Source: Octopus sinensis
Lineage: Eukaryota
Length of the DNA stretch: 64,000 bases
NCBI RefSeq assembly: GCF_006345805.1
Contig: NC_043020.1
Location: 24,552,001 to 24,616,000, forward strand
Reading direction: 5' to 3'
The translations under genes were made by a program, and so were the position numbers. The notes under the pieces were generated by a model. The model was not told where the DNA came from. It saw only the letters and a list, made by a program, of their open reading frames with translations, and made no database searches. Shown piece by piece: positions 1 through 64,000 of the stretch. Within the stretch, counting starts at the first letter, position 1; every line of letters starts with the position of its first letter.

Positions 1-467
1 TACAGCTGTTTAATAGATAGACATACATACAACACACACACGCACACATAAACACACACACACACATATGGACACACACAGCCTTTTATTTTTGTGTTTA
101 CTTTGGTGCTTAAAAAAAATATACATTTCGAAGTTTCTCGCCATTCTTTTTATTTCCTGCTTTATTTTTGTCTCTTTTGAATAATTTATTTTTGGTTCAG
201 CTGTTAGAATTTGGTTTGTGTCTCGCTTCAACTTGGTTTGTTTCAAGAGATGTTTGCAAGTTGACTTTAATTTTTAATTCGTTTCACACTTGTTCTTTAC
301 TGCTTCGACCTGAAAAACCTCAACTTGTCCTGCTAAATCATTCACAGACACCGAAAGACACACATATTGATGCACTCGGGAACTTGTACGTGATGGATGT
401 ATAGTTAGGTAGATAGATGTAGACACATATCTATACACATATATACATATGTTTGTGGGTGTGGGTG

Positions 468-517
<50 letters not shown>

Positions 518-587
518 TCCTCTTGTATATCTGTTTGTATATGTTTCATATATATATATACATATATATATATATTATATATTATAT

Positions 588-621
<34 letters not shown>

Positions 622-731
622 ATAAACATATACATATATACATATCCATATGACTGTATGTTAGGGAGTGTATGCGTGTGTGTGTATGTGAAGCTTTATT
701 GCTCACAATATATCTAACACTTTAATACTAG

Positions 732-793
<62 letters not shown>

Positions 794-1039
794 CATACAT
801 ATGTATACATATATATATTTACAAACACTCGCGCACACACACAAGTATATGCATACGTTTGGATACACACATGTATCAAAGTATGAGTATATCTATATAA
901 ATGTAAATGTATATTTATATGATTTGTATTTCATATATATATATATATATATATACGTACATACATACATATATATATATAGAGATATTTATACAGGTAT
1001 GTGAGTACACTACACACACACACACACACACACACAAAA

Positions 1040-1342
1040 TATTGTGCCTTCCACTATAACCTCGAACCGACCACAGTGTTGTGAGTGATTTATATAGACG
1101 GAAACATATCTGTACGTTCCTTTATGTCCGTGTTTGCCTCTCACATACATAATACACGCACTCACACACATACATATATAAATGTAACCGGTATTTATGT
1201 CCCCATGACTAGGCGGCTCGGCAAAACAGGCCAATAGAATAAGCACCAGGCTTTAAAAAAAGTATGTACTAGCTTTTGAGGCAGTGCTCCAACATTACCA
1301 CAATCTAATGACTGAAGCAATTCGAAGATAAACGATAAAAGA
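1040..1342 (+). mobile_element. SINE family A, degraded and 5'-truncated
   Basis: Homology to the family A body and tail. Confidence 0.65.
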
Positions 1343-1472
1343 TATTAACAAAATTCTTTCATGTCAGTGACCAGGTCACATTATGTGCGACGAATATTTT
1401 GACACAACATGAAGTAAACAGCTTTTATGAGTTTCTGAATGGCTTATATGTGTCTTTTTTCGCTACGATTAC

Positions 1473-1597
1473 TTTAGTTTCAATACACGGTGTCGGATCG
1501 AATCACTCATCAGCCAAATGCATTCCAGAATCATTTGTTTTTCCAAAATATATGGCAATGCTGCTTTTTCAAAATTTCTAAGTATATTTATTTTGTC
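1473..1597 (-). other. Weak candidate exon (125 nt, or the start of a terminal exon)
   Basis: Acceptor tttattctccttggcag| at 1599-1598 and possible donor aa|gtaatc. One open frame, DKINILRNFEKAALPYILEKQMILECIWLMSDSIRHRVLKL, which I do not recognise. Confidence 0.2.
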
Positions 1598-1694
1598 CTG
1601 CCAAGGAGAATAAATTTCAGAAAGCGGTCACTTAGTCCATGATCAATTCTTTGAATAAATATTTAGAACTTCAAATAGACACGCATTCACTTAC

Positions 1695-1708
1695 GTACAT
1701 TGAGGCAC
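1695..1708 (-). other. Candidate 14-nt microexon
   Basis: Minus strand reads gtctttctttttccag|gtgcctcaatgtac|GTAAGTga, with a consensus acceptor and donor. It lies about 160 nt downstream of the 1868-1931 candidate. Confidence 0.5.
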
Positions 1709-1867
1709 CTGGAAAAAGAAAGACCCCCCAAAACTAATAGAAGGTGGTCATTTCTGCAAAACATTTGATTAAACTTCGGTTAAAGTAGTATTAATCTTGG
1801 TCTAAAACACAATAGCAAACCCCCTCCTCACAAATTTTAATAAATACAAATTAAAAATAGTTCTTAC

Positions 1868-1931
1868 CCGGGGCCCTTGAACAAGATTTTGTCTATAAAG
1901 TTGTTGTAAAACAGTAAAAGCTGAAACTTAC
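1868..1931 (-). other. Candidate recursive splice site plus 64-nt RS-exon or short exon
   Basis: Minus strand reads atttttatttctcttttag|GTAAGTttcagctttt...caagggccccgg|GTAAGAac. AG at 1933-1932, second donor GT at 1867-1866. Confidence 0.55.
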
Positions 1932-2080
1932 CTAAAAGAGAAATAAAAATAACAGAATTTAAGAAAATATAGAAGAAATCAGAGATGAAAGATAATTATG
2001 GAACAGAAAACAATAATAGACATAGCAACCAAATATTTATTTAAAATATCAAAATAAGCGGAAAGGACAATCCAAAAATG

Positions 2081-2292
2081 AATTTCGAACCTGGGTTCTC
2101 ATTCCTAAGGTTTTTTTGATGTTGTTATTATTATTATTATTATTATTCAGATCACTGCTTGGAATCTTGGGGTTAGTAGCCCGCGCTCTTAACCTCTACG
2201 CCATATGCCCGTAAGCGTAGAGGTTAAGAGCGCGGGTTACTAACCCCAAGATTCCAAGTTCGATTTCAAGCAGTGATCTGTATAATAATAAT

Positions 2293-2365
<73 letters not shown>

Positions 2366-2598
2366 TAATAATGATAATAATATTACTAATAATAATGATA
2401 ATAATAACAGCAACAACAACAACATCGAAAAATACCTTAGGAATGAGAACCCAGGTCCGAAATTTCCCCCAAGACACATGACGACGGCTGGAGGGTATAC
2501 CAGCCGAAAAGTAGTGTTAACAACAAACAAGATGAGGACGAATATCCGTCAAATGTAAATAATGTACATAATTCCTCATCTCTTAGATATAGAACTGT
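2081..2598 (+). mobile_element. tRNA-headed, hammerhead-bearing non-autonomous retroelement with an inverted partial 5' copy
   Basis: 2215-2280 has Pol III A/B-box-like motifs (gtagaggttaagagcgc ... agttcgattt), followed by (AAT)n and the hammerhead motif. 2081-2201 is the reverse complement of 2215-2464 with a shorter microsatellite and no B-box segment. Confidence 0.6.
2474..2517 (+). ncRNA. Degenerate minimal hammerhead motif
   Basis: ACAC AUGACGA C GGCUGG AGGGUAUA CCAGCC GAAA A GUA GUGU. Stems I and II intact; C3 and C15.2 mutated to A. Confidence 0.5.
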
Positions 2599-2781
2599 AT
2601 TAACGAGAACAATATTTCCACCATCATCACAACCACCGCGTCTGTCACCATCACCCCCGGGGAGGGACTACTATAAGGTCAATAGCAGTGCAAGAAATAG
2701 CAGCTAAATATCACTGAAATCACTCCACTTAGAAAAGGAAGGAAATGACACATTACATAGTGTAGGCCTACTAAGAAGTAA

Positions 2782-3070
2782 AGGCACGTGGCTTAGTAGT
2801 TAGAATATTCGGTCCACGATCGTAAGGTCGTGAGTTCGATACCCGGTGTCGCTTTGTCCTTGAGCAAGAAACTTTATTTTATGTTGCTCCAGTCCATTCA
2901 GCTGGCAAAAATGAGAGCTGTACCCGTAATTCAGTGGGCCAGCCTTGTCACATTCCATGTGTCACACTAAATCTCCCCGAGAACTACGTTAAGGCTTAGC
3001 GTTTCTGTGGAGTATTCAGCCACTTGCCCGTTAATTTCACGTGCAGACTGTTGCCACCGACGGAGTGCTA
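2782..3070 (+). mobile_element. SINE family B (tRNA-derived)
   Basis: ggcacgtggcttagtagttag...gtgagttcgatacccgg...ccttgagcaaga...cggagtgc; homologous to 24715 and 30839. Confidence 0.8.
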
Positions 3071-4359
3071 GTTTCTTACTAAGAAGCAATAGATGGGATG
3101 GGCATGGCTGGTTGGCTTAATGGAATGTTTGATCAATATCTTTACCTAGGGCTAAAGACAACAACAACAACATCATCAAAAACAACATTAAGAAACCCAT
3201 GGAACTTCTGAAGTACTTCACGATTTCAACATTCTCTCATTAATCTCTCACAGAATTCTGTTTTTTTTTTCTTTTTTCAAATTAAAATAAAAAAATATAG
3301 TAAACAAACAAGAAACACAACAACAAAAATGCGAAAGTAAAAAGAATATCAAACCCTCCTCCCCCACCTCCTTTGCACCTCCACCACCACCCCGCCACCG
3401 CTGCCGTCACCACCACCACCGTATGTGGAAATAAAACAAGGACAACAAGAATAATCATAATAAATTTGATGCAAATTAATCACATGTGCACACACACACA
3501 CACACTCACTTACACATTCACACACACATTCACACACATACGCATTCACACACTCACTCACTCACTCACACATTCACACACACATTCACACACATACGCA
3601 TTCACACACAGGCCGGGACTATGCGAACGTGCTTCTGGGAATTTTCACAGGCAATTTGAGAAAGAGTCAGCTCCGGATTGGGCCGAGATTTCCTTTGATG
3701 TACTTCACGCCCTAACTTCTCTCTTTCTCTCTCACTTCTTCTCTCTCTTCCTCCCCCTCTTTCACTTTCATTCTATCTCTAATTATATTTCTCTCTCTCT
3801 CACTCTCTCACTCTCTCTCTCGCTTCCTTTTTCTCTTTCTCCAACCTTAAATTCATTCTTCATTTCTTTCTCAAGTAAAATCACTCCCCCACCATATTCC
3901 TCTATTTCTCGCTCAATTGCTCTAGTTATCACTCTCACCCTCTCCTCCTCTCCCTCACAAACTTTCTTTTCATCTCTCTCTCTCTCTCTCTCTCTCTTAC
4001 AGTCTCTCTTTAAAACTTTCTTTCTTGGTTTTCGTTCTTATAAATCCTTCATTCACTTCTCTCATTAAAACTTTCCTTCATAAATTTCTTCATTCCTCTA
4101 TCCAATTCCATTCTTCTCTGTCTTCATTCTTTTTCTCACCCCTTTGTTTTTCTTTCCTTCTTCCCACATTTCTTTACTCAGCTTTTTCCTTCATGAATCC
4201 ATTCTTCTTCGATCTCTTTCATTCATTGTTCTATCGTTCTAGCTTTCCATTGCTTTCCTCTCTCCTTTTCTTTCACCAGAGTTTAATCATTCTTTGAAAA
4301 AAATTCTCTTTAACTGAGAGTGCACGCGCATACTGAAGTGTGTGTGTGTGTGCATCCAC

Positions 4360-4401
<42 letters not shown>

Positions 4402-5021
4402 ATTTTTCTGGATATATGTGTATATGTATGCATAAGTGTTTGTATTTTTATGCTTGTAAACATGGGAATCTTTGCCTGTGTGTGTATGCATCTGTGCACG
4501 TGTGTGCACGCACTTGCGTATGTAAGTGCATGCACACGTGTATGCACATGTATAGATGTAGAGCCTATGGATCTATGTGCCTGTATGCACACGCACGTAT
4601 GTTGGAGATTTCACTCATATACACGCACACATATACATACATACGCACATATATATATATTATGCTTGGTTGTGCGCGCTTGAATTTGCGTGTGTACATG
4701 CATCAGCGATGTGTGTTTGTGTGTGTATGTATGTCTGTGTGTATGTATGTATGTATGTGTGTGCGCGCGTGTGCGTGTGTAACAATTTCCGGAGTGAAGG
4801 GCATGGCGTGGATAGAATGTGGACATGTGGAATGCTTCAAGTGGACATTGAGAGGAATAAAGAGAACAGCTTAAAAAGTGGGGTTTCCTTTATCATCATC
4901 ATCATCATTATTATTATTATCATCATTATAATTACTACTACTACTTTTTATACAATAAAAAATTTCATTGTCAATTGGTGTATTATTGTTATTATTATTG
5001 TTGTTGTTGTTATCATTATTA

Positions 5022-5052
<31 letters not shown>

Positions 5053-5458
5053 GTAATAAAAATTGTCATTGTTAACTGGTGATTGGAGTTTAAACGATAA
5101 GTTGGAGAGATAGAGGAGGTTAAAATTAAAGAGAGCGAGAGAGAGAGAGGGGGGAGGGTTAGAGGGAGAAAAAAAGGGCTCAATGCAGGGATAAGGAGTA
5201 ACGGGGATCAGAAGGGAAAAGGGAAACGAAGTAGAAAATGATGTTTGACTGGCTTCGAATGGACAAAGATGTTAGACCAGAAATAGTGTGCGCGCATATA
5301 TATATATGTATATATATATATAGTAGGGGGTCCTTCGGTAATGAACTTTGTAGCATTTCAAGCGAGTATTTGGCTAACAGAGTGCTTGGAAGGAGTACCG
5401 TCAACATTTCTTGTGTATCAACCAATTAAAAAAGCATAAACTGATTAATTAATAATAT

Positions 5459-5677
5459 TCTTTTCTATTCTAGTCACAAGGCCCGAAATTTGGGGGGGGG
5501 GAGGAGGCCAGGCACTTAGATCGACCGCAGTATGCAACTAGTATTTAATTTATCGACCCCGAAAGGATGAAAGGCAAAGTCGACCTCGGTGGAATTTCAA
5601 CTCAGAACGTAAAAACAGACGAAGTACCACTGAGCGTTTCGTCCGGCGTGCTAACGTTTCTGCCAGCACGCCGCCTT
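5459..5677 (-). mobile_element. SINE family C
   Basis: Reverse complement of ggcgagctggcagaa...ctgagttcaaattccgccgaggtcgactttgcctttcatcc...ccttgtg. Confidence 0.8.
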
Positions 5678-5787
5678 AGTTGATTAATAATTCTAAAGAC
5701 TGTAAATCCAAGGCGATTACAATTAGATGTTTGCCTTCGTTTGTATTCAGTTATTATTATTATTATTATCATAAAGAGTTGGAAAAT

Positions 5788-6195
5788 GTGGTGAGCTGGC
5801 AGAATCGTTAACACGCCGGGTGAAATTCTTAGCGTCTGTCGTTACATTCTGAGTTCAAATTCCGCCGATGTCGAGTTTGCCGACATCGGGGTCGATAAAT
5901 TAGGTACCAGCTGAGCACTGGGGTCGATGTAATCGACTTAATCCCTTTGTCTGTCCTTGTTTGTCTCCTCTATGTTTAGCCCCTTGTGGGCAATAAAGAA
6001 ATAAGAATCGTTAACACGCCGGGTGAAATTCTTAGCGTCTGTCGTTACATTCTGAGTTCAAATTCCGCTGATGTCCAGTTTCCCGTTCATCCTTTCGAGA
6101 TCGATAAATTAAGTACAAGTCAAGTATTGGGGGTCGATGTGATCGATTGTCACTCTCCCCACAAAAATCCAGGCCTTGTGTCTATAGTAGAAAAG

Positions 6196-6197
<2 letters not shown>
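5788..6197 (+). mobile_element. SINE family C composite with a 65-bp internal direct duplication
   Basis: 5801-5865 is identical to 6004-6068. Confidence 0.8.
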
Positions 6198-6246
<49 letters not shown>

Positions 6247-6630
6247 GTTATGTAAAGTGGCTGAATCGTTGACGTAGCGGACAAAATGCTTAAGTGCAAT
6301 TTCCGACTTTACCGTCTGGGTTCACATGCCATCAAACTCGACTTTATCTTTCCTCCGTTAGGGACCGATAAAATAAGTACAAGTTGAGTGCATGGGTCAA
6401 TGTAATCGACCAGCTTTTCCCTCCCTAACTGCTCCCACCTTTCATCTTATCTATGTTTATAATGATAGCATCGGTGATGTTTGATTGTTTTTGACTATAA
6501 TATACATCTAAGTACTTATTTATGCATTGAGTGATTCTGTTTACTGAAGGAACCTAATCAGTTCCGAAATACCATTCCTATTGCCTTTTTGTTATATGTA
6601 TATATAACAAAAGAGGAAATTGGTAAGTTG

Positions 6631-6851
6631 TTATTTATTCACCATTACACGTGTTTCATTTGCTGATAGGAGTTAGAAAGTTTTACACAATATATAGACA
6701 TGTAAGGCATTTTCTATGAGAAATCAAATAGTATTATTTAATACTTCCATCTGAAGAATTTCTAACAGAAAATTCCTTACATGTCTATATATCATGTAAA
6801 ACTTTCTAACTCCTATCAGCAAATGAAACACGTGGAATGGAGTATAAATAA
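6631..6851. repeat. Fold-back element (MITE-like)
   Basis: About 77-bp arms 6631-6707 and 6775-6851 with a few mismatches. Confidence 0.85.
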
Positions 6852-7038
6852 CACCGGAAAATCACCAATTTCCTGATTTGTTACGCAATAACTCTGCATA
6901 TAATATTTCCATAATTCTCAATTCTAATAAGCAGTTGCAACTGAGGCTACATACAGGAATTTAAAAATGGAATAAACAAATTTGCTTCAAGAGGAAACAG
7001 CTGAGGTTTATCCTACCTACCTACATACATGTGTGTGA

Positions 7039-7103
<65 letters not shown>

Positions 7104-7412
7104 AGGCGCAATGGCCCAGTTGTTAGGGCATGGTACTCGCGGTCGGAGGGTCGCGGTTTCGAGTCCTGGACCGGGCGTTGTGTGTGTTTATCGAACGAAA
7201 ACACCTAAAAGCTCCACGATGCTCCGGTAGAGTGGGGGGGGGGACACCTCTGTTGTACTCCTTCGCCCCAACTTTTCTTACTCTCTTTCTTCCTGTTTCT
7301 TGAGTAACGCTATGATAGACTGGCGTCCCATCCAGCTGGGGGGAACACATACGCCATAGAAACCGGGAAACCGGGCCCATGAGCCTGGCTAGGCTTGAAA
7401 AGGGCGCATAGA
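7104..7412 (+). mobile_element. tRNA-derived SINE with a family B-related head and a distinct body
   Basis: ggaggcgcaatggcccagttgttaggg...ggtttcgagtcc...ctggcgtcccatccag...gaaaccggg; related copy at 26437. Confidence 0.7.
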
Positions 7413-7890
7413 TAAGATATATATATATATGCGTGTGTGTGTATTTTAAATTAGGAAAAAGGAAAACAAAACCAAGAAATAGTTAATTAAAACACATTTT
7501 ATAATAATAAAAAAAAACACTTAAACGGTCATATACAAACGCATACAATAACCCAGAAACAGACATAAATACGTTTATCTGTCTGTTTGTCTGTTTTTCT
7601 GTCTATCTATATATCTATTGATCTATCAGTCTGTGCGTCTCTATATATCTAAACAGGTATATAGGTAAAATGGAAAATGTTACATAAAAGATTAAAGAGA
7701 AAAAAAAAAACATAAATACATAAAAATAAAAAAGAGAAAATGTTAAAGATACAAAGGCGGTGATAGCACCTACATACTAAAATATCGATATCTCGATTGG
7801 TAACCATAAAAGAGACGCACAACCAATGTGTGTGGGTGGGTGTGCGTGTGTGTGTGATTGAATTCTAGCACTTAATGTTTCCCTGTCCAA

Positions 7891-8225
<335 letters not shown>

Positions 8226-8737
8226 ACACACGATATATCTTTCTGTATCTGAATATTCTCGTTTATTTATACCGAAAACATTCACATCGAAGAAAATACC
8301 ATAACTTTAAAATGCCTTTTAGTTTAAAAATGCCTCCAGCAAAACAGAAAAAGAGTATGAAAAAGAAGGAAAAAAAAAGAAAAATGAAAAATTATTGCCG
8401 TTTACGGAATTGAAAAAGCTGAAAATGTATAAAAAGAGATTCCAGGTTTAAGAGGAACGCATTAAACGAGTATTGTACAAAGATAGAGAGTTAGATAATC
8501 GAAAATATAAGCAGTATATAAAAAGAAGAAGAAAAAACATATATTCAATTTACCGCAAAGTTACTAATGTCTGTCTACTACCGCGTTCCAATACTATAGG
8601 TTAAAATGAAGCTTAAGATATCGTTAAATAACTTTATATGGTGGTGTAAGTAACATTACAGCGATGATACATATCGAGAAGACTCGTTAAATATTATTGA
8701 ACTGTGAAATAGTTGAGAACTGTGAGTACACACACAA

Positions 8738-8814
<77 letters not shown>

Positions 8815-9568
8815 TATGTATATATATATATATGGTGTTTGAAGTTATTTTCATTCAATTTTTCTTGAAGAAATCGGTTAATCGAACGAAAGCGCTAATA
8901 AAGAATTATCCAAAATTCTGACTGCCTTCTTTTTCTTTATAGCCGTTACTCGCGAGCGAGTAGTATTTGTGAACATGTACTAGATGTGTTATGCTTACGC
9001 TAACTGTTTTTTGTGTCCGAGCAGTCAAAGACACCCTCTTGGTACTACCATCTATACTCCCGGTACCAACAGCATGTAGTCGCAGGGAGGAGTGTAGGTA
9101 CCAGCAATAAAGAGCTGATTCTCGTGTTTTAGTTTACTAGAGCAGATCACCGTGGAATGGAGACCTTTGCTTAGAAGATAACGCGCTCTCCTGTCCCCAA
9201 TGCGAACTTAAAACCTATATAATCGTGATCCGGGAACCTTGACCAGTAAGCTTATATTATGTATAAATCCTCGCTTAACTCTTTGCCTGTCCTGTATTCT
9301 GTATCACACGTTATACACAAGACATATTTCCCTTGGGGCCCATGCACCGTATGAGGCATTCCCATTTGTTTTGTTTTTTTGTAATCGCTAGAGTAACTTG
9401 TGCCTTATGAAAGGAAAGTTTTATGTAACTCGTGAAATACGACTAAAGGTCTGAAAACGAGCGAGGACGTTTTGGACAAACTCCTGAAAATACTTCGGAT
9501 AGGCATAGGATTAATGTCACAAATATCCTCCATTATAAAGGCATTTTGTGTAACAAAATTCACCAATA

Positions 9569-9991
9569 TCTATTTCGTTATTGCCCATATGGGGGGGGGG
9601 GACTAAATATAGAAGGGACAAACTAGGACAAAGGAATTAAGTCGATTATATCGACCCCAGTGCCTAACTGGTACTAATTTAATCGACACCGAAAGGATGA
9701 AAGGCTAAATCGACGTCGGCGGAATTTGAACTCAGAACGTAACGGTAGACGAAATACCTATTTCTTTACTACCCACAAGGGGCTAAACACAGAGGGAACA
9801 AACAAAGACAGACAAAGGGATTAAGTCCATTACATCGACCCCAGTGCGTAACTGGTACTTATTTAATCGAGCCGAAAGGATGAAAGGCAAAGTCGACCTC
9901 GGCGGAATTTGAACTCAGAACGTAGCGGCAAACGAAATACCGCTAAGCATTTCGCCCGGCATGCTTAACGATTCTGCCAGCTCGCCGCCTT
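9569..9991 (-). mobile_element. SINE family C tandem dimer with a 14-bp TSD
   Basis: aaaattcaccaata at 9555-9568 and 9992-10005; two body+tail units. Confidence 0.8.
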
Positions 9992-10959
9992 AAAATTCAC
10001 CAATACTATTGCCTTAAAATTCACCAATACCATTCGGAAACTGTCTCTAACAGAACTGGTTAACCTTTCGCTGCTCTTATGTTATATTATTCGGCAAACA
10101 GGGCATTTCCTTGGCGTTCATACATCATATATGATACACATTGCCATTTTTTTTCAACCGTTATAGTAACTTTGGACTTAACGGAAAAGCTTTATGCAAT
10201 TGAAAACATTGAAGCAAGGGTAACTAAAAGTCTAAAACAAGGAAGGACGTTTAAGACTAACTTATGAAAATGCTTTAAACAGGAAAAGAGTTAAACCGTT
10301 ATCAAGTGAGAAGAAACCAAATAGCGCCAATGGAGACTAGAAGCATCGTAAACATATACAGTAAGATCCGATTATAGCTTGAAAAGATATAACTTTGTAG
10401 AGCTATGAACTAAGCATCATTAGACAACGAGAGACATTAAACAACGCCACTACAGATCCATTGACTACGAACTAATTATTGCAGTATCGTAATAAATGTT
10501 ACATAATTGTTGAATAAACGAGTTAAGCCTGTTAAGCGATACAAGTCACTACCATTATCCTAAGTTTAAGCTGGTTACACTGCTGTTATTTCAAATGGAT
10601 TCCTGGCGCTATGGAACCGTCATTATTGGTTTAAGAGCAGAAGGGAAGATATAGTCAGGGTACAACATATCCAAAGCCATTCAGCTCTCTTTGGAACACA
10701 TTAGCCCCAATAAAAGAATTTGGTCGATTATCATAATTACAATATCTTTGATATTGCGAAGGCGCATAACCTAGTGGTTAGTGTGTTGCCCTCGTGATCA
10801 CAAGATTGTGGTTTCGATTCTCTGACCGGGTGGCGTGAAGTGTTCTAGGGAACAGCACTTCATTTCATGCTGCCCACTTAGTCATCGAAGGAAGGGGTAT
10901 CAATGCAAGAAGGCGCATTGTGATCAGCGGTATTTAATAGCTACTGACAGTGTGGTCGA

Positions 10960-11700
10960 TACGGTCATCAACGGTGATATAACGGCTTAGATTTACTAAA
11001 TTTCGATCTGAAGTGAGTTTATGTCATTGCCGTTGAAACGCTAAAGCTGGGATATACTTTGTTGATTATAAACCTATGAAGCAGTCGAATTCATTTAATT
11101 CTATAAGAAGGTTATGAACATCAAAAGGGAGTATGTTATCTTCGGAACATTTCCACGGCCACATCCAGGTGAAAGTAGTCAACCGATAAGATTTCTTAAA
11201 TTGACTTCAATTCCGAGAGAACTTCTCAACTTTAACGGTGGGACTTGGAAACAGTTTGCAAGTATCAGAGTCATGTGTCAAAAATTCCACATACTGAAAT
11301 GCAAGTAGGTTTCAAGGGTCATCAGAAGAGAATGCGCACCGCTTCGAGGCCATCTTCTCAATGGCTTTTACAACACATCATAAACCTGTAACAAATAGGA
11401 TATCAACCTGCAGTTCAAAGCTAGGTTGTGCAAAGACCTTATTTCTTCAATCGGAACCTGTACCTTGGCGAAGTGAGACCTAATAAAATCGATAGATACA
11501 CGTAAGTCACATGTTTTTCAAACGCGGTGTTTATCGCTAATGGAAAAGGTATCACCGGAAGGCGAACCCAGAAATACTTCCGAACGATCAGTTCTTCAGG
11601 TAGAACACATTTGTGCAAATGTCTTTTACTTCGAATCGACTTTAGGACTCGTGGATAGAACTGGGTTGGGAGGAAACGTCGGGAGGATTGTATCTGTAAG
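10960..11700 (-). mobile_element. Possible heavily degraded Ty3/Gypsy integrase remnant
   Basis: Ordered motifs across frames: AIEK, RILF*, SDTC, WPWK, FDVHNLLI. They are compared with GIEK..RARDILFWP..CDTC..PW..FDGKNYL. Weak. Confidence 0.3.
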
Positions 11701-11972
11701 TCAAAGGACCAGCGAGATCACATTTATTATGACATGCTAATTCTGTTTGGGAATTACATAATGGACACAAGTGCCTTTGGAATACTCGGCCATTTTGTAG
11801 CCTAATTCAATGAATCGGTTGTTCAGTTGGCTAAATACTTGAATATGTGTGTTTATGCAATTATGAATGTGTATGTGTGAGTGCATGCGTGTGTGTATGT
11901 ATGTATGTATGTATGTATGTATGTATGTATGTATGTATGTATGTATGTATGTATATATGTATGTATATTCAC

Positions 11973-12003
<31 letters not shown>

Positions 12004-12258
12004 GACGTATATATATACATACTGGTTGTCAGACCAAAAGACACACACACACACGCACACGTGATGTAATTCTCAGTACGGAATCAAAAGCATTTTGCAA
12101 TTGTCGTCAACAGAGTTTGACTGACAAATCCATTTGAAATTCGCATTGGAAGCGGGGGGGGAGTGGTTGAGTAGGTTAGAATATGTCTGAGAAATAGATT
12201 ATTTCGTTTCTACGATCGGCAGTGTAAATATACATACATAAATATGCGTCTGTACGTA

Positions 12259-12303
<45 letters not shown>

Positions 12304-12809
12304 GAGGTATGTGTATATGCGCATGAGAGAGGTATGTGTATATGCGCATGTATGTGTTAGTGTGTGTGTGTGCATTCGGGTTTGTGTGTGGCGTTCGCGT
12401 ATGTGTGTCAGCGTATGTTTGAAGAAAGCACATATTATAAAGAAAAATGGGGGGGGCGGTCTAATAATAGTTATGGTGTTGTAGTTGTTGTTGTAGTTGG
12501 TGGTGGTGGTGGTTGTAGGAGATGATAATGTGTTGGTGATTTGAGACGGCGGGGTGGGATGGATTATGACGATGCATGGTTGAACTCGTATTGGGCGTCA
12601 TTGTTGGGATGATCCGGTAGAATGGGATGCCGATGCATATTGTAACGGTGGAGGTGGTCATCGTCGTAACATAGTATTGGTGGTAGTGGACTTAAGGGTT
12701 GAGCAGGAGGCGGGGTTGGGAGTCAGGTGGAAACGTTTTATAAGAACATTAACAGCAATATTTGTAGAAAAACTAACGAAAGTAAAAACGAAATGATCGC
12801 TTTTACTCT

Positions 12810-12960
12810 CAGCCACGAGGCTTCAAATTTTGGGGTACTTATTTTATCGACCTCGAAGGGATGGAAGGTGAACTCAACTTCGGGGGAATTTGAACTCAGA
12901 TGGCAGATACGGACGAAATGCCGCCAAGCATTTTGCCCGATGTGCTAACGATTCTGCCAA
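12810..12960 (-). mobile_element. SINE family C, partial
   Basis: ttatcgacctcgaagggatgg...gaatttgaactcag...aacgattctgcc. Confidence 0.75.
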
Positions 12961-13609
12961 CAGCAACAGCAGCGTTTGTTTCGCGGTGGGGTGATATATT
13001 TATCAGGTACATGAACACAGGGGAGGACGACGACGATGACGACGACGAACAGGATGGTGGGAAGAGGAGGAGGAGAAGGAGACAGAAGATGAGGAGGAAG
13101 GGAAAACAACAAAGAAAACAAAATATACCGAGAAAAAGGCAAATTTTAAAATCGCAATTCCATTTGACGATGTGAATATTCTAGAATGTTTTTCGTGTTT
13201 ATTTTGACGATGTTTTTGTTGAGGTGGTTGTTGTTATTAGTCATGTGCTCCAGAATAGACTTCTAAACGCAGTTGTAAGGATTAGCAACAACATCATATA
13301 ATAACCATCGTCACCATGATCAGCATCATCCTAAAAGCGATTGCCATCATCGCCACCACCACCACCACCACCACCACCACCCTCATCGTACATCTGTTTT
13401 TTAACAACGTTTCCTTTTATCCAATGTCCAGCTGTTGTGTGTCTTTCAACGATTCAGTCCGTCGATCATTAGCCAGACCTTTGTTCATATAGACTGCTGT
13501 ACATACACATACAGTCCGACACACGGAGATATGAAAAGCATGCTCTTACACAGAAGCACACACACGCACAGGTGTGTGCAAGATGTCTATGAAGTATATA
13601 CATATGAAG

Positions 13610-13715
<106 letters not shown>

Positions 13716-13885
13716 ATGGAGTAGTATGTATTCGTATAGACATGTATATGTGTGTGTTTAGAGAAAGAGAAATATTCGCATATATACTAGTATAGGGAAA
13801 TATTTATGGAAGCATATGTCTGTACTTACACACACTCATGGTTGGACAGATAGATGGACAGAAAGAAAGACAGACAGACAGACAC

Positions 13886-13927
<42 letters not shown>

Positions 13928-13936
13928 GGACGGACG

Positions 13937-13972
<36 letters not shown>

Positions 13973-13985
13973 CACAGACATACAC

Positions 13986-14018
<33 letters not shown>

Positions 14019-14231
14019 TAGATAGATAGATAGATAGATAGATAGCGGTACAATTTTCAGAGAAGGAAGACGAAATAAAAAAAAAGAAGAGAGCTGTACC
14101 ATACTAGTCAGCTACAGTTATGTAGACTGAAACAACGCGAAACGATGAGGTATGTTCAAACAGGAAAATAGCTGTCGAAAAGTAAATAAATATACGAGTG
14201 TTATTTTCAATCGGCAGAAGATACGCAGTGA

Positions 14232-14316
14232 TTCAAGAGTCGGGAGTTTCGTGCTGAGCACTTAAAACTGAGAACTAGTTTGATTATGGCCAAGCACGAA
14301 ACTCTCGATTCTTGAA
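14232..14316. repeat. 24-bp inverted repeat hairpin
   Basis: ttcaagagtcgggagtttcgtgct / agcacgaaactctcgattcttgaa, 37-nt loop. Confidence 0.8.
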
Positions 14317-14867
14317 ACTACTTTTGTAACACTGCCAATTAAAAATAAAATTACACACACTGATAGATAGGTAGATGAGCAAATATTACAATAGATAAAC
14401 AAACACATACACCCAGAACACACACACACTATTACACTTTAACAACCACATATGCAGTCACACAAAAGAAATGAAATATGTATATAATTAAACAGCAAGG
14501 GAGACAATTATTGGTTATGCAACAAACTGCATGAATACCGTACACCGCAGATAAACAGCTTCACAACAATGCAGGTTAAAATGGCGGATGAACAGAAATT
14601 TGATGCTTCGCTAATTCCAAGATGGCGAATTTATTTTGTTCAGTTGATGCCTTTCGTGTTCAATAGCGTAACATCCGTTTGGCCACAGTGTGACAATATG
14701 TCTTTTGTTAAAATATTAACTGCGTCAAACGTTCAAATACTTTTGTGAATGCTTATGTGTTCTGCTGTATGTGTGTATGTTTGTGTGTACGTGCGTAAGT
14801 GTTTGAGTGTATGTATGTTGGTATTTAGGTTTGTGCATATATGAGGAAAGAGAAGATATATATATAT

Positions 14868-14928
<61 letters not shown>

Positions 14929-16196
14929 CTAATGTATATATGTATTGAAGTGAGTGCAGTTACATACAGAGATACAAACACACATACAAACAAATACATA
15001 CGCATGCATAAACCATGCATACATACGTACACACATACATGCATACTTGCAAACATACACACACACTCATACATAAGTACGTATGGCGAATCATCATAGG
15101 TCTTACAGCGTTGGATTTTAAAGCCAATCATCCTGACTCTCTACGTTGTGAGTTCAAGTCTCGGCTTCGTCTATTTTGCATTTAACCCTTTCAGTGATTG
15201 TTAAAGTATTTCCTAGCTAAGGCGGTGGTTTAGTAGAACAGACCGAAAACCTGGCAAGAGACCTTGCAGTGCCACTTCCATACAGTGTGAATGTAAGGCT
15301 TGCAACGGCTATGCTGCCATACAGTACCGACACCAAAGCGACGGCCTTTTGCGTCGACAGCGTCGGTGGCGTGGAGATGAGACACATGCGTGGATGGCCA
15401 ACTGCTAGTTTTCATGAAATGATCTTCAACAGGCCTGTACAAACTTTCGCAGATGCATGGGCAAACTTGATCGACAAAGACGTGAAAATATATATCAATG
15501 TATGTATGTATCTGTGTGTGTATGTATGATCTGTTTATCTCTGTATCTGAGTTCGTTTATATATAATATATATATTTATGTATGTGTATATATGCATATA
15601 TATATATATGCGTGTGCATGTGTGTATATTTGTGTATATATATATATATGTGTGTCTATGTATGTGTATATATATATATATATATGTATTTATATGTGTA
15701 TGTATATATATATGTATACATACGTGTATAAATACGTATATATATATGTATATGTGCATATATGTATGTGTGTGTATATATGTATATATATGTGTATAAA
15801 TATATGTATATAAATGTAGATATATGTATATATATATATTCAGGGAGATGGAGCTGAGTTTAGCTCCGAATGTTTACCGTTCCGTTCGTTGACCGTTCTA
15901 ATTCCACAGAGAGGCATCGAGGTCAGTTTTGTAGGAGTCTTTTAGAAGTTCACTGTTATGAGATTTCTACAATACAACAACAACAACAACACCGTTCACC
16001 ATGTTGACTAGTTTGGTAATGGAGTGAAAGAAGGAGATGCGTTTCGCTTCACGTCAGTGATTTTGTTTTCTCTTTCGGCTTCGCATTGATGTTTCAATAA
16101 ACTTGTAGCATTTAATATTGTTATATAGCTAGAACGCTTTACATCAGACTCGGGGTTCCAATCCAACAGGTGACGGTAAAATTTCACACACAAACG

Positions 16197-16261
<65 letters not shown>

Positions 16262-16273
16262 GGCATATATTTC

Positions 16274-16428
16274 AGGTGCTGTGTGGTAAGTAGCTTGCTT
16301 ACCAACCACATGGTTCAGGGTTCATTCCCACTGCGTGGCACCTTGGGCAAGTGTCTTCTAATATAGCATCAGGCTGACCAAAGCCTTGTGAGTGGATTTG
16401 GTAGACAAACTGAAAGCAGCCTGTCGTA

Positions 16429-16504
<76 letters not shown>

Positions 16505-16720
16505 TATGTGTGTGTATGTGTGTGTGTGTGTTTGTCCCCCAACATCGCATGACAACCGATGGTGGTGTGTTTACGTCCCCGTAACGTAGCAGTTCGGCAA
16601 AAGAGACCGATAAATTAAGTACTAGGCTTACAAAGAATAAGTCCTGGCGTCGATTTGCTCGATCAAAGGCGGTGCCCCAGCATGGACGCAGTCACATGAA
16701 TGAAACAAGTAAAAAAGCGA
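16274..16720 (+). mobile_element. SINE family A (tRNA-derived, CORE-like; resembles octopus OR-type SINEs), full length
   Basis: gtgtggtaagtagcttgcttaccaaccacatggttcagggttca...ccttgggcaagtgtctt...[(TA)n(TG)n]...gaaacaagtaaaa; many homologous copies in this window. Confidence 0.85.
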
Positions 16721-16734
16721 TATATATATATAAT

Positions 16735-17060
16735 CTTTTATCTTTTACTTGTTTCAGCCATTAGACTGCGGTCATACTGGGGCACCACATTGACAAACCT
16801 TTTCTTAAGCGTAGTGCTTATTCTATCGGTTCTTTTGCCAAGCCTCTAAGATACCGGGACGTAAATATACCAGCAATAGTTGTCACACACACGCACGTAA
16901 CGGGCTTCTTTAGGTTTCCGTCTGCCAAACTCACCCAGAACACTTTGGCCGGCTCGAAACCATATTTGAAAACATTGGCCCAAAATGTCACATCGTGGGA
17001 CTGAACTCGGAGCCATGTAATTGAGAAGCAAGTATTTTATCAGACAGCCACTCCAACGCC
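16735..17060 (-). mobile_element. SINE family A, inverted copy
   Basis: Reverse-complement homology to 16274-16720. Confidence 0.8.
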
Positions 17061-17299
17061 CATTTATTAAAAAGGCTTTATGTTTTTATTCCATCATCGT
17101 TCATTAAATCTTCTAGTTGTGTATCAGGTTCTCATATTTCGATCGGAACACTAAAGATCTCAAATTCATATTTATCGTTAGCATTTCTCGTCAATCACAG
17201 CGGCATCAGACTGTAGAGACAGTTTGACCCCTGTTCTGTCCTTATTAAAGAGGATCCCTTATATTTATACACACCTTTCTGCCAGAAATTGACCGTCTG

Positions 17300-17528
17300 C
17301 GGCGAGCTGGCAGAATCGTTAGCACGCCGGGCGAAATGCTTACCGGTATTTCGCCTGCCGCTACGTTCTGAGTTCAAATTCCGCCGAGATCGACTTTGCC
17401 TTTCATCCATTCAGGGTCGATGAAATAAGTACCAGTTAGGCACTGGAGTCGATATAATCGACTTAATCCGTTTGTCTGGCCTTGTTTGTCCTCTCTGTGT
17501 TTAGCCCCTTGTGGGCAATAAAGAAATA
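17300..17528 (+). mobile_element. SINE family C, full length, 16-bp TSD
   Basis: agaaattgaccgtctg at 17284-17299 and 17529-17544. Confidence 0.9.
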
Positions 17529-20310
17529 AGAAATTGACCGTCTGAGAGTCAATGTCCTACATCGTTAGATTTGCATTTATGATGCGTGTATTGTCGTATG
17601 TTAATTGTAGCCCTGTGTTACAATATTAGTATTGCTTCCATATGGAATATTGTATTGCTGAAGTATTTCATAATATGTGGACATAACAGTTATTTTTAAC
17701 CATCTGCTTTTGTTTAAAAGTATGCGCGCGCGCGTGTGTGTGTATTATGCTATGGTCGATCCTTGTTTTAATGCGCTATATATATCTGTATATATAAAAT
17801 ATGGATATTAAAACTGTAAGATTATATTTATTTTGAGAAATTCGTTCCTGTAAGAGATAATAATGGGACGCAAAAATATTTGTAATAAAGGAGATAAAAT
17901 TCATAAGAGACTCTAGTTATTTCTATTGTGTTGCAATCATTTGTAGGAACATAATGTAGAAATATTTTGACACCTGCCTACGGAAACCTAACATGTCAAG
18001 CCGTTTATAGTACTCGTTGTCATTTTGAAATAATACCAATAATTTCTCTTTTCAATATTACAGAGGAAATGTTAAGGAAAACAGCTCGGTACATTTGGGA
18101 TAGCATAAACAATGGATTGGACTTCTGGATTTAATAGCCCCAGATCTTGTTTCTTCAGAAAACCAAGTATGTTTGGTGAGGCTTATGGCAAATTTTGCTC
18201 GAGCTTTCCTTAAATAGAGAAATCTGTCGATAAAAGCGATTCTACGTAATTCTCGAGCAGGTTGTTTTAATTCCCAGAGGCGCAGTTGTGTTTTCAGTGT
18301 GGGCTTTAGCAGAATATATAAAAGCTTCCGAAAGACCATTGATGTTAAGTGGACAATTGCTTTGCGCAATGAAGTTTTTAAGTGGTGAAAAAGTTAACGT
18401 TACATTTATTAGCAAACAGAATATCTTCAATAATTTTCCTGTTTGTAAATGCCGATGACATATATGGTTTATTGAAAAGCCATTGAGTCGAAGTCACTAA
18501 CAATACGTACTTGAAAGTTTAAACCGTAGACTGGATTATACCTCATGATATTCTATGATGTAGTTTTACATGCACAAACATAAGTATGACAGGTGTAGCG
18601 TCTTTCTTCAATGACGCAACTGTTTAGAAGTGTCCCGTTTTAATGAGTGGAGTAAACGAATGTGTCCTTATCTGAAGATAGAAGAGATGCAGGTTTTCCA
18701 GTGACGTGTAGGGACTAGCTTTCTTAAAATGCTTGGGGAGCTTTGAATCCTAGTTTATATAAAATGTCCTTTCTTTACTTTTGTAAAGCTTAACAATGAA
18801 GTTTATTTCTTATAATAAAAACAATGAATTCTCTAAATCTATATGCTGCTCATAACCATTTATGTAAAGGATCCATAAAGCAAAGTTCGTACGAATTGTA
18901 CGGACCTTGAAAGACGTGACGAGAACGCACAACCACACAGTCCCCCACCAACACCACACACAGGTATACAAAGACATATAATAGTGTGTAGTTCTTTATT
19001 ATCTTAAAACTGATTCTCGTTCTCAGAGATAACAGTGTTAGCTACAAAGATACACAAAACATTAACAATAAAGAAAAAAATAAAAATAAAAGGAAATCAC
19101 GCAGAAACAAAACAATAAAAAATGAACACCAATAAAAAGAATAACAAAATGCATTAAGTGATGCTGTATAATTTTAACCTGATGACCTGCGGCACAGATT
19201 TTGACTTATCAATATTACAGATCTTAGTGACCCTGTGAACTACAAAGGGACAATAAACGTCGATTTCCTTAAACGATAGAATCACATGATAACAGGATGC
19301 ACACACACACACACACTACACTACACACTTGTGTAGTATGTACATGCGTGTACATTCGTATTTCTCTGTGTGTATATGTATATACATATGTGTGTGTGTG
19401 TGCGCGCGCGCGCAAACACATACATTATATATCAAGTAACAGGGATTTATAAACCCTGGCAGATATCTTGTGAGCATTCAGTGGCAAACCTTGTTAACTA
19501 CGTAAAATAATCGAAGACGGTTAAATCCAAACAGAATTTACATCCACGGTAACACACACACACACACACACACACATTCCCACACACGCGCGTTCGAGCG
19601 TGTGTGTGTTTGTGTCGATAGGTAGAAAAAGAGAGATCAATAATATGGATAGATGTACATTGCATATTGTTGTATTGGTTTCATATAATGATTCAGCGTT
19701 TCAGGAACGGATAAAATATGCACCGATCGAATGCTTGTATCGATGTAGTCGACTAATCACACCTCCATCACTACGCCTCTTCAAATGATTATCGTCGTGC
19801 CAAAATTTGTTACCGTCTACCAAATCTACTCACAAATGTTTGGTCAGCCCCAAGACCATAGTAGAAAATACTTGCCTAAGGTTCTGCGCAGTAGGACTGA
19901 ACCCGGAACTATTTGCTTGCAAAGAAAACTTCTTATAAGAAACATTTCGTGAGACGGTCTTCGTATTTTGCCAAAAAGTTGGGTTTTTTTTAAATCAAAA
20001 ATTATTGATTATGTTTAAATAAGGTTTAAAAACGAAAGGCAGAGTAGCATCTAACCGATGACAGAGATGGGTAGAATTACTCTTATGCAAATAAGAACAT
20101 AAATTTCTTACGTATATTTTATGCGTTTAAAAAAAATGAAGAGAGCGCAAGGGCTTCGTCATATCTCTCTTCCATCACGTCTAAGTTAATGTTTTAAATA
20201 TTATATATATATATATATAATTAACATTTTTTTTATTAAACCTTTTTTTCTAATACACGCGCACGCATACCCACACACACTATATATATATTATATATAT
20301 ATAATATATA

Positions 20311-20364
<54 letters not shown>

Positions 20365-20414
20365 TACATATATATATACAAACATATATATATATACATA
20401 CAAACATATATACA

Positions 20415-20503
<89 letters not shown>

Positions 20504-20506
<3 letters not shown>

Positions 20507-20730
20507 CAAAATTTAGAGGAATGACCACTAATAGTGGATAGCCTGTATACTAGAAATAGAAGTCAAACTCACCATTTACCACGAAGAATGTGTTCTCAAG
20601 AAAAAATTCAGCAAAAAACCAAAGAGTAAAAATAAACAAGACAAATTCTTCGTGGTAAATGGCGAGTTTGACGTCTATTTCTAGCATACAGGCTGTCCAC
20701 TATTAGTGGTCATTCCTCTAAATTTTGTAT
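20504..20730. repeat. Fold-back element (MITE-like)
   Basis: 86-bp arms 20504-20589 and 20645-20730 with about 4 mismatches. Confidence 0.9.
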
Positions 20731-20884
20731 GTATAAAAATGTTTAATCTTCGGATTTTTTAAAATATGTTAGGCCACTGGTTTCAATTGATTAATAGCAA
20801 TTTCTATATATAATTTAATTATATATATATATATATATATTTCTATATATAATTAATTATATATATATATATATATATATAATA

Positions 20885-21350
20885 ATAAATATTAGGGAAT
20901 AAATCCAAATTTACAGGGAAAAAATCAGATTTAGGATTAAATCCAATTTTATAGTAAAATATTATAAAATATTATTAGAGACAAAACCACTATTTTGCAA
21001 AACAAACAAGGAAAGACTTAATCAATACATAAAATTTTAATAAATAGTCAAAAAAACCGCCACTACAATTGTTTCTTGTCTTGATCGACAATCTTCAGGT
21101 GGACTTCCAATAAGTCAGTTTATATATGCTTTTATTAGAACTGTAAAATTTTCACAAAACTGTTATTCAGTGTTTCACGCTACCGTACGTCGGATAGTTG
21201 TGATGAATACCGTCTGCCGAACGGGAACTTGAAACTCTGAGTAACAGTTTCATGAAGATTTTGAAGCTTTAATAAAAGCATATTACTTTACCTTAGATAT
21301 TCGAGTACTATTTTTCCACATTGTTTTGTATTTATGCGCTTTCTCGTCTG
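20885..21350 (-). mobile_element. Probable Penelope-like non-autonomous element or pLTR fragment carrying the hammerhead
   Basis: AT-rich block between (TA)n tracts containing the 21060-21102 hammerhead. The family assignment is inferred from the ribozyme type only. Confidence 0.4.
21060..21102 (-). ncRNA. Minimal type I hammerhead ribozyme, intact core
   Basis: Minus strand: CCAC CUGAAGA UUGUC GAUCAA GACAA GAAAC AAUU GUA GUGG. Stem I CCAC/GUGG, core CUGANGA and GAAA, stem II 5 bp, stem III AC/GU with palindromic AAUU loop, GUA cleavage triplet. Confidence 0.8.
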
Positions 21351-21575
21351 TATATATCTATCTATCTATCTATCTATATATATATATATATATACATGTC
21401 GCGGTCTCAAAGCGACGAAAATATTTTGACAAATTAAATTTAAATCTTGAAGTGAATCTAACGGTTTTTGTGTGTTTCTAAAATAGCTTATAAACACCTT
21501 CCATGCTGCAATTGTTTTCGTTCCAGCTAACGATCTCAGATCAGGTCACCTGCTATGCAAGTACATCTCCGTAAC

Positions 21576-21608
<33 letters not shown>

Positions 21609-22289
21609 GTTCAAATTTATAGAAAAATTCAAGACGAAGACAAGTGTAGGAACAAGTGCATTACTTTGACGCTGGGGAAAAAAAAATTATTTTACTATTC
21701 TCCTCTTCGCTCTTCAACAGAAAGGAATAAGTGAAAATAAATAGAGAGAATGAAAATAAAGTGTAGAGTTTAACGGTCCAATATGTAGAATGATTGGGGA
21801 AAAAAAGAGGTTGAATGAAAGGGAGATAACAATGGTGGTGATCCCAACAAACTAACATACATAAACACACATACACCTACATTAATATATCTACAAGTAT
21901 ACTGAGTTAAGATTCTGGTTAAAACCTGGTAGAATGCTATGCAAACCTCGTCCAGAGTTGTTCACTTCCTAATGTCAACAGAAAATGGAAATGCTCCTGC
22001 AACTCACTATACATCAAGAACACCAACCATTATAGCCGTAGACTTTATACAAATACTTAAGTGACAGAAAATGGAATACCCAACACTTTATTTAATATAG
22101 TGTCGTTCATTCCATTTTCTATCATTTACTTACATATATAGATATATACACAAACACAAGTATGAGACTAACGTAGGTCCCGTTGTTTCAAGAGTCACAA
22201 CTTTCCTAAAACGCTTGATACATCTCGAAGGAACAACTATCCTCAGACGAAAGCCGTGAGTCTTGAAACAATTCTTTCTGTCTTTTTTA

Positions 22290-22647
22290 TTCTTTTACTT
22301 GTTTCAGCCATTTGACAGTGGCCATGCTGGAGCACCGCCTTTTAATCGAAGAAGTCGACTCCTGGACTTATTCTTTCGGTCTCTTCTGCCGAACCGCTAA
22401 GGGACGGGGATATAAACACACCAACATCGGTTGTCAAGCAATGGTGGGGTGGGGAAGAACACAGACACACAAACATATATATATATACGACGGGCTTCTT
22501 TCATTTTCCGTCTACCTAATCCACTCACAAGGTTTCGTCGGCCCGAATCTATAATAGAAGACACTTGTCCGAGCTGCCACGCAGTGGGACTGAACCCGGA
22601 ACCATGTGGTTGGGAAGCAAGCTGCTTACCACACAGACATGCCTGCG
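22290..22647 (-). mobile_element. SINE family A, full length
   Basis: cttttacttgtttcagccatttgac...ccacacagacatgcctgcg. Confidence 0.85.
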
Positions 22648-23334
22648 TAAGATTTCTATTTAAATTTCACGTAAATTCTCATTTTTTTTATTACATACAT
22701 TGTCCTCCGTTTCATCACGGGTCTTCTCGTTCTTTACAATAAAAATGTCATATTTAAAGATTACACACACACACACACACACACAATTATATACAAAGAT
22801 TCCTGCAGACGAACATAACCATGTTCTAAATTTCCTGCTTCCTTCCTTCCTTTCTTATACATAAAACTCATCATCTTGTCGTTCACTCCCTCTCTCCCTC
22901 CCTCACCTCTCTTTCACGCTTTAGTCTATCTTTCCTTCTCTCTTTTGTTCACACATTCCCTCTCCCTCGCTCTCTTCAGCTCACCCCCATCTCCTGTCTT
23001 CCGAAAGGACCCTATTTCCTCCACTTGACATCATGTGACATCTGATTGATGATCGTCTTAGAAATTAAAATTACACACACACACACGCACACAAATTAAG
23101 CTGCGGCAAGGTCACCCCCTACATTTTACATTTCGATAATTCTCAAGGGTCTTCTTGCCTCCCACCCAACAAAATCTCACGTCCCGTTTTTCCTCCCACG
23201 CCCTCCATCCCTAATATCTAACAAATACCCCTCCCCCTCCCCAACTATTCGCATCCACACATCCGGTTATAAATTAGACAAGGTCACAAGGTTAATTGGT
23301 AGAAGTGTTGTTAGGTCACCGAACAAAAATATAG

Positions 23335-23530
23335 TCTTTTCTTTTCTACTCTAGGCACAAGGCCTGAAATTTTGTGGGAAGAGACCAGTCGATTAGATCG
23401 ACTCCAGTACGCAACTGGTACTTAATTTATCGACCCCGAAAGGATAAAAGCCAAAGTGGACCTCGGCGGAATTTGAACTCAGAACGTAAAGACAGACGAA
23501 ACACCGCTAAGTATTTCGTCCGGTGTGATG
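23335..23530 (-). mobile_element. SINE family C
   Basis: tttttctactctaggcacaaggcctgaaat...ggcggaatttgaactcagaacg. Confidence 0.8.
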
Positions 23531-24130
23531 AACAAAAATATATTGCAATATTTAGCTACGACCATCGACGTTCTGCGTTCGAATCACATTCAAAGCAACT
23601 TTTCTTTTGCTTTCTTTTTTTTTTCAGAATGAATAACATAAAATACTACTCACGCATTGGTAGTTCGTGAAATTTAAGTCAATATATAAAAATTAATTCT
23701 AGAATCTGCAGTTAGATCTACATTAGAAGATCATAGGAGAAATGTTAATATAACCGAGTATAGAAGAACTTTTTGGTAATCAGGCGGGGAAGCACTATTG
23801 AGCTTTCTGGTGCTGATTCAATCTTGTACGTCTTTGATCGTCAGTCAGCTATTACTGAGCAGCCTGTTTTATAAATTCTATTTGTGTTTTATGATAAATT
23901 ATGTAAATATCTATGTAAATGCCTACTACTGGGCAACGGCTGAGCAAATTTGAGCCTCAGCAAACTATTCATCTGTAGCCCTGCGGTCTAGCAACGATTC
24001 CGTGACACTCAGCATCAGAAAACCAATAGTACTGGTCAAAAATTTGTCGATGTGGTCGTAGCAAGGCTGCGATATTTTGGCCATATAACGCAGAACAGGT
24101 ATGCTAGTGTCACAATAGTAATGACCATAA

Positions 24131-24166
<36 letters not shown>

Positions 24167-24279
24167 GATTATACGATGGACTCACCCGTCGTTAGGTGAC
24201 GTATGGGGGTTCGGGAATTTCTTATCGAACAACCACACAAATGATTTGTTTATAGTGATCAAATGTTTGGGTAGACATA

Positions 24280-24478
24280 AGCTCACTCCCTCCTTTAGAT
24301 CGATAATACCTGTACAGGTGCAACTGGGTGTCACATGTCAGATGACGAAAGGATCTCAGAACAACGTGAAATGAAGTGCTTTGCTGAAGAGCACAACGCA
24401 ACGCCCGGTCTGGGAATCGAACCCAAGATCTCGCAATCGTGCGTGCAACACCTTAACCACTGAGCCATGCCTCTTCAC
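24280..24478 (-). mobile_element. tRNA-derived SINE 5' part, minus strand
   Basis: gggaatcgaaccc...ccttaaccactgagccatgcc are reverse-complemented B and A boxes. Confidence 0.65.
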
Positions 24479-24714
24479 ACATATTATATTCATATATGCC
24501 AATAATACTTAAGTTATATACGACAATATGATGTAATAAGATATGTATGACAATGTAGTTGTTGTAGTGGTCAAGCTATGGGTTCGGTGTACTTCTTTCG
24601 CTCTGGGGACAGAAAGGGATAAGGGAAGGAGCTAGAGAATTCCCTAACTCTGAAGAGATGTTCTAGTCTTTGCTATAAGGCTTTAAGAATGTTATGAGTG
24701 AAAGGTCATGTGAA

Positions 24715-25032
24715 TGCGTGTGGCTTAGTGGTTAAGGGTATTCGGATCATGACCCTAAGGTTGTGAGATCGATTCCTGGCTGCGTGTTGTGTCAGCAAGA
24801 CAATTTATTCCACGTTGCTTCAGTCCATTCAGCTGGCAAAAGTGAGCTGTACCTGTAATTCAAAAGGGGCCAGTCTTGTCACATTTTGTATTGCGCAGAT
24901 TCTTTCTGAGAACTAGGTTAAGGATATTCCTGTCTATGGAATACTCAGCCACATGCACGTTAATTTCATGGTCAGGCTGTTCCGTTGATCGGATCAACTG
25001 GAACCCTCGTTGTCGTCATCGGCGGAGTACCA
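24715..25032 (+). mobile_element. SINE family B
   Basis: gtgtggcttagtggttaagggtattcgg...cagctggcaaaa...cggagtacc. Confidence 0.8.
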
Positions 25033-25298
25033 GTTTTATCATAAGGTCACTATCAATAGGTCGCCTTAACAGATGCAGGACCAACATTTGCTGTCACCCT
25101 GAAGGTTATGCGTGCTGTAAAATAGTAAAATAAAGCTCTACCCTAACATTTGGATATTAATCAGGGATGGTCATGGGTGAAACGCATAAAGTTGCCGGAT
25201 CAGGTTTGATATTTAGCTTTAAACCGGCAGTGGCAAGAACAAAATCCATCGGCTAAAATGTGAAACCGAAAAGATAATACAGGAGAAAATAGTCTTAC

Positions 25299-25358
25299 CG
25301 TGAACTGTGTTACTAGAAACTCTGGTGTTGGAAGAAAAAAGTTAGCAGCGGTACTTAC
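25299..25358 (-). other. Candidate recursive splice site plus 60-nt RS-exon or short exon
   Basis: Minus strand reads ttttgtttctatttttctcttttttctag|GTAAGTaccgctgctaac...cagttcacg|GTAAGAct. Strong polypyrimidine tract, AG at 25360-25359, GTAAGT starting at 25358, second donor GT at 25298-25297. Confidence 0.55.
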
Positions 25359-25408
25359 CTAGAAAAAAGAGAAAAATAGAAACAAAATTAGTAACAAATA
25401 CAATATAT

Positions 25409-25458
<50 letters not shown>

Positions 25459-25461
25459 TAT

Positions 25462-25497
<36 letters not shown>

Positions 25498-25549
25498 ATA
25501 TACACACACATATATACACATACAGATATATATATATATAATACATGTA

Positions 25550-25766
25550 CTCTTTTACTTGTTTCAGTCCTTTGACTGGGGCCATGCTGGAGCACCGCCT
25601 TTAGTCGAGCAAATCGACCCCGGGACTTATTCTTTGTAAGCCCTGTACTTACTCTATCGGTCTCTTATGCCGAACCGCTAGCTGACGGCGACGTAAACAC
25701 ACCAGCAACGGTTGTCAAGCAATGCTAGGGGTACAAACACAGACACACAAACATGCACACACACAC

Positions 25767-25770
<4 letters not shown>
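25550..25770 (-). mobile_element. SINE family A, 3' half
   Basis: cttttacttgtttcagtcctttgactggggccatgctggagcaccgcc... Confidence 0.8.
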
Positions 25771-25842
<72 letters not shown>

Positions 25843-26436
25843 TAAGATAGGTTGTAATGCAATACCGTATACTTTAATATATACAAAACGCACAACTATA
25901 GAAGGATAGGTTTTAATTGCTGAGCCAAGCAGCGGAATGACTCAAGGGTGTGGAGTTTCGTATGATAGCGCTATTCAAACTTCCTCGGCACGACCTTTGA
26001 GTCACTAGTCGCTTCTGCTTTAGATATTCCTTAAACCACATCCTATACATATAAGTGAGAGAATTTTAGTTCAGTTAGATCGGGACAAAATTTTATTGTG
26101 GTGGTCATGGCTGGAACGCTTTGGGTCATAGGCCCTCTGAAATAATGCCAGCCAGAGGGTTGGCTACATAACAATGACAGCAATACCGTTATCTTCACCA
26201 CCAGTAGTAGCATTTGTCACCACCACCTTCAACAAAAACTTTGCCACCAACAACGCCACCATCATCAATGCAACCAACACCGTCCTCGCCAACATCATCA
26301 TCATAACCAACATAACGAAGTTAACAACCGCCGAAACCGACAGCACAGCTTTCATCAACAAAATCATCAGCATCACCGACGTCACCACTAACACCACCGC
26401 CAACACTATAGTAAAACCAGCATGACTACCAGCGTG

Positions 26437-26680
26437 GAGGCGCGTGACTTAGTGTTTAGGGTGTTGGACTCATGACTGTAAGATTGTGGTTTCGATTCCT
26501 GGATCGGCCGATGCGTTGTTTTCTGCGGCAAAACACTTCATGTTGTTCCAGTTTATTCAGCTGGCAAAGAAAGAAGTATTCCTGTTATGGTCCAGCGTCC
26601 CGTTCGCGTGGTGTGTGGGATATATATGTCACAGGTTCCGGGAAACCGGCCTTATGATCCTATGGCTCGGGAATGATCTT
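26437..26680 (+). mobile_element. tRNA-derived SINE related to 7104-7412
   Basis: ggaggcgcgtgacttagtgtttaggg...ggtttcgattcc...cagcgtccc...gggaaaccgg. Confidence 0.65.
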
Positions 26681-27229
26681 TGATGATCACTATAACCAGT
26701 AGAAACACCAACACTGCTACAACCACCACTAACTTTGCCATATCCTGTACCAACATTGTCACTACCATCAACACGACCACCACTACCATCACCAATATCA
26801 CCGCTAGCAACAACAGTATTAACCTACATCACCCTCAATGCACCGATCACAACTTCGCCCAACCCCCCATACCATTATCATCATCATCACCTCTACCATT
26901 CCCACTTGCACATATGTTGTAGATATAATATCAAGCTCGGTTTAGGAAGGTCTTTCCTGCTTTCGGTGGTAATGTTCTTTAGATCAGCAGTGATTCGCTG
27001 GGCGGGGGGATTGTTAGTATGAATGGCCTGTGTAGGCCATACTTCCAGGTAGACGAGGAGACCCATCCTGAATAATTGCACATCAATGTTTCTAGGAGTG
27101 GTGAGTGAAAAGGGAAGTGAAGGAGGATTGTGGTCGAATGCTTGCCAGAGCTAGAATTCCGCTAGAGGCATCCCAGCACCAGATGGTGATGTTAAAGTAC
27201 AGCAGTGAGTTAGGGAGCAGCTCCCAAAG

Positions 27230-27535
27230 GAACTATACATCCGACTGCCCCAGGAAAGAATTGGCTAAGTAACTTGGTTGGTTCTGGATTCCCTGCGAAA
27301 AGGGGGGAAAACGATTGGAATGCCGTTGGTCATCGATCTGTCTGATTTATCTCTACTGTTGATCATATGTTTCAACAGCTCATCAGCGAGTGACTACGGC
27401 TACAGTGTCCAGGCTATACAGCCTCGATTGTAGCTGACCGCCAGATGTGGTCAGCATTCGTGAGAGACGTGGTGAAGTCGTTGGTCCAAGCGGCACAAAC
27501 CCACTCCAAGTGAATACCACTACAAATTCGAGTAG
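27230..27535 (+). mobile_element. RTE-type LINE 3' remnant
   Basis: ...ADRQMWSAFVRDVVKSLVQAAQTHSK*, resembling the recalled RTE terminal motif DRxxWxxxVRDVVNSIGDA. Confidence 0.6.
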
Positions 27536-28801
27536 GCACAAATATTGTTTCGCAGTAGACAGTCCTGGAGTTAAAACGCAACAACTACAATACAGAAACA
27601 AAAAGATCAATGGTTGGAGGCGTTAACCCAGGAGACATGTTATGACAACTATCTAAAATGAACTGTGATAAAGAAGCGTCAAACCCCATCTGATGGTGTT
27701 AAATTGGGCGCCGTATTTGACCTACCATTATTAAAGCCGAAACGAGTCAATTTTCCTTGTTTTCTCGTTTACATTATATTAATTAAATCTACCGTCTTCT
27801 TTGCCTTCTGTGGCGTCCTTTCGTGATGTCGTGTTTGTATTGTAATATTGTACGAAGTCATGATTGTCGTTCTTTCATTTTTTTTTGTCTTTCAAAATGA
27901 TTCATTACACAATTACACAATTACATAATCACATAATTACATATTTCGCTAATTAATTAGTGCCATGGTTAGCTACAGGTTAACAAGACGGAAAAACAAA
28001 AACGACAGCGAACTTCCATTTCCAATTATGTATTGGAAATGTTGGTTTTCTGCTAGAAAACTAAATTACATTCAATGATGTGCTATACAAGCAGATATAA
28101 TACAGGGGCAGACATTTTATGTAGAAGCGATATATACTAATATGTGTGTGTATGTATAAATATATATATATATATTACACGTGCGTGTCTTTTTGTGCAA
28201 AAACAAGTGTTCAATATGTAAATATACCAGGAATATGTTATTGTATAACGTGTGTGGATAGATAGATAAATAGATAGATAGATAGATAGATAGATGGTGT
28301 GTGTGTGTGTGTCTGTGTGAGAGAGAGAGAGAGAGAGAGGGAGAGATGACGATAGACAGACATACAGGTAGAGGGATGGACTAGCAGATAGACAGATAGA
28401 TTCTAATGCAAACACTACATTCATAAAAACTGATGTGTATATGTGTATGTGTGTGTGTAGACATATATGTATGAGTATGTATGAATATGCACATGTATAA
28501 AGTCAATTAGTCACAGATGTACGCCGGAGCAAACAGACAGACAGACAGATAGATAGACAAGCAAAGAGATAGTGAGACCGATAAGTTCCGATGGATGTGA
28601 ACATGTTAAATAATTGTTGGAATCCATTCGCACAGCATGTAAGTATGAAAATATGAATTTGTGCATTATGTGTTAACCTAATAGTGAGCCACGAGTGTGC
28701 GTATAAGGCATTTCAATACGTATGAATGTGTGTGAAAGTTACTGGTGTCTTACGATTCACAATGGCGGTTGATGAACGCATCTCTCTCTCTATCTCTCCC
28801 G

Positions 28802-28861
<60 letters not shown>

Positions 28862-29219
28862 CACAGTCACCAATACAGTAGCATTATCACTGGCCATATT
28901 CCAGCAGTTTAACAATAGAGAGAATAGACAAAGTAGAGGTGGATAGCCATTTGGAGAAAAACTGCGATAAATTTACAGTTTTAAGAATTGGATTACGGCC
29001 ATGCTGTGGCAGTACCTGCAGGGTGTTTCTGAAGATTTTATTGATTCATATACGTATTTCAGTCTGGTACGGTTTATTTTATAGGTATATGTTCGTCGAG
29101 TCGTTTCGTTAGGAGACAGAAAAAGCCATAAAATGAAGATGGCCTCTTTTAAATGTGCAAACATGAACACAGCATCACACATTCTCGTTCATGCGCACGC
29201 GCGCATGTGTGTGTGTTTG

Positions 29220-29371
29220 GTTTCGAGTTCAGTCCTAGTGCGTGATAAGTCTCTTCTACTATAGCTTTGGGCGGACCAAAGCTTTGTGAATGGATTTGGT
29301 AGATGGAAACAAAGAAACCGGTTGTATATGTATATATATGTTTATATATATATATATATATATACATATTT

Positions 29372-29414
<43 letters not shown>

Positions 29415-29450
29415 ATATATATTATATATATATATATGTATACATATGTT

Positions 29451-29520
<70 letters not shown>

Positions 29521-29722
29521 TTGTGTGTTGCGTAGCTGTCCTCCACCATCGCTTAACAGGTGTTGATGTGGTTACATACCCATAACTTAGCGGTTAGGCA
29601 AGACATCGATGGAATAGGTACCAGGCTTTAAAAAATGTACTGGGGTCGATTTATTCAACTAAAAATTCTTCAAGGCGGTGCATCAGCATGACAACAGTCT
29701 AATGACTGAAACAAGCAAATGA
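29220..29722 (+). mobile_element. SINE family A with expanded internal (TA)n
   Basis: 5' and 3' halves separated by about 200 nt of TA/TG repeats. Confidence 0.75.
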
Positions 29723-29734
29723 TATATATATATT

Positions 29735-29925
29735 GCTGGCATGCTGGACGAAATGCTTAGCGGTATTTCGTCCGTCGCTACGTTCCGAGTTCTATTTCCA
29801 CCGAGGTCAACTTTGCCTTTCATCCTTTTGGGAGCGATAAGTTAAGTACCAGTGAAACACAGGTGTCGATATAATTGACTAACCCACTCCCATCTACTTT
29901 CTGGCCTTATGCCTGTATCAGAAAG
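29735..29925 (+). mobile_element. SINE family C
   Basis: gaaatgcttagcggtatttcgtccgtcgctacgttccgag...ggccttatgcc. Confidence 0.75.
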
Positions 29926-29971
29926 GACTATTATTATTATTATCATTATTATTATCATTATTATTATCATT

Positions 29972-30004
<33 letters not shown>

Positions 30005-30838
30005 TTCATCATCATCATCATCATCATCATCATCGTTCGACGCATACCCTATTTCAAATTATACTATATATGAAAAATATGACTGATTGGTCATAGCTGG
30101 AATATCTTGCGTCTCTTAAGACTGTTCCTCTACATCAGGGGACAAGCTCTCGGCGAAACAGTAAATGTAACAACAGCATATCTCATATTTTCAGTCCCTG
30201 ACTAAATTAAATATTTTCTGCCTTCTCTCACTACTCTCGAAATTTTCACGCGCAAAGTTTATGTTTACCGGAATCAGACGTAGTTAACTTCCGGTGGCTT
30301 CGTAGACTTAAAAATTGAGGTGTTAAATACGAAATTACAAAAAAAAAAACGAACAGAAGGAAATGCAGAACGTAGCTAGGTTTTGTGCAATTCTCACCTC
30401 TCAAGCCTTAATTTCTGGACAGAAAGTCAGACAGCTCGCGACCGGTCAGCTGGTCATCCGGTCATAATGACGTTAATTCGTTGCTAGATCTGTTCAATTG
30501 ATTTTTTAATTAGGGGACTTCGCTGTCCCCCAATTGTCCTAATCATCGGACAATTGTACGGTCAGCAATATGTAATCATTTCATACAAGGGGGTGAGGGC
30601 AGTTAATGTAACAGTCAGCTCCAGCTGATGTTTGTCTAAAGTGATGGCGCTGGTGGTGGTGGTGTTGGAGGTGGTGATGGTTATAATTTTCGGGAAAAAT
30701 CTGAAGGTAGTGATGTTGATGATGATGATGATAGTGCTGCTGTTGATGATGGAGCGAATGGGAGGAGGGGAGTTGGTGGAGGTTTTAAAGATGGCAATGT
30801 CGAGGAAGGGGAGGTAACCGTTAATGATGAATGGAAAA

Positions 30839-31145
30839 AGCGCGTGGCTTAGTGGTTAGGGCATTCGCCTCACGACCGTAACGACGTGAGTTCGATTCTT
30901 GGAGGTGCATTGTGTCCTTGAAAAAGACTATTTTCACGTTGTTCCAGGGTCCACTCAGCTGGCAAAAATGAGTTATACCAGTATTTCAAAGGAGCCAGCC
31001 TTGTCACATTCTGTGTCACACTGAATCTTCCTAAGAACTACATTGAGGGTTCATGTGTCTGGAGTACTCAGCCACTTGTATGCTATTGTCATGCAGAGGC
31101 TGTTTCGTTGATCGGATCAATTGGACTATTCAGTGTCATAATCGT
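30839..31145 (+). mobile_element. SINE family B
   Basis: gcgcgtggcttagtggttagggcattcg...gagttcgattc...cagctggcaaaaatgag. Confidence 0.8.
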
Positions 31146-31305
31146 CGGCGTGCTGGGGATGAAAGTAGAATATTGTGGTGGAGATGGAGCTGGAGGTGAA
31201 AATTTATGACGAGGCGATGTTGGAGGTTATTGTGACGGAGGTGTTGGTGGTGACAATGTTTTATAACGCTGATGAAGGTGGTGATAGTTATGATGATGAT
31301 GTTGG

Positions 31306-31334
<29 letters not shown>

Positions 31335-31336
<2 letters not shown>

Positions 31337-31488
31337 GGCGTCACTATGTAGTACGAAGTTTGCTTCCCAACCACATGGTTCGGGTTCGGTCCCACAGTGT
31401 GTTACCTTGGGCAAATGTCTACTATAGCTTTGGGCCAACCAAAGACTTCCCAGTGGATTTGGTAGGCAGAAACCGATAGAAGCCTGTC
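31335..31488 (+). mobile_element. SINE family A, 5' half
   Basis: tttgcttcccaaccacatggttcgggttcggtccc...ttgggcaaatgtct. Confidence 0.75.
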
Positions 31489-31673
31489 AAGCGTGCGCGC
31501 GTGTATATATACATACACTAAGAGGAGGGATATAATGGCCAAGCAGACATCAAGTTTCTCTGAGTAAAGTGCCAAGGCTTGTCCCTTCAGATGCGTTCTT
31601 TGTTTTTGTTTTTTGGTAAACTTCCTTTAGCTCCCATCCGAAGTTACAGTTTATTTCTTCGTTTCTTAGATTG

Positions 31674-31733
<60 letters not shown>

Positions 31734-31734
31734 A

Positions 31735-31933
31735 CCGCGTGTGTACCGTTGGCGATTTTTTTCCTCTGTCTTCCCTTCCTTGGATCTTTCCTTTTCCTAG
31801 GTTTCTGACGAAGAGTTCCGCTCGAAACGTTAAATCCTCCTTCTTTCCTTCCATTCCTGAGCGTCCAATAATACTATACTTGTTCCACGTCCTCGCGTTG
31901 TTGTGCTTTCTCTTTGTGTTTTCATGTTTGGAT

Positions 31934-31938
<5 letters not shown>
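31735..31938 (+). mobile_element. Short hammerhead-bearing repeat bounded by (TA)n
   Basis: About 200-nt pyrimidine-rich unit flanked on both sides by (TA)n, containing the 31800-31836 motif. Confidence 0.4.
31800..31836 (+). ncRNA. Minimal type I hammerhead motif
   Basis: GGUUU CUGACGA A GAG UUCCG CUC GAAAC GUU AAAUC. Stem I 5 bp with one G-U, extra A after A9, stem II 3 bp, palindromic ACGU helix III. Confidence 0.6.
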
Positions 31939-32000
<62 letters not shown>

Positions 32001-32211
32001 TAAAATAAAAATTCAGATGGAATCGGGTTCTTGAAAAAATATACACCAGATTGGGTTGGATAAACCTGTTTTTTGGCCTATTGATGGTTAGTATCGAAAA
32101 GGATATTGCGGTTGGGTACACAATGGAAATCAACCCTATGATTATTTATCGCTTTGGAGCTGGTCCAAATTACACGTTAGTTGAACTGTACGTTGTTGGT
32201 ATACTCTAGGG

Positions 32212-32473
32212 CAGTGCTTCTCAAACTATCTGATATGGCCTGACGGCAGTTTTTTTTTTTTTTTTACCAATGTACTAGGGACCGGTAATATTTCTTAGAA
32301 ATATTAATTTATGCCGGGAACAATTCATATAATGAATATAATAAAAGTTGACAATTTTTTAAACTCTTAGACAAGTAATAAATTATTACATAAAGCATTT
32401 TGTAATATTTGTTTCTTTTCTGGAAAATCGCCGCATACCAGCGGTCCGTGGACCACCACTTTCAGGAGCACTG
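32212..32473. mobile_element. hAT-type MITE
   Basis: Imperfect TIRs cagtgcttctcaaa / tttcaggagcactg and a perfect 8-bp TSD ctctaggg (32204-32211, 32474-32481). Confidence 0.85.
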
Positions 32474-32590
32474 CTCTAGGGTGTCCGACAAGTCTTAAAT
32501 CCCCTTGGTGTATTATAATCAAATGAATAATGACAGACGATGGATAGTTGTCTGTTATTATTTCATTTGATTATATATATATGTGTGTGT

Positions 32591-32633
<43 letters not shown>

Positions 32634-32639
32634 TATCTT

Positions 32640-32825
32640 TTTGCTTGTGTTTGTCCCTCTCCATCATTTGACAACCGCTGTTGGTGTGTCTACGTCCCCG
32701 TAACCTAACAGTTCGGTAAAAGTAACTGACAGAATAAGTACCTGGCTTAAAAAGTTGATTCATTCGCCTAAAAATTCTTCAAGACGTTGCTCCAGCATGA
32801 CCACAGTGTAACGACTACAAGACAT
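32640..32825 (+). mobile_element. SINE family A, 3' half
   Basis: tttgacaaccgctgttggtgtgtctacgtccccgtaacc...ctccagcatgacc. Confidence 0.7.
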
Positions 32826-32884
32826 ACACACACGTAGTTATAAATAAACACATACGTCAATTTGCACAACAACATACACACACA

Positions 32885-32921
<37 letters not shown>

Positions 32922-33379
32922 CAGTATGCAGAGAGGCATAGAAAGATCTGTGTACATCTGTAGACGCCAAACGTAATTAATGTTTCACGTCACATTATAT
33001 TCCTTCACCTCTCACTACACCTCACAGACCCCCACTTCCCGCAATTCTCGTTCATTCTCGCTTCATTCTCGCTTCATTTCGGAAACTCATCCCGGTCGCA
33101 ACAAATTTTTTTCCCGCAGTTTTGTGAGAGAGTTCGAATGAATGTATGTTTGTATAGGTGTGCGGGTAGACAAGCACTCGTACATACATACACACATACA
33201 CACATACATGCACACATACATTCATACAAACACACGTACATACATATCTTTAGCTCCGTGTATCTATATACATACACATGTTTGCATATGTGTGTGTATG
33301 CATGTATGTATGTGTGTATGAACACGCGTATATATATGAAGAGAGATACATATATGAGCATACATATATATACGCGCGC

Positions 33380-33445
<66 letters not shown>

Positions 33446-33450
<5 letters not shown>

Positions 33451-33717
33451 AATCAAGGAACGGCCATAATAGGCCATTCACCCACTAGAAATAACAGCCA
33501 AAAGCTTCAACCGCAAAATAACATCAATTCCGTAAACCAGGAGAAAATTAAAAAAACATTTACCCTAGATGAAACGGTGCATCGTATAAGAAATTACAGG
33601 GTAAATGTTTTTTAATTTTCTCCTGGTTTACGGAATTGATGTTATTTTGCGGTTGAAGCTTTTGGCTGTTATTTCTAGTGGGTGAATGGCCTATTATGGC
33701 CGTTCCTTGATTGTGAT
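33446..33717. repeat. Near-perfect fold-back element (MITE-like)
   Basis: Arms 33446-33566 and 33598-33717 (about 120 bp, differing only in one A-run length as read by eye), 31-nt spacer. Confidence 0.9.
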
Positions 33718-33825
33718 GTTGAACTTAAAAATGGTCTATGACTATTTAATTTTTTCCCACTAGGCCGCTGGTGGCAAAAAAATTCTACAAAATTTTTTGG
33801 CCACCCTATATTGATTAATTATATA

Positions 33826-34209
33826 TCTCTCTCTATATAAACGGCAGTTTGTCTGTGCGTTTTCTGTGTGTCTGTTTTCTCGTACCCTCACTCTGACCAC
33901 GGCTTTCATCCGATTCTGATGAAACTTGACACACACATAGCCCAATGTCATAATTCAAAACTAACGCAGCGAAAATTTTGAAAAGTTCTCCCAGTTCTGA
34001 AAAAAATCGATAAATTCGACATGGGGTCGAGAATCAGAAACCCAAACCACAGACCGTCTAGGGGACGCAACTCCACCTTTTTTAACTCTCAAAAAAATTT
34101 ACCATAATTTTTTTTTCCATTTTTTTGCTATTTTTTGGCTATAACTCTCTAAAAATGCTTTATAGTTATTTCCCTTACAAACCTGAGCAACGCCGGGCGA
34201 TACTGCTAG
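33826..34209 (+). mobile_element. Non-autonomous Helitron
   Basis: A|TCTCTCTCTATATAA 5' end, internal gtttgtctgt-type repeats, degenerate subterminal hairpin cctgagcaacgccggg, 3' CTAG|T, no TSD. Confidence 0.75.
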
Positions 34210-34271
34210 TATATATATATACGTATATTGATACATATCTGTCTGTATGCATATATATATATATGTTTGTG

Positions 34272-34307
<36 letters not shown>

Positions 34308-34444
34308 TATATACACGTATATGTATATATGTGTACATGTATATACGTTTAACCAGTGTGTATATATATATATATATACATAAGTATACATGTATGTAGA
34401 TACATGCATCTTTACATATGTGAAAATAATGTGCATATATAATA

Positions 34445-34482
<38 letters not shown>

Positions 34483-35324
34483 TACATCACACATATGTAT
34501 ATTCATTTGCATTTGTGTATATATATATATATTTATATGTATGTATATAAAAGTTTTCGATAATCTGGGTGCCATATTTGATTTTTCCTTCATGGTTTCG
34601 GGGTCAAGAGAGAAGAAAGGTCAGCTGACTGTCCGTTAATTTACCATTTATATTTATTAAACTTACAGGACGGGACAGCTGGTGGTGGGAGGAGGAGGAA
34701 GGTGAAGGCGGCGCTTAAGTAACGATGGCGCTGACGGTGGTAATGATGATGATGGCGACGTCGGCGGAGATGGCGGCGGCGGCGGCGCCTGATAGTGATG
34801 GCAACGGCGTTATTAATGGTGGCTCTTTTACTGATTGCTGCAGACGGTAGTGTATGGCGGATGTTGATATTGTGATGCCATTGTTATTGTTGTTGCTGTT
34901 GGTGGTGGTGGTGGTTGCGATGGTGGTGGTGTATTTGTTATTGTTGGTGGTGATGGTGATGGTGATGCTATTTTTGTTGGCGGTGTGGTTGTATTAGAAG
35001 TAATGGCGTTGATGATGATGATGGATTTTGTCTTGTTACCGATGATGGTGGCGTTGGCAACGATGTTATTGTTATGGTATCGATACCAACAGAATCGGCG
35101 TTGGTGGTACTGGTGTCAGTACCGTTAGTGGTGGTGATGATGTTCTTGCCGCGGTGGTAGTGGAGCATTGATTTAATGTTGGAGTCGGTGCTGCAGCAGC
35201 AGCAGTAGTAGCAGCGGCAGCAGCTGTAATAATAATGATAATCCTCTCTGCTATAGGCACAAGGCCTGAAATGTTGGGGGAGGCGGTAAGTCGATGTATC
35301 TGACCCTAGTACCCAGCAAAACGT

Positions 35325-35326
35325 TT

Positions 35327-35359
<33 letters not shown>

Positions 35360-35600
35360 CAGCAGCAGCTGTAGTAGCGGCCAAAGTAGTAGGTGTAGTA
35401 GTAGTAGTAGTTGTAGCAGCAGCAGCTGTAGTAGCGGCCAAAGTAGTAATAGTAGTAGTAGTAGTAGCAGCTGTAGTAGCGGCCAAAGTAGTAGTAGTAG
35501 TAGTAGTAGCAGCAGCTGTAGTATCGGCGAAAGTAGTAGTAGTAGTAGTAGTAGTAGCAGTGAAATTAGTAGTAGCAGTGAAAGTAGTAGTAGTAGTGTT
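35325..35600. repeat. Minisatellite of gcagctgtagtagcggccaaa(gta)n units (about 4)
   Basis: Direct reading. Confidence 0.85.
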
Positions 35601-37629
35601 TCCGTGGTGGTTTTGGGTATGTTAATAGTTGTGGTTATGTTGGTGTTGAAGTAGTGGTTGATGTAATATTGCGTTTGGTGGTGGTGGCGGTGGTAGTATT
35701 GGTGGTTGTGAGAACGTTGGTATTGTAATAATTGTTGATACAGTACTGGTGATAGTTTTGGCGGTAGCATTGTAGTGGTTGCCATCGGTGGTTGTTTTGG
35801 CATCAAAAGTATCGACAATGGCTACATAAATAGTAGTGATGATTGTGGTATTGGTGACAGCAGTAGTGGTGGTAGTTGTGTAAGAGGTATTTGTGGTTGT
35901 GGTAACTGGTTAGAATCATAATAGTGGCGTGTGTTAGAAGTGGTGGTGGCGGTGGAAGTGTAGGGAAAATGTGACACGGGGGGAAATCCTATCAGAGGTA
36001 GTATTGGTGGTAGTGTGTGTGTGTGGTTGTATAGTTGTGTTGGTTCGGCTGTGTTGGCACATCGCGTTTGCGGTCTCGTTGCATTAGGGACGATGTGATG
36101 GAGATCGCGGTAGTGGTGTTGGTCTCCGTGTTGATGTTTGCAGTGGTCGTGGTGGTAGTGTTGGTTGTGACACTCGTGGTAGTAGCATTGGTGGTGAGGT
36201 GTAGCAATTCTGTTGAAAGGCTGGGATTAACAAGATAGATTTCCGAATTAACAATGTAATTATATCAACATCTGTCCAGTATAGTGGCCGGCTGCATATT
36301 TGCGCGTTGACCGTTAGTGGTCTCTGAGTGGTCAGCCCAAGGAGGAGGGGCAACCGGCCAGCTATTAGAAACGAACATATGCTAATGATATGCGTGAGGG
36401 TGGAAGAGGTATATATTATAGCTATGAACGACTAATAGTTTCATACACTGGAGATATTTTCTAGGCGTATTCTTAAAACCTGTCTAAAAATACATCCAAT
36501 GCCTAGCTGCCACTGGATGGCGCACTTCTTTCGTTAATCTTACCTTTGAGGGAAAAGTGTTATCTAGCTATCTATCTCTATATATAAACCAGAGTTTAAG
36601 TGTGAATTACTATTAGTTTCCGGCTTCTGAAGATATAATGGTCGGACAAGCTTGTACAGTATGGCGTGTATTTTGTCTGACGATTGTATTTCCAGATGCA
36701 TGAAACTTATAGTAACTCGCACATAAAAATCTGCATATATTTAATGACATTTATCGCAAATTAGCTAAAGTAATTTTTTGTTGATTCTACCAATAACGTA
36801 TATAGAGGAACAGTGAGAGGAAATATAGGGAACGAGGACGTGGAAAAGAGAGAGCGAATGTGTGTGTGTGTGTGTGTGTGTGTGTAGTATAACCATTGTG
36901 TGCGTATGTTTCTCTATGTTTAAGTCGTTCAGAATTTCGCTTTGCGACCATGTCGTTTCGAGATCAATCCCGAAGAATTTCAGTTAGATTAATCGAACCC
37001 AATACTTTTCTTAAGCCTGGTACTCATTCTATCGATTTTTTTGCCGAACCGGTAAGTTACGGGGACGTAAACACATCAACACCGGTTGTCAAGCGTGGGT
37101 TGGAGGAACAAACCAAGACACAGAAACACACACAGACATATACAGAGTTTTAGTTTATACATCACTAGAATCACATCCTTTATTATGCTATGATAAATAT
37201 CCGGAATTGTTCTCTGCTATTTCCTTTATCAAGTCCTCTGTAATGTTAATTGTTTGTTTATACTTCTTGCACTGAAGTGAACAGTGATATATAATTAAAT
37301 TTAATCAAATTAATTAAATTATTCTACCATGAATTTGCATGTCTTAACATCACTGTTTGAAACGATGGAATGCACGAATTAAAATTCTTTCAAATTTTAA
37401 CATTTCTCCATTTTTAACAAATTTGTTGAGTTTTATGGGATTCCTTTCCATAAATTCACATAACATACCAAATACAAGTATTATTTTCATATTCACAGCT
37501 ACCAGCAAAATATGAAGAATCTTTATTAGAAATCATTTTTTGGAACCCTCCAAAATAAAGGACGAAATATAATTCAACCTTTTCACAAACACACAAACAC
37601 ACACACACATATACATACATGTATACACG

Positions 37630-37785
37630 ACAGTCTTCCTTCAGTTTCCGTCTACCAAATCCATTCACAAAGTTTTGGTTGGTCTGAGGGAATAGTAGAA
37701 GCCACTTTCCAAAGATGCCATGCCGTGACACTGAACCCGGAAGCATGTGGTTGAGAAGCAAGCTACTTACCACACAGCCACGCCA
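37630..37785 (-). mobile_element. SINE family A, 5' half
   Basis: cttcagtttccgtctaccaaatccattcac...ccacacagccacgcc. Confidence 0.75.
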
Positions 37786-39489
37786 TATACATACATACAT
37801 ACATACATACATACATACATACATACATACATACATACACGCACACACACTCACTCACACACATACACGACCCTTGTATACACTTCTTCACTATAACCAT
37901 CACTGCTGCCACCACTATCAGCAGCACAGCCCTCATCCCATTACCATGACAACCATCATCTCAATACTAATACCATAACCTCCTCTGCTACTACCTTTAC
38001 AGCTTTTAACGTCACCACCATCGTAACGTCTACTAACACCGACACCACCACCGCCATACCACCTACTACTACTATAAAAATAAAGCACCATCACGACTAT
38101 CACCATCATACCCACCCCTGGTCTACAGATTAAAAGATCAGTCTAACTATATTTCCTCTAATCCGAAACATTAATGAGATTTAACAAACCAGTCAAGCTG
38201 AATAAATCTCTGCTCGCTATTGCTGACATCGACAGAATATGGTTCCTGGCGGAAGGCACCACCGCCACCACTACCACCACCGCTACCATCGCCCCCAGTG
38301 CCAACATCACCATTACCACCACCACCCTCTTTATCAAGAACTCGTCAGTATCGTGGCACACTACCTTCTTTATCATCAATATCTCCACCACCATTGTCTT
38401 TATCCTTACTTGCATCATCATCATCACCATCAATTATTTCAAAATTAATTTTGAAATATCGGTCATGGTTTGCTGTCTTGATGAGCAGGTAATGTATATA
38501 AGTGTTATGTGCGTGTGTGTATGTGTGTGTGTGTGTGCGTGTGTGTGCGTGTGTGTACATTGTAATGTTGAAGTTAAACCAAGTAAAGATATTTTGATAT
38601 TGTTTAACATGTATGTTTTAGGTCTGCCTGTTATATTGTAGAACATGCATCGATTACGTAAGACCTTCCTTGATTAAAGCGTTTCAAAGTCAGAAATTTG
38701 ATATGCGTTAACTGAAGAAGGTTTATGTAATGAACGCATTTCCTATTTACATCAAAATTTGTAACAATGTTATAGGAGAGTAAGTAATGCAACCAATCAA
38801 GTTTACATCTAAATAACTTTTTTATTTTAAAAGTAAAACATATTTATCTTAGGTTCAGTGATAGCAGAAAGCATGAGGAATTCCATACCTTTGTTCCCAT
38901 GCAACAAAAATTCGTATCAAAAAAGTTGTGAGGTAAAATATCATGGGAAAAAAATATAAGGCATAAAATTGGATTTAAGTATAATTAACTTTTCATTTTA
39001 AAAACAAGCTATATTTTAATTAAGCTTAACTGACAGGGCTCCATTCGAGGAATTTCATGGTATCAATCTCATGCAATGAAGTTTTAAAAGACAAAAAAGT
39101 TATGAGTATTTGTTTCTCAAATTTGAGGGTGATGATATAGTTCTCCACATTTTTATGAATATAGTTCTGTAAAGGGACTCTTAATATATGTTACCGGCGT
39201 CATTGAGGTAAAAAAAAGTATTATTAACGATACCACTAATTGACACATTTTTAATTAGCATAATAGCATAACCTGAAAAAAACATGGGTTACATGGAAAA
39301 ATTCGAGGAAGAGAAATACTATTCTTAAGATTAGAAACCTGGAAAATTACAGGACAAATTATTACACTTGGAAAAATTCAGGACAACTGATAAAGTACAG
39401 AACGAGATAATTTTTACTCAAAATATTACAGCGAAGGATAAAATTTCAGATAAAATATATTTACTTGTTTTTACTGATACTAAATTTTA

Positions 39490-39730
39490 TCCTCTATTTT
39501 GCGGAACTGCTAAGTTTCGGAGACGTAAACAAACGAACACCTGTTGTTATGCAGTCGTGGAGCTAAACAGAAGGGCACACACACGACGGGTTTCTGTTTT
39601 CATCTGCCATATTACCCCCACAAGGCTGAGGCTTGTCCAGTGCTATAGAAGACACTTGCTCGAGGTGCAAAACAGCCGGATTGAACCTTAGGCCACATAG
39701 ATGGGAAACAGGCTTTTTACACGCACACCC
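39490..39730 (-). mobile_element. SINE family A, degraded
   Basis: gctaagtttcggagacgtaaac...agaagacacttgctcgagg. Confidence 0.65.
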
Positions 39731-40224
39731 AGGTGTATATGGAGAAAGAAATAGACAAAACACTCTCGGCCGCCTACACAATATAACTTGGTCTTATCAC
39801 GAGGCGTGCTTTGAATCCAAGCAGAATTTAACAATTTACTATTTTATTAATCAAGAGGTAATTCAATGAATCTATAATTAACCGATGAATTAAGAATTTT
39901 TATGGAGCTCACGTGGTTAAATATTTTTTATAGTTCAGTAAATCGGTTGTTTGAAATTTGGCAGCGAAACGAAATGGATGGGAAGTGTTTGGCAACCCAC
40001 CAATGGATATATGTATGTATATATACACGTGTACAAATATATATATATAGATATGGTGCGCGTGTGTGTGAATATATGTATCTATACGCAAACACACATA
40101 CACATAGACACATATACACCTATACACATATATATATGTATGTATGTACGTATGTATATATGTGTGTATATATATAATATATATATATATATTATATATA
40201 TATATAGATAGATAGATATAGATA

Positions 40225-40652
40225 TATAGGCACAGGAGTGGTTGAATAGTAAGTAGCTTGCTTACCAATCATATGGTTTGGGGTTCAGTCCCACAGCGTG
40301 GGACCATAGGCAAGTGACTTCTACTATAGCCTAGGGCCGATCAAAGATTTGTGAGTGGACTTCGTAACGGAAACTGAAAGAAGCCCGACATATATATCTA
40401 TGTATGTGTGTATGTGTGTGTGTATGTGTGTTGTGTGTGTGTGTTTGTGTGTATGTGTTTCTCTCCCCAACATCGCTTGACAACTGACGCTGGTGTGTTT
40501 AGGTCCTCATAACTTAGCGGTTCGGCAAAAAAGACCGATAGGATAAGTACTAGGCTTACAAAGAATATGTCCTAGGGTCGATTTGCTCGACTAGAGGTAG
40601 TGCTCCAGCATGGCCGCAGTCAAATAACTGAAACAAGTAAAAGAATAAAAGG
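40225..40652 (+). mobile_element. SINE family A, full length
   Basis: gcacaggagtggttgaatagtaagtagcttgcttacc...gaaacaagtaaaagaataaaagg. Confidence 0.85.
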
Positions 40653-40734
40653 ATATATATAATACATATACATATATATACATATATACACGCATATATA
40701 TATATATATATATACATATACACACATATATATA

Positions 40735-40778
<44 letters not shown>

Positions 40779-40820
40779 TATATATATATAAACACATAGA
40801 TATACATATACACATATACG

Positions 40821-40874
<54 letters not shown>

Positions 40875-41513
40875 TAGATAGATAGACAGATATGAAACGA
40901 AAGAAGTGGGGGTGGAAACAATTAGAGATATGTAAATAGACAAGGAATCAGACAAAGATTTCTTCCAAGACACCAACCAGGGAGACTACGAAAGCGATTG
41001 GCTGCTCATAGATTATTAATTTTACTCATGTCCGTTTCTTTTCTTTTTTGCTTTTTTGGTCTTCTTTTTTGTTTTTGTCTTCTTTTTTGTGTGTGTGTGT
41101 CATTGTATTGGTTCTCCCTTACAAACAATAATTCTAGTTACCGAAACAAATTGGTTGAAGCTTTAACCACCACCGTCTACGTGGTCTTCTGCCTGTTGTT
41201 GTTCTTGTTCTTCTTCTTCTTGGTTTTGTCTATAGTATTTCATTCACAATTATTACAACACACTCAGTAAATCTTTACAAAACATATTGATCAGCGACGC
41301 AAGGGGCAGAATATAAAGTGTTTATGGCGGTAACATTTGGACAGTTTCGTGGTGTGTGTGTGTGTGTGTGTTTGAAGGGATTTGTGTATGTGTGAATGTA
41401 CGTATTTTATTTTCATTTTATTGATTTATTTATTTATTGTTTCGGGTTTTTTTTGCTTTGCTAAAAACTGGTGAAAAATACGAACAAGACAAAAATTCAT
41501 TTAGAAACCTACG

Positions 41514-41578
<65 letters not shown>

Positions 41579-41679
41579 ATATTATATATGCATGTATATA
41601 TGTATATATATACGTATATATATAGATATATATATATAATATATATATATATATAATATGCATATATGTATATATATTA

Positions 41680-41741
<62 letters not shown>

Positions 41742-41932
41742 ATATATATAAAGAGAGAAGAGAGAGAGAGAGAGAGAGAGGGAGAGAGGTGAGAGAGAGG
41801 GAGAGAGAGGGAGAGAGAGGGATAGGACGATGTTTTGAAATGTTGTGTACTTTCGGTGTATTCGGAAAAGGAAAATAATGACTTCGCTGGTTGTTCACAA
41901 TTTTAGTGAAGTTATTCTTTTCCTTTTTCAGA

Positions 41933-41972
<40 letters not shown>

Positions 41973-41994
41973 CACACATGGGTGTGTGTGTGTG

Positions 41995-42145
41995 GATGAC
42001 GGGTTTCTTTCAGTTTTCATCATCCAAATTCACTCAGAAGTCTTTGGCTGGTACAAGGCTATAATAGAAGACACTTGTCCGAGGCGCTACGCAATGGGAC
42101 TGAGCCCGGAACCCTGTGGTTCGGGAGCAAGGCTCTTACCACACA
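41995..42145 (-). mobile_element. SINE family A, 5' half
   Basis: gacgggtttctttcagttttc...agaagacacttgtccgagg. Confidence 0.7.
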
Positions 42146-42442
42146 AACGCAGAGGCGTAGATTCACAAGAGTGGCCAGCTATTACATTTCGGGCTACGTT
42201 TCTTCAGATACGCTGGAGATTGGCTGGTGGGTTTGGCCTTGATGTATTTGGCTGGGGTAGGGGTGCGCACGGGATTGGTCTTCTTTGAATAATAGTTCTT
42301 TGGCATTTGGTTTTTGTAGCTATAGGCAACTGGATGTTTTCTGAGTCTTTATTTGTGGAAGTAGGTGGTGCGTATGATGTGTATTCGTGAACTGCGTATG
42401 TGTGGATGTTAGCTTGGACAACACAGATTTCTTTACACCCTA

Positions 42443-42482
<40 letters not shown>

Positions 42483-42507
42483 TGTATATGAACACACATT
42501 CACACAA

Positions 42508-42543
<36 letters not shown>

Positions 42544-42609
42544 CCAAGTTAAAAGTACGATGCATGAAAACAGAAACGCGTAACTCACGCGCAACACATC
42601 CCATCATAC

Positions 42610-42642
<33 letters not shown>

Positions 42643-43197
42643 CACTCGTCCAACATATGTGATGCTGGGATGCGTCCTTGTAAAGACATTAACTGTCAAA
42701 TCTATTAAACATGTGTTTAACGAAATACTCTTGGACTCTAGTGTTGTTGTTGTTGTTGTTGCTGCTGCTGTTATTGGTATTACTGTTTTTGTTGTTATTG
42801 TTGTTGGTTTTGCTGTTGTTGTGCTTTACATAAACATAAACGTCGTCTTTCTTCTCTTTTCATCCTTTCTTATATTTGTCCGCTTCTATTTGTTGCGTTT
42901 AAAGTTTTTACTCTTTTCCTGTTCCTTACATACACACACATATACATATATATATACACATATATATACATATATAAATACATATATATATACATACATA
43001 TATATATAAATATATACATATATATAAATATATACATATACATACACACACACACATATATATACTGATATATATATACACACACACACACATATATATA
43101 CTGATAATATATATAATAAATATATACATATACACACATATTTATGCACACATATACATATATATATATATGTAGAATATATATATATATATGTATA

Positions 43198-43240
<43 letters not shown>

Positions 43241-44007
43241 TACATACATATATGCATATATGTACATACAAACATATACATAAATACATACATGCATACA
43301 TACATAGACATACGCACTCTCATATGTATGTGTACTTACATTATGTTTGCATATATTTATATATGCATATATATAGACACTCGTGTGTGGTTGTGTGTGT
43401 GTGCTTCTCTGTATATGTGAATCTGTGTTCTCTTCATATTTACCTTTTTGTGTTGTTAGAACTGTGGCTGCCTTACCGCGGTTTCTCGCGCATTTACTCT
43501 GTATATACACACACGCGTGCGCGAAGATTACCAGTTCCGAGCTCAGAACAGAATTCCTGTGGCAATCGCAGAAGCTGAGGTGACATGTCCCATGTTGGAC
43601 TCGCCAGTAACAAACGACTTATCGCTTGCTTTTATTCCTTTCAGCCACTGGACTGCGTCCCTTGATGGGATACAGAGTTGAGCAATTAGGTCGAACAAGT
43701 TAACCTTTGTACACATTTCTAAATCTTTTACTTATTGCTTCGCACTCTCTTCGCCGAAACGGTAGATCACGGGGATGTAAAGAAACCAACACCGGTTTTC
43801 ATGATGCTGGATTATAGATACATGAATACATATGTGTGTAAATGTTTAGAACAACCGAGGTAGAAATTGCACAATTAATACTGTGAGTATTTCAATTATA
43901 CACATTCGGTTGACGCTACATCGTCCGCCTACTTACAGTTCTTAAAACGTTTTCATCCGTCGCAGACAGCCTTCTCTTAGACTCAAGGAATATGTCATCA
44001 TATTCTT

Positions 44008-44225
44008 AATCTTTTTTCTACTGTAGGCACAAGGGCTGAAATTTTCGGGGCGAGGGCCAGTCGATAGCACCGACTCCGGTGCTTAATTGATACCTATGTC
44101 GTCGACTCCGAAAGGATGAAAGGCAAATCCAATTTTGGCGGAATTTGAACACAGGATGTAAAGACGGACGAAATGCCGCTAAGAATTTTGACCGGCGTGT
44201 TAACGATTCTACCAGCTCACCGCCC
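44008..44225 (-). mobile_element. SINE family C
   Basis: ttttttctactgtaggcacaagg...ccgaaaggatgaaaggc...aacgattctaccagctcacc. Confidence 0.8.
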
Positions 44226-44856
44226 TAGATATTATTCTGATAATAATAATATTACGGTTGTTCGTGGGTCCATTGATTAAAAGAAACCTCAAGAACCACA
44301 TGCGAAAACCCTGTAAGCAGTTTTTTCTTTAGGGGTCATGTTTTAGTTGAGTAAAACTCGTGGTGTCTCGCTAAAGCATTTTGCTTTTGGTGAAAGTTTT
44401 GTATTTCCCCGAGCTCTATAAAAAATTATGTAGTCTTAAGAGAACTTCTTATCGAGATTTGATAGTGAGTTTGCAGAGCGGGTTTCTCTGGGTAATGAAG
44501 AATATACATCCAAAACCAGAAATACACATTTTATATATATATATGCACATGTATTATAAACATATATAGAGAGATAGAGACAGACGGACGTATAGATAGA
44601 GAAGCAAACGCTGTTTGCCCGTGCGTATGGGTGTGTGTGAATGTATATATATATTTAAAGGTATATTTACTTGTTTGTGAAAACAAATCTGTATGTTTGT
44701 GTGTGTAATGTTGTCCGTAGGAGACTGTAATGAATCTATATGAATACAGCGAACGTTTGGTTATGATTTTTAACTGTATATGTCGAATGGAAAGTACCTT
44801 TAATGTTTCACATACGCTCTTATTGCCAGCGGCCTACACGCCCGACACACACACAC

Positions 44857-44903
<47 letters not shown>

Positions 44904-45352
44904 CCATGCAGCGTCTCATATTGGTAATAATGTTAGCAGATGTTTACCGAAAACTCTGTCACTGTGTGAGTGCTTTTATATGCTTGCTTGTGTGCGTGCG
45001 TGCGCCCGCGTATTTGCATTGGCGAGATTGTTTGTGAGGGTGTGTGTGCGTAAGCGGGCACATGTGTATCTTTGCATGTGAGAATTCATGTGTTGAGCGT
45101 CAGCTATATATGTGTGTATTCATACATAGATGTATGTATGTATGTATGTATGTATGTGGAAATAAAAATACAAAATAGTATTAAAATATGAACAAAACCA
45201 AAGAAATAAAACAGATACTAATAACATAAGAAATACAAATTGTTGCTTCGTCTAAAATGTGCGCTGCGAAAGTGATACGAAATTTGATAGAGGCTGAAGA
45301 CTGAATAAATAAATTATACGTGTGTGTGTGAATTTATGTAATGCGTGTGATA

Positions 45353-45405
<53 letters not shown>

Positions 45406-45759
45406 ATGTGTGGGGGGAGAGAGAGAGAGAGAGAGATTTATAATGGTATTATTCATTCCTTCTTTAAATTTTAATAGTCGGTTTGTATCACTGCTCGTTT
45501 TGCTTACCAGGTGTAATCTTCATCTTAATTATTCTTCAATATTAAGCTTGAAACGAAAATTACATGCTACCAGTCTATATTGTATTATAAGAGGCGTTTC
45601 TTGCCTTATCTGCTGGGCCGTATCTCTTTTTATGTCCCATCAGCATATATTTTTTTAAAGTTAATTTCTAAGAAATGTTCCGAGTTTGGCAAAGTATATA
45701 ATGTTGCAAGATGAAATAAACGAGACCTTATCTAAATCAGAGATCAGACTGTAATATCG

Positions 45760-45806
<47 letters not shown>

Positions 45807-45953
45807 TGTGAGTATGCATGGTTATGCATGGTTACGATGTTCGCTGCCTACATTCGTGTTCTGTTCTTTATCTCACGACACTGCAGCTTGCGCATGTGAC
45901 TTCTAATATACGACATTGAAGAACTGAAATTTGGTAGGCGGAAAGGCAACCCA

Positions 45954-45999
<46 letters not shown>

Positions 46000-46559
46000 C
46001 ACTAATCCTCGACTATCGCGGATGTTACTTTCCAAAACCCCACCGCGATAGGTGAAAATCCGCCAAGTAGAAATGGTGCTGTACTATATATATTTTTAAT
46101 AATTTTTATGATTTGTATATATTAGTTATTATAAATGCAAAGCAACACCACGGAAGAATCGACGTAAGCTTAAATAATAATCCGCGATATGGCGAGGGAT
46201 CACAGTGTATGTGTATATACATACATACATACATACATATTGTATATATATATATATATATTATAATATATATATATACTATATATATATATAATACACA
46301 TATACGTACACATATATATCACTAAACATTATTTTAGTCTTCTTTTGTGACCGACCATTTTGAATATCACCACTCAAGTTTGGCAATATCCTAAAATATG
46401 TTGAATTTCTGGAATTATTGTTATTTTAAGCATAAATAATTCAAGACAAGTTCGGATACCAATGCTAGCTTAGTTTAAATACTAAAATACTTAAGCCGAT
46501 GACTGGTGGGGCTCTGTTAATGACACTATATATCCTATATTACTATAACGAGAGTATTT

Positions 46560-46740
46560 ACAAAAAAAACAAAAGACGAAGACGGGTCTGTGAACAACAG
46601 ACGGATGTATTAGTTTAACGCTCGGGAAGTGAGAAAGTCTTTTACGTTTCGAGCCTACGCTCATCAACAGAAAGGAACAGAAATAAACAGGGAGAGAAAA
46701 TAGAAAAAAAGGTATAGTGGCTAGCGATCTATCATGGCGA
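46560..46740 (-). mobile_element. Short hammerhead-bearing repeat
   Basis: Similar layout to 31735-31938 (pyrimidine-rich on the ribozyme strand) but a different sequence. Confidence 0.35.
46639..46674 (-). ncRNA. Minimal hammerhead variant (core CUGUUGA, A6U)
   Basis: Minus strand: CUUU CUGUUGA U GAGC GUAG GCUC GAAAC GUA AAAG. Perfect 4-bp stems I and II and one core substitution. Confidence 0.5.
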
Positions 46741-47582
46741 ACCTCAACTATAGATCTCTTCGATGCCGGAGAATAGCGTCATGCCGGATTGTTGCTGATT
46801 TTGTTTTTCTTTTTTGCAAGGGTCAAATACAGTTCGCATAGTCTTGGTTAACGGCTACCAAGGTACGCCTACAAAGGATTTAAATCTTATAAGTAACAAG
46901 ACAATTTAGACCAGCGAGAAGCAAAACCTCAAATACACAGAACTAATGAAAACTTCCATAAACGTATACGCAAGAATTTATAAACGCAGAAACACACAAT
47001 ATGCTTTTATGTGAGAAGCTGATGAGTGAACTGCGCAATTATGTTATCCGGCGACATTATTAATAGTGTCTTACGAAAAAATGTATCAATCTAGCGTTAA
47101 GGGAGTTCGTCTTTTATATGCAATAATTACAATCATGGGTATGATTATAGACGTATATCTATTAATCACACAGTGTTCTTTCTCTCACTATATATTAGGT
47201 GGGAGAGAGAGACACACAGACAGGCAAACGGATAAATGGAGTACAACCACTGGCCTGCAAATGTCTCGAATTAAAATTTTTTGCAATGTTTCATCCCCAG
47301 ATTTTCTCTCCCGCGTGTATTATTCTCCCTGCAGACTATATGAATAATGTCAACCTAGAAATATACAAGCTGAACATCAATTACTTAGGCAACCTTAACA
47401 GTCGTGAAAGGCGCTCCAAGTTCATGAGTACCATCTCATACCCCACCGCTAAATACACACATATGTACCTAGGTACTCGCTCTCTCTCTCTCTTTCATTA
47501 TATATATATATATATATTATATCTATATATATATATATAATATAGATATATATATTATAATATATATATATATGTATGTATG

Positions 47583-47623
<41 letters not shown>

Positions 47624-47633
47624 GTATGTATGT

Positions 47634-47683
<50 letters not shown>

Positions 47684-47829
47684 ATGCATACATAAATATA
47701 CACATATACACATATATATGTGGATATATGTAATTGTATGGATGTGTGTAAACATATTTGAATGCATACGTGGATATATATTTGTGTATACATACATATT
47801 ATATATTGCTAACATACTTATTCTCTTTA

Positions 47830-47894
<65 letters not shown>

Positions 47895-48830
47895 GATGAC
47901 GGAGTGAGATTTAATTCTTCAAAGTTCTCCCAGAATATTTGAAGATTTTCTTTAAACCGAAAGAAGCAGAGCACACTCAGCTGTGTATACAATCACACAC
48001 GATGGTCTTTAGAACATTCTCGATTGTTTGCGTTTCACAAACACACAACTGATTGGTTTTACAGAACACATAAGAAGAATCACGCTCCTCTTTTTCATTT
48101 CTTTTTCTTGTTTTTGCTCCTCTTTGCTTTGTTTTTCGTTCTTGTTTTTCGCTCTTATTTCTTTGTCTGAGACCGGCAAACCTCTTTAGGTCACTTGCTT
48201 TATGGTAAACTTTTGGTAAGATAATCATGTGCACTTAAAATTATTCTAGGAACCAATCTGAACCGATAATTGGTGTATAATAGTTCTAACTTAAATATCA
48301 GATGGGCTAAATTCCAACACTTAATTTCATATACATCCGTTGTGCATGTTATCTTCAATAAAAGTGCATGCATGGGTGTTGTCGGCCATTTTGTGGAGAG
48401 CGGGCAAAACGGCGGCACTGGGCCCTATTATTATTACTGTACCAGTAAAACTAGGTTTTTTTGTTTGTCTTCCTTGTTGTTGTCAATCCCCAGATTTTGA
48501 GGTGAGGCCGATATTCACATGGGGCTAATTCCCGTCACTTCTCATGAAAACAGGTAACTTCGTGCTAACTCAGAAACGAATGTATAACATTGAACACACA
48601 CACGCATACATATATAAACAAATACGTGTGTGTGGTGTGTGCGTACAGGGACAGACAGACATATAAACAACATGCGGTAGAATATTTAGTTGTACACCTG
48701 GGCAATGATTGCATCGTTTTCGCAATAATCATAATATCTCACCTTATAGGAAGGTGATGGCATTTTTAGGAAGCTGTTAATTATGTGTTATGTCTGCTAA
48801 AGAAAGGCTGAACATAAATATAAATATGTG

Positions 48831-48862
<32 letters not shown>

Positions 48863-48997
48863 ACACCAGCAGAGCCCTCACTCCCAAGCGCAAATGGCAC
48901 GGAAGTATGTACGAAGCTTTCGCTAATTTTTGTGGCATCTTTTCTTGAGCGGTCCCCTACATATGCACATGGTATTAAATTACACAAATAAGTGCGG

Positions 48998-49033
<36 letters not shown>

Positions 49034-49297
49034 CGTATATCTATTTGTGGATGTTTGTATATGTATGTGTGTAGTTATGGGTCTACGTTTACACGCACAA
49101 GAATATATGAAGTACACACATATTTACAAGAATATATGAAATACACACACATATTCTGGTACACACAACACTCACATACTCAAACACACATACACACGCT
49201 CAAGAATTGTTTTCATTCGAAATATTTCTTTCTTTTTAATCGGGTTAATTTCGCTTTTGGAAAGAACAACATGAAATTGGTGGCACTGTGTACAACA

Positions 49298-49693
49298 GAC
49301 TGGGAAGAAATAAGAACGATTGAATCTGAAACTCTACTCCCAAGAGTAGAAAGCGTGGAAGATATACAGTGATATACAAATGGAAGATCCCAGGAGGTCT
49401 TGTTCCCAACTTTGGAATTGAAAGCTATACCAATCACCGAACTGAGCAGCAATGAATAATAACAAAGACCCGGTCTTTTTCATCTCGAATAAGGGCCAAT
49501 ACTGTGACAATTAGGTTTCCAGGGTCCACTACCATTCAACATTCCGACAAACAACATCAGCGATTTGTGGGGTGTAGATGTAGTGGTCTTCAGAGAGCGT
49601 CTGGACAAAGTCCTGTCTGTTATATCGGATGAACCCACATAGCGGTAGGAGGCCCAAAGAAGAGTAGCTCCGCCCAACTCGCTACTTCACCAA
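49298..49693 (+). mobile_element. LINE (CR1/L2-group) ORF2 C-terminal remnant, frameshifted
   Basis: Manual translation gives RKRGRYTVIYKWKIPGGLVPNF...GFQGPLPFNIP...FRERLDKVLSVISDEP...PNSLLHQ. This matches the recalled post-RT pattern RRRERYxIIYxWKIxxGLVPN...GPxLFNxLP...FKxxLDxxLxxIPDEP. Confidence 0.8.
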
Positions 49694-49955
49694 AGCCAGT
49701 ACAGGAAAGAAATGCAAACACATTGAAAGGTAATGCTCCAGCATGGCTTCAGTGTCAGGTTGAAACCAGTAAAAGATAAAATGAGATAGGTTGATGAAGA
49801 TGATGGCACAATCCTTTCAAAGAACATTCAATCTTGAAGTTTTCTGAGAATTTTTCCAAAATTCTTCAAGTGCTTTTCGATTTATTACGATATTGTGTGG
49901 CATAACTTTCTTCTTTCACTACGTGTAGTAATGAATTTGGAGATCATAGATTGTT

Positions 49956-49956
<1 letters not shown>

Positions 49957-49995
<39 letters not shown>

Positions 49996-50014
49996 TAACA
50001 ACAACAACAACAAC

Positions 50015-50070
<56 letters not shown>
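49957..50070. repeat. (AAT)n/(AAC)n microsatellite
   Basis: Direct reading. Confidence 0.95.
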
Positions 50071-50072
<2 letters not shown>

Positions 50073-50184
50073 GCCCTGATGCAGTACCAGGCAGTGGCTC
50101 TCATGGCTTCTGATCTTAACTGATTGGAAGTGTTATCATGTACATTGTTTGTCTTGGTATAAAAGATGGGCTACAGCAAATATT

Positions 50185-50284
50185 NNNNNNNNNNNNNNNN
50201 NNNNNNNNNNNNNNNNNNNNNNNNNNNNNNNNNNNNNNNNNNNNNNNNNNNNNNNNNNNNNNNNNNNNNNNNNNNNNNNNNNNN
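50185..50284. other. Assembly gap (100 N)
   Basis: Run of N; a round size suggests the true length is unknown. Confidence 0.99.
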
Positions 50285-50714
50285 GCCTGAACACACACAT
50301 ATAATCTTTTGTGTAGAGATAGATGTACGAATGCTTCCTGAGAGTCTAGAGCAGAGGCTCTCAACCATTTTCTGCCCACGAGCTCCTTAGAATCCTATTT
50401 TACCCGGGTGAACCCCGTAGCTATTCAATTTTTTAAAAATTGCTCCAATATTTTCAGAATTAAATATAATCAGAAATTGTTTTGTGGGAGGATTCCGACC
50501 ACACCACAAGTGACTAAAAGTGACCAGACACATTGTTATAAAATAAAATAAAAACTGTGAGCAATTGAGGGGAAGCAGTTCACTGCGAACCGTCAATTGA
50601 TAGCGTTGAGTCTCGTGTAACGGTAATAGAAGTGTATCATGTAAATACTTCTTGCTCTTGCTTCGTTAAATTATTTATCCAACACCAGGATATAGAAAGT
50701 TGTATATAAAAATA

Positions 50715-51090
50715 GGCGCAGGATTGGATGTGTGGTAAGAAGCTTGCTTACCAACCACATGTTTCTGGGTTCAGATCCATTGCGTGGCACCTTGGGCAAG
50801 TGATTTCAACTATACCTTCGCGCCGACCAAAGTCTTGTGAGTGGATTTAGTAGATGGAAACCGAAAGAAGCCCGTCGTGTATATATGTATGTGTGTGTGT
50901 ATTTCTCCTCTACCATTTCTTGACAACCGATGTTGGTGCATTTACATCCCTATGACTTAACGGTTCGGCAAAAGAGAGCGATAGAATAAGTACTAGGCTA
51001 ACAAAGAATAAGTTCTGGGATCGATTTGTTCGACTAAAGGTGGTGCTCCAGCATGGCCGCAGTCAAATGAATGAAACAAGTGAAAGAAAA
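50715..51090 (+). mobile_element. SINE family A, full length
   Basis: ggcgcaggattggatgtgtggtaagaagcttgcttacc...gaaacaagtgaaaga. Confidence 0.85.
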
Positions 51091-51134
51091 CAAGAAAAAA
51101 TATTTAGAAACATTTTGTGTATTGTTTAAAATGA

Positions 51135-51351
51135 ATCATTTATTTGTTTCAGTCATTTGACTGCGGCCATACTGGAGCACCACCTTTAGTCGAACAAATC
51201 GACCCCACAACCTATTCTTTGTAAGCTTCGTAGTATTCTATCGGTCTATTTTGCCAAACCACTAGATTACGGTGACGTAAACACAGCAGCGTCGGTTGTG
51301 AAGCGATGTTGTCGGGGTCAGACTCACAAACTTATATACACACACGCGCAC

Positions 51352-51388
<37 letters not shown>

Positions 51389-51550
51389 CGATGGGCTTCT
51401 TTCAGTTTCCGTCTATTAAATCCATTCAAAAGGCCTTGGTCGGCCCGAGGTTATAATAAAAAACACTAGCCCAGGGTTCCACGCAGTGGGACTGAACCCG
51501 GAACCATGTAGTTGGCAACCAAGCTACTTACCACACAGCCACTCCTACGC
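51135..51550 (-). mobile_element. SINE family A, full length, inverted
   Basis: ttgtttcagtcatttgactgcggcc...ccacacagccactcctacgcc. Confidence 0.85.
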
Positions 51551-52439
51551 CTTGGTCTTAAGCACAGTTCTTACATGGCTCCTGAAACACTACCATGGAC
51601 CCCCATTTACTAGATTGCATTGTGGACCCCCAAAACTCTTATATGGGCCCCAAATGCGAACCCCTTGTCCAAAGATTCATGTAGATTTTCCTCCTCCTGT
51701 CTGCTTCCAGTATATTGGTCTGGTTGCTTCTCTGTTTAGTATTATTACTATATTCAGGATATACGAATCAAATGTTCTAGGAACATCCGGTGCTGTCGTT
51801 CAAAACCACCACAAGGGTGAAATGTACGTAAGGAACAAATGATTATAAACTTGTGTCTATATCCAGAGGAGATGGCGGATGTATCGGCGAAGTAATGCAC
51901 CAATCAAAAATAAAGCTGTTGTTTGGTGAGTATATACTTCCATTAACAATTACGCTAATGTGGACTTAGCCATTTGACAAACTGAATTCAAAAGAAAATG
52001 TAGAGACTAAGTAATGTGATCGACGTTATCGATTAACACAGATGAAAATGACCGCTGTTCAAACAGATCGATGCAAAACAAAGATGGCTGAACCTAGCAG
52101 GATTCTTCATGTTGTGTATGGAGAATCCTGTTAGTGTATAACAGCGTATACAAATGGAAAGAGAGGTGGAGGGAGAAGGACAGGATTAAGGACAACAAAA
52201 GCATCGAATGTTCTAAAGGCATTGATCTGTTCTGATGTGTTCTTGAAATTGTTTCATTTTAACATGAAACACAACCGATAGCAACCCTGGCACTGGATGT
52301 GCACTGACAGATCTACATCAATGCAAACAGGCAAACACACTTTACATACATACATAATACATATATATATATATATATGGGACAAACAGAAAGCACACCC
52401 CATATAAATATATGTGTGTGTGTCTATGTGTGGAGAGAG

Positions 52440-52575
52440 AGGACGGGCTTCTTTCAGTTTCCGTGTATGAAAGCCAAAGTTTTGATCGGCCCAAAGCTTA
52501 GAGTAGAAGACACTTGACCAAGGTGCGACGCTATGAGACTGAACCCTGAACCATGCGGTTGGGAATATGCACTAT
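52440..52575 (-). mobile_element. SINE family A, 5' half
   Basis: gacgggcttctttcagtttccg...agaagacacttgaccaagg. Confidence 0.7.
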
Positions 52576-52981
52576 TTCTACACACCTCTGTATATTAACC
52601 TCTTGTTATACAGCCATACAATTCTACACAAAATTCGTACTTTGCATATAAAACTCTTCTCCACACCACAGAAAATAGTTATTTAAACCTTTCAGCTTTT
52701 TAGTTCCATACCCTCCCCACTGAGAAAAAAACTGATATTTGAGGGAGACCAGACTGCTATTTCTAGAAAAACAGTTAGCTCCGTACAAGCTTTCATCGGT
52801 TCAACGTGTGTGTTAAGCAGATATGGATCATGTTGACTTTGAAGATATTGATCTGTTAACAAAATATTTTGCCACGTCAAGGATATAGAAATGATGTTTA
52901 TCTTGACATATACAAACAGACGCGGGTATATATAATTTGACTACAGCAGTGTGTAAGAGAGAGCGCGCGCGTACGTGCGTT

Positions 52982-53022
<41 letters not shown>

Positions 53023-53086
53023 ATATATACACACACACATGTATGCGTGTGTGTGGTACATTACATGCAGATATGTGCGTGCATAA

Positions 53087-53178
<92 letters not shown>

Positions 53179-53460
53179 GTAGCTATATGCATTTGTACTT
53201 AGAAGTATCTATGTATATACATATATATATCCGTACATATATTTATAGACGCACACACAATGGATGTGTCTACAAGTGGAAGGAAAGAACATTCACCACT
53301 TTTAATAGAGCTGATACACATTTATATTAAGGTTTTGCAGGAACCCAGAACTGGCTCTCGCGGTGCTTACACAATTTGCTAGAAAGACCAGCCAAATCTC
53401 TTTCAGATCACAGTATGTCGTCTTCCATAATGACACGTTGGATAATGTAGTTCTAGGTTG

Positions 53461-53497
<37 letters not shown>

Positions 53498-53629
53498 GAG
53501 ACAGATAGTGACTGATAATCGAAGCAGAGAGGGAAGGAAATAGAGAGGGGGAGAGAAACAATGAGAAAGGAAAAGAAAGACAAAGAGAAAGTAAAAGACA
53601 AAGAGAGGGACAGAGAGAGATAGTCACAA

Positions 53630-53676
<47 letters not shown>

Positions 53677-53864
53677 TACAGAGAGAGCGAGAAAACACCG
53701 TAAGAGACAATGAAAGACCCATATACATACATACATACATATATGTATATCTATATATATATTTATGAATGACACACACACACATATATATATAATTGTA
53801 TTGTTTTGGGTGTCGTGACAACGCTATGAAAACACAAATGAGCACAAGTGTCAATATCACATTC

Positions 53865-53894
53865 CACGTTGGTCACGTGACTAGTTCCACGTGG
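53865..53894. promoter_or_regulatory. E-box cluster (CACGTT, GTCACGTGAC, CCACGTGG)
   Basis: Three E-box-type sites in 30 nt of non-repetitive sequence. Confidence 0.3.
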
Positions 53895-54480
53895 CTGTGG
53901 TATCGGTGACGGTTGGTGGTGGTAAACCATCAGAACTGATCTCCCAGACAGTGCATCTGCCGTTTCTTTCCCTTCCCAAACACCATCACCCGTAATTCCT
54001 TCCTCCATATTTCTTCTTCTCCTTCTCCTCCTCCTTCGTGCTCCCTCTTCTAATATTTCCTTCCATATGTCACAGCTATACATTTTCGTGCCAACCCACC
54101 GTTTTGTTTCAGCCCTCCATATTTCAATTTCGTGTATATGTGCTTCAACAAACACACGTCCGCATATATCGGCACATAAATACTGTTTGTACATACACAC
54201 GCGCGTACTAGATATATATATATATATATATATGCACCCGCGCGCATCAGGACACGCACACACATTTGTGCATTCAACTGATCTGAATTGTCAACGAAAG
54301 TAGAAAATAGTTCTCAATACATGTTACGCATTTCATTTATTCTAAATGAATTGCTTTCTCTCATAACTTCAGTTTAATGCAAATATTCTCGCCTTATGAT
54401 CGCAATGGCGTGAAACTCAAGTCACACAACACAGGAACGTGGGAGAGACAGACAGACAATGAATGTGTGTGAGGGTGTGC

Positions 54481-54511
<31 letters not shown>

Positions 54512-55099
54512 AGAGAGAGAGAGTGAATGAGAGTGAGAAAGAGAGCGAGGGATGGAGGTAGCAAATGAAAAAATAAGACTTAATGAGATAGAGAGGAGAA
54601 AACAGTGAAGTGAGAGGGGGCAGGAAAGGGCGTCAGAGGTAAAAGTGAGAGGAGAGAAAAAGAGAAGGATGCGAGATGTAGTAATGAGGGGAAGACAAAG
54701 AGAAAGGAGATAGAAAGAGAGAGAGTTATATACAAAAGATAGGAGTATGCATGGAGAGAGAGTGAGAGAGAGAGAGAGAAACAAAGACAGAGAGATGGTA
54801 AGGAAGAATAGCCGAAGTCTAAAAATACTCATAAAAACAGTTTTTGTTAAAAATCTAAATTAATGTTGATTTGTCATGTAATGTTCCCAAGTTCAACTCC
54901 AGTTGTTTCACGAAAAACAATTTTAATATTTTTACTTTTAAAGAATTTTTTTTAAATACAAATCTTTTTAAATATTTTTCTTGTGTTTTATTTATTAAAT
55001 TTCCTTACTTGTATTATTTGTATTCATTTGTTTTTTGTATTTATTTATTTATTTATTTATTTAATTAGAGTATTTTCTTTTCTTTATTGTCCACAATGA

Positions 55100-55344
55100 T
55101 TAAGTTTGTTTATGGTTGTGATGATGATGAGGATGTTGATGTTTGGGGTGATGATGATGATGGTGGTGGTGGTGATGATAGTGGTGGTGGTTATGAGGAT
55201 GGCGGTGGTGGATGTTGTAGCGATCATGATTGAAATTTGTGCAAAAGGAATGACGATATTTGGTGGTGATGATGATGGTGGTGATGATGATGATGATGAT
55301 GGTGGTGGTGATGATGAAGATGATGATGATGGTGGTGGTGGTGG

Positions 55345-55376
<32 letters not shown>

Positions 55377-55890
55377 ATGATTATGATGATGATAGTGTGG
55401 TTGTTGTAGTGATGATGATGGAAATCGTGATGACGGTGATTGGTGAACGATTGCGATGATGATCATGGTAACAGCGAAGATATTGACGTTGCGATTGTTG
55501 AAGAAAATCATGAGTATTGGTGGTGGTGGGGGATGGTGGAGAGATAGCATTGTTATTAATAGCGATAATGGTGATGACGATAATTATGATGATGATGATG
55601 ATGATGATGTTCTTGAAGACGCTGAAGAGAATAAGAACGTGGATGATAATGGTGATTTAAATGTTGATGTCAGTGGTGATGGTGACGAAAGTGGTGCCGG
55701 GATGGAAACTGTGATGGTGATGATGATGATGTTGATGGTGATGATGATGATAATGATGGTCTACATCTCGAGGAGTAAGTTTTGGTGTCAGAGGCATTTC
55801 TGGTGGCAGTAATGCATTATTATTATTATTATTATTATTATTAGTAGTAGTAGTAGTAGTAGTAGTAGTTGTTGTTGTTGTTGTTGTTGT
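55100..55890. repeat. Degenerate (GAT/GGT)n, (TAT)n, (AGT)n, (GTT)n trinucleotide region
   Basis: Direct reading; source of the spurious poly-Asp/Gly/His ORFs. Confidence 0.9.
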
Positions 55891-56268
55891 TGTTTTTGTC
55901 GTCTTGTTGTTATGGTTGCGGTCGATTAAGAATGTGTGGATTTAGAAGGAATTTCAAAATATGGCGTTATTTTAAAACAGTCAGAAAGAAAGAAAGGAAG
56001 AAAGAATTTGAGACAGACAGCCAGACAGAAACAAAAAACAGAGAGAGAGAGAGAAGGAAAAGAAGACAAAGAAAAACAAAGACGGTAAGTGAGAAAGAGG
56101 AAAAGACAGAAGAAGATAAAAGGAGAGAGAGGTGAGAAGGAGAGACAGAACGACAAAGAAAGAGAGGCGGAATGAACAAAGAGAAAAAGAAAGTGAAAGT
56201 AAGGTGGAAAGAAAATTAAATTGAAATATTAAAACTTTAATGGTCAGCCATCTTTTTTTCATGCACCA

Positions 56269-56336
56269 TGCACTGGTGCACTATTCCCAGAATGCACTAG
56301 TGCACTTTGCCCAGAATGCATTGGTGCATCTCAGAA
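56269..56336 (+). promoter_or_regulatory. About three 24-bp units with Staf/ZNF143-like motifs
   Basis: tgcactggtgcactattcccagaa / tgcactagtgcactttgcccagaa / tgcattggtgcatctcagaa. The junctions spell TTCCCAGAATGCA. Confidence 0.35.
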
Positions 56337-56804
56337 CTTATCCACCATTGCACACGCCCGCGCTATTCCAACCGAAATGCTCTTAATTTATGGTCGAAAA
56401 TTACATCCGCACATAACTACAGCGGCGATGATGATAATGATGATGATAGTAGTGATGATAAAGACGGTTATGATGATGATGACGATGGTGATGACAGCGA
56501 CAACGAAAACGACTGCGATAATAGTGATGATGATAGTGATGGCTATAGTGATGGTGATGATAATAATCATAGTCACAAACGTTTGAGGCAAGGGTAGAAT
56601 CGCTTAAATCGACACATGTACACTCACCACAGATTCCTAATTCGAATCACCTGATCTGCTAGAAATACCAGCCAATTCTTAGTATTTTCTGCAATTCATT
56701 TGTCGATCCTAGCAGGCTTGACTTCGATCAGTTACTTCTTTTTCGGTCGACTGATCGATGAAATTGTATTTCGATCAACTGTTTTTAATGAATAAATATA
56801 GCCA

Positions 56805-57175
56805 AGCATGGCTGTGTGTTGAGACGTATGCTTCCCAACTACATAGTTTCGGGTTCAGTCCCGTTGCATGGCACCTTGGGCAAGTGTCTTCTACTATAGC
56901 CTCGGGGCCGACCAAAGCTTTGAGAGTGGATTTGGTAGATGGAAACATATATAACTATGTGAGCATCTGTGTTTGTCTCCCACCACCGTTTGACAATCGG
57001 TGTTGGTGTGTTAACATCCCAGTAACTTGGCGGTTCGGAAAAAGAAAACAACAGAATAAGTACCAGGCTCCAAAAAGGAATGAGTACCAGTGTCGCTTCA
57101 TTCGACAAGAACATTCAAGGCAGTGCTCCGGTATGGCCGCAGTCTAACAACAAACAAGTGAAAGCTAAGATAAAA
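56805..57175 (+). mobile_element. SINE family A, near full length
   Basis: gcatggctgtgtgttgagacgtatgcttcccaac...ccttgggcaagtgtctt...aaacaagtgaaag. Confidence 0.8.
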
Positions 57176-57404
57176 TATATTTATCTCATTACAGAACTTG
57201 TAATTCCATTCTTAACTGAAAATAAATCCGACTATTTTTTGTCGCAAATTGCGATTAAAAAGTAAAATTTTGTATAGCGGACATTGAAGTTTTTCCCCAC
57301 AAAATATTGTGTCCCAGATTTTGGAGAAGGTTAGGTTTCACAGCTTTAGGTTATGAGCTCGACAAAGTACAGGTCTCGGGTCACTTTCGGTCAGCTGGCT
57401 GTAA

Positions 57405-57520
57405 TTCTTTTCTACTCTAGGCACAATGCCCGAAATTTTGGGGGAGGGGGCCAGTCGATTAGATCAACTCCAGTACGCAACTGGTACTTAATTTATCGAC
57501 CCCGAAAGGATGAAAGGCAA
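57405..57520 (-). mobile_element. SINE family C, 3' part
   Basis: ttttctactctaggcacaatgcccgaaattttgggg...ccgaaaggatgaaaggcaaag. Confidence 0.75.
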
Positions 57521-58918
57521 AGCTATAAAAAGCATATATATATATATATATACATTTTATTTATTCACTCCGACTTGCAAGATGCAAAAACTATTTCCAG
57601 TCCAGCCCAGCCCACCACTAAAACTATTTGCTGTCGTACTATAATATGCAAAATTGTGTGATTAAGAAATTTGCTTTGCAGCTGTGCAGTTTCGGTTTCA
57701 GTCCTGCTGCGCAACATCTTGAGTGTCTCCTACTGTAGCCCCGGTCTGACCAATGCCTTGTGAGTGGATTTGACAGGTGGAAACTGCGTGGAAGCCCACT
57801 ATATACTTGAAAACCGATATGTTGACTTGTTTACAAGTCAGTAAGTTGGTGGTTTAGCAAAGGAGTCCGATCAATCTTTAAAAAACAATGTAATGGTGCC
57901 AGAGGTAACAAAAAAAAAAAAAAAAAGAGAGGGAAAAGGTCATCTGGCCTCAACAGACCAATAAAGAGACATAATTGAATTATGAAAATCATGATATCCG
58001 CCTCTTAACCAATTCTTGCCGTCAACGGTCTCAAAGATTTCTAATAAAGATAGAAGAGCACATTTTTATACGGCATGTTGTTGTTGTTGTTAGTGATGGT
58101 GGTCTTGTTATTTGTGGTAGAGGTGGTGGTGGTGGTGTTGAACTCCAGATCAGGCGTGGGTGTGCAGACTGATGATCAAAGGCCTGCCAGATATGACCGT
58201 CCTTTCATTTCTTGTAAAGAGTAATGGAGTCCATCCAAGACTACATTATCTAATGTGCTCTTCGAATTTTAGAATGAGGGAGACATAGGCTGCAATTTCC
58301 AGCATATTGAGCAACCACGTAATGGCTTCTATTTTTGTTTTGTTTCTTCATTTAACCCCAGGAAATCTCTACTGAATTAGATTTATGGTCAAAGACGTTC
58401 CATCGATGACCATTTCGTATTGTTTTCCAGATACACATTATCTAATGGGAGGAGGAGGATGAGGAGGAGGAGCAAGTGAGTGTGTGTGCATGTGTATTAT
58501 ATAGTGCTCTGCATGTGGGTATGTAGTGATGTGTATACTTATGTAGTACTATGTGTGTAATGATGTGTAGATAATTCTGTGTGTATATGTGTGTGGGTAT
58601 ATGTATATGTGTGTGTATGTATTTACTGATGGTATATGTGTATATGTAGCCGTGTGTGTGTGTATACGGGCGTGAGTGTTGCATTGTGTGTATGTCTATA
58701 GTTGCATGTGTATATATGCGATGAAATTGTGTGCATTAACGCATGTGTAGAGGGAGACGTGTGTATATATACATAATAGTCGGCGTATGTATACTGATCT
58801 CTGTGTTTGGTGTCTAGAGGTATGTGTGTGTGCGTGCGATGTGTGTGTGCGTGCGATGTGTGTGTGTATATATATATATATCAGTATGTGTCTATAGTGG
58901 TCTCTCTCTCTCTCTATG

Positions 58919-58959
<41 letters not shown>

Positions 58960-59150
58960 GCACACACAGTTTGCGCGTGTGAAGTGGTTTGTGCGTGTTT
59001 AATGTAGTTTGCGTGTTTATGTAGCGATGCGTGTAGTAATGTGCGTGTGTGTGAGTGAATGTGTGATGCGGGTGGGGAGGGGGTCGACAGACAGACAGAT
59101 AGGAATGCAGACAAAAGGTGAAGCGACTAGACAGTATGTGCATCTGTATA

Positions 59151-59203
<53 letters not shown>

Positions 59204-59298
59204 ACATATATATATATGTATACATATATATATATACATACACACATATAGATATACATACACACATATAGATATATGTACATATATATATATGTATA

Positions 59299-59413
<115 letters not shown>

Positions 59414-60870
59414 TATATATGGTGTGTGTGTGTGTGAACAGGGAATGTATATATGTGCGCGTTTATGTATTGATTGACGTGTCTAAAAGTATGTGTGTAT
59501 GTGTAGCGGAGAATTTTATGGAATATATATCGGTTAATATAGTGACATGAAATAATGGTGTGTATATGTGTGTGTGTATCTATATATGTATGTGTGCATA
59601 CATATATATATAGAGAGAGAGATACATGTGTGTGGTAATGAAGGGATATATGTGTATGAAAGTGGAGTATATGAGGCACGTGCAGGAGTGTATGTTTGTG
59701 TGTTGTTGCAGTGATAGGTGTACGTAAAGGAGGCGTTCACTGTGTGTGTGTGTGTGTGTAATGGTGTGTCGGTGGAATAGATGGCGAAGTGGTTGGATTT
59801 GGTGGGGTATGATGTTTGCGCGGGGTGTGGTGGGAGGAGGAAGAACAGTGGAGGGGGATGCAATGTGGTTGCGACGAGAGGAGGGAGGGAGGTGAGTTGG
59901 AGTGAGACGAGGTGGAGGCACGGCGTGGTGGTAGGTGGGGGCGAAGAGCAAGGTGCGTGTCTCTGATTGTGGGAAAAGGGATTGGATGGTGCTGTTAGGG
60001 AGAAAAAGAAAGGAAGTGAAAGATAGAGGAAGAGAATGAGAGAGAGAGAGTGAAATAGGGGATGAGCTTGCAAGGTGATGCCGTGAAGATAAATGAGAGC
60101 AGACAGTGTGTGTGTGTGTGTGTGTGTGTGTGACGGTATGGCACACTTGTGACGCAAATTAAGATATAAAAGCAATTGAAGAAGAAAAAACAACACGAAA
60201 TTAAAGAAAGCAAAGAAAAGAGAAAAACTAAAGAATATAGGGATGAAGAGGGAAGACTTCTGGGGAGAAAAGGTGGAAGGATGTAAGGAAGGGCGATAGA
60301 AATAAAGAAAGAGAAAAAGAGCGAAAGAGAATGAAAGACGAGGAAGGAAATTTTGTAATGAAAGCGAAGAAAGACAGAAAGAATGAGAGATTGAATGAAA
60401 AAGAAGAATTAAAGGAGGGGGCTGAATTTTCAGAGGGATGGGAAAATATTCAGTGGGGGAGGGGGTAGAGAAAGAAAGCGAAAGAAAGAAGGAAAGAAAA
60501 GAAAGCGAGAAAGAAAGAAAGACAATAGGGGAGAGAAAGAAAGTTGATGACGTTATTGGGTGAACGACATTCCATCATGTCCTGGTTGTAAGGTGAGATG
60601 AAGAAGTAGTGTTTGATGTGGGTGGGGGAGTGGAGTCTGTCTGTCTTACACATGGATGACTGGAAACAACAACAAAGCAAATATAATAACAGCAACAATA
60701 AAAATATATGAAGCAACAGTAACAACAACGATAACAACAGCGAACTGAAATGATCCAACAACGGACTTTCCACTGAGGCACTCGACCAGCTAGAATTCGT
60801 AGCTAAAATCTCCATTAAATTACATTCACTGTTTTAACAAATGAAAGATGAGGTTGGATAATGGAGACTT

Positions 60871-61150
60871 TCATCATCCGGTCGAGCTTGTTCGGACATT
60901 TTGAATTCGCACATGCCATCCATCTTGGTCCTGCATTTGTTGAGGGAGGGTTTCAAGGAGGCATCCAGGGTCTCTGGTCAGTTGATCTACAGACAATGAT
61001 AGCGTAGGGCACTTGCCAGCTCTTGGTTAGTTCGCCAGCAAAGCGTAATCGCCTCTCTCTCTCTTTCTTATAATAGGGGAAATTTTCATGCCGCTGTTTC
61101 TTGGTGAGATAAGGTCTCCAAGATATGGCTAAGACTTCTCTTAACATTCG
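60871..61150 (-). mobile_element. RTE-type (RTE-X-like) LINE 3' remnant
   Basis: MLREVLAISWRPYLTK...RERRLRFAG, then LPQQMQDQDGWHVRIQNVRTSST. This resembles the recalled RTE C-terminus MLRxxLNISW...RERRLRFAGH...AMxDRDxW. Confidence 0.8.
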
Positions 61151-62354
61151 AATGTAAATTCCATCTAGTTTAGATTCCAGAACTGGTCCTTGATTAAACG
61201 ACAGCGAATGATAAAAAAATAAAATAAAATCGGCCTCAGTGAGGTCTGAACTTTAGAGTGCCGAGTGTGAGAATGATTATCACAAAGTAGTCTCATTAAC
61301 ACTAACGACATCTCGCCACTTATCCGCTAAATATATTGTCTGGAAACAAGAACTGAATGACACTGTGGTTACGGTTGGTCTCTCTTTAAGCATAGGTCTG
61401 TAGGATCGCGTCTGACTTGAGAGTAAACTAACACACCACAACAAGTTAAAACATAAACCCACTTGATACCTCGTCAACAACAGCTCCACTCCTTCCATCG
61501 TATTATTTCTCCGCCTCTCCCTCATCCCACTTCCTTACACCAACAACCCCGCTTCAACTGACGTCATTCGACTTCTCACACCCACCATAATGAAACATCA
61601 ATAACGTCACAACACATTTTTTCCACTTGGAGGAGATATTTCGGAGGGGAATGTCATTAATCACCATTTTTTTTTTTTCTTTTTAACGTTTTAATATCTT
61701 AGTTTCAAATGTTTATAAACAGATGTATACACTGCCTCAGTGAAAACGGTAACCAGATGGTTAGGTGTTCGGCTCATTATCGATTCCTTTGTCGGGCGTC
61801 GCGTTACATCGTCAGGCAAGTCCTATCATTTCACCTTACCCCAATCTACACTGCTGGATATTCGTGCAGCTGTTCGCTCCCACCTGCAGCCACGTCTAGG
61901 ATATTCTGGTAACTCGATGATGGGGTGGCCCAAAGAGTGTCCTGTAACTGATCACGACTACATAAGCATCTAATACAATTAGCGAGGGAAGACAATGTGC
62001 TTCAGGAAGGGCATCTCTGATGAGTTGTCAGTAATGCCAAGTGCAACAGTAGACGCGAAACCGGTTCTACGACATAACCAAGTACATACTAATCGGCAAT
62101 TTAAACGTGTTTGTATACCTTCATATATATATGCATGTATGTATGTATGTATGTATGTATGTATGTATGTATGTATTATGTATGTATTATGTATGTATTA
62201 TGTATGTATGTATGTGTGTGTGAGTTAAATATAAGGCAATATGACTCTCCCCAGACAAAACGTTTGTTTCAACACACGAATTCACATAAAGAATCTTGCA
62301 AACCAGATACAAAACTGAAGTCTAATAATAATAATAATTATTATTATTATTATA

Positions 62355-62435
62355 CTTTCTACTATAGGCACAAGGCCTGAAATTCTGGGGTAGGGGATAA
62401 GTCAATTACATCGACCCCAGTATTCAACTGGTACA
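62355..62435 (-). mobile_element. SINE family C, 3' end
   Basis: tttctactataggcacaaggcctgaaatt...acatcgaccccag. Confidence 0.7.
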
Positions 62436-62565
62436 TATATGTGTGTATATATATATGTACATATATGTATATATATATGTATATATATATGTGTGTGTGT
62501 GTATATATGTGTATATATGTGCATATATATATATATGTGTGTGTGTGTGTGTCTGCATATATATG

Positions 62566-62597
<32 letters not shown>

Positions 62598-62645
62598 ATA
62601 TATATATGCGTGTAGATAGATAGACAAACAGACAGACAGACAGAC

Positions 62646-62707
<62 letters not shown>

Positions 62708-62708
62708 G

Positions 62709-62743
<35 letters not shown>

Positions 62744-62744
62744 G

Positions 62745-62830
<86 letters not shown>

Positions 62831-64000
62831 CAGATTAAAGTAAACCTACACACGTTTCTACTGCATCGATTAGTAGCCGTTACAATTGCAACTCTACTAT
62901 AATATTGAAGTTTCTTCAGGGTCTATACTTAAATATCTTTTGACTTAACTGTTTAAAGCTTTTCGTTTATTAATACACACACTGAAATCTTCCTACTGCC
63001 AGTAGAACTAAAACCAAGCTGTCCAAGCTACAACCATATCTTCTTTCATATTTTAAGAATAGTTATATCTAGCACTATAGCGCCTACCTTTGTTTTTGCA
63101 AGATAATATGATACGAAAGTAGAGATATTTAGCTGTAATTTATAGCATGTCTGGCAGAGACAAAAACAAATTTCCTCCAGTTCTATCATCAAAAATTATC
63201 CATTTGTCAATTTTCAAAAATTAAAATCTATCTTCATTATCCAATCTGCTATTAATTTTTTTTTTTATTCCAGCAAAATGGTGTATTAAGGGAGATTTGG
63301 CTGCTATTTCTAACTAACAAGTCGAATGACCACGTAGAGATGATCTCATTGCTTAGAGGTCTCTCAGCAGTTGGAATTGCTTTTGTGGTGGTGGTGGTGG
63401 TGGTGGTATTGCCATTGCTGCTAGTGTTGGTGCTGTTGAAGTTACTGCTGCTGATAGTGTCGTTATTGTTGTTAATGTTGTTGCTGCTGCCGCTGTTACT
63501 GCTGCTGTAGATTGCTGCTGTTATTTTCAGCATTGCATGTTGTTGTTCTTGCTATTTCCCTGTTATTGTTACTGTTGTTGTTGCTGTTGTTTTTCTTGTT
63601 GTTATTGCTGTTGTCGGTTATCTAAGCGCCACCACAAAACTCCCAAAATCTGATTATGGCTATGAAAGAGGTGTGTCACGCTTAGCGGCTTGGAGCGTCG
63701 AACCTATTGATGAACTCGCCACTCCCACACCCCTTTGACCACAATGTCTGCTCCCAGCTGAGGACCCACCTCTCCCTGGTCCCTGATTTTCCTCTCTGTA
63801 GCCCGCTCCATAACCCCTTTTCACCCACCCCCACTACTATTGTCACCAAAATATTTTACTTGAAACGGTGTAAAGCCTCAGCAGATTCCAATGGCCAGAG
63901 ACGTTAATCATTTTGGACATTGATGTTGGATTAATGGCGTGGTGGTCAGTGTTGGACCTTTGATGGTGTAATAGCCAGTGGTTTTGAGCGGGGAGACAGT

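What the first reader, a model, noticed from the sequence alone, without database searches (positions are those of the whole stretch)
1868..1950. Recursive splice site with RS-exon architecture (minus strand, site 1)
Seen: atttttatttctcttttAG|GTAAGT, where a strong acceptor is followed directly by a perfect donor, then a second donor GTAAGA 64 nt later. Established: this is the ratchet-point/RS-exon layout used for stepwise removal of very long introns in Drosophila and in vertebrate neuronal genes. Inference: recursive splicing may operate in this cephalopod intron. I do not know of a cephalopod description but cannot check. Alternative: an ordinary short exon starting with GT, or use of internal acceptors (53-nt exon from 1920, 25-nt exon from 1892).
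Basis: partly seen in the sequence, partly recalled or inferred. Interest (0 to 1): 0.72.

Follow-up and report, generated by a model that had tools for sequence, protein, structure and literature searches.

The report
Predicted recursive splice sites, octopus intron
A stretch of octopus-like non-coding DNA carries two independent copies of the sequence layout that flies and vertebrates use to remove very long introns in steps, so stepwise ("recursive") splicing probably also operates in cephalopods, though no RNA data could be checked here.

Summary
On the minus strand a 157-nt AG-free, pyrimidine-rich tract ends in TTTTAG(1933-1932)|GTAAGT(1931-1926), and 64 nt later comes GGG|GTAAGA (GT at 1867).

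Alone this site is only moderately unlikely (about 0.01-0.02 per window). But the only other AGGTAAGT in the 64 kb lies on the same strand (junction at 25358). It has the same layout: a 16/17 pyrimidine tract, TACTAAT branch point at -30, TAG|GTAAGT, and ACG|GTAAGA 60 nt later.

The two sites share no homology beyond these signals, and neither has another copy in the window. That both have all these features by chance is roughly 1e-7.

No credible coding exon, promoter-like CpG island or Rfam RNA is present. The window looks like one long intron (or intergenic DNA) full of SINEs and microsatellites. The SINEs match Octopus bimaculoides.

Best reading (about 0.6): two ratchet points with cryptic 64- and 60-nt RS-exons in an intron longer than 64 kb of a minus-strand gene.

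Transcription, junction or lariat reads, the host gene and cross-species conservation could not be tested with these tools. No cephalopod or mollusc report of recursive splicing was found in the searched library. If real, this is a new member of a known kind.

The parts
1934..2090 (-). Site 1: 157-nt AG-free, T-rich zone upstream of the acceptor. It includes the polypyrimidine tract (15 of 17 Y at 1935-1951) and a branch-point-like CTGAT (A at 1979, position -48).
   Evidence: AG-free gaps of 150 nt or more are 0.9% of all AG gaps in the window.
1926..1933 (-). Site 1 ratchet point: acceptor AG (1933-1932) fused to donor GTAAGT (1931-1926). The predicted splice junction lies between 1932 and 1931.
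   Evidence: Acceptor 11.3 bits plus donor 10.3 bits, second highest joint score in the window.
1868..1931 (-). Site 1 cryptic RS-exon, 64 nt. It is not a multiple of 3, has stop codons in 2 of 3 frames, and has no protein match.
1862..1867 (-). Site 1 RS-exon donor GGG|GTAAGA, followed by the U-rich ACTATTTTTAATTT. It scores 8.5 bits, weaker than the reconstituted donor (up to 12.7 bits).
25361..25393 (-). Site 2: branch-point consensus TACTAAT (25393-25387, A at 25388, position -30) and a polypyrimidine tract (16 of 17 Y). No AG lies between them and the acceptor.
25353..25360 (-). Site 2 ratchet point: acceptor TAG (AG 25360-25359) fused to donor GTAAGT (25358-25353).
   Evidence: Joint score 24.7 bits, the highest in the window.
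25299..25358 (-). Site 2 cryptic RS-exon, 60 nt, with stops in 2 of 3 frames.
25293..25298 (-). Site 2 RS-exon donor ACG|GTAAGA, followed by CTATTTTCTCC. It scores 8.8 bits.

Best explanation
Positions 1868-1950 are one of two recursive splice sites (ratchet points with cryptic RS-exons). Both lie on the minus strand, inside what is most likely a single intron longer than 64 kb of an octopus gene transcribed from high to low window coordinates.

Proposed mechanism (inferred from the fly and vertebrate systems, not shown here):
1. As the polymerase passes each site, the short segment (60 nt at 25358-25299, then 64 nt at 1931-1868) is recognised by exon definition. Recognition uses its strong acceptor (branch point, long AG-free pyrimidine tract, YAG) and its own downstream donor G|GTAAGA.
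2. The upstream exon is spliced to the acceptor, removing the intron part transcribed so far as a lariat.
3. This places the exon's last bases in front of GTAAGT and re-creates a near-perfect donor (xAG|GTAAGT).
4. That donor outcompetes the weaker GTAAGA donor in the next step, so the 60/64-nt segment leaves with the next intron piece and no trace remains in the mRNA.

The roughly 23.4-kb segment between the two sites would thus be removed as a separate lariat.
For: Shown directly:
- Exact motif and coordinates.
- The only two AGGTAAGT octamers in 128 kb of strand sequence are both on the minus strand. Both are preceded by 15-16 pyrimidines out of 17, and both are followed by GGTAAGA at +64 and +60.
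- Of 27 GTAAGT hexamers in the window, only these two follow a pyrimidine tract plus AG.
- Only 1.8% of window positions have at least 15 of 17 Y upstream.
- Only 3.7% of positions have a donor of at least 8.8 bits at +30..110.
- Given two octamers, the chance that both have both features is therefore about 5e-7, and about 2e-7 with the same-strand factor.
- The two sites have the top two joint PWM scores by 4-7 bits. Markov nulls give 0.003-0.017 full architectures per window.
- The sites are not copies of each other: RS-exon interiors and downstream flanks align no better than shuffles.
- They are not copies of a repeat. Both are unique within the window and absent from an O. bimaculoides control locus that does share the window's SINEs.
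- Upstream AG-free zones are 157 and 189 nt, with CTGAT at -48 and TACTAAT at -30.
- The reconstituted donor scores 11.8-12.7 bits against 8.5 and 8.8 bits for the RS-exon donors.
- The RS-exons are short, closed in 2 of 3 frames, and one is frame-shifting.

The published fly description matches: a cryptic RS-exon of about 50 nt, poorly conserved, generally out of frame, with donor competition (PMC8605326).

Context fits a very long intron: no credible coding exon, no CpG island and no Rfam RNA.
Against: - There is no direct evidence that the minus strand is transcribed or that the window is intronic. No flanking exon or host gene was identified.
- No RNA-seq, lariat or conservation data were reachable.
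- The plus strand has G>C (12765 G against 10975 C). In mammals that would point to plus-strand transcription, but here the skew is driven by microsatellites.
- Real octopus DNA can give high acceptor-plus-donor PWM scores without being a GTAAGT site. The control locus has one 29.5-bit CCAG|GTGGGC in 31 kb, so the PWM score alone is weak evidence.
- In mammals most motif matches in long introns are not detectably used.
- My PWMs are generic metazoan ones, not trained on octopus.
- The thresholds were chosen after seeing the sites.
Confidence: 0.6

Rival explanations
1. The two segments are ordinary expressed short exons of a minus-strand transcript (alternative cassette, poison or UTR exons, or lncRNA exons). 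They merely happen to start with GTAAGT. Or they are 'expressed RS-exons' that are usually included rather than skipped.
For: Both segments are flanked by good acceptors and donors, with sizes typical of small exons (60 and 64 nt). The 60-nt one preserves the frame and is open in one frame. In mammals thousands of annotated exons begin with a donor-like sequence and are kept in mRNA by the exon junction complex (PMC6224609).
Against: An exon starting with the exact hexamer GTAAGT is expected about once in several thousand, yet here two of two do. The 64-nt segment shifts the frame, and both segments are closed in 2 of 3 frames. Peptides from the open frames and flanks match nothing among 5.8 billion proteins at E<=0.1, although sensitivity for 20-residue peptides is low. 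The internal donor is stronger than the downstream one, which in flies predicts skipping.
Confidence: 0.2
2. Chance or non-functional sequence. The window is intergenic or transcribed only on the plus strand, and the two motif clusters are coincidences in T-rich, low-complexity DNA.
For: The AGGTAAGT count equals the chance expectation. Markov nulls allow 0.14-0.48 strong AG|GT sites per window. A control octopus locus has a strong AG|GT site too. No exon, promoter or RNA evidence anchors a minus-strand gene. Site 2's AG-free zone is largely TA/TG microsatellite.
Against: The full layout (pyrimidine tract, first AG after a long AG-free zone, GTAAGT, GGTAAGA at +60/64) occurs twice, on one strand, in unrelated unique sequences. 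The joint chance is about 1e-7, or 0.003-0.017 expected per window by simulation.
Confidence: 0.15
3. The splice-signal cluster belongs to a transposable-element family that carries such signals, so the two sites are repeat copies.
For: SINEs and another repeat lie within 150-900 nt of both sites: 2081-2161 and 2780-3052 near site 1, and 24710-25002 and 25443-25840 near site 2.
Against: Both sites lie in sequence with no other copy in the window and none in the O. bimaculoides control locus. The two sites do not align with each other beyond the splice signals.
Confidence: 0.03

Closest known systems
Drosophila intronic ratchet points with cryptic RS-exons (Hatton 1998; Burnette 2005; Duff 2015; Joseph 2018; Pai 2018; Joseph & Lai 2021, PMC8605326)
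   Same: Pyrimidine tract + YAG|GTAAGT. A short cryptic exon of about 50 nt ends in its own donor. The internal (ratchet) donor is stronger than the downstream donor. The exon content is not protein-like and is mostly out of frame or closed. There are several sites per long intron, tens of kb apart.
   Different: The taxon is a cephalopod mollusc rather than an insect. Both acceptors are TAG. There is no RNA evidence and no conservation data. The host gene is unknown.
Vertebrate recursive splicing via RS-exons in long neuronal genes (Sibley 2015; Blazquez 2018, PMC6224609)
   Same: Definition of an RS-exon that is spliced to the preceding exon and re-creates a 5' splice site. It occurs in very long introns. 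The genome is AT-rich and repeat-rich with long introns, as in vertebrates.
   Different: Vertebrate cryptic sites are very few (nine definitive). Whether octopus resembles the fly situation (hundreds) or the vertebrate one is unknown.
Poison or decoy exons in long introns
   Same: Short, non-coding, stop-containing pseudo-exons with good splice sites.
   Different: Poison and decoy exons do not need a consensus donor immediately after the acceptor AG. Here both segments start with GTAAGT.

Membership tests
Recursive splice site / ratchet point with RS-exon | [quoted passage not shown] | tested here: met
   TTTCTCTTTTAG|GTAAGT at 1932/1931 and TTTTTTCTAG|GTAAGT at 25359/25358. They have the top two joint PWM scores in the window.
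Recursive splice site / ratchet point with RS-exon | A downstream 5' splice site that defines a short cryptic RS-exon (about 50 nt in flies) | tested here: met
   GGG|GTAAGA at +64 and ACG|GTAAGA at +60. Only 3.7% of window positions have a donor of at least 8.8 bits at +30..110.
Recursive splice site / ratchet point with RS-exon | The regenerated (ratchet) donor is stronger than the RS-exon donor, so the RS-exon is skipped | tested here: met
   With a generic PWM, xAG|GTAAGT scores 11.8-12.7 bits against 8.5 and 8.8 bits. The real upstream exon end is unknown, so this is conditional.
Recursive splice site / ratchet point with RS-exon | RS-exon content is non-coding, out of frame or stop-containing | tested here: met
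   The 64-nt exon is frame-shifting. Both exons have stops in 2 of 3 frames. There is no protein match.
Recursive splice site / ratchet point with RS-exon | Located deep inside a very long intron, on the sense strand of a transcribed gene | tested here: inconclusive
   There is no credible exon in 64 kb on either strand, which fits a long intron. Neither the host gene nor the strand of transcription could be established.
Recursive splice site / ratchet point with RS-exon | Evolutionary conservation of the AG|GTAAGT core above that of the flanks | not testable with these tools
   No octopus genomic DNA can be searched by nucleotide sequence. Look-ups and scans all returned nothing.
Recursive splice site / ratchet point with RS-exon | RNA evidence: exon-to-site junction reads, saw-tooth intron coverage, recursive lariats | not testable with these tools
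   No RNA-seq access.

The most novel reading that the evidence does not exclude
Recursive splicing with the full RS-exon architecture operates in cephalopods, that is, in Lophotrochozoa. The mechanism would then be ancestral to bilaterians. Octopus, whose introns expanded through repeats, would use fly-like dedicated ratchet points every few tens of kb in its giant (probably neuronal) introns. A possible lineage-specific RS-exon donor context is GGTAAGA(A)CTATTTT, shared by both sites.
Probability: 0.5. Interest if true: 0.6.

Novelty: new member of a known kind. Interest (0 to 1): 0.5.

Why it matters
Recursive splicing has been demonstrated in insects and vertebrates. The searched library holds no paper linking it substantively to octopus, cephalopods or molluscs.

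Octopus genomes have very long, repeat-filled introns in genes of a large nervous system. That is exactly the setting where stepwise intron removal is thought to protect splicing fidelity.

Two clean sites in one window give precise, testable coordinates for junction and lariat reads. They also suggest that a genome-wide scan (sense against antisense strand of long introns) could show whether octopus follows the fly pattern (hundreds of dedicated sites) or the vertebrate one (few). That would bear on whether the RS-exon mechanism is ancestral to bilaterians.

Practically, such sites explain unannotated splice junctions, and mutations at them can cause cryptic exon inclusion.

Tried and rejected
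1. Orthologous or same-species DNA through exact ORF look-ups. Four window ORFs are not on record.

2. Homologues of 13 short ORFs around both sites, including the open frames of the RS-exons, joined into one query. No hit at E<=0.1. So no conservation test was possible, and there is no sign the segments are coding.

3. Exact 24-mers of both sites in JGI metagenome contigs. No hits.

4. Host-gene search. ORFs of at least 90 aa, filtered stop-to-stop segments of at least 40 aa, and acceptor-ORF-donor triples gave only microsatellite translations, SINE copies and a decayed LINE-like tail. No exon was found.

5. The LINE-like ORF (60877-61534, minus strand) as an organism marker. No protein hit and no Pfam hit. 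Its LINE identity rests only on my memory of the '...RRLRFAGH' type C-terminal motif.

6. Rfam at gathering thresholds and ARAGORN. Nothing, so no intron-hosted RNA reveals the transcribed strand.

7. Paralogy of the two sites or membership in a repeat family. Rejected.

8. GC/AT skew, poly(A)-signal counts (72 AATAAA on the plus strand, 60 on the minus) and CpG observed/expected as strand or promoter indicators. Uninformative or dominated by microsatellites.

9. The joint PWM score alone as proof. Downgraded after the O. bimaculoides control locus yielded a 29.5-bit AG|GT site that is not GTAAGT and lacks a downstream donor.

Full report
**Observation**

Reading the minus strand confirms the finding base for base.
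- A T-rich tract ends in TTTCTCTTTTAG, with the AG at 1933-1932.
- It is followed at once by GTAAGT (1931-1926).
- A second donor, GGG|GTAAGA, starts at 1867, so a 64-nt segment (1931-1868) is bracketed by an acceptor and a donor.

**Is it more than chance?**

The octamer AGGTAAGT occurs twice in the window against 2.16 expected, so the octamer alone means nothing. Both occurrences, however, are on the minus strand and both carry a pyrimidine tract. The pattern YYYYYYNYAGGTRAGT has 2 matches and none in 100 shuffles.

The second site reads TTTTTCTCTTTTTTCTAG|GTAAGT, with the junction G at 25358. Exactly 60 nt later it has ACG|GTAAGA (GT at 25298). It is thus the same architecture as site 1, with the same heptamer GGTAAGA as downstream donor and a similar U-rich continuation (ACTATTTTT against CTATTTTC).

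A generic acceptor-plus-donor PWM ranks the two sites first and second of 299 AGGT positions, at 24.7 and 21.6 bits. The next best is 17.6 on the minus strand and 16.3 on the plus strand.

Markov-chain nulls of order 1-5 give 0.14-0.48 sites of at least 21.5 bits per window. They give 0.003-0.017 if a donor of at least 9 bits at +30..110 is also required. The two GGTAAGA donors score 8.5 and 8.8 bits, slightly under that cut-off, so this null is approximate.

A conditional estimate from the window itself:
- 1.8% of positions have at least 15 of 17 pyrimidines upstream.
- 3.7% of positions have a donor of at least 8.8 bits at +30..110.
- Two random octamers would both have both features with probability about 5e-7, halved again for lying on the same strand.
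- Of 27 GTAAGT hexamers in the window, only these two follow a pyrimidine tract plus AG.

Site 1 alone is only moderately unlikely (about 1-2% per window). The pair is not plausibly chance. These thresholds were set after seeing the sites and the PWMs are not octopus-trained. A control octopus locus also shows that a high joint PWM score can occur in real DNA: a 29.5-bit CCAG|GTGGGC with no downstream donor. The argument therefore rests on the full architecture, not the score.

**Independence of the two sites**

- A forced alignment shows identity only at the splice signals.
- Local alignments of the RS-exon interiors and of the downstream flanks score no better than shuffled sequences. The T-rich upstream tracts are marginal at p about 0.03, as their composition would predict.
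- A self-BLAST shows both sites in sequence that is unique within the window. Site 1 sits in an island at 900-2080. Site 2 sits in an island at 25003-25442, between a repeat and a microsatellite/SINE block.
- Neither region has a copy in a 39-kb O. bimaculoides locus that does contain at least five copies of one of the window's SINEs.

They are therefore neither paralogues nor repeat-borne.

**Further anatomy**

- The acceptor AG of site 1 is the first AG after a 157-nt AG-free stretch. This is in the top 1% of AG gaps and is not microsatellite. A CTGAT lies at -48.
- Site 2 has a 189-nt AG-free stretch, largely TA/TG microsatellite. It has a textbook TACTAAT with the branch A at -30.
- After ligation to a typical exon end, the regenerated donor would be CAG or AAG|GTAAGT (12.7 or 11.8 bits). 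The RS-exon donors score 8.5 and 8.8 bits.
- The 64-nt segment shifts the frame and is closed in two frames. The 60-nt segment is closed in two frames.
- Their open-frame peptides and twelve neighbouring short ORFs match nothing in 5.8 billion proteins at E<=0.1.

**Context**

- No ORF or acceptor-ORF-donor triple in the window looks like a coding exon.
- There is no tRNA, no Rfam family and no CpG island; whole-window CpG observed/expected is 0.85.
- The window is AT-rich (31-44% GC), packed with microsatellites and SINE copies, and has a 100-N gap at 50185-50284.
- SINE-derived ORFs hit only two proteins in the whole database, both from Octopus bimaculoides at 75-80% identity. The SINE at 22400-22750 has several 78-86% copies in O. 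bimaculoides chromosome CM046612.1.
- KLHL10 exon boundaries in that locus show canonical signals: a long pyrimidine tract with CAG or TAG, and AAG|GTAAGA and ATG|GTGAGT donors. The motifs at the two sites are therefore the species' own splice consensus.

**Interpretation**

The layout matches the published definition of a ratchet point with a cryptic RS-exon.
- In Drosophila the ratchet point is a tandem acceptor|donor that encompasses a short (about 50 nt) cryptic RS-exon flanked by a downstream donor.
- The ratchet donor suppresses the RS-exon donor by competition (PMC8605326).
- Recursive sites in flies are confined to the longest introns and are conserved (PMC6110457).

I therefore propose two recursive splice sites in a minus-strand intron longer than 64 kb, used in the order 25358 then 1931, 23.4 kb apart.

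The following steps are inferred by analogy: exon definition of the 60/64-nt segment, splicing of the upstream exon to it, regeneration of xAG|GTAAGT, and its preferential use so that the segment is discarded. Only the sequence signals and their statistical excess are shown here.

**What is missing**

Transcription of the minus strand, the host gene, junction, lariat and saw-tooth evidence, and cross-species conservation could not be tested. All routes to other octopus DNA or RNA failed.

The plus strand's G>C excess would, by the mammalian rule, hint at plus-strand transcription. It is concentrated in microsatellite blocks and I give it little weight.

**Rivals**

- Expressed or ordinary short exons, 0.2. 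This is hard to square with two of two starting with GTAAGT and with the closed frames.
- Non-functional coincidence, 0.15. This is contradicted by the joint statistics.
- Repeat-borne signals, 0.03. This is contradicted.

**Novelty**

Full-text searches found no paper combining recursive splicing with octopus. The single co-occurrence with 'cephalopod' was in a reference list. The co-occurrences with 'mollus' were in two papers on unrelated topics, judged from their titles and one occurrence of each term.

If confirmed, this is a new taxon for a known mechanism, that is, a new member of a known kind. Its value is mainly in extending RS-exon-type recursive splicing to Lophotrochozoa and in giving exact coordinates to test.

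**Scores**

Interest 0.5. Confidence in the functional reading about 0.6.

Noticed in passing
window 25293-25393, minus strand: A second recursive-splice-site-like locus with the same architecture as the finding: TACTAAT branch point, 16/17 Y tract, TAG|GTAAGT, a 60-nt segment, then ACG|GTAAGA. It lies 23.4 kb upstream in the minus-strand sense.
   Followed up: yes
window 1689-1730, minus strand: 223 nt downstream of site 1 there is a strong acceptor, TCTTTCTTTTTCCAG|, followed after only 14 nt (GTGCCTCAATGTAC, 1708-1695) by a consensus donor, GTAAGTGA (1694). It has the third-best AG|GT joint score on the minus strand (17.6 bits). It could be a microexon-like unit, an auxiliary splice-signal cluster, or chance.
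   Followed up: partly
window 36536-36562, minus strand: The third AGGTAAG on the minus strand: CACTTTTCCCTCAAAG|GTAAGATT (junction G at 36543). It has a poor AAG acceptor, 12 of 17 Y, and no downstream donor. It is at most a weak additional recursive-site candidate. The plus strand has no AGGTAAG at all.
   Followed up: partly
window 2081-2200, 22400-22750, 23370-23670, 51420-51840, 56780-57150 and others: Many copies, in both orientations, of SINE-like repeats. One next to site 1 has a tRNA-like GGTTCGAA box followed by an (AAT)n tail. Their translated copies hit only Octopus bimaculoides proteins, and they have 78-86% copies in an O. bimaculoides chromosome locus. They support an octopus origin for the window.
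   Followed up: partly
window 2780-3120, 24710-25130, 30890-31200, plus strand: A second repeat family (translated motifs '...VHSAGKNE...' and '...EYSATC.LIS...') has copies near both recursive-site candidates, but in no consistent position relative to them.
   Followed up: partly
window 60877-61534, minus strand: Frame-shifted ORF fragments (...LDGIYIRMLREVLAISW...RRLRFAGE...) resemble, from memory, the C-terminal tail of a non-LTR retrotransposon ORF2. No protein hit and no Pfam hit supports this.
   Followed up: partly
window 50185-50284: A run of exactly 100 N, which is an assembly gap.
   Followed up: no
window 28000-64000, plus strand: A strong positive GC skew occurs in blocks (for example 34-36 kb 0.40, 54-56 kb 0.44, 58-60 kb 0.48), driven by TG/AG-type microsatellites and purine-rich low-complexity tracts. 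Most long 'ORFs' in the window are translations of these repeats.
   Followed up: no
L001 13615-13642, plus strand (O. bimaculoides KLHL10 intron 1): A very strong acceptor fused to a GT: TTCCCTCTCTCTCCTTCCAG|GTGGGCGA, on the sense strand of a 3.5-kb intron, with no downstream donor. It may be an unannotated alternative acceptor. It was used here only as a caution about PWM scores.
   Followed up: no

What the first reader, a model, noticed from the sequence alone, without database searches (positions are those of the whole stretch)
25285..25390. Second AG|GTAAGT recursive site with a 60-nt RS-exon, 23.4 kb upstream on the same strand
Seen: ttttgtttctatttttctcttttttctAG|GTAAGT...60 nt...cacg|GTAAGA. 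Geometry matches site 1 but the sequence is unrelated, so this is not a repeat copy. A lone AGGTAAGT is expected by chance in an AT-rich window. Two with long pyrimidine tracts, the same strand and a second donor at 60-64 nt are much less likely (not computed exactly). The 60-nt segment is open in one frame (VSTAANFFLPTPEFLVTQFT) and holds a CTAAC + pyrimidine tract + CAG internal acceptor giving a 23-nt alternative.
Basis: partly seen in the sequence, partly recalled or inferred. Interest (0 to 1): 0.72.

Follow-up and report, generated by a model that had tools for sequence, protein, structure and literature searches.

The report
Likely recursive splice site, untested
On the minus strand there is a textbook "ratchet point", an intron-end signal fused to an intron-start signal, followed by a 60-base mini-exon; it is far too well built to be chance and probably lets a very long intron be removed in steps, but no RNA data, host gene or cross-species comparison could be reached to prove it.

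Summary
It reads: branch point TACTAAT (25393-25387), 16-nt pyrimidine run, AG|GTAAGT (junction 25359|25358), a 60-nt segment, then a second donor ACG|GTAAGA (25298-25293). AGGTAAGT occurs only twice in the window, as chance predicts. Both copies are on the minus strand, and both follow pyrimidine tracts that only 0.6% of AGs have. Both are also followed by GTAAGA at 60 or 64 nt. About 0.003 such sites are expected. The plus strand and the reversed and complement-only controls have none. None of 400 Markov simulations gave two complete units. The two loci are not repeat copies. The anatomy matches published fly and vertebrate ratchet points with a cryptic RS-exon, including TT at -5/-6 and a ratchet donor stronger than the RS-exon donor. 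No evidence of use could be obtained. No coding exon was recognised on either strand, so the host gene and its strand are unknown. No RNA or orthologous DNA was reachable. Verdict: a strong sequence-level candidate (about 0.6) for a recursive splice site. It would be a new member of a known kind in a lineage where none is reported. Interest is moderate.

The parts
25387..25393 (-). Predicted branch point TACTAAT, with the branch A at 25388, 30 nt upstream of the splice junction. No AG lies between it and the 3' splice site.
   Evidence: sequence
25361..25386 (-). Polypyrimidine tract. It has a 16-nt uninterrupted run at 25376-25361, 95% pyrimidines in the last 20 nt, and TT at -6/-5.
   Evidence: TT at -5/-6 is found in 196 of 197 fly ratchet points
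25359..25360 (-). Acceptor AG of the ratchet point. The junction is 25359|25358.
25353..25358 (-). Ratchet-point donor GTAAGT, 6/6 match to the intronic consensus. It becomes a full 5' splice site once an upstream exon is joined to 25358.
25299..25358 (-). Putative cryptic RS-exon, 60 nt. It is open in frame 0 only and has no homolog in the protein collection.
25341..25345 (-). Internal CTAAC (branch-type A at +17), followed by a T-rich run.
25322..25324 (-). Internal CAG acceptor-like site. It would leave a 23-nt unit (25321..25299).
25293..25298 (-). RS-exon donor (ACG|)GTAAGA. It is weaker than the regenerated ratchet donor: U1 duplex -8.2 kcal/mol against -12 to -13.5 kcal/mol if the upstream exon ends in AG.
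1862..1941 (-). Companion site 1: pyrimidine tract, AG (1933-1932)|GTAAGT (1931-1926), 64-nt RS-exon (1931..1868), donor CGG|GTAAGA (1867-1862). It is 23,427 nt downstream of site 2.
48737..48745 (-). Lead only: AAG|GTGAGA, the third-strongest minus-strand donor in the window, 23,384 nt upstream of site 2. It could be the 5' splice site of the upstream exon.

Best explanation
The site is an intronic recursive splice site (ratchet point) with its cryptic RS-exon, in a very long intron of a gene transcribed from the minus strand.

Inferred mechanism:
1. The 60-nt unit is recognised by exon definition. U2AF/U2 bind the TACTAAT branch point, the pyrimidine tract and the AG. U1 binds the downstream GTAAGA.
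2. The upstream exon is spliced to 25358, which removes the first intron segment as a lariat.
3. That junction regenerates a strong donor, (exon)|GTAAGT.
4. This donor outcompetes the weaker RS-exon donor, so the RS-exon and the next segment are removed together and leave no trace in the mRNA.
5. The same happens again 23.4 kb downstream at site 1.

Shown here: the sequence anatomy and its strong departure from chance. Inferred: transcription of the minus strand, actual use of the sites, and the order of steps.
For: Non-randomness: with the figures given under the observation check.

Independence of the two sites: there is no homology outside the splice motifs.

Full anatomy: the branch point TACTAAT is 30 nt upstream with an AG-free zone. 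The pyrimidine run is 16 nt, with TT at -6/-5. The junction is AG|GTAAGT, the segment is 60 nt, and the second donor is GTAAGA.

Literature match: fly ratchet points carry a short cryptic RS-exon of about 50 nt with a downstream donor that is usually weaker (PMC8605326). TT at -5/-6 occurs in 99.5% of fly ratchet points, with an unusually strong pyrimidine tract (Duff et al.). The RS-exon / RS-5'ss competition model is described in PMC6224609.

U1 duplex energies: the regenerated donor gives -12.0 to -13.5 kcal/mol against -8.2 kcal/mol for the RS-exon donor, if the upstream exon ends in AG.

Context: no coding exon lies between or around the two sites, which fits a giant intron. Each site sits in a short unique island between repeats. 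Weaker near-matches to the motif are also found only on the minus strand.
Against: There is no evidence that the minus strand is transcribed here, or that the window lies in a gene at all. No exon was recognised on either strand. That search covered only stop-free segments of at least 40 aa, had no internal positive control, and cannot see UTR or very short exons.

Strand-asymmetry measures, ncRNA scans and repeat orientation gave no independent support.

Conservation, junction reads, lariats and sawtooth coverage could not be examined.

The 60-nt length is a multiple of three with one open frame, so frame-preserving inclusion as a real cassette exon is possible.

At site 1 the two donors are nearly equal (-10.6 vs -10.3 kcal/mol), so skipping is not clearly predicted there.

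Recursive splicing has not been reported in molluscs in the searchable literature.
Confidence: 0.6

Rival explanations
1. It is an expressed exon: a 60-nt alternative cassette, poison exon, or UTR/lncRNA exon of a minus-strand transcript that happens to begin with a donor-like GTAAGT. This would be an 'annotated-type' RS-exon, included at least sometimes rather than always removed.
For: It has strong acceptor and donor signals with an exon-sized spacing. Its 60 nt is a multiple of three with one open frame. Vertebrates have many included RS-exons, and a single point mutation can switch an RS-exon between cryptic and included (PMC6224609).
Against: Neither RS-exon peptide matches any protein in the collection, even at E <= 10. 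Frames 1 and 2 carry stops, and the companion 64-nt unit would shift the frame. Two unrelated exons both starting with a perfect GTAAGT are hard to explain without selection for the regenerated donor. That donor is predicted to beat the RS-exon donor at site 2.
Confidence: 0.2
2. It is a splicing-competent pseudo-exon or decoy. It may have arisen from the antisense A-rich tail of a retroposon. It binds spliceosome components, for example to modulate intron retention or simply as a tolerated cryptic exon, but does not act as a ratchet point.
For: On the plus strand the pyrimidine tract reads as an A-rich run followed directly by an (AC)n(AT)n microsatellite, with SINE copies on both sides. Antisense retroposon tails are a known source of new 3' splice sites (general knowledge). 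Decoy exons in long introns are described in the literature (PMC7373989, listed).
Against: An origin from a retroposon tail does not explain a perfect GTAAGT placed exactly after the AG at two unrelated loci, each with a second donor at 60-64 nt. Neither locus belongs to a repeat family detectable in the window.
Confidence: 0.1
3. It is a chance juxtaposition of a T-rich tract, AGGTAAGT and a nearby GTAAG in AT-rich, low-complexity DNA, with no function.
For: The bare 8-mer is at chance frequency. The genome is rich in T-tracts and microsatellites. The finding was selected after the fact by a reader looking for anything notable. There is no independent sign of transcription.
Against: Using the real sequence's own frequency of pyrimidine tracts before AG, about 0.003 sites are expected and 2 are seen. 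The plus strand and the reversed and complement-only controls have none. Two complete units never occurred in 400 Markov simulations.
Confidence: 0.05

Closest known systems
Drosophila intronic ratchet points with cryptic RS-exons (Ubx, kuz, Bx and hundreds more; Duff 2015, Joseph 2018, Pai 2018, PMC8605326)
   Same: Shared features are the juxtaposed (Y)nAG|GTAAGT, the very strong pyrimidine tract with TT at -5/-6, and the short downstream cryptic exon (about 50 nt in flies, 60 and 64 nt here). The bounding donor is weaker than the regenerated one. There are several sites in one long stretch without exons, and the RS-exon content is mostly closed to translation.
   Different: Use is unproven here: there are no junction reads, no lariats and no conservation data. 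The host intron is not delimited. The lineage appears to be a mollusc (unverified), not an insect. Both RS-exons carry an internal branch-like motif at +14..+18 and an AG at +37/+39. I did not see that described in the passages of these papers that I read.
Vertebrate recursive splice sites with RS-exons in long neuronal genes (Sibley 2015), and EJC-repressed annotated RS-exons (Blazquez 2018, PMC6224609)
   Same: The mechanism starts with exon definition of an RS-exon that begins with a partial 5' splice site. Competition between the regenerated RS-5'ss and the RS-exon's own donor then decides between skipping and inclusion.
   Different: Vertebrate cryptic sites are few and lie in introns far longer than the 23-kb segments seen here (general knowledge). 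Most vertebrate RS-exons are annotated and included, whereas this one matches no known protein.
Poison exons and decoy exons in long introns
   Same: They are short, non-coding or frame-breaking exon-like units with good splice sites inside introns.
   Different: Those classes do not need a consensus donor placed exactly at the first base of the exon. That placement is the defining oddity here, and it is seen at both sites.

Membership tests
Intronic ratchet point / cryptic RS-exon (recursive splicing) | [quoted passage not shown] | tested here: met
   ttctcttttttctAG|GTAAGT at 25359|25358. It is the top-scoring of the 299 AG|GT junctions in the window.
Intronic ratchet point / cryptic RS-exon (recursive splicing) | Prominent pyrimidine tract with TT at -5/-6 (99.5% of fly ratchet points) | tested here: met
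   A 16-nt uninterrupted pyrimidine run, Y20 = 0.95, and TT at -6/-5.
Intronic ratchet point / cryptic RS-exon (recursive splicing) | Usable branch point upstream, with an AG-free zone down to the acceptor | tested here: met
   TACTAAT with its A at 25388, 30 nt upstream, and no intervening AG. This is a prediction from sequence only.
Intronic ratchet point / cryptic RS-exon (recursive splicing) | Downstream 5' splice site that defines a short cryptic RS-exon (about 50 nt) | tested here: met
   ACG|GTAAGA lies 60 nt downstream. A relaxed second donor within 30-120 nt accompanies about 16% of chance sites in the simulations.
Intronic ratchet point / cryptic RS-exon (recursive splicing) | Regenerated donor stronger than the RS-exon donor, so that the RS-exon is skipped | tested here: inconclusive
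   The intronic match is 6/6 against 5/6. The U1 duplex is -12 to -13.5 against -8.2 kcal/mol if the upstream exon ends in AG, but -6.8 if it ends in UUU. The upstream exon is unknown.
Intronic ratchet point / cryptic RS-exon (recursive splicing) | Located on the sense strand inside a long intron of a transcribed gene | tested here: inconclusive
   No exon was recognised on either strand. Skews, ncRNAs and repeat orientation were uninformative. At least 23.4 kb between the two sites is free of recognisable exons.
Intronic ratchet point / cryptic RS-exon (recursive splicing) | Direct evidence of use: ratchet junction reads, recursive lariats, sawtooth read density | not testable with these tools
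   No RNA-seq access. Exact-protein and word-based look-ups found nothing from this locus in public assemblies.
Intronic ratchet point / cryptic RS-exon (recursive splicing) | Evolutionary conservation of the motif above that of control AG|GT sites | not testable with these tools
   No orthologous DNA could be fetched.
Ordinary coding cassette exon | Open frame whose peptide occurs in an annotated protein isoform or has homologs | tested here: not met
   VSTAANFFLPTPEFLVTQFT and its read-through gave no hit at E <= 10. The Pfam scan was empty.
Interspersed repeat copy | Other copies in the window, or homology between the two sites beyond the motif | tested here: not met
   Self-BLAST finds only low-complexity tract matches. 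Global alignment z-scores are -0.1 upstream, 1.8 in the exon body and 2.4 downstream. The site lies in a unique island.

The most novel reading that the evidence does not exclude
Recursive splicing operates in a lophotrochozoan (cephalopod-like) genome, and the intron is 'metered'. A strong donor at 48743|48742 and the two ratchet points divide more than 47 kb into steps of 23,384 and 23,427 nt. The RS-exons share a stereotyped inner design: a branch-like motif at +14..+18, an AG at +37/+39, and a second donor G|GTAAGA(A)CTATTTT. That design would suggest a lineage-specific RS-exon module rather than just a bare AG|GTAAGT.
Probability: 0.1. Interest if true: 0.7.

Novelty: new member of a known kind. 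Interest (0 to 1): 0.45.

Why it matters
Recursive splicing is documented in flies and vertebrates. The one cross-species survey I read covers no lophotrochozoan. The searchable literature holds nothing on recursive splicing in cephalopods or molluscs. A validated ratchet point with an RS-exon in such a genome would show that the exon-definition route to stepwise intron removal is either ancestral to bilaterians or readily re-evolved wherever introns become very long. It would also give a simple sequence signature for finding such sites genome-wide. In practice, cryptic RS-exons are places where a single base change can force inclusion of a frame-breaking exon, which matters for annotation and for interpreting variants.

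Tried and rejected
1. Repeat origin: self-BLAST of both loci and a pairwise global alignment with shuffles showed no homology beyond the motif. Near-match searches found no hidden degenerate family.

2. Host-gene search inside the window:
- Stop-free segments in six frames are mostly microsatellite or TE junk.
- A crude acceptor/donor pairing scan gave no convincing coding exon.
- Pooled clean segments of at least 40 aa had no hit at E <= 1: 4279 aa on the minus strand and 3135 aa on the plus strand.
- A small Pfam scan was empty.

3. Handles on outside DNA or RNA:
- Ten mechanical ORFs were not in the collection.
- The RS-exon peptides plus a neighbouring ORF had no relatives.
- The site's 22-mer was absent from JGI metagenome contigs.

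4. Independent strand indicators were all uninformative: GC/AT skew after masking, poly(A)-signal and donor counts per strand; Rfam and tRNA scans for sense-oriented intronic RNAs; SINE orientation (5:4 and 4:0).

5. U1 snRNA gene: ACTTACCT on the plus strand is not one, because Rfam gives no hit.

6. Local RNA structure around the site is no more stable than shuffles (z = 0.03).

7. The AG|GTGAGA at 48744 is rejected as a third ratchet point. It has an AAG acceptor, a modest tract and no good second donor. I kept it only as a possible ordinary donor.

8. The 417-nt unit at 24602..24186, with a strong acceptor and a strong donor, is rejected as a host exon. It is built on a tRNA-derived SINE copy.

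Full report
WHAT IS THERE

The finding lies on the minus strand. Read 5'->3' it runs as follows:
- an (AC/GT)n-(AT)n microsatellite;
- a consensus branch-point heptamer TACTAAT (25393-25387, branch A at 25388);
- a T-rich tract ending in a 16-nt uninterrupted pyrimidine run;
- AG (25360-25359) fused to GTAAGT (25358-25353);
- a 60-nt segment (25358..25299);
- a second donor, ACG|GTAAGA (25298-25293).

The segment is open in frame 0 only (VSTAANFFLPTPEFLVTQFT). It contains CTAAC at +14..+18 and a CAG at +35..+37, which would leave 23 nt. The companion site 1 has the same geometry: AG|GTAAGT at 1932|1931, a 64-nt segment and CGG|GTAAGA. It lies 23,427 nt downstream on the same strand.

IS IT MORE THAN CHANCE?

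AGGTAAGT alone is not: 2 copies were found and 2.16 are expected. The context is what stands out.
- In this window only 0.6% of AG dinucleotides follow a 20-nt stretch with at least 85% pyrimidines.
- On the minus strand that is 18 of 2900 AGs. Two of the 18 are followed by GTAAGT, where about 0.003 are expected from the real frequency of that hexamer (P about 6e-6).
- The 16-nt degenerate pattern has 2 matches against 0.02 expected in dinucleotide shuffles.
- Scoring all 299 AG|GT junctions on both strands for tract and donor quality puts these two at 13.6 and 11.6, with the next at 7.4.
- A deliberately relaxed composite (Y20 >= 0.8, AG|GTRAGN) is absent from the plus strand and from the reversed and complement-only sequences.
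- In 400 fifth-order Markov simulations the relaxed composite averaged 0.09 per strand. Two or more sites appeared in 0.25% of runs, and two sites that each had a second donor never appeared.

The two loci share no homology beyond the splice motifs and are single-copy in the window. They are therefore independent instances, not copies. I regard chance as essentially excluded, even allowing for post-hoc selection.

WHAT IT LOOKS LIKE

The anatomy matches the published description of a recursive splice site with its RS-exon.
- Fly ratchet points are tandem acceptor|donor motifs at the 5' end of a short cryptic exon of about 50 nt. A second donor bounds that exon and is normally weaker than the regenerated one. 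The exon body is poorly conserved and usually unreadable (PMC8605326).
- Fly ratchet points have an unusually strong pyrimidine tract and TT at -5/-6 in 196 of 197 cases. Both sites here have TT there.
- The vertebrate model is the same: the RS-exon is defined first, then the regenerated RS-5'ss competes with the RS-exon donor (PMC6224609).
- U1 5'-end duplex estimates for site 2 give -12.0 to -13.5 kcal/mol for the regenerated donor if the upstream exon ends in AG, against -8.2 for the RS-exon donor. That predicts skipping of the 60-nt unit. At site 1 the two are nearly equal, -10.6 against -10.3.
- Local RNA structure is unremarkable.

WHAT COULD NOT BE SHOWN

The model requires a minus-strand transcript with a very long intron, and I could not establish that.
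- The window has no convincing coding exon on either strand.
- Pooled, cleaned stop-free segments of at least 40 aa found no relative among 5.8 billion proteins: 4279 aa on the minus strand and 3135 aa on the plus strand.
- The RS-exon peptides also found nothing.
- These searches would miss exons shorter than about 120 nt and untranslated exons, and they had no internal positive control.
- Mechanical ORFs near the sites are not in the public collection, and the site's sequence is not in the metagenome contigs. No orthologous DNA or RNA-derived contig could be fetched.
- Base skews, poly(A)-signal and donor counts, Rfam and tRNA scans, and SINE orientation give no usable strand signal.
- The only strand-specific evidence is the pair of sites themselves, plus one weaker near-match (TTTCCCTCAAAG|GTAAGA at 36545), also on the minus strand.
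- The organism was not verified.

SURROUNDINGS

Site 2 and its RS-exon occupy about 300 nt of unique sequence (25101-25400). A SINE copy lies on one side (24700-25110). The microsatellite (25409-25540) and another SINE copy (25541-25760) lie on the other. Site 1 likewise sits in a unique island. On the plus strand the pyrimidine tract reads as an A-rich run followed by the microsatellite, so the acceptor may have originated from an antisense retroposon tail. That would explain its origin but not the exact GTAAGT. About 700 nt downstream, a strong acceptor and a strong donor bracket 417 nt. This unit is a tRNA-derived SINE copy with no open frame, and I do not count it as a host exon.

A LEAD

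AAG|GTGAGA at 48743|48742 is the third-strongest minus-strand donor in the window. It lies 23,384 nt upstream of site 2, and site 2 lies 23,427 nt upstream of site 1. The post-hoc chance of a donor that strong falling within 50 nt of the equal-spacing point is about 0.5-1.4%. Fly introns with several recursive sites tend to be divided into roughly equal parts. The sequence just upstream could be a 65-nt exon ending in ATG CCA TCA CCT TCC TAT AAG. In that phase the 60-nt RS-exon would read open. This is speculation and is offered only as a primer-design hint.

VERDICT

The best explanation, at about 0.6, is a genuine ratchet point with a cryptic RS-exon, paired with a second one 23.4 kb downstream. 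The main rivals are:
- an expressed RS-type, poison or non-coding exon (0.2);
- a non-recursive pseudo-exon or decoy (0.1);
- chance (0.05).

If validated, it is a new member of a known kind, in a lineage where recursive splicing has not been reported in the literature I could search. Interest is moderate. The mechanism is known and its presence in another long-intron animal is unsurprising. The case is unusually clean at the sequence level and directly testable with existing kinds of data.

Noticed in passing
window 48737-48807 (minus strand): AAG|GTGAGA at 48743|48742 is the third-strongest minus-strand donor in the window. It lies 23,384 nt upstream of site 2, almost the same as the 23,427 nt between sites 2 and 1. 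A possible 65-nt exon upstream ends in an ATG plus six codons. It could be the upstream exon of the putative intron, or a coincidence.
   Followed up: partly
window 25299-25358 and 1868-1931 (minus strand): The two RS-exons share more than the splice consensus. Both have a YTNAY branch-like motif at +14..+18 (CTAAC and TTTAC) and an internal AG at +37 or +39 that leaves 23 or 25 nt. Their second donors share G|GTAAGA(A)CTATTTT. The meaning is unknown; possibilities are a U-rich enhancer, a back-up acceptor, or an old common origin.
   Followed up: partly
window 24186-24602 (minus strand): A very strong acceptor (24604-24603) and the second-strongest minus-strand donor (24185) bracket 417 nt with no open frame. 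The unit is built on a tRNA-derived SINE head (A box GGCTCAGTGG, B box GGTTCGATTCCC, about 24475-24410) and ends in a (TA)n tail. Diverged copies lie at 26434-26541, 10751-10867 and 7095-7183.
   Followed up: partly
window 36544-36626 (minus strand): An 83-nt exon-like unit (acceptor cattatatcttcag|, donor CAAAG|GTAAGA) with no open frame. It is the only other near-match to the Y-tract + AG|GTRAG pattern, and it is also on the minus strand.
   Followed up: no
window 24700-25110, 25409-25760 and the whole window: At least two interspersed repeat families are present. Family A has 9 hits (5 same, 4 opposite orientation). Family B has 4 hits, all in plus orientation. Both putative ratchet points sit in short unique islands between repeats and microsatellites.
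   Followed up: partly
window 50185-50284: A run of exactly 100 N, which is an assembly gap, so the window comes from a scaffolded assembly. Distances that span this point (not those between the three sites) are uncertain.
   Followed up: no
window about 61000 (minus strand): A stop-free segment containing ...LDGIYIRMLREVLAISWRPYLTKKQ... resembles, from memory, the C-terminal tail of LINE ORF2 proteins. Pfam gave no hit, so this is unconfirmed.
   Followed up: partly
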